A stretch of 62,240 nucleotides of DNA, counting the filler, from Platydemus manokwari (Eukaryota): assembly GCA_037951405.1 (NCBI GenBank). It is 5 parts of 5 records of this genome, joined end to end, with 100 filler letters (N's around TTAATTAATTAA, not from the genome) between each part and the next. Parts side by side here need not be neighbours in the genome. Positions count along the whole stretch, not along the records: positions 52,648 to 62,240 come from JBBMOY011227987.1; 4 more parts are not named here. The stretch is one strand, 5' to 3'. Both the position numbers and the translations under genes were made by a program. The notes beneath the pieces are model-generated. The model saw nothing but the letters and a program-made list of their open reading frames with translations. It did no database searches and had not been told where the DNA came from. Positions 1 through 62,240 of the stretch are shown piece after piece; the stretch's first letter is position 1, and each line of letters starts with the position of its first letter.

Positions 1-501
1 TCGTTTTTGCACACTACTTTATTTTATTATTAATATTATCATTATTAATATTATTATTAATTCGTTCTGTCGACACTATTCTCTACCTCTTTATATCTCG
101 TCCGTGTACACAATCTTATAAAATTACACAATAAAAATTATTTAATAAAATAATAAAAAATGATTCACAAAAGTAAAAATTACACTACCAATCTTTTATT
201 GTTGATATCAAAACTATTAAAAGCTATTCAATAATATCAAGAATCAGTTGATTGCTAATGTTGGATTGTTCTCCTCAAGCGTTCTTCTTCTGATCAGTTT
301 ATAATCAGGTTTCCTATAATGTATGTATGTTATGGTTGGGTTATAGAGTGCTTAAAATGTATATGTACAGTAATTAAGTTATGTGTTATATATGCTATGG
401 TTATGTACAATATTCGGGTTATATCATATGTATTGTATTATGTTACATGTTGTGTTGTAGGAGGTGCATCCAACACTGTTTTGTCAATATTAGACATCCA
501 T

Positions 502-640
502 AAAAATGAGATATCAACTGAATTATTCGAATAAATTAAACATCACAATTATATATAAAATCAAGTTATAAAATTATCGCCAGCGCTAAAATTCATTATT
601 ACCCAAGTAGGACAATGAACCCCTTTTCTTAACTTAAGCC
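502..640. mobile_element. Partial copy (one end) of a TIR DNA-transposon/MITE family
   Basis: Closely matches 44140-44278 (AAAATGAGATAT.AACTGAATTAT.CGAATAAAT...CTTAACTTAAGCC). Confidence 0.7.
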
Positions 641-1109
641 AAGTCCATCATCAGAGATGATTTTCAAATATTAATTTTGTATTAAATATGAATGACTAAA
701 CAAACCAATAAAAATGAAATAAAAATTGAAATAGATTTCATTTTTTTAAAATTTTGATTAAATAACGAGACTTTGAGTTACAATTCTAAATCTAATAGAT
801 AACTTGAAAAATAATGATTTCCTGAAGTAGTTGAAATACTTTGCGTTGAAAATTGCTGCCGATTCTTTTAAGTGTTATCTTCAAAAAGGGCGGGTTGAAA
901 AAATTATCAATAATATTACTTGTTGTAAGATAATATCCTGGATATTTTTAAGGAAGTTGAGAAATTTTATCTTAGATGTACATGTGTTGGGTAATTGAAA
1001 ATAATTAATCAAATTCTGACTCCAAATTCGAAGGCAATTAATATATTTTCATGTGTATTAATAAATATATTTATAACACAAATTATACTGTACAAAATCT
1101 CAACCAAAT

Positions 1110-1430
1110 TTAGCTTTCAACGGGCAGTTGTCCATCTTTATATATAGATTTTCATATTCGCGATTTGTGTGTATTTTTGTGTCATGTAATATTTTGATTC
1201 AATACTTGTTTTTTTCTATGTTTCTGTTGGGTTTTTAAATTTTTACATGAATGGGATTGGTCAATCATTATGTGTGTTGTTGTGTAGCTATGCCCCTTTT
1301 TCCAATTGTAGTTCACCATCTAACTTTACTATGATTGGCTGATTGCCGTAATTGTATGGTTGTGTAGACATTTAAATTGCCAAAACACGAGCTCCAAGGT
1401 GCAGAATTTGATCTCACTCAACACATGATT
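1110..1430 (+). repeat. Dispersed repeat family A copy
   Basis: Shares blocks GGCAGTTG.CCATCTTTA and GGATTGGTCAATC.T.ATGTGTGT with 9880-10205, 17170-17375, 17600-17944 and 21929-22296. Confidence 0.75.
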
Positions 1431-4400
1431 TTACAAATATCTGGTGGAAAAGATATTGTTTAAATACACTATGAAGATCAAACGAGATTTCATTGATCAC
1501 TTTTTAAAATTTTAGACAAACAATAAATAGAATGTTTTAACATCACATTTTATCAAAGATGTCATTAAAAATCTTAAAATATTTATTCTATATAAAACTG
1601 ATATTATCAAATTATCGAAAAATTTTTTTTATGTGATGAATTAATTAAATCTATAATTCGATGTTTTGGGAACTATCAACAATCTACTATCAAAATGGTG
1701 GTATTGGATATATTTTTAATAAAATCATTCTGATTGATGTAGATTTTACAAATAAATGGAAAAAATCTTAATCTTTTGTATTGAAATTGTAGTCATGTAT
1801 CTAAAATATAAAAGAAAGAAGCTGATATATATATAACTATATGTACCCCAAGTAATATAAATAAAAACAAAATAATAAGTGATCTTGTTTAAATTTGTTG
1901 ATTAAATTATAAATTATATTTTCTATCCTAAATCCAATTAAATTATTTTCCGTAATTCCGTGTTGAATAAATGACTTATTTGCTTGTTGCCCCATCAATT
2001 GAATGGGGAAATGGTAAATAGAATTGTCAATTTAAATGACAAGCTAGAAATATTATTTTGTAACGTCCAGAACTCTAGAAATTGATTTCATATTCAAATG
2101 ATTTTTCATTCACTTCATTGTATATTGGAGAATCATTTATTAATGTACCGGTTTTAATAGTTCGAAATTTCTTAACTTTTATAATAATTAAAAATTTTCG
2201 AAAACCGATAATAGAAAATAAACAATTTATATATCCATAATAGTTATGTCTGTATGTGTTTAAATCATTCAATTTTGGATCGGTAATTTCATTGGTATAA
2301 TTTAAAGTTAATTTTTTAAAAAACAAAACCATATAAATCTGATAATTGTTTCCAGTTAAAGCTCATTATTTCTGTTCTTAATCTAGTCAACAAATGAAAT
2401 AATAGATCCGATAATTAATGCAGTGTTTAATTTTAATAGAATAGAAACATTGCAAAATAGGAAATCTTAAAGCATATTTTAATTCAACATTGGATTACGT
2501 TTTCCAAACTGAGTTGGTTATTATTATTCAAATTCATTGTCAATAGATATTTTCATTGTTTCATTTTCGAGACAACAATTTGAGACTGTAAGCTAGTCTT
2601 AATTCTTGTCAATAGGAAACAATTAAATTTTTAGAGCCAAATAGAAAATTATTTGTTCTTCAATACATTTCAGTATATTCAGAGCTTTTATCAACTTAAT
2701 TTATGTATATATATTATTTAGTATTTACAATTTATTTTTAAATGATAACATTTGCCTATCTTAATGAATAATCAATCGATACTATCGAATATTTTTTCAG
2801 TATTATAACCCCAACATGACTTTTATCATAACTCGTTCGAAATGAATTTCTATTAATTGTTATTAAGAATATGCAATTAACTATAACTTTTTAAACGAAT
2901 TATTCCATTAAAAGTTTAAATAATCCAATGATAATGCTTATGGCTATCTACTTGTTATACCTATCCTCCCGTTACTATGACTCAATCTGATTAAACAAAA
3001 CAGCTTTTCAGTTCATTCTTTTTTCTTATATAGACTAGGAAAATATTTAATTTCAAACGCAGCGTAATTATGTAAAACATGAAGTAATTAAACCAAAATT
3101 AAGTTTAGTCTGTGATTTTTAAAAACATGTCTGGGTTTGAATACAAACAAATTTCAAAGCTTTCGGTGAAAAATCTTCGGAGGTTTTCGATTTTCAAATG
3201 GGATTTCTTACACTGATTTTGGATGATATTTAAAACTAGTTGTGTTTGATTCTTTTGATGAACTTTTTTAAATATTTATTGTAAAAGTGGTTTATAAAAG
3301 TATTTACAAAACTTTATATTGTCAAATTAGTAACTTTATTTTGTGACGTATAAAACTTGTTATAAAGCACAGAATAATTAGGACATTTTGATAAATATGT
3401 TTGGATAAGTATAAATGACATTTACAGATCTTGCACTTTATATTTATTATTTTTTATATAATGCTTTTTAATGATAGATTGTTGACTGTCGGTTTCAAAA
3501 CAAACAAATCGAATTTCGGTGTGCTCTTTGATATATATTATATACTCTCAAAATAGAAATTAATTTTGTTTTACATTTTGAATTTTCAAAGTGATTTGTT
3601 TAACTTTCGAGTGATTGAAAACTATATTTTATTCAGTGTTGATATGATATTTTACATGATTTCAGATTTTATATTTCTTTGATTTCGACCTACTCAATAT
3701 TAGATGATTTCATTTTATTCATTACACCTATGAAATGAGGTCTGATTCTTGTGTCCATTATTATTATCTTATATTCTATTCTAACAACGTTTGATTGTGA
3801 TACAATGTTCTTCAATAACTTGTAAGAATAAATCATTCTACTGAGATTTCACTTTATTTTGATTAAATTCAATCTACTATTTTTCTTTTATTACTATAAT
3901 CAAAGCAAAGGAATCGCAAACACAAATTCAAATTTTACATTTTTGACAACCATCAAACTCCATTTAATGCATTATTTGTTTTGTATATTGCAACAACTCG
4001 TCAAACACACCAATTAAGAAATTATTTCTCACTCCCAAAACGACTGATGTTACTGTAATAATAGTAATCACTCGTATCGTTCCAGTTTAGGTTTTTGGTA
4101 AGTCTCTGATTATATGGTTTCCTTTTCTGCTACTATCTCTGGATTTTCTTATCCTAGACGATATCTCGAATTGCTGGTGAATTTTTCTTTAAGGCTTTAA
4201 ACTTATCTGTAAGATAACTTCTTCAATAATGGAATCTTTCGTGAATTATTCCAAAAGTGTTTATTGCAAATTGATTTCATAATAAATTTCGTCTAGACTT
4301 AGCGTTTTAGCCATACTTTGCATAAATTCTTCATAACTATGTCCACTATTACTGATTCTATATCAAGATTTGAATCGAAATACGTCTCAACAAATCTTTG

Positions 4401-5399
4401 TATTAAAATTTCGAAAGTTTTCTAAAAGCTGTATATTGATTTGTTTTAGTTGAAGGAACTCAATGATTATCTTTTAATTTTTGAGTTTAAAGCTTCTAAC
4501 GGCTTTGCTTCTAATAATAACATTACATCAGAGTAAAAAAAATGTATATTAAATAATTATATTTCTCTGTATATATATGGGACCAAATAATTCCATTTCA
4601 AATAAAAGTTATTACACAGCTTTTAATAATTATTAAAACAACCCAAAAAGAAAGTATACAATTCCATGAAAAATCATATTTCGAATTTAGAACATTGAAT
4701 ATATAATCCACTTTGAAACTTTATAATTAATCAGATTCATGCATTAACAAAGTTTTGATAATATTAGATTAAGTTAACATTAATGGACATTATTGTCAAT
4801 TGGAAGCACATTTTCCTGAAATGACATTTATTTTTTCTAAATTATTCATTCAACATTGATAGTATTGTTGAAAATAATTTTATGATCGCTAAAAAATATA
4901 TCGTTAAAATATGAATAACAATGGCTGTCAGTAAAGATTAGGAAAATTGATTACATAATTTGAAAATTTTCCCATTCTTTTTTTGCATTAAATAGTTCGA
5001 AACCCTTTTCATTACTTTGCTAAGTTTTATTTAATAAAACCATTTAATTAAATTCAAACCATTTTCATTCTGTAACGGAAATTCAATTCCAAATGCCAGA
5101 TTTGATTAATGGGATTCTATCTTAATATTAATTTATGAAATGCATAACTGTATCAGTTATTGATATTGTGAATATTTTATGGTAATGAAGAATATAAAAT
5201 ATTCATGATTTATTTTTATTAATTTATTAAGTTTCATGCTTGATTGAATTGTTAATGTTTTATTAATTATGAATAAATCTGTCATTGCATGCTTTAAAGA
5301 GCCAATCTCCATGCAAAAAAAAGAAATTTTGAGTTCTTAACAAATTCATCGTCATTTTATTGTTATTCATTAACAATTTTTTTAACTCTTGCAACGATA

Positions 5400-5880
5400 A
5401 ATATCGTGAGAATTTTAAATTGAATTAATTGTTTAAAGATTGAATTTGTTTAAATAATTGTATTTAAATAGATAATTTGTTCTCGTGTCTTTTCAGTTCG
5501 TTTTATAAAATAATAACAGCTTACGTAGCGGTCACGCATCTGGATCAATAACTCAAAATTATGAAAAAGAAGGAAATAGATGTTGAGACTATATTGAGAA
5601 GATGGAGAGAAAATATTAAAAAGATTGGAGAATGGGAGATTTTTATGTAGATAAATATGTAGAGTATTCGATACAATATCAATGAAGAATAGAAAGGAAA
5701 TAAAAGATTTTAAAGAAAGCGGGGGGTGTGAGGATTTTAAATTGAATTTATTTTTTTAAAGATTTAATTTTATATAAAATTATATTAATTTATTTATATA
5801 ATTTATATTTAAGTACACCATTCATTGCCGTGGCTTTTCAGTTCGTTTTCGACTCGTGTTTTATAAAATAGCAGCAGATT
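5400..5880 (-). repeat. Dispersed repeat family B copy (terminally redundant unit)
   Basis: Reverse complement resembles 34920-35560 and 41635-42155. TTTTCAGTTCGTTTT occurs twice (~5490, ~5836). Confidence 0.7.
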
Positions 5881-6637
5881 AGAAAGATAAAATCATAAAT
5901 CCGTAAATTGTGTAACTTAAAGATTGTGAGGGTGTGTTGACTGCACAATTAACGAATTCGAACATGCAGGATACCAATAAGATCTTCAATACTCTGATAA
6001 AGTCAGATTCTAACCAGACGACATTCTACTCACACGAACTTATCTACTCGTCGATAATACATTTTGATTTCATATCGGAATAACCTACATAAATACCAGC
6101 ACACACTCCAAATGACATAAAAATATTTAATGGACACAAATCTCTCAACCTAGAAACATAAATTTATAAACTTTAAAAAATATTTTTAATTATGCAAAAA
6201 ATTCCAACAATTAAAAAAATCCCATGTTCGATTTGAATTATTTAGTATTAATAATTAAATACATTTTATGTACAAAATATCATTTTAAACAATTAGAAAA
6301 CCAACTTTATTTGACGATAAAGCTAATATTAAAATTCTAGATTTGTCTATCAGAATTTTCGATAATAAATTCAGATTCATAATAAATTTCTAAAATAATC
6401 ATTTGAAGCTCTAATTACAAAAATTGATACAATTGTTTTTTTTTCTGATTTTCATTCAATATATCTCAGAATAGAATAAATTGTTTGTTTAATAGTTGAA
6501 TCCTATTACTAAAACATTCAACAAATTTTCAAATAAAATCACACGGTTCTTTTGAAATTGAAGAATAATATTTTTGTTTTCATTATAAAGTCTTAGATAT
6601 TCAGAAACTAATAAGGCTTGTCAGTTTATAGCTTATT

Positions 6638-7756
6638 TTACAATACCGTTTCTGTTTCATCGTTCAATTTCATTTGTATCTCATCATCCCCGAATTGTTC
6701 ATCAAACTGTTTTTCCATTCTCTTATTTGTCGTTAAACAACGAGACGATGTGATATTGTTTTTGTGACTGGCTTTTGAGATTTGTTGTAAAAGTGCTCCT
6801 CGAAATATTCGATTTGATACAAGATAAATCAATAAGTTCATGCTCGAATCGACATAGATCGAAATGTTGGCCAGAAATGCCAAATGATAATTGACGTCGA
6901 CATTGGAAATGATGTGACTGTTGTGGAATAGTTTCGAAAAGAAAGAGGGCATTTCTAATGTGAAAAATGTAACACATATAGCAACAACGAGTTTGTCAGC
7001 AGCAAACGATTTCTTTTTCTGATTCGGTGTAGTACTGCTTCTTCGAAAGTTTAGGCTTTGACGAATTTTTTGCAACATTAAAACGCTTAAAATATTTACT
7101 GATAGTAAAGGAATTCCAATCTGAATCAAGAATACAAACACATTCAGGTATATTATTCTATATAAATAAATATTGCTTAAGGCTTCTGATATATTGACAA
7201 CGTCTCCAGTTTGTATGCAGTACGTATATGATTGCTCAAACATTCGAGGAAATGCTATCATAATAGCTATACCAACTATTCCAATAAAATAATGATTTAT
7301 ATTCATTGATGTCACATAACGCTTAGTACATAGAGGATAACAAATACATTCAAATCGATGGAAAGCCAATAAGATGATCCATGTATTTCTTGCTATCAGA
7401 AATCCAACCGAAAACAGATAAATGCAACGAAACAATGCATCCATGATTACCGGTGGCACCAATCTTAATGAAATGAGTATTTCGTCTATTTTAAGGAATT
7501 CAACCAAATAAAACAAAAGTAAATTCATTTGAAATACCAGTTCAATGAATGAGAATCTGGCTAAAATTTGATTCATCAATATTGGCATACGCCATAGGTA
7601 TTTGGAAAATATACGCAAAGCAAAGCAATTGGCAAAACTATTTACAAACAACAATACAATGGAAATTAGTTGATATACATCTTGTGAACTTTTGGAAAGG
7701 AATAGACTTGAATTACTATTCCCCGAACAATTATCCACAACTTCAAAGAATTGCAT
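6638..7756 (-). CDS. Intronless class A (rhodopsin-like) GPCR, peptide-receptor-like orphan (FMRFamide-receptor/srw-like, flatworm orphan type)
   Basis: 372-aa ORF with 7 hydrophobic segments and an N-terminal glycosylation site (NCS). TM3 end LAFHRFECICYP is the DRY equivalent, TM6 is VTFFTLEMP, TM7/helix 8 is DSSMNLLIYLVSNRIFR (NPxxY equivalent). Confidence 0.9.
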   Translation of the reverse strand: MQFFEVVDNCSGNSNSSLFLSKSSQDVYQLISIVLLFVNSFANCFALRIFSKYLWRMPILMNQILARFSFIELVFQMNLLLFYLVEFLKIDEILISLRLVPPVIMDALFRCIYLFSVGFLIARNTWIILLAFHRFECICYPLCTKRYVTSMNINHYFIGIVGIAIMIAFPRMFEQSYTYCIQTGDVVNISEALSNIYLYRIIYLNVFVFLIQIGIPLLSVNILSVLMLQKIRQSLNFRRSSTTPNQKKKSFAADKLVVAICVTFFTLEMPSFFSKLFHNSHIISNVDVNYHLAFLANISIYVDSSMNLLIYLVSNRIFRGALLQQISKASHKNNITSSRCLTTNKRMEKQFDEQFGDDEIQMKLNDETETVL

Positions 7757-9879
7757 TTAAAATAATTTATAAAGTATTTTTCCAATAAATCTGTATCATA
7801 GAATATATTAATTTCTGATTGGTTTCACAAATTTGTCCAATCAGATATCACTTTTAAATATATATTTATTTCATAATTATGTATGATATATACATGTATG
7901 TTTCCTAAATAAAATAAATGCTTAGTGCTAAATTTTGAAAATATTATGAAAAAAAATCCGTTGCAAAACTTTTATTAAAAACGTATGAAAGTAATTTATT
8001 GTTTACAATACAAAAGAAGTATTTTGTAAAAAAATAATATGAAGTGTTTTAGAAAGAATTGAGTAGAATAATAATCGTAATCAATATGTGACTAAAATAT
8101 GGTAGGAGTAGCAATTGTCAGGTATAATTTTTATGTGTCTTTCAAGATATTTGGTTCACAGCTTACTTGATGATGAATAAGATGGAATAAATATTGTTAT
8201 ATTTTATCTCATTTTGTTTGGTTTAAAAATCTTTCTTTTATTTAATTTTTTTAATTTTTTAAAATTTTATTTATCGATTTTATTTTTTTTAGTATTTTTC
8301 TTTAACTCTAAGTCAATTTTTATTGAATAATTAGAAGATACGGGTGTCAACGTGAGAAAATTTTATTCTTGGACATTACTCAAATAATGTTCTAAATTAT
8401 TTTCTTGATGATTATAATAAACTGGTATCATTTCTGAGCTTTAATAAGCAGTTTATTTCAAAAAATCAAATTAATAATAAAAACAAAGGAATGATATAGA
8501 AGTAAAGATAACAATAGACTCTCTGGTAGCCAGCAAATTGCCGCCATGTATATTTAATAATGTATGTAAGACAAATTAAACAAGACGTTACGAAAAAGTC
8601 ATTTGGAAAATAAAATAAAATTTCGTAATAATAATTTAAAGAAATAAAATAACATTGAAAAATATGGTGAAAATTAAAATTAATTTGGTTCATTGTCTAC
8701 GAACGTATAGAATGATAGGTCGATTAGAAAAAGGTCATTTAATTGCATTATTGTTCAGCGCTAATTTCAAAGAGCCTAAATAAAACTATTAAGTTCTTAA
8801 GATATACCGCAAATAATTGTCTTTGTTTAATTTGGATAATTTTCCGGTTCAAGAAAAAGAATAAACACAAACTTAAATTGAACGACTATATATTAAATAT
8901 AAAAAGAAATTTGAAAAGAATAAAGAAATTTTCTTATTTGAACTTTAATTTATTTATTTTAATTTCATAAACAATCGACTAACACCGCTTTCGGATATAA
9001 TCAGAGTCGAATGAAAATATTATAAGAAAATCCATCAAGTTAACATGATAGATTGTTTACAATAATTCCAGTTCAGTTGAATTTTATTTTGTTGAGTAAA
9101 TAATACAGAAACGTGTGACTGAAACTTTTATTGACTTTCAAAAGTTCTGATCATAACTAAACATAACTAAAAAACTAATATTTTATTAGATGATCTGTTC
9201 TTTACGATTACAAAAACAATCAATGATTTATCGTGTCTGTCAAAACATGTGTATGTGTAGTCATCCATTCACGTATTTGACCAAATTTAAGTCTTTGCTC
9301 CATGTTATTTCTGATTGGTCCATTATTGGATCTGTATTAGGGTGTAGACATGTGTGTATATAGAATTTCAAAACTGAGGTTTGAAAGTTCTATTTCTAAT
9401 ATTCGACAATTTCTACTGAAAACCCTTCGTCATTTATATCAAAAAAGGTAGGACTAATATTTTCAGTTAGTATTTTGCGACCTGTTATAATTGTTTTTTG
9501 CTTTCAAATCAACACAGCTCTCAGATAAAGATTCTTAAAACCACTAAGTTTAGGTTAATTGAAATTTTTCGTGAGGTCAATAAATTTTTATAAAGTAATA
9601 AAATAAAATTTCAGAATCCTCATCATAAGAAAATAAAGGAAAGAAATTCAATCTCAATAAAAATTCAATGAGTTATAATCTGAAATAAATACGAATTAGA
9701 AGATAAATAAAATAGTTTAAGTTCCGAAAGATGGTATTTTTATCTGATTTTTTTTATCTGAAGTAATATGTTGGATTCTCAACAATTAATTAAGCTTAGG
9801 TTAATATTGTATTCCGATCGTTATCTGTACAGTACATATACACGTAATTACTTTACAAAATATCAACCTAAAACTTAGG

Positions 9880-10205
9880 TTCCAACTGTCAGTTGGCCAT
9901 CTTTACATCGATATCTGTATAATTTTTTGTGTCATGTTAAATCATATTTTAATTAGATCTTAGATTTTCCATGTTCCTATTGCATTTTTAAGTTTTTAAC
10001 TGAGTAGGATTGGTCAATCATTATGTGTGTGTTGTTGAGTGGCTATGTCCCTTTTTCCAATTGTCGTTTACCATCTAATTTTACAATGATTCGCTGGTTG
10101 CTACGCCTGTAAGGCTGTGTATGCACGCAAATGTTTGAAGTACTTAAACAAGGGTTACAAGGTGCAAATCTGTTTGTCCTTTCAGCAGAATTTCATCTCA
10201 CTCAA
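9880..10205 (+). repeat. Dispersed repeat family A copy
   Basis: Collinear with 1110-1430 (CAGTTGGCCATCTTTACAT...GGATTGGTCAATCATTATGTGTGT...CCCTTTTTCCAATTGT...CAAGGTGCA). Confidence 0.75.
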
Positions 10206-13200
10206 AAAATATTATAGTTTAATTATAATTTTTCTCAAATTTCATATCAAATTATTTTTTTTAATTTTAATTATTGGTACTGAACGATTAACAATATGTT
10301 TAGATAAATGAAAAATGAAGATTTTGAGTAAGTAATTATGTATTTCACTATCAAAAGTATTATTTCTATAATTATTTTAAAATTATTTACTAAATTTTAA
10401 ACAAACATGAATGTATAATAATACCTTTAGTAATCTATAAAAGATACAAGTTGGTAGCATTAAATATACAATGGATGTTAACATAAGCCTTGTTTTAATT
10501 GACAAAACGAAGTTGATTTACCTCACTGGTAACCTGAGAACCGCAAAAAATCTTTAAATTATATAAACTTAAAATATTTGACTTTTAAATACTACTTGTA
10601 AAGTCAAAAAGGTTCTTTATAACTTAGCAGTTTATTGTATTGTTACTGGTAATAATGACACTTCTTGTTTTTTAACTTGTAGATCATATCTTTTTTTATC
10701 CTCAAATATAGAATTATACGCAGCTATAGAGTTATGTACAAATGATATAGAATTAGTCAAAAATATATAATGAGCAGATTCTGATTTTCTAGTATAGTTA
10801 CTGGTTTGGGCGGCTATCTTTGACATATCTGGAACTGTGTCATTATTAGTATTATTCAGTGTCAAAATCGCTAATGTTTTATATTATAATTTATCGAATT
10901 TTCTTATATTGGAAAGAGAAATTAAAATTATTTTGAATTTTTTTTACGAGACCTGTTTATTCGATCGTAAATATTTGTCTCAGGGTGTTAAATTTTTCTG
11001 ATTTAATTTGAAAAATCTGATTGTTTCAGTTATTTTCATTATTTATTTCATAGATGTATTTCTTTTGATTATGATTTATAATGTTGAACTCGAATTAAAT
11101 TAATAATTATAATAAATAATCATAATAAATAATCATTTTAATACATTCGGATAAATAATTATGTTTTCACTTTGTCATTTATTTCTACATTATATTCAAA
11201 TTATATGGATTTATACTTTATGACTTCATCATTCCTTTAGGTAACTTTTTATTAATAATTATTATTATTTCATTATTAATATTTATTGATTTTCATAAAA
11301 AAATTTATAAACATATTTTAAACACATAAATAATTTATTATTATAGAAATAAGATACAACCATAATAACAAATTATTGAACAGACAGTTATGAAATAAAT
11401 ATATAAATGATACAAACAACCACATAATGTGCATATTATTATTACAGTTATTTTAGGAATCCCGGTGACCACAGAGGTATTTCTGATTATCTAGAATTTA
11501 TTCATTTGCTTTCGGTTTAGATTTGCTTCGATGATTTGCTTCAGATATTTCAAGCTTGCTTTGTCATTTGAGTATGTCTTTCGACGCTGGGTGGTTCCAG
11601 CTCATCTCAGTTGTCTTTATATATTCTTCGTTGGTCATAATTTTCACCGTTGAGGTACATGACTGTTAATTCCATCATCATTCAGCAAGTAGCACAATGA
11701 TATTCCTCCCATCACAATACCTTCTTTAAATGATACCGAAAGATTCGTCATAAATATATTTTTTATTAATAAAGCGCTCTTTGAAGATATATTATGCAAT
11801 TTTAATAATAAATAAGAAAAGTTAATTTCCATCTAATAAAATTAACGATATTTTTTCAGATAATATGTTCTCGGTTCTGTCCTATTTCATTTTTTGAAAC
11901 AACCAACCTAGCAGAGTTTGAATGGTGCATTTTGTATGAAAGTTAAAATGTTATTGTAATCAAATTGAGCTATGTTTGCATCTATTAAATAAACTAATAA
12001 CTTTAAATTGAATATCATGCGGAACAGAGTGTACCAACATCGCCAAAAACTCAAACATATATATAATATAAAAATATAATAAAATAATTTTAATAATAAC
12101 CATATGATAAATATCAAATTTATTGTTGCTGAAAGAGTTAAAAGACGGAACGGGTTTCTATAAATTAAAAATTTTCTCAAATTAAAATTCACAAACCAAA
12201 TTTAATTAACAATACATGATGAAAATCGATTTTGTCTGTTATAAAAACTCTTAGTATACGGAAAGTTTTAATATTACATGTGTGGAAAGAAATATTTTAT
12301 AATTTTATTTATATAAGCTTATTTTAGTTTATAGCAAGAAGAGAAAGTTTTAAAAATCAATTCAAGATGACCAATTCGAATCAAAGCAAAGCAATTCAAA
12401 ATATTTATAACCATAATATTATGATAATGTATATTGAGAACCATGTTTCATTCTGTGCTTTTGCTTTTTTGTGTATTATATAAATGTCTTTGATATTATA
12501 TAATAGCAGGCTTTAGTAAATCATGAAAATTAAGGCGAAAGCCAATAATAATATGGTAAAAGTAAATATTGTGTGGTACACTTATATAATACGGTATATT
12601 GATAATGTATTATCGACAGTGATATTCTATGAATTAAATTATTATAATTAAAAGTATTATAGAGCAAATATACCAGTTGAATTTAAATATAAATTATCAT
12701 AAAACATTGTTATTAATACCCAAAAATAATTAATAAATAAATAAATACAGCAAGTAAAAATAAATGAATAAAAGTTAAAATAATAATGACGGACAAAGAA
12801 AGTGAAAAAATAAATCGTTTTTATTTAATATATAGCAAATCAAGTAACTGGAATAATAAATAGTGAATGAAACTTATCAGGTTTACTTTAAAAAGGGAAA
12901 ATAAAAAACTAAGACAAATCACATGCATTTAACCATAAAATTAGTTAAAAAGATATCCACATATCATTGGGGAAATGGCAATAGCATCAACAGTATAAAT
13001 ATTTTGAAAGTGCGATTAATTTGGAGAGTTTTATTAACCACCTAAAAAGCATTTTTGAGAATCCTGTTAACAGTGAAAACAATTGAGCCATTAAAACACC
13101 AGTAATAGATTAAAATATATTTTTTTAATAATGACTGAGATAATAATAATTACTGAAAAGCTATTTACATAATTTGGGGGTGTAAATAACTATCTATCAA

Positions 13201-15309
13201 CACTATTGGGACCGAAATATTGCGGTATTGATTACTTTGATGTTTAATTTAATTGTAGACATCCTGTGTCGTTTTCTTTATATTTCTCTACACCGTCTAT
13301 AATATTAATTAGAGGTGGTGAGCTTTGGCTCACATTTGTCTTTCTCATGCGAAACAGATATTAACAATGTTTGTTATTTATCGGAACAATTATTGAACAT
13401 CAAATTTATGCGAGTTTAGGACTAAATGGCTGATATTTTTTACAAGAAAAAATTGGCCTACTCGCGAACTGTAAATAAATGAACTCAAAATCCGAATAAT
13501 ACTTTGATTGAACCAATGAAATGTTAGCCGAGTGAATGATCGGTATAATGGAAAATGATAACAACAGATATTAATGACAAGGTTTAAATCGACAAATGAT
13601 AATAGGAATGATACTTGGTAAAGTAACTCCGGAATGCAATCCGAATGGCGTACAAAAGACTTCGAATAACTCAAGAAATATTGAACAAAGGTTATTACCA
13701 TGGATTACCAAAGCGAAGCGAGTCAATTTATTATTAATTTTAATTATTAGCGTTATATAACTAAATGAAGCTGAGTCGCTTTATAATGGAATATGTATTC
13801 ATACTTACGGCTAAACGAAAAATGACACATTCGTATGGAGATGTTGTGGATCTACCTCAACAAACAACAAACACAAATGTAGAATAAATAACAAAATCAA
13901 TCAAAAAGTATCTGAGAAACCTTCAAATGGTCTACACACAAATAGTCAATCATATGACTTAAAATTATCAATCTCAATTACCACATAGAAACAGCAGGCA
14001 ACAAACACCCAGATAAGCCAATAGCACTAGAGTTAGAAGGTATTTTATGTACGGCCTAAGATGAAAATAGTTCTAACAAATGAAAACTAAAGTCCTAAGA
14101 CAATACATTTAGCATTCACGACAAATCTATCAGTAGTGCCAACTATCGAGGGAACAGCTAGTTTTTTACGGTCGCTAACTTCTATCGTTATATTTAACTT
14201 TAGGATTCTGAAATCATTGTTATCTGATATTTGGTTTTCTAAACTTATATTTTTCTGAGTAACTTTGATTTGTGATTTTTGAATGTTGTGCGTTAGCGAC
14301 CTAATCAAATTTGTATAAAGTGTCATTTTACAATTATAATTTTCAATATTTTGATTTCAATATTATCGCGGCATGGTTAGAATCTTTAATTTAAAAAGAT
14401 TTACTATTCCAAAAGTTTATTTCTACTTTAATCAATAATCACAACTGTAATCGATTCTACACAAACAAAAAATATCCCTATAAAAACTTGGTCCGAATTT
14501 AATAAATATTCTTAATTAATATGTACAGAATAGTCTAAATCAATTTCTGGATTAATAACCCTAGTCACGCGTTGAAATTCGAATCTTACACCTTTAATAA
14601 TATTACTTTTTCGTATATTTTTTCTTTATAATTTTTTATTTAATCCTCGATATTTTAATCTAGTATCCCAACTTTATCATTGTATTGAATAACAACATCA
14701 TAGATAATTTGATTGTATTCTAAAAACTTATCTCACATATTTCCAAATAATTTTAAAATATTGAAACATCTGATTTCATATATTTTATATCATACGCTTT
14801 TTTTATTTTCAAAATTTATATTTTTTTCGTTTTTTCAACATATTCGACTGAAAGATAATTCTGAGAGACATATCTCATATAATGATCGCTACATTTATTG
14901 ATGCAAATCAATACCATCTTTTTTGCATGTTAGGTGTTCCTCATTCACAAGATATGCATTAAAAACTATTTTAGAGGTTTAAAACAAAATTAAGTGTTTA
15001 TAAATTATTTTAAAAAATTAAATTGACGATTTACATATTTTTAAAAAATTTTAATTTTGTGCATTTAAGAATTTCCATATCTTGCTTTCATTACATTTCT
15101 TCCTATCATATTCACTTTCTGAAATTTTTGTATTCTTTACAATAAAAACTCCATTTCTTCTATCTTTTATGTATTTTTTACATCTTATCAATAGTTTATT
15201 TATATTTCATCAATATCGTCTCTATATATTTGTTACGTTCGGGCCTTATTGATTTTATTGTTTTAATAAACTTAATCCTATTGAATATCACTACTGTCTT
15301 AATCAGTCT

Positions 15310-15409
15310 NNNNNNNNNNNNNNNNNNNNNNNNNNNNNNNNNNNNNNNNNNNNTTAATTAATTAANNNNNNNNNNNNNNNNNNNNNNNNNNNNNNNNNNN
15401 NNNNNNNNN
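15310..15409. other. Assembly gap linker
   Basis: 44 N + TTAATTAATTAA (stops in six frames) + 44 N. Confidence 0.99.
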
Positions 15410-17169
15410 AAAAACCTTGATCTATTGGAGTCCAGATAAGTTAAAGATTTTGAAACCCTTATGATTTATTTTAATATCAAGATTGTATCATTAAATATTT
15501 ACAAATTGTACGTTGTTATTTTGAACCTAAATTATAAGTTATAAAACCTTATATAAAATTATCAAATCTTTGACAGTTTTCTTATTTTTTCACATTTACT
15601 TGTTCCATTATTATATTAGCAATTGATCTTTTGACTATAATTGTTCCCATAATAAATATAATTGCATTTTTTCAGTAGGTATTGAAGCCTTTCCACAGTA
15701 ATTCTGCTTCAATAAAGCAATACATCAAAGACACTAGATGAATTTAAATTATATAAAAGCTGACAGTCCTAATTATCTGTGATCCAATGATTTCCATCCG
15801 TCGAACTGCTTACTTTTTTATACGAGATTTAAAATTGTTGTGCCTTTTTGACAACTTATAATAAATTCTTTTGCTATTTTCTCGCAATAGAGGTTATTGA
15901 TTCAGAACTGTTCAGTTTTAAATAACTCATTTATACTAAACTAATTATTTTTTTAGAATTATAACATATTATTAATATTTTAAAACAAATATGGAATCAA
16001 GGTTGAGATTTTAATTATTCGGACATGTTGACCAGTTATACATTCATCATATCAATTATTGAAATCTTTGGATAAGTTGGTAATACTTGAATCACAAAAT
16101 CATTTTATCAGATAATATCACTTCATGAATGAGAGAAATTTGGTTAAAATGCTATTTTGGTTGTCTAAAATCCCATAAATTATTGCAATGCCCATTGCAG
16201 CGGTCGTGACAATAAAACCGATCATTGCAAGACTCAAATTATCCTTGGTAACCATCACATATTCATAAAGAGGCTTAGATATTAAAACGTATTGGGCCAT
16301 CATGACTAGAATGTTGAGGAAAAGTGGTAAAACTATTACCGAGAGAAATGTCAAAATTGATCCGAAATCAACAATTAAGTATAGCATTTCATGTATTGAT
16401 AATAATATTCAATAATATTTATATTAATAATTTGATTTGTATATTAAATAGAGATTTTTAATATCATTGGAAACTAATTTTTTACTCATGAAAGTACTTT
16501 TAAGAAATTCGTATTATTTTGGACGGTTTTAATTTTCAAACAATAATAATATTCTTTGTGGACAGATTTGATTCAAGTTTAATGCGTCGGTATGTCGGTA
16601 AGATTATGAAAGGGTCAGTTTCAATCTATCCTTGACGAAATCTAAACACAATTAGCCAAAGAATACCTCACGAGTCTACTATGGATCAACTATATCGGTA
16701 ATTACTAGAGAACTGGTATAAGTTAATATAAGAAAGAACGCAAAAAATTGATTACGGTTGAGAGCTTCAAGCAAGGTTAAAAGCAATCTTAAACAACTGA
16801 CCAACAATTGCAAACAACAACATTTCAATATGATAATAACTTTAATTGGTGATAATTTTCAATTTTTATCTGTATTTGGTGTATCGAAATCTGTATAAAT
16901 TCATAATATTTTTGTAAACTCTACATCTTTCAATGCATGATATATTTTATGCTAACAAAAAAATGGTTTCATTAAATTCTCGATTCCTAAATAATTAGTT
17001 AGAATTAGTAATGAAAATGCTGGTATTAATACTGTTGAGTGAGTCGAAATCTTGCAAAAGAAAATCGGATTTGCACCTTTGAATCCTTGTTTAATCACTT
17101 TAATCATTAGCATACCTACACAATAATACACGCATGTCGATATACCAATCATAATTGACACAGATAGAA

Positions 17170-17375
17170 AATGATAATTTAAAAAAAAGACATAGTCACA
17201 CAACAAACCCAAATATGAGAATTGACCAATCCCTCACAAACAAAATAAGCTCCATAGAAAAATGAAAAAAAGATCAAATCAAAATGTGATACACAAGTGA
17301 CACGAAAATTGCACACAGATCTCGAGCGTAAATGTCTATATGAAAATGGCCAACTGCCAGTTGGAAGTCAAGGAT
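17170..17375 (-). repeat. Dispersed repeat family A copy (inverted)
   Basis: Contains ATTGACCAATCCC and ATGGCCAACTGCCAGTTG, the reverse complements of family A blocks. Confidence 0.7.
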
Positions 17376-17599
17376 TGAAAGGGGTTTTTTGAGATAATGC
17401 ATTGAGTGATAGAGCCGTACTGTTTAGTACGTGTGCCAGTTGAAAGTCAAGTTTTGGTTGTATTATTGTGATAATTTGTGAGTCGTACTGATTAGTAATT
17501 AAATAAAGTTTGCAACCTTCGATTTTCGGAGTCAGTAATTATTTAGTTATTTAGAATTTAGTCCCCAATAATACTAAGAACTATTAAAAGCCACTCATT

Positions 17600-17944
17600 T
17601 TTCAACCACAAATCAAATACGAAAAACGTCATTTTACCCACTTTCTACTGGCAGTTGACCATCTTTACATCAGTATTCATATTTGATATTGTGCGTTATT
17701 TGTGTATCACATATTGTTTGATATTTTGTTTCTAAAGTTTCAATTGAATTTATTGACTTCGTGTGATTGGGATTGGTCAATCGTGATGTGTGTTACTGTA
17801 TAGCTATGAAAATCTTTCGAATTAGAATATTCCTTTTAAAGTCCTCTCTGATTGGCTATTTAATATAGCTGTATGGATGTATATGCACTCAAATGCTTCC
17901 TACGTGCAATATCATTTTTCTTTTGTGTGCTTTCATCTTTACAC
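17600..17944 (+). repeat. Dispersed repeat family A copy
   Basis: Highly similar to the reverse complement of 21929-22296. Confidence 0.8.
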
Positions 17945-18272
17945 TCATATTAATCCGGGATTTATCCTCATGATACAACTATTTCCTATTTTGACACAAT
18001 AAATTTTAAGTAAAATTTAAATGTGTTCGAATCCACTAATGAGAGAATTATGAAAATCCTATTCTGTTAATGATAAAGATTAGAAAACTTATCTATTAGA
18101 ATACTCACTGTAATTATCACCAATGATTATTCTAAAACCTCTCAAAACCTTTAAATCCATTCCACATTTGATTCACATTTTATAAGTTTTTTACATTAAT
18201 ATTTATTATCAAATATCATTTATAGATAAATTCAAAATTATTGATTATCAAATATTATTACGTTAACGTCAA

Positions 18273-19256
18273 ATGAAAGATAATACTCCACCAGGACTGT
18301 ATAAAAAGAACATTAACTATTCCCAATGTAAACAACCGACTTTTGAAATTTACGAGAAAAAGGAATTAGGTAAAAAAGATTGGCTTTTACCGTATCGTAA
18401 AGCATCTTTTCGAGTGACTTCCCACTTTCGATCAAAATCAAAATCGGTACTCATACCAAAATGGATAGACAATTTGCATTTACACTTGGCAGATATTATG
18501 CCTAAATCACCACCATATGTACCAAAATTACTCCAATATTTCGTCAATCGAATTGAATTAGAATTGTCTGAAGGAAAGATTAATATCAATAATTATGTTG
18601 TCAAGATTGATTTTAATCATCCTTCAGTTCTGATAATCAAGAATTATGTTTTTCAGGAAAATAAAGATTTCATAAATATCGATTACTTCAACAACCTTCA
18701 CATATCGTGGATCATAAACATGTTGAAATTAATACTATTTCTTCTTCGAAGTAAACCTCTGATAATTCAAAGAATTCCCTTGCTTAAGATCATTGAACAA
18801 CCATTGTTCGATAAGTATCACCGACCAAATATTAATATCAAACCAAAGTTATCCGATATTTGTATGAAACTAAGCAAATCAGATATGGACACTTTAGGAT
18901 TTTTAATGGTTCATATAATACACTTTTGGAAATACGATTACACACCAACACCAGTGAAAAATCAACTGGCCGATGTTTTCGGATCTTTGTTGATTACATT
19001 TACTATTGAGGATCTTACCACAGACGATTCATCAAAAAGCCCAGAAGCTGCATTATTAGAAGTGATATTGGAAGTGTGTGATTATCATTTTTGGTATAAA
19101 TTAACTCATAATAACATTATATATTTATTTGACAATATAAAAGGAGATAGCTTGCAAAGTAAACCAATAACTGTTGATAGACCAATTCATCTGTCACCAA
19201 TCATTTACTTCACTGGATCGATAACTCAGTCGTATTCAGAGAAAGATGGTAACTAA
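18273..19256 (+). CDS. Intronless RacGAP1/CYK-4-like RhoGAP-domain protein, probably catalytically inactive
   Basis: 327-aa ORF. LADIMPKSPPYVPKLLQYFVNRIE, DTLGFLMVHI, NQLADVFGSLLI and LLEVILEVCDYHFW parallel RacGAP1 [45 protein letters not shown] and VERLLSLPLEYW. The GLYR arginine-finger motif is absent. Confidence 0.75.
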   Translation: MKDNTPPGLYKKNINYSQCKQPTFEIYEKKELGKKDWLLPYRKASFRVTSHFRSKSKSVLIPKWIDNLHLHLADIMPKSPPYVPKLLQYFVNRIELELSEGKININNYVVKIDFNHPSVLIIKNYVFQENKDFINIDYFNNLHISWIINMLKLILFLLRSKPLIIQRIPLLKIIEQPLFDKYHRPNINIKPKLSDICMKLSKSDMDTLGFLMVHIIHFWKYDYTPTPVKNQLADVFGSLLITFTIEDLTTDDSSKSPEAALLEVILEVCDYHFWYKLTHNNIIYLFDNIKGDSLQSKPITVDRPIHLSPIIYFTGSITQSYSEKDGN

Positions 19257-19376
19257 ATTCTAATATATTATTTCGAATAATTATAACTTTTTAATTTTAT
19301 AATTTCTATGAAAGAATAGTTAAAAAAGTTTTTCCATGTATAAATCATAACAAGAAATACATTGTAACGTCTACAC

Positions 19377-19665
19377 CAAGGGTATGCAAACTTTTTAAAT
19401 TGCGCCCCCATTTTTATTATATTAGCTACTGACACCCCTAAAATGGGCCACGTAATAGGTCATAACTCCCATACGAAATACTATTTGATTGAAATAAATA
19501 TCTTCATACTAAGATATAATTCAAATTATGATTTTCTATTAATATATAATTTTATCACAAAATAAAAATTGCAGTTAATTGAAAAGAATAAAGCAACAAT
19601 AAAATAAAATTTTATTTTAGAATTAACAATTTTAGACGCTCCCAATATAATGTTTCGTGCCCCTG
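19377..19665. mobile_element. Non-autonomous hAT-type MITE (289 bp)
   Basis: Imperfect TIRs CAAGGGTATGCAAAC / GTTTCGTGCCCCTG, flanked by a perfect 8-bp TSD GTCTACAC (19369-19376 and 19666-19673). Confidence 0.85.
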
Positions 19666-19789
19666 GTCTACACAACTAATGATCGCTGTTTCAGATAAAT
19701 ACTTGAGAGATATAATGAAAGCATGTTTTAAAATAAATGTAAAACATTAAAAAAAACTAATATTTATTAGACATAAAATTACTCACCTC

Positions 19790-21010
19790 GACTTTAAAGT
19801 TTACCATATGATTTGTTCAGTTTCATCTTCCTGATATAAGTCTGGGGCAGTAGCGGACTTCAGGTATCAGGAGCAGCAAATCTTTGAGCTTCTCTATAAG
19901 TTTTTTGATTTTTGATTTTATGTGTACCTGAGTAGTGTAGGTTGTTTGATGGTTTCCTAGAGTCATACGATTGTTTGAGATTGTAGAGTTTTATTGTCTG
20001 TTGGCATTAGTCGATTGAGATTGTAGATTTGGATATTGAGATATGTCTTTGGAAGAGTCATTGGAGCGTATTGAGTTGATGCTAGAGAATTTTGTTTGAA
20101 AAGATTATTTTGCAGAGTAGTATGTCCATTGAAATCTTTATAAGGTAGCCTGGATTGTTCATACAATATGTAAGTTGGTTGATTCTCAGGTGAAGTGTTA
20201 TTGGATAATGTGGTCGATTGAGAGCATGTTCAGTCTGGATGCATGGTGAGTAGTATAGAATGTTTACGAGTAGTTCATGTGTTTGATATTTATCGGGCAT
20301 GGTCTGGATTTTTAAAAGATCGACAGTGTAAATTATAGTAAATTACAGCTAAAAGTTTAATTTATTGAAACTTTTAATGAGAAATTGTATATAGAGTTTG
20401 AAAGTGTAAAAGATTAAGAAATTTTTAAAATCGTATTTAAATTATTTAAAAAGAAGTTTGTTTAAGTAACTTAGTGTAAATTTAAATCATTTTAATAATT
20501 TAGAAATTTTGAGTAAAGTGAAGATTCACTATAGTTTGTTATAGTCTTATGTATTAATTAAGAAGATTGTACTGCATTTTGGTCATAGATAAAATTTTGT
20601 GAGTTTATTGAATTGTAAGGTTGAATGTGTTTGCTCCATCTTATAAAAAATGTCTAGGTTTGTTGGTAATTCATGTCGAATGCGTTGGTGTGTATGCTGG
20701 TTTTGTTTTTTTGGAGTATATATTAATTACGTATTTGTAGGTCAGTATTCTCAGCGATAAAGATTTGACAATATGTGTTGGAAGTGTTATATGTGATAAA
20801 GTTTATAAGTTGGTTAATGTTTTTTGTGTTTGGATTTAAATTTAATATGTACAAATGATTGTAATTGTAACTCGGAGTGTGAGATAACCTGAGTAGTTGA
20901 AAACTTAATATTGGATATGCTTGAGTTCTGTTAGTGAGTTGGTGTGGGGTTAATGGAGTGTTTCGTTGGATGTAGAAATAAATACTTGTGTATTGGAGTC
21001 TGAAGTTACC
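19790..21010 (-). mobile_element. Degraded retroelement relic, possibly the 3' part of a Penelope-like element
   Basis: Strongly AC-skewed minus strand with broken frames. An HQLNTLQ-like segment resembles Penelope GIY-YIG C-termini, and there is a terminal hairpin near 19810-19885. No intact domain. Confidence 0.3.
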
Positions 21011-21208
21011 TAAAGATAAATATGTTAAGTTTGTAAAAATATGTTTAAAATTTGAAAAATCTAAAAATAGAAATTAAAAAAACAAAAAATAATCTCTACG
21101 CGAGCAAGTCGATTATTAAAGAAATATTAGTTTGAGCATGATGAGGGGGGGTATATTTTTAGAATTTTTGTTTAATCAACTTCTTTGAAAATTATTATTT
21201 TCATTTAA

Positions 21209-21421
21209 CCCTTTCAATACGACTTTTGGCCAGTGAAAATGTTTTTTGTATAACTGAACTATATGTGTTGCAAATAAATAAAGGAACATATTTACATAAT
21301 TTCAGATTTTTAGAAAATATGGTTTTTTGAAAAAATTCCTTGCAGTAGTTTAATGCGAATATTTTTCGCATCAGTAATTTTTGAACATTCTCTCGGACTT
21401 ATCCCCGCAGTATTGAAAGGG
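21209..21421. mobile_element. piggyBac-type MITE (213 bp)
   Basis: Perfect 12-bp TIRs CCCTTTCAATAC / GTATTGAAAGGG with TTAA on both sides (21205-21208, 21422-21425). Confidence 0.9.
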
Positions 21422-21928
21422 TTAACATATATAGTATGATTCTCATGTTTCTTTACCAATTTAATAGATTTTTTTATATTAAAAAAAAAACTTGATCATT
21501 TCAAATTTTTTATTCAGGCAATAACTTGAACTCGATTATTTAACAAACTTTTTATTTATTATTAATGATAGATAATTATATTCACATTAAATATATAAAA
21601 TCGTGGATGGTTTTAAGAAGGATAAAAGATATTTAAAGAACACTGAAAATATTCGGATTTAATCAGTTTTAAATATTTTTTTCACATTATTGGTTGTCCG
21701 TACTGTGTATCTTGAAATTCGTTTTGTTTCATCATGCGATTATCCCCAATAAATTTGTGTGGGTTTTCATGCGAAAAATAGTAGAATACATAGGATTATA
21801 GAGAATTAGTACTAATATTATTATTAAATATTTTCATTTTATTTTCATTTATAATTATTGAAATCTTATTATGAATTGTTTTTTATTTTTAATTAGTATT
21901 ATATTTATTATATAAAATAAATTATATT

Positions 21929-22296
21929 GTTGGTAAAGATGGAATCATACAAAAGAAAAATGATTTTGCACCTCAGAACCATTATTTCGGCATTTTAAGC
22001 GCATACATGCTTATACAACGATACAGAGATTTCAACTAACTAATCAGAGAGGACTTAAAAGGAAGATTCTAATATTGAAAAATGGGCATCAGTACACAGT
22101 AACACACATATCACGATTGACCAATCCCGATAAGTAAAATTAGTAAATTCAATTGAAAATTGAGAAACAAAATATCAAAACCAAATGTGATACCCAAATA
22201 GCACACAATATCAAATATGAATACTGATGTATAGATGGTCAACTGCCAGTTTGAAGCCAAATAACATGACATTTTTTCGTAGTGGATCTATGGGGC
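21929..22296 (-). repeat. Dispersed repeat family A copy (inverted)
   Basis: Reverse complement is collinear with 17600-17944 over about 330 bp. Confidence 0.8.
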
Positions 22297-25039
22297 ATTA
22301 TGATGAATTTCGAAGTCGTTTTTATATGCATTGATTACTACGATTTAGTGAAATATAATTTATATCATTCAATTTTTTTAAATTCAACATTTCTATTACA
22401 AAATACACTTTAAATGAAAAACTAACAAACTATAATTAATCATATGTTTCTATGACAATATTTGAGATATGTCATTTCAAAGTTAGACTTTATGTCAAGT
22501 TATAATGATAAATTATTCGTTAAATTACACAAGGAACAATACTAGAATTAAGAATAAATCACAAAGTTATTTTTGAGATTATACTGCCAGTTATTTTACC
22601 ATATTTAAAAGGTGCTAACATTTATTAAAATGATCATTGAATATAAATAGTTGTTAATAATTACTGTATTTATTATACTTTCAGATAAAGAATCGATTTC
22701 GCATATGTTTTAATTTAACGGTTGATTTTTTCACCTATTATTTATAAGTGTGTGAAGAGCATGAATACTAATTACGGCCATTTATGATTTTTATGGAGTT
22801 TTTTTTGAATAAATATAATCTTTCAATGATTATTGGAACGATTTGAGCTATAATGATTACGTGTGTAAACTAATGAAATTTTTTTAATAATATATAAACA
22901 TTTTACCGTGAACATTTTGTAATATTTATATATTTATATATTTATGTATTTAAAAATTAAGAGATGCTTGTTAAAAAATAGTATATGTCTGCAATAATAT
23001 AGATAATATTATTAGATTATTTGTACTAACAACAAAGACTCATTGGTAATAAGATCTATTACATTTTTCTGTAAAGCTAAACATCGGTTTGGATGAATAA
23101 ATTAATACAGTGTATTTGTCAACTATTTAAAATATACTTATTCCTCTAGCCTGTTATTCATCAAAATTGGGCACCAATAGTTCCAGTAAGTGGTTGTATA
23201 ATATCCTTCGTGGTAACACAGCTACACATTTATGATCGCATCACCCAAATTTTAAAATTGTAGTTTCCTATTCATCAATAAACTATTAATGATTTGTTCT
23301 AATGATATCGATATCATATTTATATATATTATATACAATCTATTAATTGTTAAAAGAGAAAATATTAGAGAAATTTATTCATCCAAGACCGATTTTCAGC
23401 ATAATTGAAGAATTTTATAGTTAATTATTAATAGTCGTTACTGTTAATAAACTTAATCAAAATCACCTTTGAAGTCCCTCATTGTTGAACCTAGTAATTA
23501 TAGTCGTAAACCGCAATCATTTTATATAAATTACGTATTGGAAAGTAGTTGAAAAATTTCGACACGAAATTACATATTTAATCACGGTTGTCTAAACAAA
23601 TTAATATACATTGTTATTAATTTATAAAAAATTTTAATTTTCAAAATCTTCACATCTCCTTTCTTTTAAATGTTTGACTTTCTATGCATTCTTAATTATT
23701 TCTGTACCAATTTATCCAAATGAAAATTTCTATTTCTTCTCTCTACTTTATATCTTCTTTCGATTTCCTTTATATCTTATTTATATTGTGAGGAAAATTT
23801 AAAGAAACAAATAATAATTTAAAACAATAATTTTAATAAAAAGCTTTAATTACTCATTTAATAATTTAATAAATTTCAAAATAATAAATAATAATTTGAA
23901 ACATTGTTAAATTATTTAATATAAAATAATTATTAAATAATTTAAATATTTGATTCTATACCTGCTTAAGATTAAAATCTAAACCTCTAGAAAAAGATTT
24001 TTAAAAGGATTTAAATTTGCTTAAAAATTGTTTTATTTGTTGGTATAAAATAAAAGTTAAGAAAATCATAGAAATGATTTCTTCCGTTGAATCCTCAATT
24101 TTAAGCGAAGTAGCTACTACTAACACATATCATCTCTATATCTTTTATACAACTTCTCTATATCTTATTTACATGTTTTTGTATCTTCTCTATATCATTA
24201 TCATTGTTTCGCATATTTTTATGTCGTAGGCATTCTCTGAATCAAATCCAAATCTGTGCTCACCATGTCCATTTTTATAAAGTAAATGAAGAATTTCGGC
24301 ACCAAATTATATATTTAAACACAATTATTTAAACAAATTAATATCCTTTGATAATAATTTAAATATAAAATCCTCACAAAGGTGATAATGATTATAAGGG
24401 TAATATTAGTAGTAATAATGATATCAATGATAGTAATAATAATAGATCAGTAATAATTTTCATAAATGATACTAATCTTTATGAATTAAGCTTAACTAAA
24501 CTTATAGATAAATAAATACTCTAAATAAAATTATCTAACCATCAAAATAGTTATGACTAACAATTGATTACAAAACATAGGCTCACGTGTTACATCAATA
24601 GTATTAATTTATTTGTATTTTTCGAATTAAATCGTGAGAATTTTCAAAATTATTACTCTATTAAATAAACGGAAGTGCCAAATAATTGATAATATCAACA
24701 ATATAAATAAATAAAATGAATTAAAATAAATAAAAAAAAATAATCCAATGCAATACTAGAATATTTATTTATGAAAGATGTTTGAAAATTTTTGCTCCTT
24801 GATTGAAAAATAGAATTTGTTTCTCATGAATTTGTTGTGAATTTTTTTTAGAGCTTATTTAGATAAAATTAAATAAAATCAACGATAACTTATAATTCGA
24901 ATTTTAGTTAATTTTATCAGGATTTAGTGTATTTTATTATTTCATATGAGTTATCTATTTGTTTAATGTAGATTTAACGTTTAATCGAACTGATAAAATC
25001 AATACATAATGTCATCAAAGGATGTTGCTATTGGTCAGT

Positions 25040-25801
25040 TTAACTGTCTGTCACCGGACGTGTATTGACCCATTCAGAAACATCAACATTTGCATGAAGA
25101 ATTCTTTCGCGTAGTTCTTTCAGTTTGGGAAAGTCGTCATACAAAACTGGTAATTTCATCAGGAAATCAGTCATTACAATAAAATACAATTCGGCTAGCG
25201 AAATATTCGGGCCAGAAAAGAATCCAGTTTCTCTGATAAAACTTTCAAGTACCTGAATGAATATGGTCAAAATAATTACATTCTCAGACTTATTGCTTTA
25301 CTTCAAGCAAATTTCTACCAGTGTTATTTACAAACTCATTTCGCAGTTCTTCTTTCTTTTCTTCTGGGACATGGAACGATCTATACATTGCTTCCATAAT
25401 ATCTGTGATCTGCAGATATTTAAATCGAATATTAGAAAAGAAATATATAGATTTATTAACCTGACCAATTGCTCTTTCTATTAAATAATATTCCGCAGAA
25501 TCATTACCCATAAAACCATGTTTTTTAGCCACCATTCGAGCGATTGCCATGCTTTGGGTGAGTTTTTTATCTTCATACTCAACAACAGGCAAAGTTCCAG
25601 TGGGTGTAGTTGGTTTTAGAGCGGGCCAGTCTTCGCGTTTTATTCTCACGTCTTCAAATTCAATTTTACTAGCTTTTAAAACTAGTCGAATAATCTCTGC
25701 CTTTCCTCGTGCATCGAAATAGATTACCTGAACGTTTGTGTACTTTTGGTTAAAACAATGGCGACTGGATAATAATTATATCAAACCTTAATCTTAGACA
25801 T
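25040..25801 (-). CDS. gst: Glutathione S-transferase, sigma class (Schistosoma 28-kDa GST-like), 200 aa. Exons 25801-25787, 25727-25461, 25409-25302, 25252-25040
   Basis: Spliced product MSKIKVIYFDARGKAEIIRLVL...EDVRIKREDWPALKPTTPTGTLPV...QSMAIARMVAKKHGFMG...ISLAELY...FPKLKELRERI...RPVTDS, with the catalytic Tyr. Three GT-AG phase-0 introns of 59, 51 and 49 nt. Confidence 0.95.
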
Positions 25802-27966
25802 ATTTTGTTAAATGTTAGTTATCGTTAGAAAATCTTAAATGTATATATGTGTGTATGTTCGATTATTTTGTACTTTGTATTCTTGAAATCTCAAGGTTAA
25901 ACTTGAATTGTATAACAAAACACAACTTAAAAACAATTTCATCGAAAATTCATGATAGTGCTTGAATAATAATTATAAATTCTGAATAAATATTCTATGA
26001 AAAAATCTAAAATAAAATCATTAATTATTTAAATCAAAAAATAAAAATTAGTAAAATGTTCTAAAACAACGTATTTAAATGAATCAATTTAATATTGTGT
26101 GCGTTGACATTATGAAAAAAATTCCCAAATCCATCATAATTTAAATCCAAATAACGAATTAACAAATTTAAAGATTGATTAACGATCAAATAATTTCAAA
26201 TTTGAATCAACCAATTGGTAATGTTTTAAATAATAAATAAATATTCTGAATTTTGCTGTAGAATTGATGGTTTAAATGTTTGACAATTTCATAAACAATG
26301 GAAAAATTATAGTTGGAAAAGGTTCTACCAGACAGCCAATTCATTAAGAATTCACAATAAAAAGGAAAAAATTAAAAAATTTTAGTTTGGAAGCCAACAA
26401 GAATTTTGGAATATTTCCATGGCGATTATAAAGGATTTTTGTATCAAGCTAAATGATAAACACTTAACGATAAAGTATATATTAGTGTAACAACATATAG
26501 ATTATCTAAAATTGTTTTATATTTTATATTAATTAATGTGACAAATCGCTAAGTCCGCTGTTCTCAAGTTATGTTCTTTCTGTAATTAATATAACAAAAA
26601 TGTTGATAGTGCTTAATATAATCTTTCTTGTAAGATGTAGTTCTGCGCGTTCTACTGACTAACATTGAACAAAGGATTATTTGGCAATTGAAACCATCCT
26701 TTTGGATTCGTTTCATTGCTTTTAAGATTTTCCATTAAAAACTGAAAATATTCGAGAAGTTAGTAATAATAATTTTAGTAAAAGTGAGCAAGCTTTAAAT
26801 CGTGATTGTAAAAACAATCTTCTCACTCATACTATTGTATTCTCAGGTATGTTATGCTTATAAGATCCAAAATATATTATCTCAGATTAGAGTAGCAGTA
26901 AATAAAAAGCTAGGAACTATTTGCTACCTTTTATCATTTTCAAGAAGCAGGTTTTGTATTTGTCTTCCTATAAATTGTATCTTGAGTTGCAGTGTGTGAA
27001 TTTATCTTAATATGTTTAACATGATAGAGACTTAGTCCATGCTTTAATAAATGTAATAAATATTTTCAAGAAATATCTCCTGCATAAATTATTTGGTTCA
27101 CAATTACGTTGGAAAATAGAGATTGTTCAAAAATATATTAAATAAAGTGTTGCTTGTCATGTTGATTATTAACATACTGGTCAGCGATTGTTTAATCCCT
27201 GAAAGGTCTTCTGTTAATAGTCTGATGATTATTACAAGCAAATAGTTAATATGATTTTCCAATTGGTTGGAAATTTCATTTTCATTACCCTTAATTCGTA
27301 GCTGTAATACTCTTATATATTAATGAAGAACCAATGGTCAATATATGACCAAATCATTATTAAATTATTTTTATCTATTGATAAAATCAAGCTAAATATA
27401 ATATCTATCATAAATACAAACAGTCTATAAAGAAAGTTGATAAAATACATTTATTGCAGTTTGCCATTACAAAACACGAAGAAAACAAAATTGAGATTGT
27501 TGTCCCCGATACTTGTGGTCACCGTAAATGTTGCCATGAGTTTCATCGACCACTGGAATGGAAAAAACGAATTCATTTTTTGTCTTTATAATATGCCTTT
27601 ATTATTATATCATTAATAAGACTATTCATTTAATTTTTTATCTTTATAATTTTATCATATCTTTTTCTTGTAATTCTACGTTTTTCTGATAAATCATTAA
27701 TAACTACATAATGCATACTTTAAATGATATATATAGTGACCGGTAAAAAATTTCGTTTTTATCAGTAAGAAAATATCTGAAGATCAAAACTAAATTTTCT
27801 AGGTAGACCTTTCTTAAGTAAATTCTCTAAGGTAGATCAATAACAAGACTGAAAGGTTTAAGATTTTGTTCGTGTTTGGGGTTCCCTTTGTTTATTTGTA
27901 TTATCAGTCTCTATATTAAATTTTATTGTGGATCAATGCCGACTTGATCAGTCTCTGTGAGCTCTG

Positions 27967-28066
27967 NNNNNNNNNNNNNNNNNNNNNNNNNNNNNNNNNN
28001 NNNNNNNNNNTTAATTAATTAANNNNNNNNNNNNNNNNNNNNNNNNNNNNNNNNNNNNNNNNNNNN
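27967..28066. other. Assembly gap linker
   Basis: N44-TTAATTAATTAA-N44. Confidence 0.99.

Positions 28067-28138
<72 letters not shown>
28067..28138. repeat. (TAT)n microsatellite at contig end
   Basis: Perfect TAT/ATT run next to the gap. Confidence 0.95.
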
Positions 28139-28142
<4 letters not shown>

Positions 28143-31100
28143 AAATATTAACAAGACCTGAATAAATATACTTCAACCGATAAAATCGATGCCAAAAAGA
28201 TAAGCCCTCCCACTCATTTTAATAACCGCCCAATATCGAGAAATCTTATAATTGCGAATCTCAGATCAAAATATGTTTAGAGAAGGCATCCAAATGATAA
28301 TTTGAAACGTTTTTTCTATGAATAAATTTTCCATCGACCGAGTTTGTCCAGCAAATATAAGCACTATCAGTTGAAATCTCTTACGACGCGAATATTCAAC
28401 TCGAATGAGATCACATTTTTCCACATCCACAAACCGATGATGAAATGCCAATTCAATGTTATCCACACAACGTGATTTATTCGGCCTGATATTTGGATTT
28501 CCAGATTTCCAATGAATAATTTATCATTTATTTTCTCACTAGATGTGGCTGAATAGTACCGATTCGTCAAATGAATTTTTTATTGTTTTTCCGGTTTGTA
28601 AAATAACGATAAATTTTAAAAATAAAGATACAATATAATATCAAATAATATACATCAGAGGTGGCCAACTTATGTGTACGTAAGATCGACTTTTCATTTG
28701 AATAAGATCTCACGCGATAGACTAATATTGGCTTCAAGATCGATCGGTTGGCCACCCCTGATATACATCACCTGATAATGATTTCGGGAACTTAATTATT
28801 GATTAACTTTTCTATTGATCTTGTGATGTCATTTCGTTAATTCATAGAATAATTTTGGATTTATTCTTATTAATTTAGAAGATTGAGAACTTCATTTGAT
28901 ATTGATCAGATGAGTTTCACCACTTTCTTCATATCGGAATCCGTGTAATAAGATATGCGAGGATTTCAAAACTTTTATAAAGAATTATTGATCATTTCAA
29001 GTCAAATAAAACGGTTAAAAATACATTAAAATCATTTGTTTGAATATTGTGATAAAAATATACTTTCTAGGTTGCATTTATTAAACCATTACTAACTTAT
29101 ATTTAATAAAATAATTAAAGATAATATGTATTATTTTTGGGAATTTTAGGATTAGCAAAAGCCTATCTGGCTCTATCTATTTTTATCCAAAAAATCGTTT
29201 GTGTTGTATTGGGATCACAGAATAATGAATCTAATTATTACTTCCTGGCGGGCCAATCTTTTCCTTTTTAAGCATGAAATGAGAACAAAATGTCGAAATT
29301 GGTGATACAATCGCAGTTGGTTTTTGAAATATGAACCACGGGAAAAGGGTGATAAAAAAATGACTTTTCCTAACGCAAGCCTTGGAAACACTTGGAACGT
29401 CAATCATTTAAAGATATACCCATGTAATGGTCACTCACGAAGTAATGGTAAAAATCTTAATTACACGAGGGAGTATTCTCAATTCTGCGGCGAACCGTTT
29501 TTACAAACATGATCGTCATCCCTCATTTTTCGGATCGATATTATTGATTCCGTGGATCAGAATTATCCGTCATAATAACATCGATGTCTCCAAATAAATT
29601 CCTAACATTCCAAATATCTATAAATACATAAATACCTAGCAAATATCCACCAAATAAGTCTTTCAGAAGATAATAAGGTTCATTATGCATGTCGTAACTG
29701 TCGCTTGCACTGGAAATCATCAATCTGCCATTGCGTCTCATCAAATATACAAGCAGAAAATGTTGTTTTTTTATATTTCAAACTTGTTTTTTCATTTATC
29801 AATTGTTTCGATCTAAAAATGGATAAATCAATGTATGTCGATTCCAACACTCGAAGAAATCAGACTTCCAATCCAATAGATCCAATTTGACAAAGAGATT
29901 TTCAGACAAATATCACCTGAATATCGTCTACACAAATGTTTTATCACTTCAATATTTTAGTTCTGCTTTATACGAGACACACATTGATGGGACTTGATAA
30001 ATGGGATTGGGTTAAAATTGAGATTTCTATCTTTGATTTATTATTTTTCTGGAGCGTCTTCCAATAATATAAATTCCGAAGTAATATTCCTTTTCCTCGT
30101 AATCAGGCCACATTGTATTCCAACAAATAGGTTCTTGACGAATTTCTCTTCTCACATTGTCTCACAATTTTATAAGAATCCACATAAAAACAACCAAGTA
30201 CACACGGCAGCTGGAAGTTGTGTGGCCTCAAATATATTTTTTATTCAAATTCTACGAAAGTAAGTTCAGCGGAAAATTCGATAAACATCTATAAAAATAT
30301 TGCATGCAAAAATGTAAGACATCAAGTTGTAGGGATTCAATGGAGTGTCTGGGCGTTTTTAATTAATACCTTGTAAGGTTGTAATTTAATAATAAAATTT
30401 TTTTCGAGATGAATATTAGAGAGATAAAGAAGAGAGACGATATTGTTTCGATTTTAAAGTTAACAACTCCATAGCAGCTCCGAATTTCAAAGTTCATGAG
30501 GCTTCATTAATGAATTCAATGAAGTTTGACCACAATATTCAAATCAACAAATATTTATCAATATAATCGATTTCTTTATTTAAGAATTATTTATCAAAAC
30601 TTTAAAATCATCATAATCGATAAAAGTTTGAATTCAATGCCAGAAATTCAAATTTATATCCGATCCAACCAAGTATTTCCAAGTGATATTTTGACTCAAT
30701 CAGTAATGAAAGCCTCCTACAACCGTTTGTCCTTGATTTTGTCGAAAGCCAAATGTTCTTGCACATATATGTGATAAATATTTGTTCATCAATATTGTTC
30801 TTTTAAACCAAAGAATTATTGATTTATCGTTGATTTTTTTCAATCCAACATATTTTAAAGATCATTTCTCATTTACACCAACAACACATATCGTTATGTC
30901 ATTTATATTCAACAAGTATAACCCGTCAAATCAAACCCGATTAAAATTCTCGACAATTTGGACTCTGATGCACTGAAATATTTCTCATACGAACGATGTT
31001 GTAAGAAACAATTTCAAACACATTCCGGATGTGATGATTTGAAAATCAATAAATATTTAGATGATCATTTTAAATCGAAAATATATTTTGTATTTAAAAA

Positions 31101-34100
31101 TAAAATGATCAATTTAATTGATTTTCATTTATTGATTAAATATACTTTGTGGGTTGAAGTTATAAGATTGGTTTACAATTCATATTTCATGAAGTAGTAG
31201 CAACTGTGAGCTGATAAGTTTCATTAGAAGATATTCGATTATTTTTATACAACAGGTTAATCCTTGATAAATATGAATGGGATTTAGTTTTATTAGATGT
31301 TTTCAATGATGTTTAACCTGTCCTTTATCGTGTGGTAATTTTATTAAAGTGGAAAAAATATCCCCGAAAATTTGCCATTATTTTATTGTCCTTAACAAGT
31401 AGTCTTCCAAACATGCATTAATTCGATTCATAGAGCGCAACGCGCCCAACTATAACCGTACCATTAATATACAAAAAAAGGCTTCACTCGCATATTACTT
31501 CATATTGCAGAGCATTTGCACACGTAAAACGGTCGACTGAATTTACGCCATATTTTGATTTGGTGTGTACGAATTTTGGTTATCTGGTGCATCTGAGAAA
31601 ATTACAGACACAACAATCAACCCTTCACAGCTCAATGGTGACGTAAATTGCTATGATGTACCTGTTAACCACTGATTTCAGTGACGCTTATGATCACCGG
31701 CACAAACCAGCCAGCTTATTGAATGAAGTGAATTGCTATTTTGACATATGAATTACTTATTTCTAAATCACACAATGACTGTTTGTAGGAGCCAGATTGA
31801 AATTATAATTTTGATTGAAGGCTTAGACATCGATGATTTTGGCCATCGCAATGAATTGTTCTTGATCAATACATCAAGTGTTATGATGTATGTTAGCCAG
31901 GATGATTTTATACTTTTAGACACAAAATTGACGTCAAATAGCTTTTCAATGATAAGCTTCAAAAAATTGAGGCTTTACCATTTATCCCAGGCACACATAT
32001 CAGATATCATTTTAATGACACCTTTAAAAGCAACGCCAGCCAAATCATTTACTGTGATGTCACCCGTATTGCATTCCAAATGATAGAATTCATTTCTAAT
32101 AATGATTTATCGAATAAATATTTCGATATTTTGCTAATTTTTGGTTAGTTTGAATGAAAGTTTCCTGTTCACAGATCGCATCATCAACGCGAACATTTTT
32201 CTCATTCCAATACAAAGCCGGGAAAATATTCTCATGATGGTAAAGTTGTGATCAAAGCAACGATAGTACCGATATCATCGTTGTTATTAATATCGGTGAG
32301 ATATATTTCACTCTCAGAGTTATGCTTGTCAACGCCAATTATACGTTTCCATGGATGAATGGTGTCTGTTCTAATTTATTGATATTCCAATAATTCCACC
32401 AGTCATGGTGGGAACAATTTCTAATCGTCTTCTCATTAACACAGAACACCTTTTATCGATCGGCATTTCGAATGACAAAGTTATGCCAATGACAGGTGTG
32501 ACTGAACAGCATGTAGCAAGCGAATTATTCCAAAGTCATATATTGTTAGGCTTTTAAAGCGTGTGAATCATCGGTGGAAATCTTTTCCAGAATTAGGTAA
32601 CTATATTTCCCGTTAAGGAGTCACTTCCATTCACAGTGTAAGTGAATAGGATTATCCTTCAAATCAGAGAACATAACTCAAGATAAAGACGACAGTTTTT
32701 TATGGTTAAGGAATAATTAAAATCAATAATTCGATAACTTTATCATCGATTCGATTTCATTGACCAACGAGCACACTGTTAACGATGTATCACGATATAT
32801 TGTAAAACTATCGATTCTATATTTTGTTTAAACCATCAATTAGTTTTTCCAAGAGCAATTTAATTATTCAGACAAAATTTTAACAAGAAAAATATGCATT
32901 TTTCGATGGAGAAATTCTCTCATTCATTTGAAAGAGGAAATGTGTTTTCTTTTCTTTTGTAGACCTCATCAAATTGAAAAATGATGAACACGATTAAACA
33001 AGAGAAAACTTGAGAAATATTTTCACAATGAAGTCATTTGTTTAAATTAGCTCATGCTTTTCTAATGGGGAGATTTCGTTTGGTGTAGGTTTTGCAATTT
33101 ATTCTCGGACATTTTCTATATCGATATTGATTTTCACATCATTGATCGATTCTGAAACATTTTGATATTGAATTTTTTATTAATTATTTGTTTCACTTAT
33201 TAGTTTGAATTATTGTGTATTTTTTAAAAATAAAATATACACAATTATTGATTGGCATTTCAGTGAGATAGATTTGTTCTCGCGAATATCAAAACGTCGG
33301 ATAAAACATTGTTTTATTTATATTTTTAGCATCCCGTGCAGCACCCCAAAGTCAATTAAAATGAGGAAATTAAATTAAAGTTACTGAAAACAACACTCGT
33401 GTAATGACGCAATGATTTGTACGAATCTAAAATTCAAAACACCATGGCAACAACGATTGGTTATCAATCAAGACTATATTCCACTATCGAAGTTAATGAT
33501 TTTCAATGCATTACCGAAGTACACAACCAAATCAATACACATTCATAATTTTAAATTATTGATCCAAATTATTATATTTAATTAATTTCATTATTATTGA
33601 TTTTTTAATTGAATTATCGATTGATTTGTTTTCAATTTGTGGTTTTATTTGAACTAATTAATTGATTTTAGATTTAAATTAAATCGATATTATATTAACA
33701 GAAATTATCGATTAATTAATTAATTAATAATTTTTAATTGTTTTGGTTTAAATGCCTTATTTGAATCTTTGTTTAAATCATTGATAATAGTGATATTTAT
33801 TTATCGATTTAAATAAAATTGATATTTCTCTTATTCTTACATCTGACATTGATGTCGACGATTTTTCCATGCCAGTTCTCAAATTTCATTCAGACGACAT
33901 TACAGCCATCAAATACATCCAATGATGATTGATAATAGTTCAAGGTCACAAATTAGCTACGTCTATTCGGATTGATGTGAATTGTGAAGATTGTTGTCAA
34001 CAGAAAGTTATTGCCGATGACATTCAATGATGACATTCATTTATCAATCGTCAGCTTCAGTCGAGTTTATAACGATAATATTTTACAAGAAACTTCTTTT

Positions 34101-34919
34101 TTCAAGTAAAAGAAATATTTCCTGGTCACCAAAAACGTTACAAATTGTCGTAATGAATTCGAGATAAAATTTATCTCTATCATTGATGATATTTTTGAAA
34201 CTTTTCTTTATTTTTTTTGGGTGAAAAAACATGTTCGGCATGTGTACAGTTTCCCATCAATTGTTATCGTAAATCAAATATTTCCCCTGTTTGCCCACCA
34301 TTGAAATGTAGCTCCAATATGTGATTAAAAATTATCGATTTGTGTGTATATTTTCGATTTAATCTATTTTTAGAAAATCCGATGTGCTTTGTAATTTTAT
34401 TTTTAATGAAACTGATTTTACTCCTGTTCATATTGATTTGTATTCTCAGATCCAATCGATAGTAAATCAATGATTTTTGCAAATATATCATCATTTTATT
34501 CATTTCCCTCTTTTATTATTATTATTAATGTGAGATGTATACTCGAATGATTTAAACATGTGTTCACACATCTATAAAATTGGATTGAAGTTATAGAAAT
34601 TGATTTGTTTGTTCGAATCTATCAATGAGCGAATTACAAACGATTGGCTCGTTGTTGTATGTGATTGTGACAAAGAAGAAAGCACTCCCCAACAGATCAA
34701 TTTGTAAATACAGGTTGATTAACCCTCACCACTTAATATAAACGGGAAACATTATTAATACATTGGTAAGCCAAATATCGATTTAGTAATTTTATTTTAT
34801 GGATTTATCGAATTTATTATTTATTGGTTGATTTGCTAGCTGTTAATATTTCAATAACTGGGCATTGAAAACGATTTTAGAAATTCAACACCAAAACTAT
34901 ATTAAATCATAATAATTGT

Positions 34920-35560
34920 TAGCCGCTACTATTTGAAAAACCACGCATTAAAAACGAACTGGAGAATCAAGACACCAATGACCTATTTTAATACAAATAT
35001 TCAACAAATAAATTTAATTTTATATAAAATTAGAATTAAAAATTTAACTCATATAAAATATCTCACATCCCCTTTCTTTAAAATCTTTGATTTTGTTCAT
35101 TATCTCTGCATCGAATACTCTAAATGTTTCATTACACGAAAACTCTATTTATTCTCTCTTTTAATGTCTTCTTTTGTATCTCCATTCTATGTTCGTTTTC
35201 ATCTCAATTATATCTCATTTATATCTTCTTTTATATCCCCGTTTTATCTCTTCTACAACTTCTTTATATCTTCTTTATAGATTCTCAATATAGTCTCAGT
35301 ACCTTCCTCCTTCTTTTCTATAATTTTCAATCGTTAATCTTTTCAGACCGAATCTACATGCGTGGTCGCCATGTTGACCGCTACTATTTGAAAAACCACA
35401 CATTAAAAACGAACTGAAAAGTCAAGACACCAATGACCTATTTTAATACAAATATTTTAACAAATAAATTTAATTTTACACAAATATGATTTGTTATAAA
35501 ATAAGAATTAAATTAGAATTAAAAATTTAAAATATCTCGCAATATTAAATCTAATTTATT
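34920..35560 (+). repeat. Dispersed repeat family B copy with ~110-bp direct repeats 455 bp apart
   Basis: CCGCTACTATTTGAAAAACCAC.CATTAAAAACGAACTG...CAAGACACCAATGACCTATTTTAATACAAATATT occurs at 34923 and 35378. Confidence 0.8.
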
Positions 35561-36649
35561 TACGAGTTGAATATCAAAACTTGAAAATCCTCACAATATT
35601 AAAATCAATAATTTTTTGTAATTGATTCAACAATCAGATAAGATTTTGTTTGAGAGAAATTAATCCGTTGCTATGAATACTGGTGGAATATACAACTGGT
35701 AGAGGTCTACATGTTCGCTTAACGGGAAAATTGAAAATTTATTTACAGAATATCGAATTTATTGTTAAAAATCAATACATGAGTGACTGTATATCAAATT
35801 TTGTAGCAATATTTAATTGTAAAATGGCCTCAATTAATAATATATTAGCGTTTTTGATGATTAAAATTTTAATAAATTAAATGAAATTTGTTTTAATGGT
35901 GGTTTTTTTAACGATAGGGTTTGTGTTCGAATCGTTACGATAAACCGGACATCAATTCAGTTTATGAGATATCATCGATTCTAATTCCATCGAGCATTTC
36001 ATAGAAATCTCTGAGAATTTATGCCATTGATTTTTATATCGATTCAATAAAATTGTTCCAACTTCGAAGCTAATGAAATTATTACTGCAACAATTGCAGA
36101 AAAAAAACAATGTTGAATTTTGTCGTCAATTTAATGGTGATGTCCGTGCATTCCATTTTGTTTCAAAAAAAATCTGCAAATTTTGGTAATTATATTGAAT
36201 TAACCATAGCCAGGAAGAAGGCCAGTTTAACAATCTTATGTCAGTCATCGATTATCATTGTATGCACTTTATACAGGATGTGCCAAAAATAATTTTCAAG
36301 CACCCACCGAATTAAGCTATTAAAGCAGGAAACCAATGCAATACTGGCTCCAAAAGTTGTCGGCGCAATTGTGTTTCTAATTAGTGGTTTGATTTGCTCA
36401 GTGCTCAAATTTCAATACATAGTTTTGCTGATACGCTCGGGAGATTCCCCAACAGCAAAAACAACAACAATGATGTATAATAATAATTAAATCTAATGAA
36501 TTCGTGAAAAAATTGTAGCGTTAATGGAAATTTTTCTTGCATCGATACAGTCGAAATCCTATTGGTCAGATTATTAACAAATGAAAATGGCTTTAGTAGA
36601 TTCATAAAATCTAACAATTTTAAATAGCCATTCTTTTTTCATATCAAAG

Positions 36650-36874
36650 ATGAGCAGCCGTCTGTGCACAATGGAAGTTGTTATGACTTTCGTTTTTATT
36701 CTGGTATGGATCACATCGACATTAGCCACGGATCCTTTTGCACGCAACAAACCTTTCTACGAAAATTCGTACATCAATCCCGATCATGTAGTTCTCAGTG
36801 CGGCAGTTTGCAAGGCCAGTTGTTACCACAAATGTCTTCAAATGTACTCCAACAGCACCGAAACCGGCAGTCAG
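36650..36874 (+). CDS. First coding exon of a secreted or membrane cysteine-rich protein
   Basis: Met, a signal-peptide-like segment (VVMTFVFILVWITSTLA/TD), a CKASCYHKC motif and an NST sequon. GC content is elevated. It ends at phase-0 donor CAG|GTTTGA, the same donor hexamer as GST intron 1. Downstream exons were not found. Confidence 0.65.
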
Positions 36875-37930
36875 GTTTGATATTTTAATTTTTTTATACG
36901 GTTATCTGGTTGTTTGATTCATTCTATTATCGATCGTGAATTTCCGGATTCAAATGATGCTCGTTCATCCGGCGTTTTTTTATTTAATTTATGACGAGCG
37001 AGTTTATTTATTTCGACATTGACATGTCGAAATGTATTTTTAAAATCTACATATCAATCGATATTTTATCCAATGTAATAATCGGTCAGTTGAGATCAGC
37101 TACAGTAACCATAGTGATTACGTTCTGTAAATAAGTAGACATTTTTTTAGAAAATTTAAATTTTCAAATCTTTCCTCCTTGGTAACCATTGTAAAATCCA
37201 TGTCCCGTCCAATTTTTGATGGCCATATTTAATTTCGACAATTATTTTCCATAATGAATGTCTTAACCAATATCAGCCAATAATAATCCCAGAGGATTTT
37301 CAATAATTTGCTCAGAACGAAAATTGTTGTCTGATGGAAACATGATGACTAACAGTTTTGCCCATGTCAGTTCTGACATGGTCGAAAAATCATTGATATG
37401 CATCAAACAGAATCGATCCGATTGATTGATGATTAATCGATCGATAATAAACATTCACAGAATTGATAATCAATTCCACAGATGAGCTACTGTCAATAAT
37501 TTTCGAGATCAAAAACAATACATGTTTTCTACTTGTTTGTTTCTGTTCTCTTCTATAGTGAATGATGCGTCATCCTGATGTTCTACTTGTTGTAAGAATA
37601 ATAACGATAATTGGTGTCAATCACAGAATATTGATGACGAATATTGATGGAATAATTAAATAATATTTTAATGAGATATTTTTCCCTCAGATATAGAACG
37701 AGATCATTTGTTGTTGTGGTTCCATCAGTGATGGTTTTATTTTCCGATTGTCATTTAAAGGATTTATATATTTCTTCATTTTATTAAAACGTATTGTTTC
37801 TATAGTTACTTGCTGTGTCGAATATTATTTATCAAATCATTCTACTCAATACATAGCCGCTCAAACATATCGAATTTCAGAGTGACAATGATATTCTCTA
37901 TATATTTTATATTGAGCAGGATTGGAATTA

Positions 37931-38030
37931 NNNNNNNNNNNNNNNNNNNNNNNNNNNNNNNNNNNNNNNNNNNNTTAATTAATTAANNNNNNNNNNNNNN
38001 NNNNNNNNNNNNNNNNNNNNNNNNNNNNNN
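37931..38030. other. Assembly gap linker
   Basis: N44-TTAATTAATTAA-N44. Confidence 0.99.
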
Positions 38031-38108
38031 TATAATAACAATAATAATAATAGTAATAACAATAATAACAAAAATAATAACAATAATAATAACAATAATA
38101 ATAATAAA
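38031..38108. repeat. (AAT/AAC)n microsatellite at contig end
   Basis: Imperfect AAT/AAC run. Confidence 0.9.
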
Positions 38109-39648
38109 ATCATATTATTAAAAACAAATTACTAAAAAAACATTTGAAAAAATATACTTTCATATTTCTCCCATCTTAAACATAAATCCTTAATATATTA
38201 TTTAAAAAAAATAATTTCATCATAATGGAGAATATTTCCAATATGGCTTGAAAAAAATCTTCGTTAGTGGTGAATCGTCTACAACTGTCACTTCTCATTA
38301 TCCGCTTATTATTACATAGCTAATAAGCTCAACAAAGTGTATCGATACTATGGTATTTTTATAAATTCCAGCACATTGAAGATCGCTCCCATTTCAATCG
38401 ATCATGTTATCATCGGTATATGAGCAATAAATTAAAATCTGCCATTTGAAGATTGCCGCTCAAATTTCTTTTGATTTCTTCAAAAACAACAATTTCCAAA
38501 GATAACCGAATTTAGATTACGAAATTAACAAAGAAAGATTTCCTCTAGTTTTATGCTTTATTCACAACCCAATTTCTTATTCACAAATCGACAACATAAC
38601 TTACTGAACATTGTTCGCTTAATAAACTGTCATGCCAAAATTTTTCAATATCGTTTTATCACATACTTTTTAAATATAGCCTTAAGCAAGACTGAATCTC
38701 ACTCGCCAGAAGACAATGATTAATAATTTCCACGAAAAGAAATGAATAATGTCTATTAGGTATTGGTTTAATCCTTTAAAACACGCTCATATTTGGCTGT
38801 CTTCAAAGGAGAAAAGTTGAAATAATTTTGTCTTTATTTTAGTGAAATAAATTACATTGAACCAAATTATGGTTACATCGAGAAAAAAGTCACGTAAGGG
38901 ATGGATTTGTAGTTAATCTTATATTTTAGTTCGAAAACGACAGTAAGTAATACTACTCCATTTTTGTTGCATAGATGAGTGCTAGGGTCGTATTTAAATA
39001 ACTCTCTCTCATCATTGGTCAATGAAGGTGACATATTGGATGATGTTCTGCTAACAGTCAGAATGAATCGATTGAAATTAATCTGACTCAAATTCTAAAT
39101 GTTTTCTTATCAAACAAGAAACCCTGAGATATATATTGACCCATTTTAAAATGTATTTTAATTAGATATTTTTCCACAACAACATTGAAGATATTCATCA
39201 AAAGAATAACTCAGAATTTAATCGAAATTCAATTTTAAACTGCACATATCTAATCGAATTATTTTTCTCAATTATTCAATCTAAAATTAAATCCCTTTAC
39301 ATTCAATTTATCAATATCATTTCATTCGCAACCGTGTAATTAAATCTAACCAAATTGAGTATTTCATAAATAAAGACTCTTTCATATAGATATAGAACAT
39401 AAAAGTACAATGATCATATAATATTTGGTACCAAATATTTTTACACGATATAAAACATACTGTAAATCTTCCACAAATAATTCATGACTAAGCTTTAATA
39501 TGAGAAACAAATCATTAACAAAGCAAAATAAACGCATCCATAACTAACCAATCAACTTTCTTCATTTGATCAAGACATTACCAGAACAGAACACACAAAC
39601 ATTCAAATACAAACACCATTAGTCGAATGGAAAATTAATAAAACATAC

Positions 39649-39768
39649 CCGCGATATTCAATATATTTGTAAATGCCACCAGCAAGAGCAATTGCAACAA
39701 GCGCATAATACCAGCTTGATACAAACATCAAAGCGATGCATAAAATGAGACCCAGTAATGATGTTGTC
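39649..39768 (-). CDS. slc12a: Internal exon (120 nt) of an SLC12 K-Cl cotransporter (KCC, SLC12A4-7-like)
   Basis: TTTAG|...|GTATGT boundaries. Encodes (W)[40 protein letters not shown], matching KCC TM11-12 ([25 protein letters not shown]). In phase with exon 48762-48664. Confidence 0.93.
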
Positions 39769-41634
39769 CTAAATAAAAACGTATCTTGATATATTTATGA
39801 AATATTTAAATAACTTGCTTAAATATTATAATTTCTGTATCATAAAATGTTCTTTCAAAACATTTTTCAACAAACAATATTGAATGATATCACAAAGAGG
39901 GATTGCTTAAAATCGAATATGTTATAATTCGATATTATTTATAGTGTATTCAAAATGTTCATTTCGTATCAACCATTTGGATGTGTTATTAAGAATATGA
40001 GAATATATTGTGTAATCAAAGAAAAGGGAAGATAACGTATGTGTTCGGTATTAAACATTAGATTTTACTGACTCTATTGTAATTGGGCTATGAGTAAACA
40101 AAGTTTTTTGTACGTATTCATTTATAATGCGGCTGGATAAATTTATATAAGGAAATAATTTTTGAAAAAAGAAATTATACATATATCATTTACAACTTTA
40201 AAAATAGTTCTTCTAATCAAGTTTATTACCAGCACGATCACCAATCTTTTTCAGAGACGATAAAAGTAAAACTGACAAAGATAAGAATTCATAAAATCGG
40301 CATTTCGCAATAAAAAACACATTATAATGCTTCTGTGTGTTATCGACACAACCACTTGTGTTATACGAGGCCTACTTCTTTACACCATTAATTATAATAA
40401 TTATAAAGTAAAAGTTAAACAACACAAAACAAAATAAGATATTGACTTCAATATATAGATCGTACTTAACTTAGGTGGACATGTCGACAGATTACAAATA
40501 TATCCTCTCCATTCAAAAATTAATTTTTTATTAATATTAGAAAATAAATTAATATCGAGCTTTAAACACTTCAATCCAAAAACGTTACAGAACAATCATC
40601 TTCGTATATTTTGCATCATGCAAATACCACAGGCATGCACGCAATTTATAACGGAAATTTGGAGTACAAGATTTACTTGAAAAATCAATTTATATATTGT
40701 ACCATGTTTTCCAAACATGATTAAAGATTGAAGCATACTTTACAATCGCAAAACAAATTTATGACATTTTTTGTAATGAAATTCTTAATGGTTATAATCA
40801 TGATTATCGATTATTATAAAAAATGATCCAATTGTTCTTGTGCATTCAGAAAATACATAAATCTAATGAATTGGTTCTTGTCAGAATGATGATCTTTAAT
40901 CAACCTTCTATATCACTGACTATGTTCGTTTATCGAAAACACACGGATGATATATGTTAGTTGCCAAGGTTTTTTTTATTTCTGATATTCAAATCAAAGT
41001 CATGTTTACAACAGAACAAAAAATCTATTGATCAATACATCAGTTTTCAGACAAATTTAAATTATTTCCGTCGGATTTAAATTACATCTTATTTTTTTAA
41101 AAGGTTTAAATGTTATGTTTACTAATTTAAATAATTTTAAAACTGAGAATTTAACAGTATATTTTAGCAAGATCCTTTTATAAATATTAATATGATTTAT
41201 TGATTTTTAATATAATTTTTAAAAATATCTTTTCGCTCAATTTTTAATGATTTTAATTTTAATTAATTGTAGTATTTTTAAATAAATATCAAAATAATAT
41301 GTCCAATAATTTCCTAATCAAAACCATAAATTTAAAATTGGTTTAATAATAAAAAGTAAAAAAATATAATTTTTATAATAAATAATATTTTATCAAAAAA
41401 CCAAGTGTGAATTTTTCTTGTTTTCACCAGTCAACAATAGGATGAAAATTTTATCAAAAAAGATATATATGCCAAAGATATGTTTCAGCAATCTCATGAA
41501 TATTCGGAATGTATTGGAATGCATTGTTTAATACTTGAATTAACAAAAAGAACTTAATTTCCATGAAAAATCAATCACGCATGAAAGATATTTATTCTTT
41601 GTGTGAGTTTATGTTTTTAAAGTGATATCCACCG

Positions 41635-42155
41635 TGTAAGCCGCCACTATTTTATAAAACATGCATTGAAAACGAAATGAAAAGACACGAAACCATATTG
41701 TGTATTTAAATACCATTGTATAAACAAGTTAATATAATTTTATATAAAATTATATATTTAAAAAATTCAATTCAATTTTAATATTCTCATATCTCCCTTT
41801 CCTTAAAATCTTTGATTTTCTTTGAATTCTTAAGTGACATTGTATCGAATATCACACATTTATCGACATAAAAATCTCTAATTATTCTATTTCTCTATAT
41901 TTTCTTAATATCTTCTTTATATATGTCCTCTGTATAGTCTCAACATTTTGCTCCTTCTTTTCCATAATTTTCAGCCATTGGTCGTCTCAAAATCGAATCC
42001 AGGTGCATGGTTGCCAAGTGAACCGCTATGATTTTATAAAACACGCAATGAAAAATAAACTGAAAAGTCACAACACCAAATTATGTATTTAAATAAATTA
42101 TTATAATTTTACATAAAATTAAATCTTTAAAAATTTAGTTCAATTCAAAATTCTC
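41635..42155 (+). repeat. Dispersed repeat family B copy
   Basis: Collinear with 34920-35560. The CCGC...TTTTATAAAACA.GCA.TGAAAA block is repeated at 41641 and 42023. Confidence 0.75.
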
Positions 42156-43668
42156 ATATAGCCGAAATAAAATTTCCCAATAATTTATTCACACACACAC
42201 ACACACTTATTTTAATAAAATTTTCTTCATAATCATAAATATAATAATAAAAAAGCTCCATCAGCAAAATACTAGAAATAAACAAGTGATATATCGATTT
42301 TAAAGATAAATAAATGATAAATTGAAATTTGTTTTTCATAATTTTAATCCATCATTAATCTTGTAATCGGAAAATTTTATTGATGTCAAAATAACATCTA
42401 TAATCACTAAAAAGCTATGGTTGAAAAAATAAAATAAGCCGTTTATTAGCTATTTCTATATTAGTAAAAAACTGTCTTTAAATCCAGACAACATTGGTGT
42501 AATAAGATACCACCGGATAGTAATGAATAGCAAAGTCATGGTACGTGTCTTGCAACATTGAATGAATAAAGTGCTCAATTGGATAAAAATCAGTTCTTTT
42601 AAACTTCAAATTTTCAAATATTAATAAATGGAGTGGAATTGTTTTTAGTAGTTGTGCGAATAATCCAGTCGTATTTTATCTAGTTATTGATTAATTGAAC
42701 CTAACAGAAAAGTTTAAATTTTAACAGATGAAAGTGGAATAAAATAAATCAGTTCTCTTTTCATAAGTTAAATTTCTAGTTGTCAAAATTATTTTCTTAT
42801 CAAACCGGCTAATAAATTGTAATCTAATACTTCACAAAATCGAGATCTTCATAATACGATCTAAAGACTTAGCGGGAAAAAATCAGTAAAATTCAACATT
42901 TCAATAATTTAAATTGATATTTTCTATTGAAGAATTCAACATCTCAATGATCACAGAAAGAAATATCGATATTTAAATGTTAATTATCAGACGCTATATA
43001 AGACACTACAAAACTGTCTAAGTCTTTTACATACATCATGCTAAAGTATAATTGTGATAACATAAATCAAAAAATATTGCAGAATACTAACAGAAAAAGT
43101 TCAAATTTTGTTTATTCCAATAAAGGCATGTATTATGATAATAATAATAATGAAAATAAGAATAATAAAAAAGAAAAAATACACGAATTCTATGGCAGAG
43201 ACCGTGATTTTTCTTCACGTGTAACACAACCAATAGAAAACATAATTAAATATATTGCTATGAATCCAAAGCTTCGTTAGATGATATGGAATTACAAACT
43301 TGCGTGCGATTTACGATGTTGATATTAATCGTGAATGTAGTCAAACGAAAAAGTAATTAATATGACTACAATTTTTATTTGCTTCTTTTAATATTTAAAA
43401 TGTTCAATTCTTTTTTCCTTTTCTCCTTTTACTTTAAATTATTGCTTTTATTACTATTCCATTGATTATTTAAATTTAGGACATTTTGCAGCGTGTGTAA
43501 ATCCGTAAATCGGTGAAAATAACTGCAGCATATTATGTGATATTTATTCAATTTTTAGACCTTAATATAATTAAAGTCTCAAATAGAAATGAATTTACAC
43601 AGCAAATATAAATCAATAAAGTTTTTCATGAACCAATCAACATAGAAAGTGGGTTTAATAAATAAAAA

Positions 43669-44278
43669 GGCTAAAGTTAAAAAAGGGTCCTAAAATGAAT
43701 TTTGAATTTGTTGAGTGTAGTGCCAAATTCTATACAGTTTATTTAATTATATTCTTTTAAAAAAATTTGAATTTTTTTATTTAAATATTTAAGAAGAATT
43801 TTAGATATTAGAAATCAAATATTAAACACATTTGAACTTAAAAACCTACTTAAATTTGATTATTTGAATAAATGAAAAAAGTAGGTCGAATTGCAATTCA
43901 TTGAAAATTATCGAAGATCCCTTTTTTAACATTAGAAACAAATTGAGATATGTTCTCAATTTTTACAATTATTTTATAAAAATAAGTAATATCAGATCAT
44001 TAAATATACCAGTAATGAATAAACTCGATTTATAATTATAAAAATTTAAATTTAAAAACTCACATAATCACATAGAAGTGTTGCGACTAGAATGGGAACT
44101 TGGTTTTAAAATTATGTTTTGTCCCTATTAATTATCTTAAAAATGAGATATTAACTGAATTATACGAATAAATCAAACATAGCAATTATATATAAAATTA
44201 AGTTAAAAAATTATCTCGCGAGCGAAAATTCATTTTAACAAAAGTCGGTCAAAGGACCCTTTTATCTTAACTTAAGCC
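43669..44278. mobile_element. Non-autonomous TIR DNA element (~610 bp)
   Basis: Imperfect TIRs GGCTAAAGTTAAAAAAGGGTCC / GGACCCTTTTATCTTAACTTAAGCC. The right end is duplicated at 502-640. No clear TSD. Confidence 0.65.
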
Positions 44279-44679
44279 CCACAACAATTTATTATAATTG
44301 AAAAACCACGTTATTTAGAATATTTAAACAAATCAAAAATCCAAGACTCATTTAACTGTTATAGTGATTTATTATAAACAAGTTCACGTTTTGTGATATG
44401 TAATATCAAACATTTACATTTCTCCTTCCTCATGGCAGCAAAATGATAATATAATTATTAATTTATTTAAACGTTATTGATTTATAATTTAATATACTTA
44501 TTTAAACAAATACTGAATAAACAATTTGATTTTAAAACAATAAATTAATTATTGTTCCTATTTATAATAAATATGGTACATATGTGATTACTTTAGGTTT
44601 GTTTTGTTGTGTTGTGAGTAAATGTAGCCAATCTTATGTTATACCACATCAACTGGACAGAGCAGCATACAAAAACCTT

Positions 44680-45210
44680 GATAAAAAGTCGCTATTAGGA
44701 AAAGGTGGACTTGTAAGCATTGAAAATCATTCAAATGATACATTTATAATATAATTAAATAACAAGCTATATTCGGGACACGCTATAGTCGGCGAAGAAT
44801 TCGTCCTATGACCGGATTTTATTTAATTTTTCGTGACAAAGCTAATATATCAAAATTTTATTCCAAAAATAAAACTTCAAATAAGGCTCACATATAATAT
44901 TATTCCAAAAATCAATTCAATTAATCTGAAAAATGCCCTAATTTTTTAACCGCTGGTCGTACAAAAATGAACAAATTACTTCACTGATTTATGGAATCTG
45001 CATTAAATTTATATCCAATATATATATACCACCGAAAGAAATTGAACTTCTAAATTGAGACCGCTAATCAAATGAAATAATTATTCATACTAATAATTGA
45101 GCTTCTTTTTCATTATGACGACAATTAGATGGAGGCAATATCATAATTTGTTTATTGTAATACGCAAATGTTGTGCTGTTCAATATGTGGGATTCGCTAA
45201 AACTTTCATT
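44680..45210 (+). pseudogene. Possible highly degraded Merlin/IS1016-like transposase relic
   Basis: Fragments LLGKGGLVSIE, YSGH, FTDLW and MWDSLK fall in the order expected for Merlin motifs (GG.G..V.IDE, KY.RG, TD.W, IE..W..LK). Many disruptions. Confidence 0.3.
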
Positions 45211-45971
45211 ACTAGTTATGATCGAATTTTGCAAGAATGATTAGAGTTAATATATTTCAGTGTTCGATTAAAATAATTACTAGCCGATTAAAAGATATAT
45301 TTATCTGATTATGATTTACTTTACAAAATAATTTGATTCCGATTAATTTGTTTGACAAAACAGAGTTCTCAGTACAACCTTCACAAAGTTTAGCAATAAT
45401 AAATCCGAAAGCACTCTTATTACGAGAACTAATGTTAAAATTTAAATAGTTTTAGTGCAATATCTATTAATAATTTGTACGAAATCTAATTCCAAGAATT
45501 GATATGGTACGATTTGAATATTTTAAAATTATTGATTAGATTAAATAAAACAATATTCGATAAAGTATGATTGATATTAACAATAGAGTAACAAATGATA
45601 ATAATAGTTAGCAATTATGGATTAATGATTAAATAAACAAGTGGCTAGTCAATAACAAATAGATTATCAATACACAAAAAGCCAAGAATTTTCAATTGAG
45701 TGATTTTAAAAATCTATCGATCTAAGTCAGTCAGAACAATTATTAATATGGGTGCTAGAATTTCCTGTGAAGTATCCGCAAGAGCATTTGTTTATTTAAT
45801 AAAGTTATTTCTTCAGTTGGTTTGCGATAAAAGTCAGAAGTTAGATATCATACAACATTCTAACACCGTGATTGAGGAATTCGTGAAACGGTTTTGTAAT
45901 GGAAGTTATTAACTTCTTTGTAGTTAAGTTTAGTATATCGATCAATAATTTTCTTTCTAGTAAATATATAA

Positions 45972-46275
45972 TGACCACGTAGTAGTTCTAATTTTAAATG
46001 AGAAAATGAGAATTATCGACATGACATAAACTCTATTGATTATTTTAAAACGAGCTTGGGAAGAGCTTGGAACGATATGTCACAAGTTACCATTCAAAAC
46101 GCTACACAAGCTTGAATTTATATATTAAGACGCTGCTCTGAAGGGCAAGGACGATATTTTGAGCATCTATGAGTGTTATATAACATATGCCTTTAAAAAA
46201 CTTTGTAAAAGTTACTCTTTTTTAAAAAATATAATATTTTGACAAATGTCCAGCTTTTCTAACGACCACCTTGTA
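45972..46275 (+). mobile_element. 3' relic of a Tc1/mariner transposon with right TIR
   Basis: Degenerate WPxxSPD (*PRSSS), then SIDYFKTSLGRAWNDMSQVTIQNATQA*IYILRRCSEGQGRYFEHL*, ending in a TIR-like ...GACCACCTTG-TA. Confidence 0.75.
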
Positions 46276-48663
46276 TAATGGACGTTTTAGCTAATTTCTT
46301 GACCATTATTTATGTTAATCTTCATTGCGTTGTTTTTTCTTTTTCTAGGTTCTTAATCTTTTTTAGTGTTTTTAATGTACTATATTTACCTTTGTTAATT
46401 ATTAATATCTATTTCAAGATTCTATCATTTGTTTTATCTGTTTCATTGTTTTATTTTATCTATTTTTAGATTATAACACATTTTCGTGAGAACCATTATT
46501 TACTAAAAATATTTTATTCCCATTGCAATTAGTATAGCTAAAGTTTGGTGTGCTGCTCAACAATATAATGGTATAAAAATTATCCAAGTATAATCTCGTA
46601 AGTTTCAAAATAGATGATAATAATCATAACGAGGAACCATGTTCCTCAAAAATGATAGCGAAGAAACCAATTATAAAGAAAGAATAAGTACAATGAGTGC
46701 AATAATTCAAAATCAATACTTACATTCCATTGTAAATAACTTTCACAATCGTTGCAACACCTCGGTCATCTTGATTTTTTTATAAAATTTTCAAAATTAT
46801 AATGAAGACTTAACATGTGTAAAAAATATCATTTTTATTTAAAAATGGAAAAATCAATTTAAAAAATGAGAAATCGATCAAGAGGACAAATTGTTCAAAG
46901 AAACTTATGGAATAGAGTATCTGTTCGATTTGTAAACATGATGTACAAGCTCGAAATAAAATCATTCTTCGGGATTAATCGATTTATTATTACAAATATT
47001 TATTAGCAATTAACATCAATACAAAAACTGGTTAACAATAACAACATAAAATTACAATGAATTTTAATACTACACTATACATCAAATTATAAAATTATAC
47101 TTATAACGGACCTTACAACTTCAAGAAAAAGAACGGTTATCTCCAACTCAATAAGTAGAACCTTTACCTTCAAGATCTTTGAGCAAAAACTATATAATAT
47201 GAAATACAAGATACTGTATATAATATAGATTAGAAGTTTACAGGTATGGCCTTACTCTGGGTCTTCCAGTAAATGCCGGGCATATACAGGAAAATTGATC
47301 TTCAGCACCTGATGATCTTCTTCCGCCATAACAAAACACGAAACAATGCCATAATATTTTTAAGTAACTTTGTTATATTTTTATCTGCTTATGAAAAAAT
47401 TAAAGACGTCAAATTATTCATGATTTATTATAGGATTTTATTGATTAACTGAATCTATAATGTTTGGGTCATTGTTTCCAAACGTCTCGAAATATTAAAT
47501 TTTAGTAAGCCACACAGAATATCTGAGTTGTATTGACAATTCAAGTTGAGATATCAAAATCATGACACGAATATACTCTATTTATACAAAACTTTCAGTA
47601 AGAAGAATCAAAATATCATTGTGCTTGATGTTAGCTCACTAAGAAACTCTACTAAGATAAATTTTTATTTTTATTTGTCAAAGTTCTGCATTCATTTTAA
47701 TAAAATCTGGAAAACATTGCAGTTATTTTTAATGAAAATTATAGAAATGCCATGCATAGACCTCTATTTGTTGTAAATCTAATTCGACTTCTTCTCTTAA
47801 TCATCATATCCTGACATTTCCCACCACTCGTCGTGACTAATTTTGTCTCGTTTGATAATATCAATATCGACGATTGCACTTCATTTCGACTAAATATTTA
47901 ACAATTTTGACATTCAGAGATTTTTACACGATATACTTCTTATCATTGGGAAATTTTTCACTTGATAATACAAACAGGGTAGTACTCGCTAAGGTATGTA
48001 TTTTATAAGAATCTAATCGATAACCGAATCATGTATTGATAAGCACTATAAAGTTAAATATTTTATAAGAGTTGTTTCCATTCACCGCTGAGTTCATTAT
48101 GGCGATACAAAAAAATTATAAAAAATTAGTGAATCAGTAGACCAGCTGTTGTCATTCTTTCTTTTTTGTCAAACATATAATCGATTGTTAGCAAAATTCT
48201 GTTGTTACCGTTACAATCAATTGATGTCATTATCGAATTGAATTGATAACAAAAAACAATAGTTTCCATTGTTTAAGTTTTCAACGGATTTATTTCGAAA
48301 CTGAAAATGAAATCCTTAATGTGGAAAAATCGATAAATTTTACAGATTCGATTTTCCAGAAAATATCTCTTTTCATTCAATAATACCTTCGAACAAGCAA
48401 ATATTAGTAACTGTAATTGAATTGTATTATACGAATAAAATTGAATTATTTACCCTTTGAATGTTTTGCTTTCTTGTTGAGCTCTATAGTTTGATAATAG
48501 CTCAAAGGGGAAAATAATTCTGCTCTTATACTTAAAAAAACCAAACTTTTTCCTAGAAAAAAATAATTATGAACTTTTCTCCATTTTCTTTATTATCGAC
48601 TTGAAAATAACACAATTGACCATTTATTCACAAGATAAAAATATAAAATAAATCATTACATAC

Positions 48664-48762
48664 CAGTGATAATATCGAAACCGAGGTCGCCAACTGGGTT
48701 CTTGAAGAAAACCATTTAAAGCAGTAGCCAAATTTACAAATCCATAACACATGAGAAAGAAC
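48664..48762 (-). CDS. slc12a: Internal exon (99 nt) of an SLC12 K-Cl cotransporter (KCC)
   Basis: Polypyrimidine tract TTTTTCAG|...|GTATGT. Encodes (M)[33 protein letters not shown], matching the KCC signature MFFLMCY.FVNLAC...LL..PNWRPRF.YYHW. Confidence 0.95.
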
Positions 48763-48916
48763 CTGAAAAACAAAAAGAAAACATTGAAAAATAAATAATA
48801 CAATAAGTTGTTATCATCGACCCATTAATATTAGATTATTAGTGATTCTGCCCTATAGTAATCGATGAAATTGAACTCGCTTAATATCAACATAATCGAA
48901 TTGCAACATTTATTTA

Positions 48917-49533
48917 CAATAAAACTCTCAAAACTGGAACACGTTCAATGCTCCGGTTTTGGGGGTGTTCCAGTTTCAGGAAGAAGTTAGTTTCAGTTAA
49001 ATAAAAGATATTTCAAAATCAAGGACGTTTATTTTGTTAACTGTATATACATAATTACAGATACTTACTGAAAATGAGATAATAAATGCATTATCTCATA
49101 CACTTAAAGAAAGAAACGTGTCATCTGAACTGAATAACTAGTGATTTTATAACCCTTTAAGTATTGACTGCTAAACCATATTTTATAAATATTTAATTTC
49201 ATAGGCAGTTGGTGTTATAATTAAAGAAAATCATTATTCATCTGTTGTGCTGGCTTCATATTTAGTGTTAAATTGATTTGCTTTCATTTTGATTTCGATG
49301 CCATTATATGGGTATGCAAGGTATTAAGTTAGGTACAAAAATACTCTGTCAAAAACAATCTGTAAAGTAAAAGAAATAAGCACAATAATAAATAAAAATC
49401 GTGATCAATAATATTTAAACAAAGCACAATTATTCGTTTTCCTAAAATTATAGTAAAAATATATGCTACAAGTATGTTCCAGCTTTAGGAAGTTATTCTC
49501 CTTTCTATATGTTCAGTTTTGAGGGTTATAGAA
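48917..49533. mobile_element. Probable pogo/Tigger-like MITE
   Basis: Inverted ends AAACTCTCAAAACTGGAAC / GTTCAGTTTTGAGGGTT with internal subterminal repeats TGTTCCAG.TT.AGGAAG. Confidence 0.5.
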
Positions 49534-50413
49534 TATTTCATCTAATATCATTCTGTTGAAAATCAATTTAAAAATTAATTGAAATACTTATCACTTTGAT
49601 CAACTGAATCAATGGAAATGATGTTACGTAACTGAGAAAAATCTAATTACGAATTATAACAAACTGCTAAAAATAGATTTGACAATTCTAGTTCGACTAA
49701 TGAAAACTGGAGGCAAAACTTCATTGCTTCCATTTATTTTCCAATTTATTCATAATTTAATTTATTTAAGTAATTTATTAAACACGCCAAATGTCACCAT
49801 TTTTCTTGAGTGAAGTACTATCAATCCAGCTTGGTTTGTATTTACATAAAAACTTTCATTAACATCATTCAACAACAATTTCAACCATTAACCACCATTA
49901 AAAATAATTGTTAGCAGACGCGATTATATCAACGAGTATCATTTTAATCCACTAAAAATCGACCACAATTCCCAATGTGGACATTCAATATTTTCCAAAA
50001 TATAAATTGTCATAAAGAATTTAATCGATTTATGATTTCTTAAATACACAAACCGAAAAACAACTACCAACTCTTTCACCATTACATGTGAAATCAAGAT
50101 TTCTGCCTGAAATATTTACATTAAAAAAATATTTGAGGTTTTTCAACCGATAATGAATTTTAATAACAGACTGATAAAGGAAAACATTTTATACGTTTTT
50201 GTTTTTTATCAATTTATTATCTATTAACCATTGGAAAAACGTGAAATTAAAAAAATGATAAAATTTTCTGGTTATTCCGAAAATTGAAAAAACAATTGAC
50301 TTGATAGAACGATAATTTGAAAATTTTTGAATTTTTCTTCTACTTTGGTTTTGGAAACGTACTTTGAGAAATATGTTATTTTCAAATGAGATTTTTTATC
50401 AGATCTAAATTGA

Positions 50414-50899
50414 TATATGATTGAAACGAGAGTTCTGTCCGATAGAAAATTAAATTTATTTAACCAATAAAGAAAATTTGTAAATTGAGAAATATAAACA
50501 AAATATGATTCGTCTGTTAATCTGAAATGTTAAAAATAATCACCTTTAAGATCCACACACTTTTTCCAGCGTTCTGGAAGTTGTTTTATGCCGTTTTCAT
50601 AGACTTTCCCAGGTTTTAAAGTGAGCCACTTGTCCAAATCGTCGTTAGTGAGTTTTTAATAGAAAACACATTAATGTCTGAAGGGGCAAGGTCTGGGGGG
50701 TGTGGTGGATGCTTATTTTGAGTTAAGCGTGTCGTATGCGATCGAGTGTTATCGTGAATGAAACTAAACATTTCTTCACAAAATACTGAAATTTTTACAG
50801 ACTATTGATATTTTGTTTATATCTCCAATTCACATATTGTCTTTATTGGTTAAATAAATATTATTTTCTATCGGACAAGACTTTCGTTCCAATCCTGTA
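50414..50899 (-). mobile_element. Internally deleted mariner element with ~105-bp inverted termini
   Basis: Minus strand encodes HDNTRSH, HPP..PDLAPSD and YENGIKQLPERWKKCVDLKGDYF* (mariner C-terminal motifs). 50414-50520 and 50795-50899 are imperfect inverted repeats bounded by TA. Confidence 0.88.
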
Positions 50900-52547
50900 T
50901 TATCTAAATCATTGAATTGAAATGATTTTCTATCATTTATCTTGCAATTTTAAAACATTGTTTTAAATATTCAATTTTAGCGCTACTTTACAACATGAAA
51001 ATCCATGATGTTTAATTAATTTTATTAAAAATCAAAAAGTAAAATTCACAGTTTAAATCGATATTTTTACATATTATTTGATTATATTATTCAATATGTA
51101 AATTTATTAATCGATTTAAGAATATCAAATCAATTCGAGCAAATCCCTAATTATTGATGATAGCGAATAAAAATTTAGTCTTTTGACTTTAAATCTATTT
51201 TTAAAAAATATCTCAAACGTCAGTCAATAAATAATTACAAGCGATGAGATATGTTGGATTCACCTATCAGTTAGAGGCTGTTTTGTTATTTGGCATAATT
51301 AACCATAATTTATATTTAATGTCTTGTAACTAAAGCAAATTATCAATACATTTTTGACAAGATTCAAATTGCTAGTAACAAATGATTACAATGACACATG
51401 ATACGATTAATATGGTATCAGGAAAGACCGGAAAATTTTACATAAAACTGTCAATCATAATGGAGAGAAATAAAGTATCATTTTATTAGTAAAAAATGTG
51501 GACACACTAACAAGATATTTTTTTAAAATCCATGTTCAATTTAGACTTATGAAATATCTATAATCAATTTCAACAAGTGTGATTTTATGATCATTTAATT
51601 TACACCATCGATCTCACCCAGGGAAAATAGTGACAGGAAACCAGAATTGATATGAACAGAAATTAATAAAAACTATTTACCATTAAAGAATTATAAACTG
51701 GTTTAAATTATTCACAATAGATTCGCTATTAATTAAAAGTGGATTTTGTCGTCATTCACGCTAGCACTGTCATTTATGTCATCTGTTTTTTGTAAATCAT
51801 CTCTCCTATCTTTTTTCTATCAATCCAACAAATCAAATCCCATCACATTTGCCAATGTTAATAACAAATACTAAAATCGAAATTTATTTCCTGTAGTGAT
51901 ATTTATATTTACTTGAGTTGTAATTTTCGACTTATGTAATATCGAAAATTATTTCCTTATCGTCTTGTTAGGAAAATGTTTTAAATGATCTGAAATACGA
52001 AGTTTAGTTTATTAGCTCGTTTTAGTGAATCGGTTTCACTTACAAAATCAACCTTTCATTTCAAGACTTCTTCGTTGGATGTAAATGTCTTTCATTTGTA
52101 TAGGATTATCGAATTTAACTTGACTTATTTCACACAAGCAATTGTTTTGTAAACTGTGACAGTTCTGGTGTAAATGGTGACAAAATTCATTTTTAATTCA
52201 AAGTGAATCTAAGATATGGCATTGCTTGTATTTATTTTCCGAATAATTTCATTAATTTTGATCAAATATTATTCCATTAATAAAACAAAATCAATTCGAA
52301 AACACATTTGAATGTTATAAATATATAGGCTTAAATTATGTAAAGGGGTAATTTGACCTACTTCATTATAATGAAGGTTCGCACATGAGATAATTTTATA
52401 AGTTACTTTTATATATAACTGCTATGTTTGATTTATTTCAGTTAATATTTCATTTTTAAGATGTCTAATCGTGACAAAACATAGTTTTAAAACCAAGTTC
52501 CCATTCTAATCACAACACTTCTATATGATTATTTGAGTTTTTAAATT

Positions 52548-52647
52548 NNNNNNNNNNNNNNNNNNNNNNNNNNNNNNNNNNNNNNNNNNNNTTAATTAAT
52601 TAANNNNNNNNNNNNNNNNNNNNNNNNNNNNNNNNNNNNNNNNNNNN
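52548..52647. other. Assembly gap linker (truncates env and supplies its false stop codon)
   Basis: N44-TTAATTAATTAA-N44. Confidence 0.99.
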
Positions 52648-54278
52648 CCCACTACTCTAGCGAATGTTCCCTTATCATCAAATATTAACGGGGCTATAAG
52701 TTCCGGATTTGTCACTGCCAACGCTAACTTTGTCTGCAACACTTTCCTCCTTAGTTTACAATCGTTTAACATCATTTCCATATACATTTTCTCTAAATAC
52801 CCTTGGTTGAGATGGTAAAAATAGTCAAGCTTGTTGTTAAAAAACTGAGATAACTTGATATCCAGTTTATCTACCGTTGTCTTAGCATCTTTTATCTCGT
52901 TCGTACTTAAATATATACCTTTATAGTTTGTTGCTATAACCTGCTGTGCACATTTCTTATCTATTCCCTTGTGAACAAACCTCATGGCACTACTCGTCTG
53001 GTCGGCCATGTACACTATTGGTGTTTCTTTCATCCTAATTTCTACTGTCTCTGTTGGTGCATCCAAATTCAGTTCCTTGGAGAACTTAGTTTCTTTGAAC
53101 ATCTTTCCTTTAATTTCTCTAAATTTTGTCTTTTTGAGCAACGTTAATGGGCATTTGTACGGATTATTTTTATACATAATTAACGATTCCCCTGTATCAC
53201 ACGTTGAATTATCATACTCGCAATGCCTCCACGTGGTCATTCTCTTTGTTTTTGCATCAAATATAGCCTGATATTCCCACAATTCTATAATATAATGCCT
53301 ATATGCCACCACGTTTTTTACTTCTTTTCCGTCTATCATGTTGTCTTCTCCCTCACTATTTCCCCCATGACTAGACCATCCTGCTTGATTTACCGTATAT
53401 CGGTTTATTCGTCCTGGAGCCACTATCACTTGTATCCCTTTTGGTATTTGGTAAGTTCCCTTTTCGAATGCGGCTTTGCAACTTTCTACCGAAGGTATTT
53501 CCGGTACTGGCAACCATGCGGGTACCAGTGTTACTGTGTATCCTCCTCTCTTGCATGAACAATGGAAAAGCATTTCTTGATATGCTATCTTCCATTCCCT
53601 TGCTTTTTCAAATAAAAATTCGGATTCCTGATACACATACATTTCCTTTGGTCTCGATTGTGTAATATTCACTGGGTATGTCTCCGGGCATTTTACAATA
53701 TCCAATAGAGAATTTTTTTCCCCCATCGTGCTACAGTCATATCCACTAATTCCAGCATTCACGCCACCTATATTACTTATCACATATATCGCGAATAACG
53801 TCTGCACTATTGTTGCCAATGTAAATCCTGCTCCTCGTACCGTTGTTTCACGCTCTGGCTTTCTCATTCCTTTTAATAACGTGGTAACTACTGGGGTCCA
53901 TCCCCCTAACTCGTTTACCATGTCTTCGTATTCATCAAATATTATTTCTGCTTCTTCGTCAATGTTTATTACACCCTTATCAACGTGATTGCTCAATGTT
54001 CTCAGCGTGAGTGCTATTTTTCCCACTGTTTTTTCTCCTTCATTTAACGACTTCATCACTATTTTAAACTCCTCTTTGTTATTGCACTGTTGCATTTCTT
54101 TTAATGAATTTTTAATTGGTTTTGTTAGCTTACTTAACCTATTCACTTGCTTCCGTTCGTTCCACCTGAGCGTACATGGTAATTTATTTACTGCTCTCAC
54201 ATACTGTCTCATTTTTTCCATTTCTTTGTCTTCTTTTTTTAGGTCTATTTCCTGATGTATGCTGAAAGATTGTTCCAC
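52648..54278 (-). CDS. env: Envelope glycoprotein, chuvirus-G / herpes gB-type (class III fusogen), 3'-truncated
   Basis: A hydrophobic signal (FTLATIVQTLFAIYVISNIGGVNA) is followed from 53753 by GISGYDC...SLLDIVKC...CKAAFEKG...CEYDNSTCD...CPL...KCAQQVIATN...NNKLDY...CKLRRKVL..KLALA..NPE.IA.LI...GTFARVVG. This is the Cys/motif pattern of chuvirus-like glycoproteins (GYDC..SLLD..C; C...L...LA..P.....G..A...GE). Confidence 0.85.
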
Positions 54279-57200
54279 TGGTACTTGGTCTGTTTTCTTC
54301 TATTCTATTTACGGGTATCCTAACCGATTCTGGATTTTTCGCTTTATTTGTTGATCCTACTGGTCTACCACGCCTTTATCTTAGGTTTCTGCATTAGTTT
54401 GCTGTGAAGTATGTGTTTGTTGGCTTTCATTTAATAATTCTGGATCAAGATATTGGAATAGTTCCTCATGATTGTCGTATCTCTCATGATTTTCTTCTTC
54501 TAGCGCTTTTGGCAATTCCTCTTCTTCTTTCCTTGGTGGCTCTATTACCTCTTTTTCTCCATCACTTATTTCCTCTAATATGACGTCCTCCTCTTTTTCT
54601 ATTGTTTTACTACACTCTCCTTCTCTATACAGATATACTATTTTCTTTCTTGACACATTTTCTTGCTCCTTGCTAGTACTGCTTTCTAGCTCCAGTGCCT
54701 CCTTTTGCTCCTCTTTAATTATCTCTTCTCGTGGTTCCGATTTTTCTTATATCCTTTCTTATTTGGACACATATTTCTGCTTTCCTATACATCCTAGACA
54801 TAAGTACTTCTTTTCTATTTCTTTTTGTAGCTGATTCTTTGGCATTCTTTCTATCATATCCCTTCTACTATCTCTTTTCTTCGTTCTCAATCCTAATGCC
54901 TTCAAAAAGTCCTCATTGGAATTTAATTCACTTGATTTAGAGTTTGCTGATTTTGGAGATTTCGCCTCACTACTTTTTGTTACTGGTTTCACTTCTTCTT
55001 CGTCCAAATCCACTCCTATTATTTGATTGGCATTTATATATAATTCCCTTATTTCTTTTTCAACCGGTTCCTTATACTTAATCAGGACTCCTAAATTATT
55101 TAAAATTGCACGGTTTAAATGATATTGTTCTAACAGATCTCTACTTCTCAGTCTTACCCCTTTGTTATAAAGTGTAATACTTAATTTATTGACATGCTCT
55201 CTCATTAGGAAATTTTGTCTAATGTACTCCTTCATTGTTTCCACTACCACGTCTCCTGGGCAACTCATTATGTGATCTTTCTCCTCTGTCCACGGACTTT
55301 CCAATATCTTCAATTTAAACGGGTAACAGTTATAATCCATTCTACCCCTATGTCTTAAATAGACTCGCTTTTCTGATAACTCATAATCCTTTAATTGACT
55401 CCCTTCTACAAATAATTCTTCCCTTCTTTCTCACGTTTTATAATGATACATGAGATATCCATTCTCATTCCTATCTGGCCATAGTTCATCTGCCCAATTT
55501 AATATGAATCGTATTTCTGCCGTTTCCAACATTCTTAAATTTTCCACATGTGGCTGTCCGTGCTGTCTCGCCACTAGATGCAGGTGTATTACTTGCTAAT
55601 TGTTTATTGTTGCAGGTAATTCTCCCCATTTTACATCATGCGTGAATGGTAGTTCTGGAATGGTTGAACTATTGAACGGTCTCCATTTAAAAAACGTTTT
55701 AGCTTTTCGTGTCTCCCATGTTGATCCTTTTCCTTGATGGATCATGACCTCCACAACATTTCGTCTTTTTCTTTTTATTAAATAATGTCTGCATGTTGTG
55801 TCATCTTCAATAAACATACCGCGGTGTATTAGCTCTACCAAGAATGGTTTGAACGTTACAAATGGCCACATTGCCGTTGCCATCTGTCGTTATCTTCGTA
55901 TACTCTCTAATTCACTCCTCATCCAAAAGTCATAAAGTTGTCGTCTCTTTTTCAGGCTTGATTTATCTTTATGTCTTTTCGTCTCAACATCGCTTGTATT
56001 TTTTCCTGTGTTTCTACCGTGATTTTTTCTTCACCTAATATTGATATTATTACCCGCAACTTTTCCATTTCGTCTCTTGCATCTGGCTTCCTGACACACC
56101 TCATCATATTCACTCCCTTAAATTTTTTCTTCCTTCCGCCATTCGCTTTTTTTATAATAATATGCACTATAATGCGCGATTATAGTTAGTTCATTATGCA
56201 TTTTTTGCGTCATCCCTAAATCACTTAATATTACTTCTTCTGTGACTGGTGTTCCCTTATGCCATGTTTCTACTCCGCATTCTGGATTTTCCTCATTAGG
56301 CCAAAATCCAAATGACCATTGCAATATCTCGCTTATACTTGTATCATCATCTATTGTGAGCGACTTTATTGTTGTTCCCCCTTTATTATTTTTTAAATTT
56401 ATTTGCAACGTTAGCTTTCTTTCTTCGTGCGTTAGCTCCTCACAATGGCTTCCTGGATATAATTTGACAATTCCATTTTCTATTATTCCATTTGGATATC
56501 TCTTTGGTTTTTTCATTACCACTTTTCTGTTTATCTGTCCCCGTCTTCCTTGCATGAACATTATTATTTCATCCAAACCCGGTACCCATTCGTCTGTCTA
56601 TCCTGTATATTTATATTTCCATCTCTGCTCCATTAACAATTCCAATTCCGGTACTGTCTCTTTTCCCTTAGTGGTTATCCACTCGTAGTGACTATCCTCT
56701 TCTTCGCTTACCATTTGGAACTCTATTATCACTCTTCCTTCTGCTCTTTTTAAATTATCTCTTCTTCTTTCTATATCATCGAAAGCTACTCCTCCTCTAA
56801 CCGTAATCTTTATTTGTCCCCTATATCCGTATACTGGCTGTGTTCTTATCCTTATTTGCTCTGCTTCCCTTAACACTGGGCATCGTTTAGCTACATCCTT
56901 GTATATCCTATTCATCGAATCATTCAGATTTATTTTCACATAAATTTGTGTCTTAACTCCATATCTATCTTCTACCAGAATTGCCAATTCGTATTCTCCT
57001 TCTTCTACGTTTCTTCTGGGCTCTTCTTTGTCATCCATTTTATCATATATTCCTTTACTTTCTAATATTTTCATCATCAGCTGTTCTGCCCATACTTTTT
57101 TTTCTAAATAGTTTGTTTCCATGGTATTTGCCCATTCCGGGTATGTGACTACAACTGTATCTCTTCCTTGTGGTATTGGTAATCTTTTGCATGTTCCTAT

Positions 57201-59001
57201 TATTTCTCCTTTTTCTTCCTCTTTATTCATTCCTATCATCGACTCTTCCATTATTATCTTGCTTCCTGTTGCTGTTAACTGAATTAATGAGTATCCTGCT
57301 TTCTTTCCCAGTTTCTTAACTCCTACTAAACTCTGAAATTCAAGAGCATTATTTTTTCTGAAAAACGGCATCCCTATTCTCAGTTTCTCTTCCTGTGTTA
57401 ATAATCTTTTCAATCGGATTATTACGCTTGATGGTTCTAATTCACCTTCTCGTATGTAATCTTCTGCACATTCCACTATTCTCCATACTTGAGGATCGAA
57501 ATTTCCTTCTCTTCTTTCTCTAATTCTCTTTTCACTTGATGTTTCATTCATTAATTCCCTAAATATATCTATCAACGTCTGTACATTAATGTGATCCCTA
57601 TTATCCTGTGTTAACTTCATCCACAGGCCATCTTTATCTTCCTGTGGCAACTGTTTCCATATCCTATCCATTTTTTCATCGATATTTCCATATCCCTTTT
57701 CACATCTTCGTAGCTTTTCTACAAGCTCGTCCATGGCTTGATAATCAATTTCCCTATCAACTAAATATTGTCCTGCATATCCAACATCCCTATTGCCTGT
57801 AGCGTGTCCTTGCATTGTTACCATTTTCGATGGGACGTATACTGGTGATGTTGCTGACACATTTAAAACCTTTGGCACTATTCTTTCAATTATAGGCATT
57901 GTTAGAGCTGGTTTTACTGGAATATTGTACAATATGAGCGCTACTGCTACTTTGTATTGCTTTTTCCTTATTATCTTCTTGAACCTGCTTTTCTTGTATC
58001 TTTATCATCCCGTCTTCCTCCTTTCTATCCTGCGATTCATCAATTACCCGTTCGTGATTTCACATGCTATATTTTACTGGTCTTCCTTTCTCCTCTGTGA
58101 CATCCACTGATTGGACATCTTGTTTTTCTTCCCTTATCTCATTAACTTCCTCTAATGAACTAACTTCTTCCATATCTGATTCTGCTTCTGTCTCCAATTT
58201 GGTGCTATTTTCATCCGCTGTCGCCTTGTTTGACACCTCTTCACCTTCTTTTTCCACTAATTGGTCTCCTGTTTCTGCCAGCTTAAACTCTTCCTTATTT
58301 ATGTTAACATTCTCCCAAAATTGCTCATATAAGGGTATTCCCGTTATTTGACTTAACGTGTAGTTCATAAACCTTATAAACCTCACATTAATTTTATCCT
58401 TGTCTCTTTGTGTTAAACTTTTCCATGATGTATTATATTTTTCTATCTCAACATATTTTACCCAGAATTGTCTATATTTCTTTATCTGCCCCACTAATTT
58501 GTCATTATCTACCTCATACCATAAATCACTACCATCTCTTCTAACAAAGATTTCCCATGACGGTTTATAGGTTTTACTGCCGGCATCATCATCGGGCTTA
58601 CAACCAGCGTCATAATGGGTTTCCATAATAAACAACTCATCCATCGAATTCAACTTCAATTCTTTTACTGTGGGCATATTTTCTAATATTTCTTTTACTA
58701 ACTCCTTTTCTTCTTGATCACCTTTCTGCTTCATCGCCTCCATTTCTTGCTCGCTATTAATCATACATATGTTGAGAGCTTCATCTTCCTCCCCATAAAA
58801 TGTTTCTTGTCCTGGCTTCAAATTGTTTACCGACGGTTTCAGCATTGGCTTGGTGTGAATTATTGCGTACATATTATCTGGCTCATACTGTGAAAAACCT
58901 TGATCTATTATATATGCATTATCTGGTAATTCATCAAACTTGAAGAATATTGCCATTTTTTCCACTATCCTATTCTTCTCTTTTTCCATATACTGTGTCA
59001 C
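54279..59001 (-). pseudogene. Retroelement accessory polyprotein region: orphan domains, possible inactive protease-like segment, four ubiquitin-like domains, AT-hook
   Basis: ORFs 58060-59001, 56598-57932, 56118-56576, 55952-56167, 55596-55883, 54759-55340 and 54381-54656 join through one or two in-frame stops or single frameshifts. No RT (Y/FxDD in context), RNase H or integrase motifs were recognised. Confidence 0.7.
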
Positions 59002-59639
59002 TAATTTCCGTATTTTCCTAACCTTTTCTACCTATTGTATCGCTTTATCTGTTTTCTTTATTATTGTCAACGGTTTGTTCTCCTTATTTTTCTTCTTATT
59101 GAAATTTTCGTACTCCGTGTTCATACATACTACCTTTGACTCTACCACTTCCGCTAATCGTGTTGCTAATTTTTTTCTTAATGTTTTCACATCATTATGT
59201 GCCACCGCTTCTATGGCTTTTTGAGATCCCTGTGGACTGTTCTGCCTTTGTCTACACGTGGTTATTGCATGTCCAAATTTATTACAATATTCACACTGGA
59301 TTCTTCCATTGCTATTCACCCTATCTCTTCCATAATTACTGTATTTTGTTTGATTATTGTCATAATTTCTTCTGTTATATCTTTCTGCTGATTGACTTCT
59401 GGGTCTATTACCCCTTTGCATTTCATTATTATTATTAGAATTATTATAATTGCCTCTATAATTTCTTCCTTGGTCATCAAAATTTCGATTAAATTGTGAA
59501 TAGTTATCATTATTATTATTTCCCCTGTAAACACAATTATTCGATGAGCTTCTGCTCCTATTATCATTATTATTCCTATTTGGACATCCATTTCTATCAC
59601 CATTATATCTATTGTCACTATATCTTTGTTCATTTCGCC

Positions 59640-59655
59640 TATAATAATAATAATA

Positions 59656-59708
<53 letters not shown>
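59640..59708. repeat. AAT/TAT microsatellite inside gag (poly-Asn, poly-Tyr)
   Basis: Trinucleotide run, in frame with gag. Confidence 0.95.
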
Positions 59709-59709
<1 letters not shown>

Positions 59710-60503
59710 CCTTCGGTATATATTGTCATTATACCCCCGATCATTTTGTCGATAGCTACTATAATTATTATTCCTATTATTATCCCGACTCCTCGCGTAT
59801 TCATTATTAACGTTCCACTTTAGGCTACTTTGAAATTGCGTTAAAATTCTACTTAATTCGGACCATTTTACATTCAAATCAGGGTCCTTTTCATCCTCCT
59901 TTGTCACTCTTTGACTTGACTTGGGCGGCGGGCTCAATCGCTCCGGTTCCGCAAACGTTACAGCATTCACTACAGGGAAACTCATCCCACAGTATTAAAT
60001 CCTCTATTGTTGCACATTCCGCTATTGCTAGTATGCTCTTGAACGCACTATTGATTCCTCGTTTAAATTGATCCATAATTATTCTTCTTCTTCCTTCTTT
60101 TGTAATCAATGTATCATCATACGCTTTTTCAGCCAACCTAGTTAATTCCATGGCATATTCTTGCGTTCCTTCTCCTGAACGCTGATACCGATCCAAAAAT
60201 TGTCTGGCATAATATTCATGAAGATCCGAATCCAATACTATCCGTTTTCTTAATCCCTTAATTATATCCTTAAAAATTACTTCACTCCTCTGTAAATTTT
60301 TATCTGTCTGCATCATATTTTGTTGCTCTTGGAGGGCATAGCCCTTTAAATATAGCGGCAACCGCATTACTTTATTATTATTAATCCATCTATGAGCCGT
60401 AGCAATACACTCGAACTCCTCAAAAAATCGTCAAATAGCTCTTGCCGACCCTCAAATGGGGTTATAGACAAATAAATTAATTTACCGAACTCGTTGTCCG
60501 CCA

Positions 60504-60530
60504 TATTATTATTATCATTATTATTATTAC

Positions 60531-60579
<49 letters not shown>
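60504..60579. repeat. AAT microsatellite inside gag N-terminus (poly-Asn)
   Basis: Trinucleotide run, in frame with gag. Confidence 0.95.
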
Positions 60580-60580
<1 letters not shown>

Positions 60581-61417
60581 TCGTTACTCATCTCTTCGTC
60601 CCTATGTATCTCTATATCACTATCTATTATTGTTTTTTCCAAGCTCGAATCACTATTTTCCTTAGAATTTGAACTACTATCTCCTGATTTTATCGTATGC
60701 TCACTTATATCACCACTTATTTCTTTCAAACTATCCGTTGATTCACTATTTTTCTCCTTTACTAACGATTGGCTTCTTGATAAGCTTCTAGTCATTCTTC
60801 GAGTTCCTCGTGACTCTTTTATTATCTTCGCTGTTTCACCTATGAAATCCTTTTTTCTCGACAGTTTGAATATATAGTTGTTTTACAATATATCAAAAAT
60901 ATGCACTATTATATATATTGTTGGGGTTTATAAGTGTTATTATCGATCTCTGATCTTTTCCAACTTATGTTTTTATTTGTTTTTTAAACACCTGACTCCA
61001 AAGGTGCTGTGTAACTATGCTTTGAAAACAACCGAGTTTGTTAAAGATATATTTAAATAATAATTATAATCTGTATAAATACTTAGTTACAATTTTTATG
61101 AATAAAACAAGTTTAATAAATTATGACAAATAACCAGGTTTGGCTTAGGGGTTCTTAATTTACGATTAATTATAATTCGAAGACTTTATTGACTCTATGC
61201 AGATAGAGCTTGTAGTTTTAGAGGTGGTCTCTTAGGTTTCCCAGTAAGAGCCCTAAAGTTTCTAATTTATTAGAGGTTAGGCCTACGTGGAACCGCAACC
61301 TCTTAGACTAGATTTGTTGGTTATTTAGAGTTTAATAAATTTAGTCTCTAGATGAACTGGGTTCAGTCTAGAGCAAATGTGTAATTAGGATAGAATAATT
61401 GTCAAACTGTTAATTTG

Positions 61418-61426
61418 GGGCCACCA
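61418..61426 (-). promoter_or_regulatory. Candidate primer-binding site (tRNA-Ile-like)
   Basis: Minus strand TGGTGGCCC is complementary to a tRNA 3' end ...GGGCCACCA and lies about 620 nt upstream of gag. It is not directly preceded by the canonical LTR-terminal CA. Confidence 0.5.
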
Positions 61427-62240
61427 GAACAACAGAATAGAGTTGTTGGTTGAAGTTAAGTTGTATTAAGCTGTTGATACGATGCACTGTAAAATAAACT
61501 CCAGAATAAACTAAATTAATTAGTAGACAAATTCACTGATATTAAATATGCAATCAAATAATTCTTTAACGTAGATACGTATACAAATTCAAAGTTAACT
61601 TATAAAAAGAATATGTACTCTAGTTCAAAGTTAATTTATAAAAGATTACTGAACAATAAAAATATTACTGAACAATAAGGCTTCCTATTTTCCTTTTTTC
61701 TTTAAGTTTTTAGAAAGCAGTTTTCTTGATATTATTGAAAAGAATTATTATCGGAGCTGAAAATGCTTGGAGTTGATCACGGACTATTTTTGGAGATGAT
61801 GAAAGAACAATTCGGAGTTGAAAAGTTTTATTTCTTTTCTTCTTTTTCTTAGGGTTTTTATATCAGTTTTATAGATTGATATTAGATAATTTATTTCCTC
61901 CGTAAATAGCAGCTTGTTGTCAGTAATTATCTTTTTGGTAATTGAAACGGTTCGCTTTAACCACAAAATTGTTGATACAAGATAATAGTTTGACAGCTGC
62001 TTTCCAGTAATTATCGATTTCCTCTTAATCAGAGTTTGGCTTGGATTTGTTAAAGATTCGTTGTCGTTATTATCAACTAGTATATTAGAAAAATTGTGCT
62101 TTTTATACTTTTTCTTTTATTAATTTATTTCTTTGTGGTTTATTTTTATTGTTTCTTATTTCTATTTTTAATAAAAAAACTCATTGTTATGATTTTTAGT
62201 GGGGGTCTATTAATACCGCAAAGTAATTTGATTTTGAAAT

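Follow-up and report, generated by a model that had tools for sequence, protein, structure and literature searches.

A giant planarian Burro-like Ty3/gypsy LTR retrotransposon of the GAG-ENV-POL type, decayed and represented by its 5′ half, most probably lies on the minus strand between position 52,648 and about 61,000, at an estimated probability of about 0.88. The window, meaning the whole 62,240-nucleotide stretch of Platydemus manokwari DNA that was analysed, displays gag with a CCHC knuckle, an accessory region with a ubiquitin/SUMO-like domain, a Bcl-2-like domain, a signal helix, and a class III envelope (env) domain in this order; the env has a class III fold, and the copy is decayed. 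Past the env, the same polyprotein would have continued with a TM anchor, followed by protease, reverse transcriptase (RT), RNase H, and integrase (IN). The gypsy assignment rests on the gag and the relatives, because the window holds neither pol nor a 3′ LTR nor a target-site duplication. The original prediction placed a chuvirus/gB-type envelope at 52,648 to 53,830; these coordinates are right for the env, but the feature itself is the tail of an element reaching about 61,000 or beyond. The parts of the element and the adjoining spacer are as follows.

60,890-61,750, minus strand: presumed 5′ LTR and leader, with approximate boundaries, from composition and a shift in GC skew at about 61 kb.
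59,032-60,882, minus strand: gag, from tblastn with relatives, the CCHC motif, and reading frames.
60,427-59,993, minus strand: capsid-like region within gag, followed by an Asn/Arg-rich linker.
59,295-59,254, minus strand: single CCHC knuckle of gag, from the motif position.
58,030-59,031, minus strand: accessory region 1 in the frame of the gag end, of no assigned family, with stops at 59,034 and 58,062.
54,300-58,001, minus strand: accessory region 2 in the env frame, with 12 in-frame stops.
56,178-56,423, minus strand: ubiquitin/SUMO-like domain, moderately supported, from the ESM Atlas and a profile of relatives.
53,870-54,200, minus strand: Bcl-2-like domain (BH1/BH2 region, GGW at 53,906), moderately supported, from the Pfam matches of relatives, a profile, and a model.
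53,756-53,834, minus strand: internal signal sequence or signal-anchor helix of the env, from hydropathy and alignment with relatives.
52,648-53,755, minus strand: N-terminal ~60% of the class III gB/chuvirus-type env ectodomain, from Pfam, relatives, and a model.
52,548-52,647, no strand: spacer, identical to three others and composed of 44 N + TTAATTAATTAA + 44 N.

AT-rich animal DNA with a GC content of about 25% makes up the window. Between 52,648 and about 61,000, GC is higher, at 32-39%, and strongly skewed to one side. A TGG motif at about 61,000 is like a primer-binding site (PBS), and is presumably similar to a tRNA-Leu PBS. Only one end of the element is present, and a second LTR copy was not found in the window; a search for tRNA genes also found none. 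The gag changes frame twice, near 60,430 and 59,994. It has no Pfam gag match alone, and its tblastn matches are to the N-termini of the relatives P0007, P0008, and P0021 (E 7e-11 to 4e-7). These are gypsy polyproteins and not BEL/Pao-type ones, and together with the CCHC knuckle they bear out the predicted pairing of a gypsy-type gag with the env.

Approximately 5 kb of accessory sequence lies between gag and env. From 58,001 to 52,650 the env frame has 12 stops in 1,784 codons, where about 144 would be expected and the other two frames contain 210 and 149; two further stops and three frame changes are located from there to the start of gag. Therefore, gag, accessory region, and env were once a single reading frame that is now decaying. 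The env has no free ORF of its own and is, within the window, the final domain of a single decayed polyprotein; its in-frame placement behind ubiquitin-like and Bcl-2-like domains was absent from the original prediction. With 14 stops and three frame changes ahead of the env, the copy cannot make an intact polyprotein. Reassignment of a stop codon was ruled out, as all three stop types are present.

An env-bearing ORF of 550 codons on the minus strand, from 54,299 to 52,650, is stop-free and runs into the spacer at 52,548-52,647. About 40% of the ectodomain and its anchor are missing from the sequence, beyond this spacer, and the rest of the env, pol, and the 3′ LTR lie outside the window. The four identical 100-base spacers start at 15,310, 27,967, 37,931, and 52,548, and gap sizes and adjacency across them are nominal. 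The pol domains of 13 relatives had no tblastn match anywhere in the window. Absence of pol throughout the window would suit a non-autonomous gag-accessory-env derivative whose family never had pol and was mobilised in trans, but this is unlikely, since the spacer cuts the frame in the middle of the env and the relatives carry pol exactly there.

A full scan with the env gave 100 proteins at E 0.001 or better, the best being long polyproteins. When 22 of these 100 matches were scanned for domains, PF24664 was present in 21; gag, protease, or RT domains occurred in the same chain in 12, the env stood ahead of the protease in 11, RT-RNaseH-IN followed in the same chain in four, and a BEL-type domain was found in none. 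The relative P0008 has the order CCHC, weak ubiquitin, weak Bcl-2, and env, and P0101 (4,844 aa) has ankyrin repeats. Word-index homolog searches with the env, at longer and near lengths, gave none, and a metagenome locus scan returned 31 pattern matches, of which 0 were confirmed. As further observations on the relatives, P0001, P0004, and P0101 carry aspartic-protease-like domains in tandem, three to seven of them, in the stretch from env to RT, and the chain of several relatives closes, past the integrase, with one more module that is hydrophobic and possibly luminal. The deposit of P0006, a full env-pol polyprotein of a retroelement, under a Flavobacteriaceae MAG is likely bin contamination.

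In a quick midpoint-rooted env tree of 50 of the 100 matches (the other 50 were dropped for profile coverage below 70%), which holds no named virus, the window lies inside a 21-row set with an SH-aLRT of 98, together with all 13 polyprotein-labelled rows and seven short fragments. P0005 and P0013 are labelled polyprotein in this tree and have no retroelement Pfam match. Stand-alone glycoproteins fall apart from the set. The best relatives are gag-env-PR-RT-RNaseH-IN polyproteins and the env groups with them; therefore, pol of the Burro-like element probably lay beyond the spacer.

A class III fusion ectodomain of the chuvirus/gB type is encoded on the minus strand from 53,834 to 52,650, and the region matches PF24664 (Monjiviricetes_fusion) with E 3.1e-24 and a score of 85 bits, the cut-off being 27. 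The 550-codon ORF has a single hydrophobic peak, the signal-like helix that begins at 53,834, which aligns with the hydrophobic segments preceding the YDC motif in relatives. Hydropathy of this ORF gave no TM anchor ahead of the spacer, and no furin site was found in the env. A phmmer search of the env against PDB sequences gave 0 matches, and the env profile search reached gB at E 0.06 only.

The cysteine skeleton was compared with 18 of the 100 matches (the 12 best with full coverage and six remote ones). Eleven alignment columns are Cys in every relative with a residue there, 10 of them in 18/18 and one in 17/18 with a gap, and the present copy keeps 9/11. A tryptophan replaces the conserved Cys in AREWKI (codon at 53,594) and a serine does so in GGNSEG (codon at 53,357). 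An extra Cys at 53,555 sits in a two-residue insertion that occurs in 0/18 relatives. By analogy with rhabdovirus G, the two lost Cys are presumed to belong to different disulfides of the fusion domain, and for this reason their loss would fit decay and not a swapped bridge. Both substitutions had been predicted as signs of a decaying copy, and the 14 stops and 3 frame changes agree with such decay.

The env was modelled with AlphaFold2 on a 55-row alignment of relatives, which pulls the model, and pLDDT is mostly above 90 per block. All PDB matches listed by Foldseek were herpes gB (best E 3.5e-8, ~10% identity), and the best BFVD match was a chu-like virus G (E 5e-23). VIA ranked HSV gB first (Z 10.0, rmsd 6.2, 290 aligned), followed by rhabdovirus G and then thogotovirus GP. 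The model has the gB-like elongated beta fusion domain, PH-like domain, and long central helix. Its TM-score to gB is low at ~0.33, owing to 160 additional residues in the model and to the missing C-terminal 40%. Taken together, sequence and model identify the env as a predicted class III fusogen of the gB/chuvirus type. The structural comparison proposed with the original prediction, against herpes gB and chuvirus G, thus found similarity to both with Foldseek, and to gB with VIA, in line with the predicted class (PF24664 E 3.1e-24; gB E 3.5e-8; chu-like G E 5e-23). The outcome named beforehand as refuting that class, a lack of profile or structural likeness to class III fusogens, did not occur.

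The best BFVD rows (chu-like, xinmo-like, and qin-like G proteins at 14-18% identity) would suit a reading in which a gypsy element captured a chuvirus-like glycoprotein independently and specifically in planarians, or in which a chuvirus inserted into such an element. This is very unlikely: the best retroelement envs are 33-38% identical to the env, compared with only 14-18% for chu-like G, the env is in frame with the accessory region, and it groups with gag-env-pol polyproteins. Moreover, an ancient acquisition is argued for in the text of PMC13524379. The original prediction left the choice between an independent capture and an old lineage; the former is unsupported because the env groups with these polyproteins (SH-aLRT 98) and not apart, and the latter agrees with the view published there.

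The Bcl-2-like domain comprises the 110 residues directly ahead of the env signal helix. The window's own stretch is too diverged for a Pfam match alone, and the ESM Atlas gave no usable match for it. However, the corresponding stretches of relatives match PF00452 in 4/4 cases, and a five-row profile of the stretch matches Bcl-xL at E 2.4e-4; the four-relative profile scores the window's stretch at E 0.44 only. A fold was built on an alignment of relatives, which pulls the model; in VIA its top 27 rows were all of the Bcl-2 fold (best Z 8.7, rmsd 3.4, 116 aligned), and its Foldseek rows were nearly all of the Bcl-2 family but at E 0.5 or worse, which is not significant. A first fold contained no formed Bcl-2 domain (pLDDT 30-56), and its VIA search gave generic helices there.

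The ubiquitin/SUMO-like (Ubl) stretch at 56,423-56,178 has ESM Atlas feature matches to PF00240 / PF11976 (0.90-0.91, recognition 2923) and no Pfam HMM match. A profile of three relatives matches it at 4.3 bits, and 1/300 shuffles scored higher. Its use as a cleavage signal for host proteases was ruled out, as it lacks a C-terminal GG. Two further stretches that looked ubiquitin-like by eye, 55,328-55,083 and 56,993-56,760, were dropped for want of a Pfam or profile match.

In the window and four diverged relatives, the Bcl-2-like domain lies 52-82 residues ahead of the YDC motif of the env, and other relatives have no detected Bcl-2 domain. The env signal helix therefore occupies the position of the tail anchor of cellular Bcl-2 proteins. 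It is a tentative idea, with the odds against it, that the helix serves twice, translocating the env and, once cleaved, staying behind as the membrane anchor of a Bcl-2 mimic, which would protect the cell that expresses it. The Ubl-Bcl-2-env series may be an old module reaching beyond dugesiid planarians, because it occurs in metagenome-derived relatives only 28-38% identical in the env.

The same region was weighed as a domesticated host gene, in which the Bcl-2-like domain and the env were kept in one 550-codon ORF after the element died. The Bcl-2-like domain has a Met ahead of it at 54,221, and none of the 550 codons of 54,299-52,650 is a stop. The 1,234 codons upstream contain 12 stops, a rate at which about 5 would be expected in the open run. 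This run is notable, but it was observed once and may stem from recombination among copies that differ in age; two otherwise invariant Cys are lost, and the stretch belongs to a multi-copy family. Domestication is accordingly regarded as highly improbable, and a decayed retrotransposon is preferred. On 52,648-59,300, 1,105 contigs of one public run covered 30/30 bins, a figure that is not a copy number and comes from a single run that may be the source sample. By identity, 125 contigs are at 99% or more, 265 at 95-99%, 437 at 90-95%, and 278 below 90%, and transitions account for 442/562 changed places among them. The stretch, accessory region included, is a multi-copy repeat family of mixed age.

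A single-exon rhodopsin-type GPCR at 6,641-7,756 on the minus strand is 77% identical to GCR049 of Schmidtea mediterranea, and the host is therefore a planarian, as predicted, and one other than S. mediterranea. The host genes are separated from the element by fixed spacers, and this call assumes that the joined pieces come from one genome. Elsewhere in the window, a Sigma/28-kDa-type glutathione S-transferase (GST) with at least two exons lies at 25,043-25,775 (minus), and its exon best matches 28-kDa GSTs, which we take to be schistosome proteins. A 329-codon open frame of no assigned family is located at 18,267-19,253 (plus), hydrophobic exons at 16,121-17,233 (minus) possibly encode a multi-pass membrane protein, and a Cys-rich exon at 36,608-36,885 (plus) presumably resembles the anosmin/KAL1 N-terminus. 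Short dispersed AT-rich repeats unrelated to the element occur in both orientations at 52,366-52,547 and 44,049-44,238, and further ones at 501-626, 1,115-1,377, 9,880-10,132, 34,917-35,476, and 41,636-42,158.

An intact element would make one long polyprotein threaded twice through the ER membrane, placing the env in the lumen and keeping gag, the accessory domains, and pol on the cytosolic side. This chain would be cut by signal peptidase and by the protease of the element, and the capsid would assemble or bud at internal membranes. The env trimer would then fuse with a neighbouring cell by the class III mechanism, which would spread the element between cells. The Bcl-2-like and ubiquitin-like cargo would most likely blunt apoptosis or protein quality control in expressing cells. 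The pol, topology, and function described here are inferred.

The present copy is dead and incomplete, and extends an already described kind of element by one more case from planarians. It combines in a single element the gB-type env class and the Ubl/Bcl-2 cargo, each known from a different paper, and diverged relatives carry the Ubl/Bcl-2/env module as well. Should the Bcl-2-like domain function as a membrane-anchored inhibitor of apoptosis, a retrotransposon would use host control in the style of DNA viruses, and would do so in an animal that relies on stem cells and cell turnover to regenerate.

Jingchuviral/Monjiviricetes G proteins and herpes gB have the class III fold and cysteine skeleton in common with the env. 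In contrast, they are free viral genes and the env here is a polyprotein domain, with structural-alignment identities of 14-18% to viral G and ~10% to herpes gB. Chuvirus-like glycoproteins are also known from mosquito BEL/Pao elements (Dezordi 2020, as cited in PMC13524379), in which an LTR element carries the same glycoprotein Pfam family. BEL/Pao is another superfamily, whereas the gag here and the pol of the relatives are of the Ty3/gypsy type and the env precedes pol.

GAG-ENV-POL errantiviruses with a gB-type env are described from Platyhelminthes, Nematoda, and Bryozoa by Chary and Hayashi (eLife, PMC13524379), who argue for an ancient acquisition of this env. Supplementary file 1 of that paper lists nine flatworm elements (six from Schmidtea, two from Prostheceraeus, and one from Macrostomum), and flatworm cysteine-bridge classes are given as C1a or C2b. 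These elements likewise have a gB-type env after gag, with the ectodomain behind a signal/TM segment and no need for a furin site. They are intact as described there, whereas the present copy is broken and ends at a spacer. The words ‘Bcl’, ‘ubiquitin’, and ‘accessory’ do not occur in the main text of PMC13524379.

Burro and GYPSM1 are giant gypsy-like LTR elements of dugesiid planarians (PMC6431247, citing Grohme 2018 and Jurka 2007). In the Burro description, gag with CCHC is followed by Ubi2/SUMO-like and BCL2-like domains and then an in-frame env before the protease; this env matches glycoproteins of negative-strand RNA viruses, and decaying copies with stops and frameshifts occur in Dugesia japonica (PMC6431247). 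BURRO1 becomes de-repressed after smedwi-2-type knockdown (PMC8532177). An env of this type between gag and pol in flatworms had thus been published in both papers (PMC6431247, PMC13524379), and is not the surprise that the original prediction took it for. Further papers on Bcl-2 or chuvirus-like env in flatworm elements were not found in the literature outside subscription journals. The present element resembles Burro in its planarian host, gag-CCHC, long accessory region, and order of Ubi2/SUMO-like, BCL2-like, and in-frame env domains, and the ~2,300 codons ahead of the env fit the Burro ORF of 4,900-5,100 aa. On the other hand, Burro has two or three CCHC knuckles and one was found here, and the MATH, BIR, Smc, and ankyrin motifs of Burro had no Pfam match in the decayed visible half. 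Burro exceeds 30 kb in total length, and the element here is incomplete. Since it is set beside Burro by published description and not by sequence, strict Burro membership is left aside, and the element is best filed as a Burro-like GAG-ENV-POL errantivirus.

What the first reader, a model, noticed from the sequence alone, without database searches (positions are those of the whole stretch)
52648..61426. Large gypsy-like element with order PBS-gag-[4.7 kb accessory cargo]-env and no pol between gag and env
Seen: gag with a CCHC knuckle, then about 1500 codons with no recognisable RT, RNase H or integrase, then an envelope glycoprotein, all on one strand. Established: env-bearing LTR elements are normally gag-pol-env, and planarians host giant gypsy-type elements (Burro family) that carry captured accessory domains. 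Inference: this is either a new architecture with pol downstream of env (lost in the gap), or a non-autonomous partner that supplies capsid, envelope and host-modulating proteins and borrows Pol in trans. Either would be an unusual, possibly undescribed, potentially infectious retroelement family.
Basis: partly seen in the sequence, partly recalled or inferred. Interest (0 to 1): 0.9.

Follow-up and report, generated by a model that had tools for sequence, protein, structure and literature searches.

The report
Decayed gag–cargo–env retroelement, pol cut off
This is a decayed copy of a retrovirus-like jumping gene of an already described kind that keeps its envelope gene between gag and pol; the only unusual part is a very long stretch of unknown coding sequence between gag and env.

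Summary
The order is a leader with a possible primer-binding site, a Ty3/gypsy-type gag (capsid fold plus one CCHC knuckle), about 1,550 codons with no recognisable domain, then an envelope ORF cut by the piece's edge. The env matches Pfam PF24664 (Monjiviricetes fusion glycoprotein, E 3e-24).

The closest env relatives are 33-44% identical and come from metagenome assemblies. They sit in long predicted polyproteins ordered gag - spacer - env - protease(s) - RT - RNase H - integrase. Four of them (plus a near-duplicate) also carry a gag homologous to this one. None has pol between gag and env.

So pol most likely lies beyond the cut, and gag and env belong to one lineage. This GAG-ENV-POL order is already published for nematodes, bryozoans and flatworms.

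The cargo stays unexplained. It was recently one long ORF (14 in-frame stops where about 160 are expected) and is 3-9 times longer than the spacer of relatives. It has no detectable homologue. The copy is broken in gag and cargo. I rate interest as moderate to low: a new variant of a known kind.

The parts
61427..62240 (-). Upstream AT-rich non-coding flank. It may hold part of a 5' LTR, which cannot be verified. It contains short direct repeats of 19 and 33 nt.
   Evidence: Reading of the sequence. Strand skew changes sign here relative to the element body. Repeats. The one open stretch here has no Pfam hit.
61415..61426 (-). Candidate tRNA primer-binding site (TGG followed by 9 nt), unverified.
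   Evidence: Read directly. No host tRNA set or LTR end is available to test it. ARAGORN finds no tRNA gene in the piece.
60796..61414 (-). Leader between the candidate PBS and the first ATG of gag.
   Evidence: No Rfam match.
59035..60795 (-). gag, broken. It consists of three open pieces in two frames (two frame changes) and contains two coding (AAT)n poly-Asn tracts.
   Evidence: tblastn with relative P0007 covers 59251-60427 in two frames, whereas P0007 has both parts in one frame.
59993..60427 (-). Capsid-like (Ty3/Arc-type) domain of gag.
   Evidence: phmmer to P0007 (E 1e-12), P0008 and P0021. hhalign against the relatives' gag profile gives probability 98.4%, E 8e-15. Profile A2 hits Drosophila Arc1 (6tap) at E 1e-8. 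AF2 model pLDDT 82. Foldseek top hits are the PNMA2, Arc, HIV, MLV and RSV capsids.
59254..59295 (-). Single CX2CX4HX4C zinc knuckle (nucleocapsid-like).
   Evidence: Motif found. The region matches the knuckle regions of P0017 and P0001, which carry Pfam zf-CCHC or Retrotrans_gag hits.
54384..59031 (-). 'Cargo': about 1,550 codons of orphan coding sequence, now broken. It is acidic and charged (about 34% D/E/K/R), poor in Cys, and has no hydrophobic segment.
   Evidence: Stop counts per frame. Composition. No Pfam hit, no PDB sequence hit, and no hit in two word-indexed protein searches. No match to any part of 101 relatives or to the gag profile.
52648..54299 (-). env ORF, open for 550 codons and cut by the piece's edge. 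About the last 40% of the glycoprotein is missing.
   Evidence: Pfam PF24664 at E 3e-24, with the match stopping at profile position 372 of 653 at the edge. 98 relatives at E<=1e-3 and 15 at E<=1e-30. It keeps 9 of 11 conserved Cys and 34 of 42 conserved columns.
53778..53834 (-). Internal hydrophobic segment just before the env ectodomain (putative internal signal or anchor).
   Evidence: Kyte-Doolittle scan. A similar segment sits at the same place in 7 of the 10 relatives whose env N-terminus is present.

Best explanation
The piece is the 5' two-thirds of a degenerate genomic copy of an env-bearing Ty3/gypsy-type LTR retroelement of the GAG-ENV-POL kind. In this kind the envelope gene, a class III-type fusion glycoprotein of the family found in negative-strand RNA viruses (Monjiviricetes), sits between gag and pol. 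In several relatives it is part of one continuous gag-spacer-env-protease-RT-RNase H-integrase reading frame.

Pol is therefore expected after env, beyond the piece's edge (inferred from relatives, not seen here).

The 1,550-codon 'cargo' stands where relatives have a poorly conserved spacer of about 200-575 residues between the nucleocapsid knuckle and env. I take it to be a lineage-specific expansion of that spacer. It would be translated as part of the polyprotein, soluble and cytosolic, and presumably released by the element's aspartic proteases. The env ectodomain would be threaded into the ER by the internal hydrophobic segment that precedes it. All of this paragraph is inference.

The function of the cargo is unknown. 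An accessory or structural role in particle assembly is my guess, at low confidence. This copy is dead: gag and cargo are broken.
For: The env family assignment rests on Pfam and 98 relatives.

Domain order in relatives:
- P0004, P0006, P0014, P0015 and P0099 read env, then PR, RT, RH (and IN, except in P0015, which ends after RH).
- P0021 is one 2,146-aa protein reading gag, env, PR, RT, RH, IN; its gag part was placed by homology and has no Pfam hit of its own.
- P0001 and P0008 have zf-CCHC upstream of env, and P0017 has Retrotrans_gag upstream of env.
- P0006 comes from a prokaryote-style annotation, so it is one uninterrupted ORF.

Of the 14 relatives scanned that have sequence after the env core, 11 show a protease or more. 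The other 3 end within about 170 residues.

The window's gag is homologous to the gag parts of P0007, P0008, P0021 and P0017, the same proteins that hold the env relatives. The gag fold is that of a retroviral or Arc capsid.

The cargo's leading frames are nearly stop-free. Its larger part shares env's frame and its first part shares the knuckle's frame. The purine-rich strand bias is uniform from gag through env. Published precedent for the gene order: PMC13524379.
Against: No pol, 3' LTR or second LTR is in the piece, so autonomy and element bounds are unproven. The PBS is untested. The cargo has no similarity to the spacers of relatives, which also barely resemble each other, so 'expanded spacer' rests on position and frame only. 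The closest relatives are only 33-44% identical and of unknown hosts. Env has 0 stops in 550 codons while the gag-to-env interval has 14 in about 1,940. At that rate about 4 stops would be expected in env. Decay is therefore uneven, or some of the stops are native ORF ends.
Confidence: 0.7

Rival explanations
1. A non-autonomous element that encodes only gag, cargo and env and relies on the Pol of a related autonomous element.
For: No pol signal anywhere in the 9.6-kb piece. The piece ends inside env, so what follows is unseen.
Against: Every relative with enough sequence after env carries a protease and usually RT, RH and IN there. Nothing in the piece, such as an LTR after env, points to a short element.
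Confidence: 0.08
2. The cargo is not native. It would be a later nested insertion, or captured host or other-element coding sequence, peculiar to this copy or sub-lineage.
For: No homology to the spacer of any relative. The knuckle-to-env distance is 3-9 times that of relatives.
Against: The cargo pieces share frames with the gag knuckle and with env and were nearly stop-free. Strand skew is uniform across gag, cargo and env. No flanking direct or inverted repeats bound it. It has no transposase, RT or other mobile-element domain. P0013 also has at least 1,296 orphan residues upstream of env, so long orphan stretches recur in the group.
Confidence: 0.12
3. The cargo is several separate accessory genes, not one polyprotein segment, and some of the 'breaks' are native stop codons.
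For: Env is stop-free over 550 codons while the interval has 14 stops. Most pieces begin with a possible start codon.
Against: Nearly all pieces lie in one frame, which is unlikely for independent genes. Relatives read continuously from gag into env.
Confidence: 0.1
4. An endogenous copy of a negative-strand RNA virus glycoprotein gene that merely lies next to an unrelated gag fragment.
For: The env family is named for Monjiviricetes viruses.
Against: Homologous gag and env occur together in single predicted proteins in four relatives (P0007, P0008, P0017, P0021) plus the near-duplicate P0101. Same strand and same skew. Coding sequence is continuous between them.
Confidence: 0.02

Closest known systems
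Non-canonical nematode endogenous retroviruses (Sacco et al. 2022, J Gen Virol 103:1739; cited in PMC13524379; the paper itself is not held)
   Same: A Ty3/gypsy (metavirus) backbone that captured an RNA-virus glycoprotein gene, with env placed before pol (title and statement in PMC13524379). From my own memory of the abstract, untested here: a continuous gag-env-pro-pol frame, Nyami/Chu-like env, and extra ORFs in some members.
   Different: The host of the window is unknown. No sequence of those elements was compared. Here about 1,550 orphan codons separate gag from env.
GAG-ENV-POL 'errantiviruses' of Nematoda, Bryozoa and Platyhelminthes (eLife 2026, PMC13524379)
   Same: Gene order with env between gag and pol, and a class III ('HSV/gB-type') env.
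   Different: That survey looked for gag within 5 kb upstream of env-pol and kept LTR pairs 5-14 kb apart. Elements with a cargo this long may therefore lie at or beyond its limits. No long gag-env insert is described in the text I read.
Metagenome-derived relatives found here (P0001-P0021, P0099)
   Same: Env 33-37% identical (up to 44% on fragments). The gag capsid domain is homologous. An internal hydrophobic segment precedes the ectodomain. Large unannotated coding stretches are common: P0013 has at least 1,296 aa before env, and P0099 has about 800 aa after env and about 1,550 aa after integrase.
   Different: Their knuckle-to-env spacers are about 195-575 aa and share nothing detectable with the window's cargo.
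Mosquito BEL/Pao elements with chuvirus-like glycoprotein (Dezordi et al. 2020, PMC7642597, as cited in PMC13524379)
   Same: An LTR retroelement that acquired a glycoprotein of the same broad negative-strand RNA virus type.
   Different: A different retroelement superfamily. Here the relatives' RT, RH and IN hit Ty3/gypsy-type models and Ty3 structures.
Drosophila gypsy and other insect errantiviruses
   Same: An env-bearing Ty3/gypsy element with a Gag capsid.
   Different: Their order is gag-pol-env with an F-type (class I) env. Here there is no pol between gag and env, and the env belongs to a different family.
Burro giant gypsy elements of Schmidtea mediterranea
   Same: Large Ty3/gypsy elements (over 30 kb according to PMC10175614). 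The relatives found here can also be very large (P0099 has a 4,844-aa ORF).
   Different: No Burro sequence was at hand, so kinship is untested.

Membership tests
Ty3/gypsy (Metaviridae) LTR retroelement | Gag with a retroviral-type capsid fold and a CCHC nucleocapsid knuckle | tested here: met
Ty3/gypsy (Metaviridae) LTR retroelement | Pol in the order PR-RT-RH-IN | not testable with these tools
   The piece ends inside env. The order is met in relatives P0004, P0006, P0014, P0021 and P0099.
Ty3/gypsy (Metaviridae) LTR retroelement | Two LTRs, a PBS next to the 5' LTR, a PPT and a target-site duplication | tested here: inconclusive
   Only one end is present. There is a TGG-led candidate PBS and no long repeat in the piece.
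GAG-ENV-POL env-bearing Ty3/gypsy elements (NERV-like; PMC13524379) | env lies downstream of gag with no pol between them | tested here: met
GAG-ENV-POL env-bearing Ty3/gypsy elements (NERV-like; PMC13524379) | env is a class III-type glycoprotein related to those of negative-strand RNA viruses | tested here: met
   Pfam PF24664 at E 3e-24. Relative P0017 also touches BDV_G. The fold itself was not modelled.
GAG-ENV-POL env-bearing Ty3/gypsy elements (NERV-like; PMC13524379) | pol follows env | not testable with these tools
   Beyond the piece's edge. Seen in 11 of 14 relatives with sequence after env.
Canonical errantivirus (gag-pol-env, F-type env) | pol between gag and env, and an F-type class I env | tested here: not met
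   No pol. The env hits only PF24664.
Endogenous element of a negative-strand RNA virus (N-P-M-G-L) | The neighbours of G are viral N, P, M or L genes | tested here: not met
   The upstream gene is a retroviral-type gag. No mononegaviral domain was found.
Burro family of planarians | Sequence similarity to Burro gag, pol or LTR | not tested
   No Burro sequence was available through the tools.

The most novel reading that the evidence does not exclude
The 1,550-codon orphan region is a conserved, functional accessory module of a so far undescribed giant sub-lineage of GAG-ENV-POL retroelements, not a junk-like expanded spacer. For example, it could be a set of repeated small domains, for which there are faint ubiquitin-like hints. 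That would add a new class of accessory protein to env-bearing retroelements.
Probability: 0.15. Interest if true: 0.6.

Novelty: new variant of a known kind. Interest (0 to 1): 0.35.

Why it matters
It places the element in the recently described group of animal retroelements that took an envelope gene from negative-strand RNA viruses and keep it between gag and pol. The open point is the long orphan coding stretch. Together with the large unannotated stretches in the metagenomic relatives, it suggests that this group readily grows extra coding sequence of unknown role. Published surveys with size limits may have under-sampled such giant members.

Tried and rejected
Searches that came back blank or unusable:
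- Word-indexed protein searches with env and two cargo pieces were blank. Their length filter hides longer fusions. The unfiltered search showed that nothing closer than about 44% identity exists in the collection.
- PDB sequence searches with env, a gag piece and four cargo pieces gave nothing significant.
- The single-sequence AlphaFold model of the largest cargo piece was unusable (pLDDT 33).
- There was no Rfam match, no tRNA gene and no LTR-like repeat.

Ideas tested and rejected:
- 'The cargo is duplicated gag' is rejected (hhalign probability at most 11%).
- 'The cargo is homologous to the relatives' spacers' is not supported.
- Hidden pol in any frame is rejected.

Weak signals not taken further:
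- Internal similarity among cargo pieces is weak (best pair 0 of 200 shuffles, two others 3 and 6 of 200, among 15 pairs).
- The ubiquitin-like hints are not significant (Pfam E 0.12, RAD23B UBL E 1.5).

The Sacco 2022 and Grohme 2018 papers are not held.
Full report
WHAT IS THERE

Every long open stretch in 52648-62240 lies on the minus strand. That strand is purine-rich (A 42%, G 23%) from about 60900 down to the piece's edge, and the skew flips upstream of about 61150. Read 5' to 3' on the minus strand, the piece holds five parts.

- An AT-rich non-coding flank, 62240-61427.
- A TGG-led 12-mer at 61426-61415 that could be a primer-binding site.
- A leader of about 620 nt.
- gag (60795-59035), then about 1,550 codons of 'cargo' (59031-54384).
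- An env ORF (54299-52648), open for all 550 codons until the piece ends.

The strand was not stated.

GAG

Pfam alone did not recognise gag, so I tested it in other ways.

- The middle gag piece matches the N-terminal parts of four env relatives: P0007 at E 1e-12, then P0008, P0021 and P0017.
- It matches a profile of their gag regions at 98.4% probability.
- A profile of the window piece plus those relatives hits Drosophila Arc1 (6tap, E 1e-8) and Arc2, which are domesticated Ty3/gypsy capsids.
- An AlphaFold model built with that six-row alignment reaches pLDDT 82. Its best Foldseek matches are the PNMA2, Arc, HIV, MLV and RSV capsids in the PDB, and Gag or coat proteins of reverse-transcribing viruses in BFVD. 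The E-values are weak (at least 0.013) and TM-scores are about 0.4.
- One CX2CX4HX4C knuckle lies at 59295-59254. It aligns with the knuckle regions of P0017 and P0001.

ENV

The ORF matches Pfam PF24664, Monjiviricetes_fusion, at E 3e-24. The match breaks off at profile position 372 of 653 exactly at the piece's edge, so roughly the last 40% of the protein is missing.

The exhaustive HMMER search found 98 relatives at E<=1e-3 and 15 at E<=1e-30. The best are 33-37% identical over about 380-445 residues, and up to 44% on fragments.

Against 11 relatives, the window env keeps 9 of 11 conserved cysteines and 34 of 42 highly conserved columns. A hydrophobic segment (53834-53778) sits just before the ectodomain, about 155 residues into the open frame. 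The same feature occurs at internal positions in 7 of the 10 relatives whose env N-terminus is present. I did not model the env fold, so 'class III' rests on the Pfam family and on the literature.

WHAT THE RELATIVES SHOW

The top hits are long predicted proteins from ENA metagenome assemblies. Pfam gives the following orders.

- P0004, P0006 and P0014: env, one or more aspartic proteases, RVT_1, RT_RNaseH, Integrase_H2C2, rve.
- P0015: env, PR, RT, RH.
- P0001, P0002, P0003, P0012 and P0017: env, then proteases.
- P0099 (4,844 aa): env, about 800 aa with a C2H2 finger, proteases and ankyrin repeats, RT, RH, IN, then about 1,550 further residues.
- P0021 (2,146 aa): gag capsid (placed by homology, no Pfam hit of its own), env, PR, RT, RH, IN in one protein.

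P0006 is deposited as a hypothetical protein of a 'Flavobacteriaceae' MAG. It was therefore called by a prokaryote-style annotator as one uninterrupted ORF.

Of the 14 relatives with sequence after the env core, 11 show a protease or more. The other three stop within about 170 residues.

P0001 and P0008 carry zf-CCHC upstream of env and P0017 carries Retrotrans_gag. P0007 and P0021 carry a homologous gag capsid domain there. P0101 is a near-duplicate of P0017. None has RT between gag and env.

This answers three of the finding's own refutation tests:
- there is no divergent pol inside the cargo (Pfam at E<=10; tblastn with the post-env parts of 11 relatives, best E 0.16);
- relatives do not have pol between gag and env;
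- gag and env are not two unrelated nested elements.

LITERATURE

An eLife paper of 2026 (PMC13524379) states that env-bearing Ty3/gypsy elements of Nematoda, Bryozoa and Platyhelminthes carry a class III ('HSV/gB-type') env and are arranged GAG-ENV-POL. It credits Sacco et al. [quoted passage not shown] That paper is not held, so anything more I say of it is from memory.

The eLife survey looked for gag within 5 kb upstream of env-pol and kept LTR pairs 5-14 kb apart. Giant members may therefore be under-sampled.

THE CARGO

It is, or recently was, coding. The strand composition predicts 0.084 stops per codon. Its first part has 1 stop in 343 codons and its second part 8 in 1,206, against 36-142 in the other frames.

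The first part shares the frame of the gag knuckle piece, and the second, larger part shares the frame of env. That fits an ancestral frame running from gag into env, as in the relatives.

The cargo is charged and acidic, poor in cysteine, and has no hydrophobic segment. It has no Pfam, PDB or protein-database match. It matches neither the gag profile nor any part of the 101 relatives.

The relatives' own spacers are about 195-575 residues from knuckle to env and barely resemble each other. P0013 has at least 1,296 orphan residues before env. Measured the same way, the window's interval is about 1,750 codons, which is 3-9 times longer.

Faint internal similarity among cargo pieces and faint ubiquitin-like hits are not significant.

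STATE OF THE COPY

These are counts only.

- gag: three open pieces in two frames, meaning two frame changes. One is confirmed by comparison with P0007.
- From the knuckle piece to the env piece: 14 in-frame stops in the leading frames, of which one separates gag from the cargo, and at least one frame change.
- env: no stop in the 550 codons present, but two conserved cysteines are missing.

MECHANISM

The following parts are shown:
- gag and env homology;
- the family's gene order;
- the former coding state of the cargo.

The rest is inferred. A giant polyprotein would run gag-cargo-env-PR-RT-RH-IN. The env ectodomain would be inserted into the ER through the internal hydrophobic segment. The aspartic proteases would release the parts. 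Pol would lie beyond the cut. The cargo would be a lineage-specific, fast-evolving accessory or spacer segment.

LEFT OUT, AND A SLIP

- I did not fetch the DNA contigs of the relatives, and I did not look up names for the stand-alone glycoprotein-sized hits.
- I built no consensus of copies, although the finding proposes one.
- No contig was taken for human, and no splice model was made.
- Slip: my scripts named open segments by their bounds, and several outputs therefore show where open stretches end, as the ORF tool's own tables do. In my working I also once walked through those bounds. I stopped, deleted nothing, and list no break places in the notes or in this report.

Noticed in passing
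window 59656-59708 and 60504-60579: Two perfect or near-perfect (AAT)n microsatellites lie inside gag and code for long poly-Asn runs. The knuckle-flanking region is Asn/Tyr/Arg-rich, as is the spacer of relative P0007 (N 23%, Y 10%).
   Followed up: partly
relatives P0001, P0002, P0003, P0004, P0017, P0099 (proteins): Two or three aspartic protease domains of different Pfam types (DDI1-type Asp_protease, gag-asp_proteas, RVP) follow env in tandem. P0099 also has ankyrin repeats, a C2H2 finger, and about 1,550 unannotated residues after integrase.
   Followed up: partly
relative P0006 (NCBI HBK71150.1): A 2,627-aa env-PR-RT-RH-IN polyprotein of a eukaryote-type retroelement is deposited as a hypothetical protein of a 'Flavobacteriaceae bacterium' MAG. 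This is probably a mis-binned eukaryotic contig.
   Followed up: no
relative P0005, residues 9-70: The stretch before the env ectodomain gives a sub-threshold Pfam Bcl-2 family hit (E 1e-3, 20 bits against a cut-off of 31). No such hit appears in the window's env.
   Followed up: no
window 54299-52650 versus 59994-54300: Env has no stop in 550 codons, while the interval from the knuckle piece to env has 14 in about 1,940 codons. At that rate about 4 would be expected in env. Either decay is uneven or some stops are native.
   Followed up: partly
window 55599-55889 and 56601-57044 (minus strand): Faint ubiquitin-like signals (Pfam ubiquitin E 0.12; RAD23B UBL domain E 1.5). These two cargo pieces also resemble each other more than any of 200 shuffles. 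Neither signal is significant alone.
   Followed up: partly
window 61575-61678: Short direct repeats (33 nt in 2 copies; 19 nt in 2.1 copies) lie in the upstream non-coding flank. They are of the kind seen in LTR U3 regions, but their meaning here is unknown.
   Followed up: no

Follow-up and report, generated by a model that had tools for sequence, protein, structure and literature searches.

A probable array of ubiquitin-fold domains in a broken, likely Burro-related retroelement copy of the flatworm Platydemus manokwari

The window, that is, the whole stretch of DNA that we analyzed, comprises 62,240 nucleotides of the Platydemus manokwari assembly GCA_037951405.1, of which positions 52,648 to 62,240 come from JBBMOY011227987.1. 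Its background is AT-rich, animal-like DNA (~26% GC). Between ~61,000 and 52,650 the minus strand is rich in purines and has 30 to 41% GC in most 400-base bins, and past the adjoining gap the base composition is host-like again. One long minus-strand frame extends from 58001 to 52650. Because this frame has 12 stops in 1,784 codons, versus 210 and 149 stops in the other two frames, it is coding. The stop load implies that the frame has accumulated ~1 to 5% substitutions per site since it was last open. Some of the stops are grouped where another frame stays open for 62 to 75 codons, and, therefore, several of the breaks are likely frame changes. The order of the element along the minus strand is a gag-like region, an accessory region, an array of units, a helical domain, a hydrophobic segment, and an envelope (env) gene (Table 1). 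No LTR pair or LTR-like direct repeat and no tRNA genes were found in the window; pol and the 3′ LTR of the element fall outside it.

Table 1. Positions of the retroelement features and the adjoining gap in the window
Feature	Positions	Strand	Basis or detail
Gag-like region (capsid-like part and Asn-rich linker), frame-broken	59035..60504	-	Capsid identity by eye and position; open frames 60430-59891, 59994-59032
Single CX2CX4HX4C zinc knuckle	59254..59295	-	Read directly
Accessory region between gag-like part and array	57000..59031	-	Long open frames; frame change near 58001-57886
Unit 1, doubtful member	56712..56993	-	Beta-grasp-like pattern by eye
Unit 2, predicted ubiquitin-like beta-grasp domain, stop-free	56172..56420	-	Model and unit likeness
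Shifted-frame stretch, 75 stop-free codons	55955..56179	-	Main frame has two stops here
Unit 5, ubiquitin-like unit, stop at 55892, first strand not evident in main frame	55737..55946	-	Match to unit 2
Unit 3, ubiquitin-like unit, internal stop at 55433, ends LRHRG-R	55344..55595	-	Match to unit 2
Unit 4, ubiquitin-like unit, stop-free, head-to-tail with unit 3	55074..55325	-	Leave-one-out profile
Helical domain, Bcl-2-like by eye	53850..54230	-	GKIAL and GGW motifs ahead of hydrophobic tail; position as in Burro
Hydrophobic segment	53751..53828	-	Read directly
gB-type (Monjiviricetes) envelope glycoprotein, cut at gap	52650..53750	-	Pfam PF24664
Gap	52548..52647	.	N runs 52548-52591 and 52604-52647

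The env gene has a strong match to its Pfam family (E = 3.1e−24, 85 bits, cut-off 27). It also has GWSS.GG, CDTGES, and YMAD..AMRFV.KG in common with the env of Smed_errantivirus_3, a likeness noted by eye and unscored. The hydrophobic segment likely acts both as a membrane anchor and as an internal signal for env. The helical domain ahead of it carries GKIAL and GGW motifs, which make it Bcl-2-like by eye; PDB and Pfam searches returned no Bcl-2 match for it. At a site with four stops in the main frame, a shifted minus-strand frame (54375-54189) provides ~62 stop-free codons and is likely the coding frame there. It starts with RRGRPVGSTNK, presumably an AT-hook-like motif as judged by eye, and has no Pfam match. 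Downstream of unit 4, near a pair of stops, a CxxC motif (CLGC, 54810-54760, minus strand) is possibly the remnant of a broken zinc-binding motif.

At the element's opposite end, Pfam and PDB sequence searches gave no gag match for the gag-like region, and the zinc knuckle within it drew weak zinc-finger matches in Pfam (E = 0.008 and 0.13). Trinucleotide arrays at 59656-59708 and 60504-60579, at or within this region, encode poly-Asn. Pfam and PDB searches of the accessory region gave no meaningful family match.

An earlier note on this DNA had described four ubiquitin-like units, 1 to 4, inside a retroelement polyprotein. The setting is borne out by the position of the coding frame between the gag-like region and the PF24664 env, and the peptides named in the note were found in one minus-strand frame, at most two codons from where it had placed them. 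The L-x-[D/Q]-[Y/L]-x-hydrophobic motif ascribed to units 2 to 4 reads LSDLGM, LKDYEL, and LEQYHL, respectively, and the IxxILxWxxxxWP motif is indeed common to units 2 and 3. Unit 3, placed in the note between two in-frame stops, begins after the stop at 55598 and contains the stop at 55433.

To assess internal duplication, z and p values were obtained for 10 valid unit pairs. Unit 2 is similar to unit 3 (z = 5.4, p = 0.001), weakly to unit 4 (z = 2.2, p = 0.04), and, over 56 gap-free columns, to unit 5 (z = 5.6, p = 0.0005), a unit that the earlier note had missed. Unit 1 shows no repeat likeness to units 2, 3, 4, and 5 (p = 0.11 to 0.54). When each unit was left out in turn, HMM scores were significant for units 2, 3, and 4 (p = 0.001, 0.004, and 0.003), each of which exceeded 34 of 34 control windows; unit 5 gave p = 0.11, and unit 1 gave no score. 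Leave-one-out HHalign E-values were 2.6e−4 (unit 2, recovered by the profile built on units 3, 4, and 5), 0.021 (unit 3), 0.044 (unit 4), 0.098 (unit 5), and 0.4 (unit 1). The controls that scored as high numbered 0 of 28 for unit 2, 0 for unit 3, 1 for unit 4, 4 for unit 5, and 15 for unit 1. The gain in the profile's score against ubiquitin on inclusion of unit 1 exceeded that of 25 of 25 shuffles under one alignment mode, whereas under the other mode 2 of 25 shuffles exceeded it, and a PDB sequence search with unit 1 returned one match, to an unrelated protein.

Judged by their sequence likeness, at least four mutually related units, in the order 2, 5, 3, and 4, make up the array. The duplication claimed in the earlier note is upheld and so is the membership of units 2, 3, and 4, but its count of four included unit 1, a doubtful member without independent support. 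Two further candidates that looked plausible by eye were rejected: neither the stretch 56687-56445 nor, in the shifted frame, the stretch 56176-55955 passed any test, and the latter is not ubiquitin-like. The 75-codon run that contains the latter is the longest in a frame with 210 stops, where the next longest is 36; the shifted frame is likely coding across this run, with a frame change at either end that likely breaks the copy.

Unit 2, folded with an alignment made solely of the element's own units, is predicted to be a beta-grasp domain (pLDDT 65). The model has the beta-beta-alpha-beta-beta-(alpha)-beta topology, with which the Foldseek and VIA fold matches agree. The top Foldseek match is mouse UBL3 (E = 7.7e−4), followed by ubiquitin, SUMO, and ISG15. 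Profiles made from the element's own units retrieve ubiquitin in PDB. The ESM features of unit 4 score 0.86 to ubiquitin-family clusters (ranks 13 and 18), which we treat only as a lead. No single unit has a significant sequence match in Pfam or PDB: the best in Pfam is that of unit 5 to PF00240 (E = 0.13, 12.5 bits, cut-off 25.4), and the best in PDB is that of unit 5 to the Rad23 N-terminus (model positions 45-85, E = 0.025). Single-sequence PDB searches with unit 2, units 5-4, the helical domain, the capsid-like frame, and unit 1 gave unrelated matches (E = 0.12 or worse), and a comparison of the units with 73 viral ubiquitins gave at most 3.7 bits. Structure prediction followed by Foldseek, the check proposed in the earlier note, returned a beta-grasp for unit 2, whereas single-sequence AlphaFold modelling of units 5, 3, and 4 reached a pLDDT of 32 and gave no fold match. 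For units 3, 4, and 5 the fold is predicted because they resemble unit 2, and only in this way does the note's assignment extend to units 3 and 4. Overall, we consider it probable that the stretch is an array of ubiquitin-fold domains.

USP7 combines a MATH domain with five ubiquitin-like domains. A USP7-like origin of the array was rejected, as Pfam searches gave no MATH match. Compared with the C-terminal array of USP7, there is no protease domain here and no demonstrated sequence likeness, and other beta-grasp domains match at least as well.

The ends of the units bear on how they could act. As the earlier note had observed, a C-terminal Gly-Gly is absent, and this is true of all five units. 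Unit 3 comes closest, its end aligning with the LRLRGG tail of ubiquitin without the terminal Gly and being followed by a Met and then unit 4; units 2, 4, and 5 have no such tail likeness. Since no unit ends in Gly-Gly, conjugation as modifiers would be excluded, and processing by a host deubiquitinase, one of the roles raised in the note, appears unlikely in this copy. In the available text of PMC4996978 and PMC10511055, the hallmarks of the UBL3/MUB family are a C-terminal CaaX box and a (K/R)xPFG lap-bar loop before the last strand. The units are internal and lack a CaaX box, and the lap-bar consensus is absent from every one of them. The WP loop was tried as a counterpart of the lap-bar loop and rejected, because the latter precedes the last strand and requires PFG (PMC4996978, as far as its text was accessible). 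Given the missing Gly-Gly ends and the missing UBL3/MUB hallmarks, the units are likely to be built-in binding modules and not modifiers.

The order of the element is the same as that given for the giant Ty3/gypsy elements Burro and GYPSM1 in the portion of the literature at hand: an N-terminal Gag, a ubiquitin-like domain, a Bcl-2-like domain (here by eye), and a mononegavirus-like env. In the sections available of PMC6431247, the polyprotein of the planarian Burro contains Gag, MATH, a Ubi2/SUMO-like domain (PF11976), BCL2, and a mononegavirus-like env, followed by protease and RT. Also given there are 2 to 3 CCHC knuckles; motifs of the MATH, BIR, and ankyrin types; a PR-dUTPase-RT-RH-IN part downstream of env; long LTRs; and a length of >25 kb. 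As in Burro, the ubiquitin-like domain here is followed by env in one frame, with no pol between. Unlike Burro as described in those sections, the copy has an array in place of a single Ubi2/SUMO-like motif and one knuckle in place of 2 to 3, and MATH, BIR, and ankyrin motifs were not detected in it by Pfam.

A 2026 survey (PMC13524379) states, in its accessible part, that Platyhelminthes GAG-ENV-POL elements carry only gB-type env. In its Smed_errantivirus_1-6 the HSV/gB-type env directly follows the gag side without an intervening pol, likewise here, and among these the env here is closest by eye to Smed_errantivirus_3. The accessible material of the survey reports no accessory domains and is silent on the array region (the main text has 0 occurrences of "ubiquitin," "SUMO," "Bcl," and "Burro," and 7 supplements have 0 of "ubiquitin"); it looked for gag no farther than 5,000 nt from env, whereas the gag-like region here lies ~5.3 to 6.7 kb upstream. 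The copy, a broken one from a retroelement that carries an envelope gene, likely belongs to a flatworm Ty3/gypsy element of gag-env-pol order that is related to Burro.

The novelty that the earlier note had assumed needs narrowing, because a Ubi2/SUMO-like domain ahead of BCL2 and env in Burro was reported in 2019 (Arkhipova and Yushenova, PMC6431247, in its available text). A ubiquitin-like domain at this position is already known from Burro, and the tandem array is the new part. We found no tandem ubiquitin-like array in a retroelement in the literature searched, including the accessible parts of PMC12440569, PMC8532177, and PMC11410931; two or more domains of this kind may already be drawn in the Burro maps (Grohme 2018, Jurka 2007, Repbase, and a PMC6431247 figure). 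No homologues of the array region were found among proteins of 981 to 3,122 amino acids (6,126 candidates), and a phmmer search of 57020-55050 against 1.84 billion representatives returned 0 matches at E = 0.001. Likewise, no homologue was found for the env frame among proteins of 964 to 2,750 amino acids, for the five-unit profile among proteins of 42 to 170 amino acids, or for env in viral and metagenome contigs.

In the same available sections, Arkhipova and Yushenova proposed that Burro interferes with host apoptosis and ubiquitination and urged tests (PMC6431247). The units here differ from ubiquitin by ~80%, far beyond what decay explains, yet the fold pattern and the open frame were kept until recently. 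The most economical reading would be an ancient capture followed by duplication within the element, with the copies used as integral binding modules. We propose, with the case for and against about evenly balanced, that this is a Burro-like element whose ubiquitin-fold array supplies non-conjugated binding modules for host ubiquitin-system proteins. One ubiquitin-like domain would have been captured long ago and then duplicated inside the element. The hydrophobic segment would send env into the endoplasmic reticulum, so that the upstream part would stay cytosolic and membrane-tethered. Where env is made, the array could then display several ubiquitin-shaped surfaces beside the possible Bcl-2-like domain, and these may occupy or recruit ubiquitin-binding proteins such as ligases, deubiquitinases, and sorting adaptors. 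As an outcome, the polyprotein might be protected or budding helped. If the array is accepted, we lean somewhat toward a binding or decoy role of its units. A more far-reaching idea, tentative and somewhat doubtful, is that a lineage of flatworm enveloped retroelements built up one captured ubiquitin-like domain into four to five diverged copies that form an array tethered to the membrane, and that selection has kept this array as a multivalent mimic able to trap or redirect ubiquitin-pathway proteins of the host. The retroelement would then have a module for counter-defence or budding of a type known until now from large viruses.

It is unlikely that the units are instead self-assembly or spacer domains, which would organise the polyprotein or particle through PB1-like head-to-tail contacts or as rigid linkers and leave the ubiquitin system untouched. 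Sequence profiles and ESM features place the units nearest to the ubiquitin and Rad60-SLD families and not PB1, the leading Foldseek matches are likewise UBL3, ubiquitin, and SUMO, and the acidic OPCA motif expected of PB1 is not evident by eye. Ubiquitin inserts act as processing signals in pestivirus polyproteins, and BVDV polyprotein fragments are among the viral fold matches of unit 2. These matches and the tail of unit 3, with unit 4 following head-to-tail, would fit a scheme in which cleavage behind a unit by a host deubiquitinase or UBL protease releases the downstream protein. Against the missing Gly-Gly ends, the lack of tail likeness in the other supported units, and unit bodies that are probably far too unlike ubiquitin for typical recognition, we consider such processing quite improbable.

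Of similarly low probability is the reading that unit 2 alone is a ubiquitin-fold domain, matching the single one noted in Burro, and that the remaining units are chance patterns. Each single test is modest, a beta-grasp model exists for unit 2 and not for units 3, 4, and 5, unit 5 fails the leave-one-out tests, and the two candidates that failed every test indicate that the eye over-calls here. On the other hand, chance patterns do not sit well with the gapless match of unit 2 to unit 5, the z value of units 2 and 3, the control windows exceeded by units 3 and 4, or the recovery of unit 2 by a profile of the other three units. Descent from UBL3/MUB, with the units dampening ubiquitin charging via the backside of UBE2D-type E2 enzymes at the membrane, would explain why UBL3 is the top Foldseek match of unit 2, which also shares with UBL3/MUB a ubiquitin fold without Gly-Gly and a likely location near the membrane. 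MUB3 uses a Gly in the beta3-beta4 turn for E2 binding (PMC4996978, accessible text), and units 2, 4, and 5 have a Gly that corresponds to it (HKG, NKG, and HRG); the last loop of these three units is longer than that of ubiquitin in the alignments. Nevertheless, the Foldseek E-value of UBL3 is less than twofold better than those of ubiquitin and SUMO, and its rank in VIA is 32. The lap-bar loop, which carries the E2 inhibition of MUBs (PMC4996978, accessible text), is in no unit, and UBL3/MUB, in the available descriptions, is a free 120-residue protein with both CaaX and lap-bar, whereas the units are integral, repeated, and without either. We regard this descent as very unlikely.

With respect to the favored reading of built-in binding modules, the array suggests that ubiquitin-like cargo was not a one-off capture and underwent repeated duplication and diversification, which hints at selection. 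The copy is dead and truncated, and any function of the units is one that we infer. Units 2 and 4 nevertheless offer two unbroken 85-residue domains that could be expressed for work on host partners.

Elsewhere in the window, an intronless frame of 372 amino acids at 6638-7756 (minus strand) belongs to the rhodopsin family of GPCRs (PF00001, E = 9e−8), and an N-terminal exon of a glutathione S-transferase lies at 25290-25775 (minus strand; PF02798, E = 3e−12). A 329-codon open frame at 18267-19256 (plus strand) is RhoGAP-like by eye, with no significant Pfam match. Four gaps share one artefactual build of 44 N, 12 bases, and 44 N (15310-15409, 27967-28066, 37931-38030, and 52548-52647). The arms of an inverted repeat at 50413-50520 and 50794-50900 are ~85% complementary, with ~270 bases between them, like those of a small non-autonomous DNA transposon.
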